This document shows, piece by piece, positions 1-64,000 of a stretch of 64,000 bases of DNA; within the stretch, counting starts at the first letter, position 1, and each line of letters starts with the position of its first letter. Made by a program: the position numbers and the translations under genes. The DNA is from Orbicella franksi (Eukaryota), in contig OZ116706.1 of assembly GCA_964199315.1 (NCBI GenBank), forward strand, positions 8,990,001 through 9,054,000, in the 5' to 3' direction. The notes beneath the pieces are model-generated. The model was not told the DNA's origin. It worked only from the letters and a program-made list of their open reading frames with translations, and ran no database searches.

Positions 1-12234: not shown

Positions 12235-12762
12235 TTTAGATTAAAAAAAAAAAGTCGACAACATGCCATGTTGAGACAAAAGTATATATGGAGGTTTGCT
12301 GGTTTTGAAACTAACTTTGCTCTTAAGAGTTCCGTCCTTATTAAGAGAAAGGTTACAGTACATAAAGGATGGGAGCAAAAGAAAGAGTCATGGTGTTTTA
12401 ATCAGTGTGTTAATGGCGAGATGGGCTATGGTCTTACTTTCTGTATCCCAAGCGAGTTAATATTTTTCTGAGTGACGCAACCTCCCAAAGAAGTTATTAC
12501 GCAGTCCGTGACGACCAGCTTTGCCGAATTTAGGCTAAAATACTGTAAAAGTATCCTGCATAAAACAGGTAATGCTTTGTCTAAGTTATCGAAAACAAAA
12601 AAGGATTCAGAGAAGTCTAAACGAGAAACGTTTCTGATGATGAAAATTATTATGAATTATCTTACAATATCCTATTATACTCAGGTTTAACACATTATCT
12701 TTGGCTAGGAAAAAGAGGTGTACTGTCTTGTATCCTCAAGAGGGCTCCGTATACTCAAGGGG

Positions 12763-12836
12763 GGCTCTGTAGTTCACTTGCTTAGAGCGCCTGTCTAGTA
12801 AACAGGAGGTCAGGGGTTCAAATCCCATCGGTGCCT
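12763..12836 (+). tRNA. tRNA-Thr(AGT), degenerate
   Basis: CCTGT CTAGTAA ACAGG anticodon arm is intact. The acceptor stem, D arm and T stem carry mismatches relative to the copy at 9898. Confidence 0.8.
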
Positions 12837-12990
12837 CTTCTTTTCAACCCTGATATCTGGTTTTAGTTGCCAATTTTACCAACATTTAATTTGTTTTATT
12901 TTTAAATGCAAGAGGCTTATATTTGCTTTTAGTACTTCACAATTTTCTTTTATGTTTGAATTATAACGAGTTTCCGTTAACTCTCATCAT

Positions 12991-13264
12991 ACCGGGCATG
13001 CATTCACACTGTCACGGCCTATCCGTAGTTCCAAGAGTACTAAAACTACGAGGACGAAGCTCGGCTCCTGCCCGGCAAACTGGAAAACGGTTTGTTATTG
13101 TTTTCCTTTTTTCGTTTCTTTTTTTCTGTTTTTTTTTTTTTTTTTTTCGTTTTCCGTCAGTCAGTCGTCTCCATATCGGGCATGCATTCACACTGGTTCC
13201 ACGGTCCATCCGTAGCTCCAAGAGTACTAAAACTACGAGGTTGAAGCTCGGCTCTTGCCCGATA
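12991..13264 (-). other. Tandemly duplicated ~86-nt hairpin element (unit ~185 bp), candidate structured RNA
   Basis: Two copies at 12990-13077 and 13174-13264. Each has a 9-bp terminal stem and an internal 7-bp stem, with compensatory differences between copies. Confidence 0.45.
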
Positions 13265-13402
13265 AACTGGAAAACGCGTACGGTTTGTCATTCTTTTCCC
13301 CCATTTCTTCTCTTTTTCATTTTTTAGTTTCCGTCAGTCAGTCAGGCAAAATTTTAGCGACATCCGAATGCTGTTCATCTGTGAGTAGAATAAGCTTCAG
13401 TG

Positions 13403-13475
13403 GTTTCCGTAGTGTAGTGGTTATCACGTCCGCCTGACACGCGGAAGGTCGCCGGTTCAAACCCGGCCGGAAACA
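13403..13475 (+). tRNA. tRNA-Val with anticodon GAC
   Basis: GTTTCCG TA GTGTAGTGGTTATCAC G TCCGC CTGACAC GCGGA AGGTC GCCGG TTCAAAC CCGGC CGGAAAC A. All stems pair, and a T-run follows about 16 nt downstream. Confidence 0.9.
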
Positions 13476-14498
13476 GGCTGGTCAGCCATTTCCTTTTTTT
13501 TCCTTCCACTTCCTTAGTTCTTTACCATTGTCCTGTGTTATTTTTCTTATTAACTGGCATTCCCATCGTCAGAGCCGCCCCTTGTTTAATCACAACAGCT
13601 AAAGACCTTCAGGAAGTTTAAAAAAGGCCTCTCGGTGAACATATCCATGAAGTCTCCGTAACGAAGCATGTGTGTGCATGCCCTTCCAGTCAGAATCTCA
13701 CTTTTGCTTTAAATTTCCTATAATGAAATTTGTTAATGTCGGAAAGGAAACATTGACCATCCAAATCATGCTTCGCCAGAGCAACCTTTTCCTTGCGGCC
13801 AGAGTCCTGCTGGCTTAGGTGGTTATTCGTAATAGCCATATGTCATAATAATTTCAATACACTACTGAAGAATTGCTGTATTACTTGGGACAACAGTTAA
13901 CATAAAACAGTTAAACCCGACACATAAAACAGTCAAACCAGACTGATATGATCGAGGTCTGATATGGTACGTTGGGGTCTGATATGGTTGGTCGGGGTCT
14001 CATATTGTATGTTGGGGTCTGATATGGGGGCGTGATATGGTAGGCCACGTTCCAACTCTAATAGGTGGGAAAGGGGGCTCTAGGAAAGGGGAATATTATT
14101 ATCGGGATTGAATACGCGATAGCTTTCCATTCACGGGAGTAATCAGTGTTGGAAGGGGCCGTGAACCATTTTGTTTTGGCTATTGTAGGGCCATTACTCG
14201 GCTTTAGCGTTCCACCCAACTTCACATAGTCTTACGCTATTGGGAGAGTATATTACCAGATAATGTGCTTACAACTAAGGAGGTATGATCCAGTCTATGG
14301 TTTATCGAAACTCGATAAAAGCGTGCAAATGAGAAACGTTTCAGAAGAAGAATTCATCAGATCTATAACGCTAAGTCAAACAAGATTAAAATTCAGTTAA
14401 AACAAAGGTGGCAATTTGAGATCGTCTACGTTACACATATTTATCTTCTTGTGTGTATTCATAAAAGTAAGAAAGAAAATTTTGATGATAAAACGGAG

Positions 14499-14572
14499 CG
14501 TCCCTGGGTGGGCTTGAACCACCCACCTTTCGGTTAACAGCCGAACGCGTTAACCGATTGCACCACGGAGAC
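14499..14572 (-). tRNA. tRNA-Asn(GTT)
   Basis: GTCTCCGTGGTGCAATCGGTTAACGCGTTCGGCTGTTAACCGAAAGGTGGGTGGTTCAAGCCCACCCAGGGACG. One D-stem mismatch. Confidence 0.88.
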
Positions 14573-14819
14573 CTCTCTGAAAGTTTTTGTAGAAAACATG
14601 TGTGAGGAATTTTGCTTTCTCGGAAGTTGAAAAAAAGACACGGAAATTCCATCAAAGTTCACCTAATGTTGATGTGACTGTACTGCTGATGTGACTGTAC
14701 GCAGTGGGGTTGGTTAGTCACTGTTTTGGCAACAAGACAACACATACAAGGTGGGAACCATCGGCTAACCAGAGGGATACTCGATTCTGGGCTATATCGA
14801 ATAAGGCTTTTTAAGCTGC

Positions 14820-14896
14820 GGCCACTTGGTCTAGTGTCATGATTCTCGCTTAGGGTGCGAGGCAAGAGGTCCCGGATTCAACTCTCGGACAGGCCT
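14820..14896 (+). pseudogene. tRNA-Pro(AGG) pseudogene
   Basis: TTGGTCTAGTGTCATGATTCTCGCTTAGGGTGCGAG followed by a ~5-nt insertion and a disrupted T arm. Confidence 0.8.
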
Positions 14897-15070
14897 TGCG
14901 GGAACTTTGTTTCTAAACTAATTCCGCTGCAAAACTTATTAGTGAAGAAGGTGGATATTGTATGAGTTCCGTTAATCTGAACGGAATTGAATTAACCTTT
15001 TACATGTATCTTAAAAAGGTCGAAAGGTAGGTTCACCGTTTAGAAGGGACCTTTTCGGCCATACAACAGG

Positions 15071-15186
15071 CATTTTGAATTCTATTGTTTCAAATAGCTA
15101 TTATGGGATGCTCTGGTGGAAAATTAGTAAGTATATGCCCCCTAAGCATCCCACAATAGCTATTTGAAACAATAAAATTCAAAATG
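15071..15186. repeat. Hairpin palindrome with ~42-bp arms (MITE-like)
   Basis: CATTTTGAATTCTATTGTTTCAAATAGCTATTATGGGATGCT ... AGCATCCCACAATAGCTATTTGAAACAATAAAATTCAAAATG. Confidence 0.75.
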
Positions 15187-16284
15187 GCCGCCGCATCGCC
15201 GAAAAGGTCCATTAGAGTCATCTCCGCCATGAGAAAAGGTTTCAGAATCCCACACGCACAATCCCAAACAGAAATTGAGAGTACTGAAGGGATTACAGAT
15301 CATTGCAATAAACAGGAAAATATTTGCAAAAAAACTCAGTCTCCAGCAGGTCAAAAGCACGAGTTCACTTTTTAAAAAACCCTGAAATGAGGGAAATCTG
15401 AGGTTACCAAACTTGAGGCTATCAAAAATGTAATATACCCTTCACACCCAAATAAACTCTTCATCAGGATTATGAAGTTATTGTCCTCAATTGATAGCAA
15501 AGAAAAGGCCAAGTTCTATTCGACGAGCTCTTCTAAATAAAGGCATTATCGACAACGGTTCGGCGGGTTCTGGCGGGTAATTGCAGAAAAAGCTTTCTTT
15601 TTGTCGAAAACGTATTCAAAGAAATATACTTCGTGGGTCATGCCAAAAAAGAATGAGTCCTATATCACCTATGAATTGTTCAACGAAATTTACTTTTGTT
15701 GCAGTTGATGTACTATACTTGAAGTACTTAACTTTCAAACCACTAAAGTGCATCAAGCGAAGAAAGGAATTTTGGTTCAAGAACAGGTGAGTGTGACTCG
15801 GTCGGCACCTATGACATTCACCCGTAAAGTATGTCTTCATTTAACCCTCACCGAGCCAGTAGCTATAGAAGGGAAGGATGTTTCCTGAACTGATACCTAG
15901 GACTGTGGCACTTGATGTATAATCATCCACTTCCAAACAGATCGTTCAATTGACACGAACTCCAATAATATAATGGTCACTTCACAGTGGCTCGTACCTT
16001 GTGCCCACTGACGTCTCCAGACCTTTCAAAACTGACATGATGGTTTCAAACTCAAAAGATTCTAGTTCTCGCTACGCTTATGGTTTGATACAAATTAATA
16101 CTGTATGAAGAAAGCGTGTGTTGTGTCTCTTCTTAACCATTAAAGGCAAGCCTGTTTGTATTTTCAAGCAGTACCTGTGCCTTCAAACTGGTGGACAATT
16201 CAAAGGGATTAATACTTTATGGGAAGCCTCCATAAATTTTCCACACAAAAAGACAAAACAGCAATTTATAGAGTTATCAAAACA

Positions 16285-17889
16285 ATGAATTCGTCTACAT
16301 TCTATAAGTTTTTGTCGCTCATAGCTTTGGTGACGCTAAGGAAATGCTGTGCAGTTAAAGGAGTAAATCCAATGGGCGACCTGGCGGTTAATGACCTTCC
16401 AAAGTCGTTTCCGAATCCGTCCGTACAGTTAAATGGAGAGTTCAATGCGACCTTTGCAAAAGATATCATTTCAGCGAGTGTAGAAGAGGAATTAAAGGCT
16501 GAGTTAGAAGAGGACCCATTTAAGCAGTGGGAATACAAATCCAAGTGGCGTCAAATGAGCGACTTGAAGCTAAACGGTGAGTTAATGTCGAAAGCCATTC
16601 AACCGGGCGATGAAGGCAGGTTAAAGAAGGTTCTTATAAAAGCATTGGAAGGCCAACAAATCAATTTACTGGTCATTGGAGGTTCGAATAGCGCTGGAGG
16701 AAAGTTAGGAGTGGACGAAAAAAGTTTGGACGGGTTGTACTTCAAAGTGTTCTCAAACTGGTGGAACAATACTTTTGGTAAAGTCACGAAGGCGTTTGTA
16801 AAAGAATACCAAGTGACGATCGGGGGAACAGGAAGCTATTTCTTCGCCTTTTGCTACAGAACGTTTATACCAAAAGACAAAAAGATCGATATAGTCTTGA
16901 TCGAAACATCTATTAATTATAACTTGAGAGGAAAGGCCGAAGCCTATGAACAATTAACTCGTCAAGTACTCGAGTATCCGTCAGCGCCCGCGGTGCTATA
17001 CATTAATCTGGTCAGCGGTCTAGGTTTAGATTCGGAGACTAACCATGTTATCAATCCATCATGTATTAACTTGGAAAATTTTGGACAAGCCGAGCTAACA
17101 CGCCATTATGATATAACGTCCTTCAGTTTGAAGGAAGTACTCTGTCGCAAGGAAAACGATCAATGGAGGGCAGTCATCACCGATGAGGCCGCATCAGATG
17201 GTCGCCATATTGGCATTAAAGCGCATGCGATGGTCGCCATGATGATGATAGAGTACATACGCGGCGTGCTCAAGGAGGCTGTAGAAAAAGCCAAAAACAC
17301 GTTTGGTGATAGTAAGGTGTACAGTGTAATTGATTATTCCCCTATACCAGAACCTTTCTTCCTTCGACGCGAAACCGAAGCTCTGAAGCAACCGTTGTGT
17401 TGGACTGGAGTTACTCCGGACATTTTCCAAGACCTCCATCGCCCGAATCTTCAAATTAAAATCGAGGAAAACGAAGGATTCTCACCATCTGGAAGTTTTC
17501 GCGATCAAAATGCGTCTGATAAAGGTAAAAATTCAAACTTACGCACAGACGCGCAAGGGGGATGGGGTACGTGGCAGATATACAGCAGTTTAAAACTGCG
17601 CATTTACGTTTCCCCGATTAACTCTTCTCCCAACACACGCTCCGTGATTCTATTAACCAGGACTTCCGGTAGCGGCGGAAAGGCCAAGGTATGGCTGGAT
17701 AACAATGACAAAGAAGCTATTTACATTAATACAAAATCCATGTATGGACAGAATCGGTTGGATAGTATTCAAACAAGAGTGGAGCCAGGCTTCCATACAA
17801 TCATGGTAAGAACTGTTTGCGAGGGAAATTTCCTTGTCAGTGGAGTCCTGGTAGGACCACCAGACTTTGAAAGAAGAAAAGTGTTGTAA
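16285..17889 (+). CDS. Intronless secreted SGNH/GDSL-superfamily hydrolase (about 534 aa from MNSS; ORF open from 16219)
   Basis: Hydrophobic N-terminus (FLSLIALVTLRKCCA). SGNH blocks: I LLVIGGSNSAG, II IGGTGS, III DIVLIETSIN, V DGRH (DxxH). A C-terminal beta-rich region follows. Confidence 0.8.
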   Translation: MNSSTFYKFLSLIALVTLRKCCAVKGVNPMGDLAVNDLPKSFPNPSVQLNGEFNATFAKDIISASVEEELKAELEEDPFKQWEYKSKWRQMSDLKLNGELMSKAIQPGDEGRLKKVLIKALEGQQINLLVIGGSNSAGGKLGVDEKSLDGLYFKVFSNWWNNTFGKVTKAFVKEYQVTIGGTGSYFFAFCYRTFIPKDKKIDIVLIETSINYNLRGKAEAYEQLTRQVLEYPSAPAVLYINLVSGLGLDSETNHVINPSCINLENFGQAELTRHYDITSFSLKEVLCRKENDQWRAVITDEAASDGRHIGIKAHAMVAMMMIEYIRGVLKEAVEKAKNTFGDSKVYSVIDYSPIPEPFFLRRETEALKQPLCWTGVTPDIFQDLHRPNLQIKIEENEGFSPSGSFRDQNASDKGKNSNLRTDAQGGWGTWQIYSSLKLRIYVSPINSSPNTRSVILLTRTSGSGGKAKVWLDNNDKEAIYINTKSMYGQNRLDSIQTRVEPGFHTIMVRTVCEGNFLVSGVLVGPPDFERRKVL

Positions 17890-20164
17890 TTCACCCTTCC
17901 ATAGAGCATATCGCGCACGAAACAATCTACAAAATAAATGGGGATCTCTTGTAAAATTTGATTCGCGGAATTCGCTCTGGTAATATTTAACAAATAAAGA
18001 AGCCTCGACTGTGCTCTGTTCTGTTGTAAAGCACGCAGGAAGCGGTAGAGCACGAAAGAAGTGTAGGGGAAAACACGAGACGAAGTCTTTATTTGTTTTA
18101 TGATAAAGAATCCGATAATTTCCCCGCGCATTCGGCTGAATTTTCAAATCAAACTTTATTTTCCAAACGAGTAAAAGTGGCGTCAGCCGTGCACTGTTCT
18201 CTGATAAAGCACGCTAAAATAAGCCAATCACGATCCTCGTTAGAATTGTTCAAATAATTTGATTGGCTGACGAAGCGACAGCTGTCAATCACAAACTGAA
18301 CTTCAGCTAAGCTTTCAGTTTCGGGTGGTTTCGAGCGGCTTTCGAGAGAAGAACGATGCCTTCAAAGTTCGCTTTTTAGTTAATTTTCAAATAAGAATCT
18401 AAAGGCAAGCAAAGGTTTGTAGTCCATAGGAATCCGGCCGTATTGTGGCTCATGAAAACGTGCACTTTTCCAATGGAAATTACGGAACCAGGAGCTCAAA
18501 GCTTGCAGATGAAAATGCGAAATGCTGAGTTGAATTTGAAAGGAGCTACAGTTATTTAAGCTAACGACTTGCAGCAAGATTGCCCGAACTAGCGTAAAAG
18601 TTAGACAGACTAAACTGCTCCTACTGGTTCTACTCCGACCACAGAGGAGAATATCTAGAGCAAGCTTTGAGCTGACCGCACGTCGGTTCACTTCGCTGAG
18701 AAGACCAGAGAACGAGCGAGCGTTACTACACTGCATGTAAGTGTTGTTTTGAGCAATTGAGCATTTTACGAAAATAAAGCTTCTCATGATAAGCAGAGAC
18801 AGCTAAATAGTTGTTTTCTGTCGTTGTTTTACTTCTTAAGTATAATTTCCGCCTTCGTAACAAATGTAATGTCTTTTATCGAAGTACTGGTTAGTTTGAG
18901 GATTTGTTTATTTCGCTACGTGTTTTGTGGGCGGGAACCTAGCAAAACTTGTCATTTTAGTACAGTTTTCACACTGCTGTTGCTAACAATGGTCTCCGTG
19001 AGCCATAGTTACTGTAGACATAGAGCTCGTTTCCATTGCGTTTGTCTGAATCACGGGGGATGTTTAATTTGGGCCAAATTTGTCAAAATTCCGAAGCAAA
19101 AATTTGAAAGCCAGCTTACTGTCATCAACCCGTGCTCTGTTCTCTGATAAAGCACGCTGTTTCAACCAATCAGAGTCCGCATTAAATGGAAACTTTGTTA
19201 TAAAATATAATATAATTATTACAAAGGTTTTTGGTTCAATTGTTGTTTTCTATCTTAGTCTAAATTATTATCTATAGGTTTCCTTCGATTTTAAGTTGAA
19301 GTACAGTTTTGAGCTTGCGTATTACATCCATTAACGTGGTCTAAATTCAGTAGTTCGATTCTGCGTTTCATCATTTTTGCATTCTGATCTGTTCCCCTGC
19401 GAAGACCTTGAGAAAAAAAATTACTTCCATTACAGTATAATGACATGACTTTTTCCGGGAATGTTGTTTAGTTGCGCCCTTGTAGTGTCATTTGCGAAGT
19501 GCTCAGTCCGTAACTAACTAAGTGTTATTCCCTTATCAGCTGGAGTATCACCGTCATATTGCGCGACGTAGTCTTCGTTGTTTTTCGTCGTTGGGCCCAC
19601 GTGCCCGCGATCCATGCCGCTAGCCATGTTGACCATGAAAAAAATAGTTGCAGGGTTTTCTATTTCTATGCATGCATGTGATCCTGTTCCTATAGTTGTG
19701 GTGCTTCGCTTGACGGCCCTTCGGGCTGCGGAGCTCCGCCTTCAAGCTAAACAAGAAAAATAAATACAGGTTCCAACAGCATCCGAATCTGTGACTTTAT
19801 GCTAGGCAATTTCAGGTTCTTGAAGAAACACCAGTAACTCCCAATTTCTTGATAAGAAAACAAAAACAGTTGATTAAAGCTCCCACATGCACTATCATAG
19901 GCTAAGACGATTTCCACAGTTTTCTGCTTGTTGCTGACCGTTTCGGGTTTTAACGTGTGGAAACGCAGTCAGATTTTAAAGATTCCAGACTTGAAGAAAA
20001 CCACTCATTTAATGACCAAACTAAATGGAAAGTGTTTTTGTGAGTATGCACTCTTTTGGAATCGTAATCACTATCTCTAGGTGAGTTTTCGCAATTCGAT
20101 CCAGTTTAATAAGCCACTTTTGTTAGTGCGTGCACGTTTTGCGCATTACGTAAGGCATGGATTA

Positions 20165-20364
20165 NNNNNNNNNNNNNNNNNNNNNNNNNNNNNNNNNNNN
20201 NNNNNNNNNNNNNNNNNNNNNNNNNNNNNNNNNNNNNNNNNNNNNNNNNNNNNNNNNNNNNNNNNNNNNNNNNNNNNNNNNNNNNNNNNNNNNNNNNNNN
20301 NNNNNNNNNNNNNNNNNNNNNNNNNNNNNNNNNNNNNNNNNNNNNNNNNNNNNNNNNNNNNNNN
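20165..20364. other. Assembly gap (200 N)
   Basis: Run of N. Confidence 1.
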
Positions 20365-21360
20365 ACCACCACGCGCGCGATAAGGTTGGCATTGACGTAA
20401 TCACCTACGCTACCAAGTATACGAAGCTGTACTAAAACCAGGAATACCACTAAAGGCGGCGAAATACAAGAAACAAAAACCCCCAACTTGTGGCGCAACA
20501 TTGTTTCGTTGCAAGCTTTAGGTTGATGTTTCGCGTTTCTTACCTTGCGTAATCAACTTGTCGCGAAACAAAAACATTTGTTGCGGGTTGAAGAAAGTTG
20601 TTGCGAAAAGTAGAGCGCGGGTCTACTTTGAGCAACAAATTTTAGCTTTGTTGCTCGTTTTTCGTGAAACCCACAACTTGTCACGCAACAAATTTTCTCA
20701 TGCGCGCGCGTTTGTTGTTGTGATGCCGCCATCTTGGATCCACACCAAATACGGTTGAAACGTCTGACTCGCAACGACTGACCGAGATTGTTTTTGTTTA
20801 CAACTTCAAATTTTGCACAAAATTTCACAGAGAAAAAAACAAAAAAAAACATTTTTGGAGAACATAACTGGTGAACTGATTGCAACTAACATAAAGCAGT
20901 TCGGAATAAATCTGTTTTAAGGCAGCTTTCTTTTTTTTAGTATCTGAGTTACTCGCTCGATGCGAAGATTTTTTACGATTGGTTTATAGACGGCATGTAA
21001 GCCGATTCAATGACAAAGTTGCGTAAAGAAAACCATTGCCGCAGGAAAAAAAATAGGCACGCAAGGTGTGCATGAGTTATTTTTGTGAATTAAAAGCCTC
21101 TGGAAGTTAGCAGCATTGCCATTAGGTTAATCCAACATGTTTTGGTCAAGATATACAAGAAGTGTAATATACACTTTCTAAGAAGTGTAACATCAAGCCT
21201 AGTTTTTATCAAGGTTAATTCTGACAATTCGATCATCGTTACTTGACGCTTGTTTTCAGGCCTTTATTTCAAAACCAATCAGTCAAAATCAACAAATATA
21301 GAATTTTATGTTTACTAATGCCTGTAATACTCGGTTTTACGTAATTTCCACGCTAATCTA

Positions 21361-22588
21361 ATTGGCCCTAAAACGGATCCCCAGGGATCCGTTTTAGGGC
21401 CAATCCTGTATTTGTTATACACATCGCCCATCGGGGACATCATCAAACGGCACGGACTTAACTACCATCTATACGCTGATGACACCCAGCTCTACCTCTC
21501 ATTTAAGCCCAACTACGCCGAACAACCTGGTTCTATTGCTAAAATAGAAGCATGTGTTTCTGAGATCGACTCGTGGATGGTGTGCAATAAGCTGAAACTA
21601 AACGGAGGAAAGACGGAGCTTTTGATCTTGAGCGCACGACATCGTCCACCCCCATTAATAGACCACGTCGATGTGTCTGGTGAACAGATCGAGCCATCTA
21701 CCTCTGCAAAGAACATTGGAGTCATCTTTGATGAGTACATGTCACTGGAAAAGCATGTTACCAGTACCTGCAAGGCCTGTTTCTTCCATCTTAGAAACAT
21801 TAGCAGGATAAGAGTCTGTCTATCTCTAGCAGACACTGAAAAGTTAGTACATGCATTCATCACTTCCAAACTAGATAACGCCAACTCGCTTCTATATGGA
21901 CTACCAAAATTTTTGATAGATCGTCTACAAAATGTCCAGAATGCTGCGGCTCGCGTTGTTACCAGAACAAGGAAATACGATCATATCAAGCCGGTTTTAA
22001 AGCAGCTACACTGGCTTCCAATAAGCCAGCGCATCAATTATAAGATTTTACTTTTAACCTATAAAGCGCTCAATGGCCAGTCCCCTAATTACATTACTGA
22101 ACTGCTAGAGCCTTATGTACCAAGCAGAAATCTTCGATCCTCCTCCAAAACCTCTTGAAAGTACCACCTGTCAAGTTAATAGGCTATGGTCATAGGTGTT
22201 TCTCTTTTGTAGCACCTAGCCTATGGAACTCTCTTCCGAACAATATAAGAGGGAGCGGCTCGCTATCATATTTTAAGACTTGTATAAAGACATATCTTTT
22301 TAACAAATTTTATAACTAGACTTTTGGTTAGTTAGTTAATTAGTAGATTAGATAGTTTAGCTAGTTAGTTAGCCAGTCACTTAGTTAAGTTAGTCAGTTT
22401 TTATTTAAAGGTTTTAATGATTCCTAGTTTTACTTTCATTTTTACAGCTTAGCTATTTTATTTGTTAGTAATTTTTTATCACTGATGTAAATTTTTAATG
22501 TAAATTTTATTTTTAATAACATTTTTTACTGTAAAGCGCCATGAGCCCTGGATATGGCGCTATACAAATCTATTATTATTATTATTAT
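21361..22588 (+). mobile_element. 5'-truncated LINE (CR1/L2 group), reverse transcriptase C-terminal part, frameshifted
   Basis: [16 protein letters not shown] and [11 protein letters not shown] motifs. A frameshift near 22150 continues as ...SFVAPSLWNSLP...; the 3' end has the GTAAAGCGCC...GGCGCTATAC stem-loop and a (TAT)n tail. Confidence 0.92.
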
Positions 22589-22589
22589 A

Positions 22590-22925
22590 AGTGGAAAAGA
22601 GCTGCGTCGCAATCGATCCCAGATACAGCAGGTCCCTCAAGCTTACCCCAAGCAGGTCAAGTTTGACCTTAAGAGCAATCAAGTTCGCAGCTCCTCTCCT
22701 GGAATTAATTTTCCTATTAACATACCGAGCCAGTCTAACCCTAGGAACAGTGCAGGTCCAGTACCACCGGCCGCTCAACCAGTCAGTCCAAACCCAGGAG
22801 CTGCTCAATCTGCCAGTCCAACCCGAGGAGTGGCTCAGCCAGTCACCTCAGCCCCAAGCACAGGAAGTCAGTATGTGACACGCAGTGGAAGGGTGGTCAA
22901 GGCACCTTCCAGGATGGACGTTTAA
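22590..22925 (+). mobile_element. Gypsy-type LTR retrotransposon pol C-terminal relic
   Basis: SGKELRRNRSQI and terminal YVTRSGRVVKAPSRMDV* resemble post-integrase motifs of Gypsy pol. A purine tract (AAGAGGGAC) and TG follow, a possible PPT and LTR start. Confidence 0.55.
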
Positions 22926-23456
22926 GTTAAATTTATTTAGTCGCGTTAAGAGGGACACTGTGTCAGGGATTAACCCTGTAGAACTGTGCTGAACGAATAT
23001 CATTTTTTCTGTTATTTTTGTTGTTGAGTAAGCGGCTTACTCCATTCCTCAGTTATTGTTGCAAATGTTAACTTACGGCTCAGAGTAGCTTTGGTTTTTT
23101 TTTTTTTTTTCTCATTTTTTGGAAAAAAGGGGATGTGATATTCAGTTCCGGTTTCACACTGTTCGCAGTTCCGGTCACATGACCGAAGGTGTGACGTGAT
23201 GAGTCCGTCTAAGTTATTCGCATGCTTATGTGTATTTGCATATTCTTCTAGTTCTTCGAGTCTGCATAACATGATGTCCTCTTGCCTGGTTTTTTGGTTC
23301 ATTGCTACGACAATGCCTATGGCTAACAGCTTTTTTGTTAATCACTGATTGCTTAGCTGGGTAAATCCAGCAACTGGTAAACGGCCGTTTAGTCGCGGTA
23401 AAGTTTTGTGATCGCTGCAAACTCACGAAGTACTTAGGCACTACAATATGCAGCGA

Positions 23457-23515
23457 AAGAAGAAGCAGAAGAAGAAGAAGAAGAAGAAGAAGAAGAAGAA
23501 GAAGAAGAAGAAGAA
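23457..23515. repeat. (AAG)n microsatellite
   Basis: About 19 AAG units. Confidence 0.95.
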
Positions 23516-36700: not shown

Positions 36701-39700
36701 GGGAGGGAGTGTCCTTGTCATAAACAACTAAATGAATCTCCCTTAATGAGCTGCCCGGATTATTCTTACTGAATGCCAAAACTTCTTCAAAGGAAGCAGC
36801 AGCCACGCGATCACGAGGATAACCAAGATTTCCCGTTCCAAGAGCAGGAATAGCGATGCTGACAAGTTTTCGCTTCTGAGCTTCATTGAGGCATTTCTTT
36901 ATGATACCACGCAATTCCTGCAAGGGATTTACGATTTTGCGATTCATTACTTTTAACCATGTTAGATTGGGGCGGCTTAGCTCAGTGGGTTGTATGCTCA
37001 CCTTACATGCAAGAGATGGCGGGTAAAACTCTCAACTGGATCATTAACTAGGGATAGCGTAAGAAATATAAGCGGTAACCGCTAAATCATGCTGACCGAT
37101 TTCACTCTTAAAAAAAACCCGCACACACACAATTCATGAAACAACTTTGATTGGTGCGCCAAATAAGCAGCGTTGTATCATTAAGTCAGTGACAGCGTTG
37201 ACGCTGGGCTTCTGTGAAGGGAGTCAAGTTGTATGCGAACCGCACAACCGGTCAGGACGGTGAAGACTTGCCGTTGTTTTTGCTGCAATAATTCAACAAA
37301 ATAGATGAAGTTCGCGACCCCTCTTAAATTCTGAGCAGATACTTTGGTATCTTTGGTAATGAGCGCTCAATGAACATAAAGTACCATTCAGTTCACGCAG
37401 ATGGTACAACCTTGAGTAACATGGAACTATAAGTGTCGCTTATACGGTTTCTGGTTAGCTTAAATCAGCCTGTTAAAACAATTTTAGCCCACTTAATTCC
37501 GTATAGCACCCTGAAATTGTTAAAAGTCAAGTCTCTCTAGCTGACGTGGATGCTTACAATCTGTCTAAAAACAAGTTCATGTAGTGCGTAGTTTGACTTT
37601 GTTTACATAACGGTTTCCAATAGCTACAATCATGGTAAAACGTCTTGGGACAAATTTACACTTTTGGTGCTTTTGCACACACGCCAGACGCGAATACAAC
37701 TGAACCTGCCTAGCTTCTCCTCCACATACAATGCTGAAAACTAGTACCTGCAATTTCTCCTGAGTTTGAACATTGCATTGCGTGGGGAGGGGGCAAAAGC
37801 AACGCGTTTTGTAAATTTTAAAATTCAGTTGTAAAATACAGATAATTCGCTGCATTATACATCATTTTCCCGAGGACTTTTGTCCATCATCGTAACTTAC
37901 ACGATTAAACGTTTTTGTTTCTAACCACATTGATTTTCCCTTGGAACTTAAACCGAAAACTGCGTATCTGTGACCCTTAATGTCCAATATATTTTGTACC
38001 TGTTCGCCGCTTTGTTGGTTCCATGTAGCACACGACGTGTGGAAGACATGCTTACAATTCAGCTTTCCTCCACTTGTTACCACTATGTCTCCAGTGTTTA
38101 CCTTACCAATCGCCTTACATTCTTGCTGTAGAGCAGGACCGGCAGCATTACTCAGGGCTTTGGCACTTGCGTTTCTGCTAAGATCGAGGTCTGATGACGC
38201 CGAGTTGACGATAGCGTCAACCTGAGGAACAACAACACAAAGAGCCCTTTGTTAACATCTGTCATAATATAACCACTGTGTCAGATCCTAATTTCGCTAT
38301 ATTAGAATAACAGACAATTTTCGACTCTACGAAATGGCGAGAAATCGCTTTTTACCTTATTTGTTTATCGATACCACAAAAAAGGAGGTAAAATTGAAAG
38401 AAAAAATGCGGCATCTTGAGACTTATGATCTTTACTGATCTTGAGTGAGAGGTACAAATTATTGAAATTGGCATGATAATATATAAAGGCCAAGTTTTTT
38501 AAAATTACAGTTTACACGACAGGCGTTTCAATCATGTTTGTCACTGCAGAATGCCTTCTATTCCTATTGACGTTGAAATGGCTGAAATTTAAAGCAACAT
38601 CTATTCACGTAATTATAGAAATGTTCCGACTTGCCTTTTCTTGAGACATATTACCAGTAACAAGAATCAGTTTTAAGTCTTCCGATGTCTTGATGACATT
38701 TGGAATATCTGCAGTTGATGCAGTCGACGGTGTACTGGGCATTGACTTCTTTCTTCCCTTGCCTTTGCTCGCTTTGACCTTTACCTTTGAATCTGAAGAG
38801 CTCTCATAGTTGGGATCATGGAAAAATCTGGAATCCATCTCCTTCACAAAGGCCTTTACAACATTATCGTCGGTGCTGGTGAACTGAATCTCAGACAAAC
38901 GACAACCTGGATTTTCTTGAGAAAACACTACAGCTGAATCGACCATAATTTTTGCGCACAACTGATATGGAAAATCATAGACGCCTGTGCTAATGGCTGG
39001 TAATGCGATTGATTTATAGCTTTTGGCAGAATCTAGGGCATTTTTTACTGTATAACTTAGAAGGCTCTCTTGTCTTGGAGACCTGCCCATCCTCTTTTCC
39101 CAAGCTGCTTCCTTTGTCCATTTCGGTCCTACAGCATGAATGACTTTCTTGAACGGCAATTTTCCAGCAGAAGTTGCAACTACATGCCCATCTAGAAGCG
39201 GCCCTCGGTCGACGATGTATTGATCACATTCGTCCTTGAAGACTTCTCCGGCCGCTTCAGCTATAGCTTTGGAGACACCACCCACATGATGGAGGTTGGA
39301 GTTGGCTGCATTGACAATCACGTCCACATTTCGATCGCAGATGTTGTCTTTAAAAACCAGAATGTTTTTTCCTTCTGGGGTAAGGAAACTACAGAGCTTC
39401 TCTTTTTTCCCTTGATTTTCTTCCTTTTTTTCTCCTGGTTTCTTTGACGATTCATACTTTTCTGAAATATAGTGTTCGATGACACATTTATTCTCATTCT
39501 CCATAAGACTTAACAATTTCTTGCCCTTGCTCTGACCCAGTACTTTGCGCATTCCTGGCTTGTTAAGGAATAACTTTTCGCTCAGAACCTTGGATGCCAG
39601 ATCTTGAACCAATTTTGTCCCTTTTTGAACTCCGTCAGTCGTTCCAGAGATGCTCAAACCTTCGTCATCTTCGTCTAGCTTTATCCGTGTGGAATATTCT

Positions 39701-42700
39701 TTCAAATCTTCTTCTATTTGCCGAAATTCCTGTTCTCTGTACTTTGCAAGGAATCGCCTGCATCCTTTGGGAAGTCTCACCACGTTGCTGACAATGGTGT
39801 TTTCTTTCAAAAAGCACCTGACAGCAGCCAGGGCGGATGAAACCTCATCCTTTGTTCCCACTAACCTTATTTTCTTGCTGCGTCTGTCAAAAGAGAGGCT
39901 CAAAATACGCTTTTCGGTCAGATCATATCTTAACTGACGCCACTTTTCGCTTTTTTCGAGCTGAACTTGATCCTCATCTAAGTCAAAGCATTCTTCGACA
40001 ACCAGTCGTTTAACCAACTCGGCAGCTTTTTCAGCAACTTCAGTTTTCATTCCCATAACTACTACACCGTCTTTCCTTTCTGAATCAAAGGCCAAGCCAG
40101 CTTGTAAATCGCTGGCTGTGAATTGGTCGTTAATGAATGCTCGACAGGCTGTACTCCTAAGCATTTCGACGGTATTCTGCGACATCTCAAGGCTTATTTC
40201 CTTTACTTTGGCAATCGTCTCCCATAGCGCTGCAGAAACCTTGTGAATGGTGATGGAAGGAGCACGAATTTGAACCTTTCCCGTTTCTAGGAGTATGCTG
40301 ACTTGAGTTTCTTCGTATTCGGCTTCTAGTTCCTTTCCAAAGTCTAGATCTCTTAGGAACTGCAGTCTCACAGTATGGTCAATATCTATCGACTTTGTTT
40401 CCATAGAAGCCTTAAGTTTGGCTTTTCTCTCGATGCTTGTCTTTAATTCTTGCAAATCATTCATGAGTCCGTCAACATCTTGCTTCTTTCCTGTGAGGGA
40501 AATTACATGCTGCTGAGCTACGCAACGCACTTTCACTTTTTCTTCCATGGCACTAACATTTTTCATAAAGTTATCCACCACAGCTTTCCAAGCTTCAGGC
40601 AGGACATGCGAAGTGGCTGTCTGAAATTGTTGCCTGAAAGAAGCGATGACTTCGCATGCCTCATCAAATTTTTTCCTGTCTGCTGATACTTTATCCACAG
40701 GCCTGACGATTATGCTACTGGTGCCTTCTTCCCAGGTTATCGTTACACCATGATCGTCCTGGACCTGCGTGAACTCAGCTTTGTAGTGCTCACAAATAAA
40801 GAGCATTACTTGTGAGTCTAATGGGATACTTGTCATCAGCTCAACTTCCTGTGCTTCCGGCTGAGAGACTGGTTTCCCAAGGAAAGGGCTGTGGAGACTT
40901 ACTTCCAAGTTTGCCCCGTTAAGGGAGTGGCTCTTCGACAAAACTTTCGTAGCAACTGCAAGGGAAAGTGAATTAACCAACTGGTCAGTTGATGCGATAT
41001 GCTACTAATTAAAGGCTTGTTAAGAGATAAAATTTACCGTCTAATTTTGATTTCGTAATATTTCAGACAACAGTTAAGTATCTGGCATCCTTCTTTCAAG
41101 AAATGAACACGAGACCATCAATTTACCGAAAGGTGTTGGCGCCCACCAACAATGCCTAAAGCTTAATTTCTTTCGCTCCTCCTGGTTACCTCTAGAAAGC
41201 ATGCAAGAAGACGGTGCTTTAGTAACTTGCAGGGATTCTTGTTTCCACTCAGTTCAAAGAAAGTTTCAGTATATCCTGATTCCGAAAAGTTAAGAAGGCA
41301 ATATTCTCCGCGAACATTAGCCTTCCCATAGCCGTTATTTTGTCCTCGACTAGAAGGTCTGTTAACAGACTATATATAAGATCAGATTGAGCTTTGACAG
41401 ACACGGACAATGATTCGATTCAGCTCCCCTACTAAATAAAGCGCCCTCTATCTGATGAGCACTCCCCATAAAGTGCGCGCCGTTTAATCAATAAGTGCCC
41501 CTTCCAAAACGTGTCCTAATAGGGGAGATAACATTCAAGGCATTGACGTGGAATGAATTATGAAGTCTCCATTTTCATCCGCATGTAACATTGAACATTA
41601 TGACTATGAGAGCTCCCATAGTTACAGCTCTTAAGTTAAAGCAGCTGTCTTTTAAGTGTTGTATCACATTCAGATGCAAATGGTCAAAAAGAAACAAGCG
41701 TTATGTCACTATAAGTGCCTTATATCCAGTAAGCGCCCTCCTCTAAGCTACCAAAAGTAACAGGGTACTACGTCGAATCATTACAGTTCGTCAAGGCCCA
41801 GAAAGTTAAACATATATCTATATGTATACGTGGTTTAACTCAATAATCTTAGCTCTGCGAAGATAGGATATTTTAATACCTTCTGGGTCCACGAAGTGGA
41901 CCAGTGCGCATCCTTCCTTTATATTAAGTTCTACTTTGATGACCTCACCGCCCCCGTTCTTGGGGTTTTCAAAATGGTAAAGAACTGCATCCTCAGTGGT
42001 GTTTTCCCTGTTCAGACATGTCACTTGCACACAATTGCAAACGGGAACTTGTTCGATTGAGAGCTGTCTACCCTCCAGTTGTCTCTTGGCAACCTTCTGT
42101 GTAATGGCTTGATAGTCTGCCGAAAGAATTGTAGTTTCCCAGCTCCCAGATTACTTAAACACTCGTAAATGATTAAAAAAAAAAAAAGATAATAGGGCAA
42201 TAGCATGAATTTTGGAGGGCATATAGTTTATTTGTGGCCCGAGTAGCATCATTTGCGCCCTCGCTTCGCTTTAACTATATGCCCGACAAAAGTCATTTGA
42301 TTATCATTATTATCAATACACTAGGCCAAATCGCACAAGTTCATTTCAATTAATAAGAAAAAAATGCTTAACAGAGATGTAGCATGAAGCTAAGATGTAG
42401 AAAGTTGTTGCTACAGTACGATCAGCTAAACAAGAGCCAAATAAAATTCCTTTCTGTATACAATAAAAGTCAAATGTAATCTAGTATTAAAAAGATTAGT
42501 AAAAAATGATTAGCAAAAATGATCAAATGAGTGCCTTGTAAGCTGCCGCCATCCCTCTGTGCCGCGGCGAGCAAAATGAAAACACAACGAAAACCAACTA
42601 AACTCAAGTAACTTCTCCGCATCTTTCCGAACGCCGTCCGTGTTCCACCCTTCCATGAGGTATCGATTCAATTTCTACCTGTCTCCAAACTGAATGGATC

Positions 42701-45700
42701 ATTTGTGTTCTGGTTTCGCATCGTTTTCTTTCGTAAATAGCTTGGCCTTTGCTTCAATCATTTTGTTGGCAGACATGAATTCGCTGTCTTGCAAAATGCT
42801 TATGTTTCGGCTGAGTGGAGCACAGGTTAGATGGCAATGAATGGCCGCTCTAATTCCATTCAATGCACTTGGAGTAATGCTTGGTCTTTCTCTGTTCTCT
42901 CTTTAGCGAAGAACTTTCGCAGAATTTCACTGAACTCCGTTGGACTTAAGACTTACTGTTTTGAGATCTACTGTAATTTTTATTTCCTCACAACATTTCT
43001 CGAACTTTTTTAAATCCCCGCTCGTTTGCTTTCTTGGTTTTTCGCTTGAGCTTTTTGCTTAATTTCATCCAGTTGCTCGTTGTCCAGGTCCGAGTTTTGA
43101 CTAGAAAAAAGATGAAAATTTAGGACTTCAAAATCTTCAAACGTCAAACGTTCACTACAGAACTACAAAGTGCAAACTCGCGCCAACTCTAGCATTGAAA
43201 TGGTATCCTCAGGATCTCACAGATCGAGCGAAGTTGTATGACATCTCTGCAGCCAATCAGAATCAGGGTGGCAAATGCATTTTGAGCCCGCGCATTTTCC
43301 GTTTGGCCCGCAAAATGGTACGTTTTACGGAGGGCAGTTTGTCATTTGGCCGCGCGTATTGATAATAATGATGTCGTAAAGTGATCAATAACCGATGTTC
43401 AAAACAGTGGAACATGCGAAAGTGTTTGGGGGCGAGGCGAATGCGGCGTCGTTGCGACAGAAACAAGTCAGAACATGGAATGAAAGTGGTATCTGTATTA
43501 AATCTGGAAATATCTATTTAGACATAGTGATTTGTCCTACAGTCAAGACAAAACTGCGGGGAATTGTCGTCCGGAACAATAATTGTATTAATTGCATTCA
43601 GCACTTTCAGCTTTATTGAACCGCTAGTAGTGGATCTGGAGCGTAAGATTGTATTCGCAAGTTTTGTTTCAATACTGCTGTCATGCATGTGAATGGCTTC
43701 AATAAGATGCGATTTTGAGCGTTATAGACACAATTTCCACATTATCCTGGTTCGAGGTCAAAGCCGTCACTGAATTCCAAAATGTGACGTAAGGCAAATA
43801 AGTTTGATTGGAAGAAATGACAACACTTTTTTTTAGCCAAGTCTTATGAGTTGAGATACTATCGCAAGACGTTCGACCAAAAACTTTCGAGGATTCCTGT
43901 CGCCGAGTTAAAAAGGTTTGGTTTATGATTTTGGTGCGCGTCTATCGCGTTATAGACGCATTGAAATTTTGAGAGCCCTTGAGAAGGAGTATATTGTTCT
44001 TGGCTGCCTGTGATGAACGCTCAATGATCTATTGTAGTCTTACCGCAGTATTACGTAGTTCCGTTCTAATCAAAGGAACAATTCAGCCTTATAGTTTCTG
44101 TACGTGCACGTAGCTATTAGATTTGTCAGTTGTATCCTCGCTTTCACCACGAACGCAAGTCACCTAAGTTGAAGAAGTTAAAAGTGACCGCCTAGTGAAG
44201 CCAAAGCAGTCTACCTTTAGAGGCAAGCGTAGGACTGATATGTAAGTGTTGTCTTTACCTTTTAATAGTTAGTTTCCACGGAATTCTCAGTTAGTTTTCT
44301 TATCGATCGTATCTTATTAGTTATTGCAATTCCGTATATAGACTTGCTGTTTTCTACTGCCCTGCAGTCATAAGGTTTAGGTTAGTTTCTAGTTTCGTCG
44401 CAGTTTAGTGTAAGTTAAGTACATAAGTATCACGTGGACCTCAATGCTCGCAAGAAGAACTGTTTCTTTAGTAGCTTATGCTTTATTTTTAATCAAATTT
44501 CAGTTTACGGCTAAACAACGATTATCGCAATTGGTGTCAAGGAAATAAATCAATTTGTCCTACACATCAGCGTGCTTTATTTCGTCAGCCCGTAAAGTAG
44601 TCCTATCTTTAAAAGTCGTCTTCACCGGCTCACGACACCTCTAGTTCGCTCGAGAGTCGCCGGCCGCTACACTGCCCTTAGAGCAACCTTCACGCTATCG
44701 TGCCCTCCAATTCCCAGTTACATCCGTAACTCGAGAGACGCATACTTAGCATAAACCCATACCTAGATTGCATACAAACGAAGACGAAGGAGCCTAATAA
44801 AAAAATTAAAAAAAACCCTTTTTTATGGTTTTGTCACTGAGGTAAATTTAATCAAACTTACCGTATGTTTCATTAAAGGTCACTGCTGCACTTCCTTGCT
44901 CTCCAAATTCAATGGACAACACTTCTACTCCACTGACAACCTCCATGTAAGATTGAAGTCCATCCCGTGTGGTTTTGTCACTCAGACCTTTGACAACAAA
45001 CCTTTTAGTGTCAATAGGAAGCTCCTTTACAGGTTTTCTAATGGTTATTTTCAGTTCTGCGTCATCAAGGGTGAGTACTCCTCTGTTGACAACTCCAACT
45101 GCACCTTCAGATTAAAGAGCAGACAAAACAAAGAAGCCACGATATTAGAGGTTCTTTCGATGAGATTTTGCTTATTGTACATGTTCTTTGTAGTTTGCAC
45201 TTGTGCTCTGATTTTGCAAACTTAGCCCGAAAACGTGACGAAAACCTGACAGACTATAACTTTGTTAAAGCAGAATGATACCCTTTGTGTAGCGATGTGG
45301 TTACGCGAAAGCTAGCAGAATGTCAGATGCCCACATTTCATGGGGGATATCAACGGATTTACAGAGAAAATGTCGAATCTAGTATTGAACACATTTGTCA
45401 TTTGGCCCGACGGTTTTGTTCTGGACAGGATGTATGATTTATAAACATGTGCTAGCATTGGATCGATCTATAGACAGTGGAATTGGGTGGGCTTCATCAT
45501 AGTTTGAACATTCGCCGAGAAGTGGAACTATCCCTTCAATAGCAAGTTCACTTACTTTCAGCTTTTGCAAAAGTCACGACAGCAATTCCCTTCTCAGGCG
45601 TATAATCCACGTGCTCTACTTCGCCTCCCCCGGTGCGTCTAGTGTTCTCGAAGAACATCCAAATAGAGTCTTCGGTTGAGGTTGCAGCAAGTCCATGCAC

Positions 45701-46709
45701 TTCTAAGACCCGTGATTCTTGTGCTTGGTCCTTGTCTGGTAGACCACATGTGTTGTTACTGGCTGTGACTTTCAGGGTAGCTCCATCAAGAACATGCTTG
45801 TCTTTTTGTAACACAGTAGTTACGACTGCAAGTATCAAAACAATCTTCGTCATCAAAAAATTTGTCGTGGCTAACTTCTACAGCCGATGATTATTCTGCT
45901 GTAAAACGTCACATATTTTGTGTTTCTTATACATACACTGTAGATCGATTAGTCATTGTTACACATGTATATCGATAAGTTCTCATGCACATTTTAACAA
46001 GGACATACATGTAGCATATTTACTTCTGATACCCCTAATTCATTGTAACAGTAGTACCCGTCCCAGGCATTTATCTACCCGAAAAAGGGTTTAAACAAAA
46101 GTAAAAAGTTTAAACGAAACCAAATCTAATTGAAAATTCATAGGCCAGTGGTAGAGAAAGCAAAGCCCCATTAATATTTTGTAGCACGTGTTTTTCGCTT
46201 TACTCTACACTGTTTTATAATTGTCAATAATAAATCAAAATAAATTCTCATCCAGTCAACTTACCACCAATATCCTTGAATGTCACGAAAGCCACACCAG
46301 CTTCAAGTTTCAAATCCACAGTTTCTACCTCCCCACCGCCGGAACGACGCTTGTTTTCAAAGTAATTCAGAATTGAGTCTTTAGTCGTGCTTGCAGGAAG
46401 GCCAGCCACTTCAATGGTATTACCGTTCCCGTCCCTTCTACCACGCATTTCAAAGCTGACATCAAGGGTAACGTCGTTCAAAGTATGCTTGTCACGCTCA
46501 ACCACACGTTCTGCAACTAGAGAAATTATGAAAATCGATGAAGTGACTGACTGACTGACTGACTGACAAGTCAGTGAATGTCAATCAATCAACTGATCGA
46601 TCGATTGATTGATTGATTGATCGATTGATTGATTGATTGATTGATTGGTTGGGTAATTGAATGATTGACTGACTGACTAACTGACTGACTGACTGACTGA
46701 CTGACTGAC

Positions 46710-46766
<57 letters not shown>

Positions 46767-49700
46767 AGACTCCAATAAGGGCCCGTTCATTATTCACCGC
46801 CTGTGGTGGGTCGGAGGATTTTCCGCTAAAGAGATTAACATTTAGCTGATTCCCCTTCAAATGTTATTTTATTGAAGTGATCCCCCCGCAGTGTTTTTGC
46901 CAGAGCGCGCCATTGCGGGAATCCCGCGTTGCAATCAGAGATGGCCCCCAGAAAAAACAAAAAAACGACCAATTCGGCCCTTTCCTTTTACAGGCATAGT
47001 ATTTTAAAAGCCATCCCAAGACTCGAAATTGTGATCGATACGGTCGCCAATGCAACTAACATTTCATCCTTGGCGACCAAAAATTCTGGTTTAGTCGCCA
47101 TAATAAGGCATAATGGCGACTACATTTCCCTGTGTTGACGATCAATAAAAGTTATTTTGTCACACATTATGTCCTTCTAGAAAATCATATTGAAAGATCT
47201 TTGCTTCTAAAACATTCAACATAAGAAAAGAAGTAAATCCGTCCTTTTGCTTTGCTCTATTAGCTCTCTCATATCGGAAAACTTCCAAATGGCTGACCGA
47301 GTTTGAAATCGCCCTATAATACATTGCAAACCCTTGATCATTGATTACATCATGTAGGCCTAAGGATTGTTCTCTTGTAATGCACGGATCCTTCATACTA
47401 GTATCTGATGCAAAAGAAACTTTACTGAGTAGAAACCCTTCAAAAAGCACTTACTATTAAATTTTATCATAGATCCTAATAAATTGCTTTATTTCTCTTG
47501 GTGCCCTGATGCCTTTTTTCCTTCTGTAGCTTTCAATTTAGTGGCCCTTTTCCTAAAAAATTGGCCCCTAAAAAAGATCTTCATGGGCCACTTTGGCCCT
47601 CAAGTAAAATTTCTGGCTGAAACACTGGGCCCCCCTCATAACTATAAATAAATTTCGTGATCCTCCCACACATCTTCGCAAACACATTCACCTTTCCACG
47701 TGTATATTTAGTGCTTTTCACATTCATATGCAAGCAATATTTCTAACTATACTTATAATTTGATAAAGCCGCCATGGTGCAGACTCTTAATCCATATCTT
47801 GGGCTAGTCTGGATCCCCATATCTGATGTCAGTTGACAAACGGACAGCGCTCCCCTGCAAGGGGGTTCGAGAGCATCCTTCCCCGGAGGATATTTAAAAT
47901 AGAGGTCCTTAAAAATGGGTTTTCCGGTATTGTGAGGCCAGGCCAGCTGTTAAAAAGTCTCACGTTTTTCCTTTTTTTGTTTTTTGTTTTTTGTTTTTGC
48001 ATTTAGCGGTGATTCAGCCATCTGATTCTCCCTTCTGAGCTCGCAGTTATGACCTACCCCTCTTCTGTTATCCGAAAAATCAAATGATCCCCCCAAAGTC
48101 CTCCTACCTCCGTCTCCAGGCGATAAATAATGACCGGTCCCTAAACTAGCAAAAACATTCTTTTCAACTCAAAGATTGACTTCAGCTTGCTTCACCGGAC
48201 ATTAACTTTGAAAGATGCACTTATATCGTAATAGGGCACTTACTCTAACATACATGCAAATGGAGAGCCAATGGTAGCAAAAACAAAGCCCCATTTTGTA
48301 CCATGTGTGTTTCGCTTCACTCTCCACTATTTTATTATTGTCAATAATAAATCGAAATGAATTCTCATCCAATCAACTTACCACCAATATCCTTGAATGT
48401 CACGAAAGCCACACCAGCTTCAAGTTTCAAATCCACAGTTTCTACCTCCCCACCTCCGGAACGACGCTCGTTTTCAAAGTAATTCAGAATTGCGTCTTTA
48501 GTCGTGCTTGCAGGAAGGCCAGCCACTTCAATGGTTTTACTGTTCTTGTACCTTCTACCACGCATTTCAAAGCTGACATCAAGGGTAACGTCGTTCAAAG
48601 TATGCTTGTCACGCTCAACCACACGTTTTGCAACTAAAGAAATTATGAAAATCGATGAAGTGACTGACTGATTGACTGCCTGACAAGTCAATGAATATCA
48701 ATCAATCAACTGATCGATTGATTGATTGATTGATTGGTTGGTTGGGTAATTGAATGATTGATTGAACCCCAACAAGGGCCCGTTCATTATTCACCGCCTG
48801 TGTTGGGTCGGAGGATTTTCGGCTAAGGACATTAACATTTAGTTGATCCCCCCTTTAAATGTTATTTTATTGAAGTGATCCCCCCTCATAACTATTGATA
48901 AATTTCGTGATCCTTCCCCACGTCTTCGCAAACATATTCACCTTTCCACGTGTATGTTTTGTGCTTTTCACATTCATATGCAAGCAACATTTCTAACTAT
49001 ACTTATAATTTGATAAAGCCGCCATGGTCCAGTCTCTTAATCCGTATCTTGAGCTTGTCTGGATCCCCATATCTGATGTCAGTTGACAAACGGGCAGCGC
49101 TCCCCTACGAGGGGGTTCGAGAGCATCCTTCCCCGGAGGATATTTAAAATTGAGGTCCTTAAAAATGGGTTTTCTGGTATTCTGAGGCCAGGCCAGCTGT
49201 TAAAATGTTTAATTTTTTCCTTTTTTTTAACACTTAGCAGTAATTCAGCCATCTGATTCTCCCTTCTGAGCTCTCAGTTATGACTTACCCCCCCTTCTGT
49301 TATCCGAAAAATCAAATGATCCCCCCAAAAAATCTTCCGACCCCCGTCTCCAGGCGATAAATAATAACCACTCTCTAAACTAGCAAAAATATTCTTTTCA
49401 ACTCGAAGATTGACTTCAGCTTGCTTCAGAGGACATTAACTTTGAAAGATGGGAGCAAATGGCAAGGACATGCACTTATATCGTAATAGGGCGCTTACTC
49501 TAACATCCATGCAAATGGGGAGCCTCCAACCGACGTGCACAAGGAGCGCGCTTAATGGAATTATCATGGTCAGTAATATCAAGAAGTTAATATGACTTAT
49601 TTCCCTGTGGGGTCTTTGCAAATGACCAAATTTGCAACAAGGTTAAGCTCTAAATTTAGATGTCTATATCACTGGCTAAACAAAGATTGACACAAGCACA

Positions 49701-51141
49701 CCGTTTTCCTTAATATGAAGATTGAAACTATTCTTTTCATTCAACATTAGCCTGCGTAGCAGGCGTCCATTTCCAAATGCACGCGAAGGGAACGAAACTG
49801 CAGGCGAGTGCTGAAAAATTAGGAGCAGGGGGAGGGGGTGTCCTTCTCTTCCTTTTTTCGCACCCCGCCCCACTTCTCCACATCTCTTGCTTACCCCAGG
49901 CGCGCTTGTTTACTTACTCGCTTGCTCAATCTCCCCGCCTGGAAAATGGAAAAGAAACGTCTGCTACACAGGCTAATACAACATATACTGTACCTTCAGC
50001 TGATTCAAACTTGATGCGTGCACAATCACCTTTGATGTTGACTTCTTCCACGTGACCGCCACCTGATCGCCTTGTGTTTTCAAAATAGTTCTGTAAAGCA
50101 TCTTCCGTTGTATTTTGAGATAGCCCACGGATGATAACCCAGGTCTTCAAATGCACATGGCAAAAAACGAGCAATGAAATTTAATAGTAAAACTAGACAG
50201 GTCAGTTTTCACTGAACTGAAAACAGTTGTCACTTTCAAGAAAAATTTGCCACCCATTGACCAAGATTCTTTGTTTCTGAACTTAACTTAACTGTTGTCT
50301 TGTAAAAACCGAAAAAGACAACCAAATAGGTGTAATAAGAAAGAAACTGAAAACGTATAAAGGTCAGCTGAAGGCGGTTGAGGACAATACCGATTTTCTG
50401 CATGGCACAAATGTTACGTCAGTATAATTCACGGCCGTAGAATACAGTCATAATAAACACATTCCTAGGAAGAAAATTTAACCATGGACATTGCCTCAGT
50501 CATAGTTTTCTGGCTATGGCCTTGTAATTAACTTCGTAAAATAGCATGAATCTCGGATCCCTGATAATCTTAAAGGCAATGATGCTCACGCAGGGGTTTG
50601 GCCATTTACCATAATGGTATAGAATCAGACACATACATCTTAGCCACACTAGGTGGCAGAGATGAATACCTCAATAGGCCTTAAATTGATCATAAAATGA
50701 CCAAGTCTCACCTGATCTTCTGATGTCTCCTGGGACTGGGTCTCCCTAGTACTGGGTTGATGAAATGACACATCGACTCGCGTTCCATTGATAGTATGCG
50801 TTCTGCTAGCGACATTTTTGGCAACTGTCGGACCAACAGACATACAAATTAAGAGCAAATGAAGTAATAGGTAGACGGAAACACGAAAGGATGCACTAAT
50901 GAGTCAGCGAGGAGCAAGATTTCCACTAGAGCAAAAAGGAAACGTTTATTTTTTGGAAGCTCGCGGTATTTAGGTGTTGGGTTATCATTATTTTTGTTTT
51001 AATTTTCTTTTCACCTAAATACCCTGGGCTTCCAAAAAAAGTCGCTCCTTTTTTTAGTTGACGCATAAGTACCCTCAAAACATTTCAGACATTCTTATGT
51101 TGAGAATTTGAGTTTCTGAGACCACTGAAAACCTTATTTAT

Positions 51142-51173
<32 letters not shown>

Positions 51174-62081: not shown

Positions 62082-63308
62082 ACTGACAAATGTGACTAAA
62101 CGACGACTAAACACCCGGCCAAGTCTGTAGACTTAACATTTTACAGAAATCAGGGATATAGTATTATACATCCGTATAATACTCTTATTAATCTTTGTTT
62201 TTCTCTTTCTCGTCTATATTTTCGTACACATTTTGCTTCACTGCCTTGTAACTCTCGGCTACTTCCTTTGTAATGTTTCATACTATGCGTATTTGAGGTA
62301 TAGGTTAGAAATTCTTGTTTCCACAGATCTCCATACCTCAGTTTCTGACCCAAGCTCTGATATAGACCAAAAAGGCGGTCTTCAATGGACAGCTTACCCA
62401 GATGTCTTAAAAGCAAACCAGCCCCCGGGTCAAATAATGTGGAAAAGGTACGAAGATAGTCTTCCTGGATTTGAAGGCTGTGGCACAGTTGTCGTGACTT
62501 TCACTTTCTACGATGGTGTACAGAGTTCGGAGCACCCAAGCCCCGGTGAAATGTACAAAGGAATGTCTTGCATTGCGTACCTCCCTGACACACAGGAAGG
62601 CAAGCAGATTTTAAAGTCATTACGGAAAGCTTTTGACGCTCGCCTGGTGTTCACTGTTTCAAGGTCTGCTTCAGATCCACCAGCCCAAGTCGCACTAAAT
62701 GGCGTCGAACTGAAGACATCAGCAGAAAGTAATGCAAGGTAAGCAGCTTCATAGATAACATTTCGTAAGAGTTTTGTGGTAAAGTCCTATAGCCTCTTGA
62801 TGTCGGCAAAACTCCACCTAAACAATAGGTCAAAAAGCGGTTTTTACTATAGTGTTATCAAATGATTTGAAGAAAATGTTAACTCATCAGAATTTGAATG
62901 AATGCACAGTTACTAAAAGATTCAGGAAGTCGCCTTTTACGATTACGAAAAAACTTTAAGGAGATGGGATGGGGTTGTCATCACCCTGTAAATACGCGGA
63001 AAAACCACCTCGCAATTAATTAAGTTATATATTGTGATTACTTTACTATTACGTATTACATACGGGCTAGTCCTCATGACAATACTAGGGGGGGAGTGTA
63101 AATAAGGCCTTTAACTTCATTATTTTGCGAGTCGTATAAACTTTGTCGTCGTGTTTCTTCGAATGGGTTTGAGATATATAATGTACTTTACAAGTTAGTT
63201 TTGAGACTCATGCAAACTTCACTCTTTGAATATTGCAGAAACGGCTACCCAGACCATGGATATTTGTCAAGAGTAAGAAAGCAACTAGCTGCTAAAGGAT
63301 TTCAATAA
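54566..63308 (+). CDS. DTX3L: DTX3L-like Deltex E3 ligase, 6 coding exons, about 1299 aa: RRM, KH-like, disordered linker, macrodomain, linker, RING-HC, DTC
   Basis: Exons 54566-54758, 57248-57333, 58180-61081, 61679-61915, 62327-62738, 63239-63308. Sum is 3900 nt, all GT-AG and phase compatible. RING CALC..CVQHKFCDDC..CPVC; DTC NQPPG..LPG..EHPSPG..AYLPD..EG..GYPD. Confidence 0.85.
57248..57333 (+). CDS. DTX3L-like exon 2 (not in the ORF track)
   Basis: VAESVLDRRHEIDGALVTLERHQSLHTDQ completes the RRM; cag/gt borders. Confidence 0.8.
57501..57790. mobile_element. MITE with ~35-bp TIRs
   Basis: GGGACTCTCATATAGAAAGTACGGGAGTGCTCGTCG ... CGACGAACACCCCCGTCCTTTTTATATGGGAGTCTC. Confidence 0.7.
58180..61081 (+). 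CDS. DTX3L-like exon 3: KH-like domain, low-complexity linkers, divergent macrodomain (~59290-59845)
   Basis: GITVLLQIGDITSSDVDVLLSPAN...TSCGNLPCRGVLHTVLP...SVALPPLG...INDIRIV is a macro fold signature. Confidence 0.85.
61679..61915 (+). CDS. DTX3L-like exon 4, C3HC4 RING
   Basis: CALC-x13-CVQHKFCDDC-x10-CPVC. Confidence 0.88.
62041..62081. repeat. (TTG)n microsatellite
   Basis: Direct reading. Confidence 0.9.
62327..62738 (+). CDS. DTX3L-like exon 5, Deltex C-terminal (DTC) domain
   Basis: NQPPGQIMW...LPGFEGCGT...EHPSPGEMY...AYLPDTQEGKQIL..LRKAFDARLVFT. Confidence 0.9.
63239..63308 (+). CDS. DTX3L-like exon 6, DTC end (not in the ORF track)
   Basis: (R)NGYPDHGYLSRVRKQLAAKGFQ*; the phase-2 junction matches exon 5. 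Confidence 0.88.
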
Positions 63309-64000
63309 GAGCGTCAATGTCACAATATTACTGAACATTTTCAATGTTGATCCTCTTTTTTAAATAACTATATATTTTTAATCATTTTATTGACACCACA
63401 CTTATGGCATTAACTACATTGATGAAAGAGCTGACACCAAATTAATTATTATAAATTAATTAGTTGCCGAGGACTTAGTACAATCTAATTGACAATAACT
63501 AATTTGTTTTGAAATATAATTAAGAGTTTCGGAACGCAAATACGCCTGGGGTGTCCAACATATGTCATTAATCCAGTAGGTTTTCATTGTGTTTAGTGAT
63601 GGTTTGATTAATACCATTTGTAAAATTTATTTTGGTAAATACTAGTGTGCGACACTTTGTTAAAAAACTCAGCATAGCTCAGCAGTGGTGGAAGCAGCGG
63701 ACCTGGAGTCCTGCTGTATTACTGTTCGATTTCGGAGGCGAGGATCACGAAATGGATCATGATCATACTGAAAAATAAAAGGATCAGTTGCATTCATTTT
63801 CTTTAGAAGTCAGTTAGTAAAAGAGGACTTGGTTCGAAAAATTTTTGACGATCTACCACCATCCGTAGCGTTTGCCGTATATAGTATCTATTTCATCTCC
63901 TCAGAAAACAAGTCAAGACCAATAGCTTCAACGCAATGTTAGTAGAGCAAGACTTTGGAATACTTTAAGCAATGAGACACGGTGAATCAATAGAGTATAT

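Follow-up and report, generated by a model that had tools for sequence, protein, structure and literature searches.

The window analysed here, a stretch of 64,000 nucleotides of the Orbicella franksi genome (contig OZ116706.1, positions 8,990,001 to 9,054,000), carries on its plus strand a gene coding for a DTX3L-like protein. In its DTC domain, the four published ADP-ribose side-chain contacts (Arg535, Trp578, His582 and His594 in DTX2 numbering) and the catalytic Glu608 are all replaced. The gene belongs to a stony-coral subfamily with a rebuilt DTC pocket, for which the name xEL-type is used here. Judged from sequence, the reading we favour, with moderate confidence, is that of a conserved, ADP-ribose-blind DTC borne by a still-functional RING ligase of the ancestral DTX3L-like type. 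To our knowledge, the DELTEX proteins are the only RING E3s that supply catalytic residues for the ubiquitylation of an ADP-ribose hydroxyl.

The domain was recognized by the Pfam DTC profile PF18102 with 106.4 bits (cut-off 25, E 1.6e-30), and a profile scan of the source genome detected a DTC at the same locus (4.3e-28). It is C-terminal and sits after the RING, as Deltex membership requires, with a linker longer than the canonical one. The RING-DTC of DTX3L (BBAP, 3PG6) was the best match in sequence and in fold (phmmer 7e-26, about 50% identity). The fold was compared on the AF2 model of the Oculina orthologue, not of the window protein itself. In this model the pLDDT is >90 in the DTC and <50 in the linker, and it preserves the fold as a whole as well as the main-chain Ser-rich loop region. 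Foldseek gave a TM of 0.89 and an rmsd of 2.3 Å against 3pg6, and an E of 2.5e-14 and an rmsd of 2.5 Å against 6y3j, the DTX2 RING-DTC with ADP-ribose. DTX2 thus has the same DTC fold, and the alignment with it is colinear through the pocket strands.

HMMER alignments were anchored on the solved structures of DTX2 (6y22), DTX1 (6y5n) and DTX3L (3pg6), the DTX2 residue number being the chain index + 387. The coral V-A-L-N-G-V-E-L-K-T is aligned with V-V-W-N-E-I-H-H-K-T, N-GYPD with H-GYPD (Y-GYPD in DTX3L) and V-R-K-Q-L with V-L-A-E-L (V-K-E-E-L in DTX3L), and EHPSPG, AYLPD and GYPD are retained. These results are in agreement with the original prediction, made from the letters of the DNA, that the three Deltex motifs are altered and the structural motifs EHPxPG, AYLPD and GYPD kept. 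The segment L-N-G-V-E-L, which replaces W-N-[DE]-I-H-H, is encoded on the plus strand by positions 62695 to 62712, as read from the alignments and from the codons of 8 corals; within it, Trp578 is changed to Leu (62695-62697), His582 to Glu (62707-62709) and His583 to Leu (62710-62712). Further downstream, His594 (the Tyr719 position of DTX3L) is changed to Asn at 63240-63242 and Glu608 (Glu733 in DTX3L) to Gln at 63282-63284. The change of Arg535 to Cys at 62569-62571 (chain index 148 + 387), which affects the diphosphate contact, had been overlooked by the original prediction. Apart from the structural His of EHPxPG, no further conserved His was found in the DTC. Conserved His or Glu residues hidden elsewhere by misalignment were considered and rejected, the three structure-anchored alignments and a 26-sequence MAFFT alignment being in agreement. 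Moreover, the register is fixed by the intron lying before the residue that precedes GYPD, the position of which is shared by the canonical paralogues.

The functions of the replaced residues are documented in DTX2, in which Trp578 and His594 stack on the adenine, a bond to the ribose is made by His582, and Arg535 contacts the diphosphate and the distal ribose (PMC7442474). His582 and Glu608 constitute the catalytic relay; each substitution of either residue tested in DTX2, E608Q included, impaired the reaction, and E608Q alone strongly impairs NAD+ ubiquitylation (PMC7615817). DTX3L, for which ADP-ribose and single-stranded nucleic acids are ubiquitylation substrates, has His707, Tyr719 and Glu733. 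Of the DTX3L mutants H707A, Y719A and E733A, constructed for a study of ssDNA ubiquitylation, Y719A is reported to be defective, and the DTX2 and DTX3L residue numbers given in the original prediction prove correct (PMC11460948). In the coral protein these three positions are instead occupied by Glu, Asn and Gln, and Cys and Leu stand for the Arg and the Trp. The canonical His-Glu pair (His582/Glu608 in DTX2, His707/Glu733 in DTX3L) is therefore absent, as is the adenine-stacking pair, with Leu at Trp578 and Asn at His594, where DTX3L-like proteins have Tyr or Phe. Unlike in DTX2, every side-chain contact and Glu608 are substituted, and the natural coral Gln is equivalent to the DTX2 E608Q mutation. 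As the pair that stacks on the adenine, the Arg that binds the phosphate and the His-Glu relay expected to activate ADP-ribose at its 3'-hydroxyl all appear to be missing, the domain should bind ADP-ribose in no known mode, and the known mechanism of ubiquitylation would operate neither on ADP-ribose nor on NAD+ or nucleic-acid ends.

The exon structure of the gene was established from Pfam matches, orthologous loci and RNA data. The probable first coding exon (54566 to 54757, with an ATG at 54566 and an approximate 3' boundary) encodes a PARP14-type RRM/NID-like N-terminus; its translation agrees with the N-terminal part of the full-length orthologue from Oculina (P0018), and PF07292/PF23085 ORFs occupy the equivalent relative position in the orthologous loci. 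A small exon between this exon and the large one was looked for and not located. The large exon (58180 to 61081), containing disordered regions and a macrodomain, has an acceptor near 58178, marked by the loose end of an RNA contig, and an AG/GTAATG donor at 61082. It is followed by the RING exon (61679 to 61915), which encodes the RING and the start of the long RING-DTC linker and is connected to the DTC exon by the RNA joint 61915/62327. The DTC exon (62327 to 62738) encodes the rest of the linker and the DTC from NQPPG to ELKTSAESNA; RNA joints are present at both of its sides, which confirms the two flanking introns. It ends within an Arg codon, split directly before N-GYPD by the last intron (62739 to 63238, 500 nt, GT..AG), and this intron is removed in polyA RNA contigs (X1) and in raw reads (X24). 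The last exon (63239 to 63308) encodes N-GYPD and V-R-K-Q-L and terminates with TAA at 63306-63308.

These data bear on whether the unusual residues could be the noise of a decaying pseudogene, of an assembly error or of mis-splicing. Expression looks low, which is compatible with such an artefact: one raw-read polyA run gave 57 reads and two others (X22, X23) 0 to 1, the latter two being uninformative for or against transcription. The spliced RNA contigs showed zero base differences from the genome over 62327-63308, indicating that the odd residues are not due to assembly error. Furthermore, 8 coral assemblies preserve the reading frame together with the GT..AG introns, two full-length orthologues are NCBI-annotated, and the DTC evolves with an omega of 0.27 (LRT 104 against omega = 1, p about 2e-24), the signature of purifying selection. 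The artefact was rejected on these grounds, its probability being close to negligible.

The same replacements and intact splice sites were found in nine orthologues from other stony corals, i.e. Oculina P0018, Montipora P0022 and 7 ENA loci, the Oculina protein carrying PF07292, PF23085, PF01661 and PF18102. The last GT..AG intron lies at the same place in 7 of the 7 orthologous loci, and among the 8 corals compared, the codons for Glu, Asn, Gln and Leu show synonymous variants. Three more paralogues in the same genome possess the Cys/Glu-Leu set and the one whose last exon was found also has the Gln; the last exons of the paralogues L009 and L011 were not found within the fetched loci. In the chromosome-9 orthologues and chromosome-13 paralogues taken together, which are highly diverged within the DTC outside the shared set, Cys, Glu and Leu are each invariant (15/15), as is Gln (12/12). 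Cys occupies the Arg535 position in all 15 xEL-type DTCs versus Arg in 96% of the canonical ones, and the Trp578 and His594 positions vary inside the clade (L/I/C/S and N/D/C, respectively). In a blind column scan, the canonical invariants missing from all 15 xEL-type sequences were only Arg535, Trp578, His582, His583 and Glu608. Four of the roughly nine columns specifically invariant in the clade are known pocket positions. The comparison of orthologues and paralogues, which had been proposed as a check, thus revealed maintained replacements and no conserved His or Glu displaced elsewhere.

Canonical WNDIHHKT copies coexist in the same genome: the plus-strand copies of contig 13 and the classical Deltex of contig 12 keep the HHKT motif, and the five canonical copies with recovered last exons have retained both the Glu and an aromatic residue preceding GYPD. 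A preserved fold, the loss of the catalytic residues, purifying selection and the presence of canonical paralogues together characterize a pseudoenzyme, the inactivity itself being predicted. The term pseudo-DTC used in the original prediction thus holds for the loss of the ADP-ribose contacts and of Glu608; the idea of decay that it conveys is wrong, as the replacements are invariant and the DTC evolves under strong purifying selection.

When all columns were used, the tree united the orthologues of chromosome 9 and the paralogues of chromosome 13 in one clade (SH-aLRT 90), together with two degenerate intruders. After removal of the seven trait columns, a quick free tree split the two groups, and a tree constrained to one clade was 41 log-likelihood units better than this quick free tree (p-AU 0.91). 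A single origin of the xEL set is favoured by these sequence data but not proven. In a set of 16 full-length relatives spanning the metazoans from sponge to mammal, every sequence has WNDIHHKT and [YF]GYPD (AYPD in one) and reads E-L or D-L where DTX2 has Glu608; only the coral orthologues deviate from this. An Atlas search for a wider taxon range returned generic DTC clusters only.

The His-Glu pair is described in the DELTEX literature consulted as strictly conserved. Other DTCs without His at position 582 were nevertheless encountered: a medaka 'DTX3L' (WNDISHKT), an eel protein (LSDIPLKT, CYPD, VNQIL), a Styela protein (WNGIPHKT), tandem-DTC proteins of diatoms (WxxIPHKT) and an amphioxus TRIM71-like protein (WNDIQHKT, DGYPD, LRKQL). 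Most of them keep Trp578 and often Glu608, and none has the coral Cys/Glu-Leu/Gln combination. As they fall outside the coral clade in the tree, they look like separate changes. As the catalytic His has also been lost naturally in fish, tunicates and diatoms, the strict conservation applies to the classical family only.

The remainder of the protein was analyzed in the same way. The RING is of the C3HC4 type with eight of its eight zinc ligands (Pfam zf-C3HC4_2 and zf-RING_2), and no other part of the gene is as constrained, its omega being 0.12 (8 corals) compared with 0.41 for the macrodomain and 0.62 for the rest of the large exon. An intact and highly constrained RING suggests that the protein most likely recruits E2~Ub and performs ordinary lysine ubiquitylation. 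The RING-DTC linker comprises ~48 residues, about 45 more than in the canonical relatives, and is predicted to be disordered in the AF2 model of the orthologue; in the orthologue group of this gene, it may uncouple the RING from the DTC. The macrodomain, encoded at about 59290-59845 within the large exon (Pfam Macro, 2.7e-14), lacks the classical NAAN, GGG and G-[VI]-[FY]-G loops, in place of which SPAN, R-E-G and PPLGQDGNCIP are found, and these loop replacements are common to the orthologues. The proposal that ADP-ribose recognition had moved to this internal macrodomain had consequently to be abandoned. The ADP-ribose-blind DTC and the degenerate macrodomain would act as scaffold or regulatory modules.

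The domain order RRM/NID, macrodomain, RING and DTC is that of ancestral DTX3L-like genes. As in DTX3L, the RING precedes a C-terminal DTC, EHPxPG, AYLPD and GYPD are found, and the gene lies head-to-head with a macro-PARP gene; the internal degenerate macrodomain and the long linker distinguish the coral protein from DTX3L, the macrodomain of which was lost when PARP9 emerged (bioRxiv 10.64898/2026.04.23.720386). Invertebrate macro-RING-DTC proteins from sponge, amphioxus, Ciona, a bivalve and a crinoid and other coral paralogues have the same domain order. These relatives keep WNDIHHKT, [YF]GYPD, E-L and canonical macro loops, whereas the xEL corals have lost both sets together.

The head-to-head neighbour is a PARP14-like gene on the minus strand (33421 to 40980 and further upstream exons, delimited by Pfam and ORF translations). 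It possesses KH, macro, WWE and ART exons (Pfam Macro 2e-30 and 1e-27, WWE, KH_PARP14), macro loops of canonical sequence (GGGVG and GTGN(L/I)G) and an H...Y...I triad in the ART (LFHGT, GVYFA and SIFVVF in the ORF translations). In the orthologous loci, an opposite-strand RRM_PARP14 ORF adjoins exon 1. It is plausible, as was also proposed in the original prediction, that ADP-ribose recognition proceeds via the partner PARP. The link to ADP-ribose signalling would then be provided by this adjacent canonical-looking enzyme, or by pairing with canonical DTX3L-like paralogues.

Could the pocket nevertheless still handle ADP-ribose, the Glu at position 582 acting directly as general base and binding being ensured by other residues? 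A carboxylate is located exactly at the position of the catalytic imidazole, and the fold and the Ser-rich loop region are kept. However, the stacking by Trp578 and His594 and the phosphate contact of Arg535 are all gone, the DTX2 substitutions cited above all impair the reaction, and the hydroxyl-ubiquitylating enzymes discussed in PMC7615817 all use a His. A retained ADP-ribose activity therefore seems very unlikely. The invariance of Cys, Glu, Leu and Gln is more than an abandoned pocket needs, and a new ligand or a new chemistry is conceivable. A re-purposed pocket, in which the conserved Cys/Glu/Gln set binds or activates an acceptor or ligand other than ADP-ribose, is a possibility of secondary rank, the domain then remaining a module for catalysis or substrate selection; it is consistent with this invariance across otherwise highly diverged DTCs, with a DTC omega below those of the macrodomain and the linkers and with the pocket location of four of the clade-specific columns. 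On the other hand, it has no known candidate ligand, the Trp578 and His594 positions vary within the clade, and the long disordered linker argues against a tight coupling between the pocket and the E2~Ub thioester. The invariance could also stem simply from the way a collapsed pocket packs, its space taken up by two Leu and its Glu hydrogen-bonded to its Gln.

A bolder form of the re-purposed pocket, which we rate as rather improbable, is a new catalytic or ligand-binding site in which the invariant Cys, Glu and Gln would accept ubiquitin or activate a non-ADP-ribose acceptor. Examples would be a Cys-relay step like that reportedly used by MYCBP2, or a pocket that recognizes another immune nucleotide or another metabolite. 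If true, corals would possess a second, chemically distinct Deltex branch beside their PARP14-like enzymes.

With the ADP-ribose-blind DTC on a functional RING ligase, which remains the favoured reading, the coral subfamily represents a natural separation-of-function variant, in which the RING and the DTC fold are under selection and the published ADP-ribose side-chain contacts have all been removed, the fused macrodomain having changed in parallel with the DTC pocket. A role of the DTC domain besides the handling of ADP-ribose becomes testable. Beside the canonical paralogues of the same genome, the protein can serve as a ready-made negative control, and it may also regulate them. The subfamily shows in addition that diversification of the PARP14/DTX3L innate-immune module has taken place in cnidarians.

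The gene lies on the plus strand of a stony-coral chromosome (G000:C9, contig 9 of the Orbicella franksi genome) and consists of several exons: an RRM/NID-like first exon recognised by translation (ATG at 54566), a large exon with a macrodomain (58180-61081; Pfam 2.7e-14), the RING exon of the DTX3L-like gene (61679-61915), a DTC exon (62327-62738; PF18102, 1.6e-30) and a last exon (63239-63308). The stretch 62680-63308 takes in the final part of the DTC exon, the intron that follows it and the terminal exon. In the polyA RNA contigs of run X1, the joints 61915/62327 and 62738/63239 were both present, both with GT..AG introns, and the second one was also recovered from the raw reads of run X24. 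Zero base differences separated RNA and genome over the DTC coding sequence. In the intron between the large and RING exons, a piece of about 30 bases (61311-61341) was very deep in the RNA data (word depth up to ~1373 in X1; G>T at 61325, depth ~8700) and was flanked on both sides by loose ends in raw reads. This piece resembles a widespread repeat or an abundant-RNA fragment outside the DTX3L-like transcript. A (TTG)n/(GTT)n microsatellite (62040-62083), excluded as a repeat from read mapping, sits in the intron that separates the RING exon from the DTC exon.

The original prediction, that this DTC has lost the residues used for ADP-ribose ubiquitylation, was borne out by concordant HMMER alignments to the solved chains of DTX3L (3pg6, 7e-26), DTX2 (6y22) and DTX1 (6y5n), which set the register (DTX2 residue number = 6y22 chain index + 387). 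The coral V-A-L-N-G-V-E-L-K-T aligns on V-V-W-N-E-I-H-H-K-T, N-GYPD on H-GYPD (Y-GYPD in DTX3L) and V-R-K-Q-L on V-L-A-E-L (V-K-E-E-L in DTX3L). In DTX2 numbering, Trp578, His582, His583, His594 and Glu608 are replaced by Leu, Glu, Leu, Asn and Gln, respectively, and Arg535, absent from the prediction, by Cys. The residue numbers given there were right, as PMC11460948 equates DTX2 H582/H594/E608 with DTX3L H707/Y719/E733. In the crystal structure of DTX2 with ADP-ribose, Trp578 and His594 stack the adenine, His582 is hydrogen-bonded to the proximal ribose, the diphosphate is bound by the Arg535 side chain, which also contacts the distal ribose, and the remaining interactions involve only the main chain of Ser567 and Ser568; a S568A/H582A/H594A triple mutant, built to abolish ADP-ribose binding, abrogated ubiquitylation of a PARylated model substrate (PMC7442474). 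His582, Glu608 and the 3'-hydroxyl form a relay like a catalytic triad, and Ub-NAD+ formation was impaired by every substitution tested, including the conservative E608Q (PMC7615817). By alignment, the coral Gln is the natural counterpart of this impaired mutant. In DTX3L, Y719A was defective in ssDNA ubiquitylation, H707A and E733A being put through the same assay (PMC11460948). Set against the coral alignment, these published roles leave the coral DTC without any published side-chain contact to ADP-ribose and without both catalytic residues.

The pocket was canonical (WNDIHHKT, [YF]GYPD with one AYPD, and E-L or D-L at the Glu608 position) in 16/16 full-length relatives from sponge, amphioxus, Ciona, hemichordate, crinoid, bivalve, lizards, rodent and other coral paralogues. 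A blind scan of every alignment column was then carried out between 136 canonical (His-His) DTCs and 15 DTCs of the rebuilt stony-coral subfamily (xEL-type). Only Arg535, Trp578, His582, His583 and Glu608 were occupied by a residue found in at least 92% of the canonical sequences and absent from all xEL-type ones, and the remodelling is therefore limited to the ADP-ribose pocket. The replacing residues are mostly invariant in their turn: Cys for Arg535, Glu for His582 and Leu for His583 (15/15 each), and Gln for Glu608 (12/12). Trp578 is variably replaced by Leu, Ile, Cys or Ser, and Asn, Asp or Cys takes the place of the aromatic residue preceding GYPD.

Orthologues were aligned and dN/dS was computed for the domain, and the replacement set is common to the orthologues. 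Matching motifs, [AV][LI]NGIELKT, [ND]-GYPD and xxxQL, are present in Montipora foliosa P0022 and in the full-length protein of Oculina patagonica (P0018; 1314 aa, NID/RRM + macrodomain + RING + DTC). In seven orthologous loci from ENA coral assemblies (L020-L026), the RING, DTC and last exons are intact, the GT..AG introns fall at matching places and the pocket replacements are identical. As the group spans Montipora and Oculina, one from each side of the deep split of the Scleractinia into complex and robust corals, the coral variant is old. Pairwise dN/dS of the DTC ranged from 0.05 to 0.55; under the Goldman-Yang model omega was 0.27, and fixing it at 1 cost 52 log-likelihood units (LRT 104, p about 2e-24). 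At the replaced codons, synonymous variants were found between species (Glu GAA/GAG, Asn AAC/AAT, Gln CAA/CAG, Leu CTA/CTG/TTA/TTG). With an omega of 0.12 in the RING, against 0.41 in the macrodomain and 0.62 in the remainder of the large exon, the RING-DTC module is the most constrained part of the gene. A pseudogene or an artefact is effectively excluded by the intact exons and introns of the orthologues, the omega of 0.27 and the RNA identical to the genome.

A whole-genome Pfam-profile scan revealed about eleven DTC genes in the same genome. A plus-strand cluster on contig 13 (L001-L005) has the canonical WNDIHHKT, with FGYPD and VKEDL in the 4/5 last exons recovered, and the motifs of the classical Deltex on contig 12 are HGYPD and VAEL. 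Another copy in the canonical cluster, L006 (G000:C13:2691554-2694814), reads IIWNDIHLKT, the sole change being His583 to Leu; this copy may be transitional or may have changed independently. On the minus strand of contig 13, three short RING-DTC genes (L009, L010 and L011; G000:C13 ~2.537-2.589 Mb) share the Cys and NG[IV]ELKT of the coral set and differ in exon structure by an intron after GIQG. The last exon of L010 encodes C-GYPD and VKSQL; for L009 and L011, no last exon could be located within the retrieved loci. Just downstream of the L011 DTC exon lies an ORF (minus strand, ~2023-2589) whose GIY-YIG-like motif recalls a Penelope-type retroelement; the last exon of L011 may have been displaced or disrupted by it. 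In the all-column tree, the contig-9 orthologues and the contig-13 minus-strand paralogues formed one clade (SH-aLRT 90), which also includes two degenerate fragments. When the seven trait columns were left out, the two groups separated in a quick free search, but the tree holding all 15 xEL-type sequences together was better by 41 log-likelihood units (p-AU 0.91). These trees favour one origin of the set, with later duplication.

An AlphaFold2 model of the RING-DTC of the Oculina orthologue, computed from a 26-row alignment, gave a pLDDT above 90 for the DTC, about 70-85 for the RING and below 50 for the 48-residue linker between them. The modelled DTC superposes on 3pg6 (TM 0.89, rmsd 2.3 A, 50% identity) and also on 6y3j, the ADP-ribose-bound DTX2. 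The long linker is peculiar to the contig-9 orthologue group; in canonical relatives and in the contig-13 xEL paralogues, only some ten residues separate the last RING Cys from NQPxG. Whereas the short linker of DTX2 sets the pocket beside the E2~Ub thioester, the long and floppy one predicted here would fit a lost coupling between the two.

The macrodomain was aligned to PARP14 macro1, PARP9 macro1 and E. coli YmdB. The suggestion that ADP-ribose reading had shifted to this domain fails, since SPAN stands instead of NAAN, R-E-G instead of the GGG loop and PPLGQDGNCIP instead of PAISSG[VI][FY]G[FY]P, replacements which put an Asp into the phosphate loop. As they are common to the orthologues and the classical loops are kept in canonical macro-RING-DTC relatives, both ADP-ribose-handling domains have changed together in this lineage. 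In DTX3L, the macrodomain was lost upon PARP9 emergence (bioRxiv 10.64898/2026.04.23.720386). The head-to-head, minus-strand PARP14-like neighbour combines KH domains and macrodomains (Pfam 2e-30 and 1e-27; GGGVG and GTGN(L/I)G loops) with a WWE domain and ART exons (33421-33699 and 34283-34750, minus strand). The latter encode an H...Y...I triad (LFHGT, GVYFA, SIFVVF), the pattern expected of an active mono-ADP-ribosyltransferase, and the neighbour looks competent to write and read ADP-ribose. Upstream of it, a plus-strand ORF (21412-22158) weakly matching a reverse transcriptase (RVT_1, E 2.5e-4, below cut-off) is probably a retroelement remnant.

The His582-Glu608 pair is termed strictly conserved among DTX proteins (PMC7615817), as are H707, Y719 and E733 in a 2026 preprint (bioRxiv 10.64898/2026.04.23.720386), and no description of a natural DTC without the pair was found in the literature searched; fold, architecture and PARP pairing are already known. 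Among representative proteins, the catalytic His was also lost in proteins annotated as DTX3L or TRIM71-like, the Glu sometimes with it: Ser in medaka 'DTX3L' (Oryzias, P0061), Pro-Leu in eel (Anguilla, P0096/P0209) with Gln-Ile at the Glu position, Pro in Styela (P0054), and Gln at both positions in an amphioxus TRIM71-like protein (Branchiostoma, P0082). These fish, tunicate and amphioxus losses appear separate from the coral clade. Pro also replaces this His in diatom tandem-DTC proteins. In the group P0055, P0131, P0167, P0185 (Conticribra weissflogii) and P0115 (Cylindrotheca fusiformis), two of them diatom-named, several have 2-3 tandem DTC domains, which carry W-x-x-[IV]-P-H-K-T, [FY]G[FW]PD and a C-[NH]-x-x-L tail and seem to form a separate non-animal DTC subfamily, apparently not described before. 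The phenomenon is thus wider than corals. The coral replacement is the most complete and is demonstrably constrained.

Retention of ADP-ribose ubiquitylation, with the new Glu serving as a direct base, is very improbable, as the binding residues are gone from the coral pocket and all DTX2 His582 and Glu608 substitutions tested impaired the reaction. A pocket re-purposed for a new ligand or chemistry would account for the invariance of the Cys/Glu/Leu/Gln set among xEL-type DTCs, and is a serious though less probable alternative. The most probable reading of the sequences is that the RING ligase still works and carries a conserved DTC that is blind to ADP-ribose. Such a ligase would carry out ordinary lysine ubiquitylation, and its DTC and macrodomain may act as scaffold, regulator or decoy in a PARP14/DTX3L-type module.
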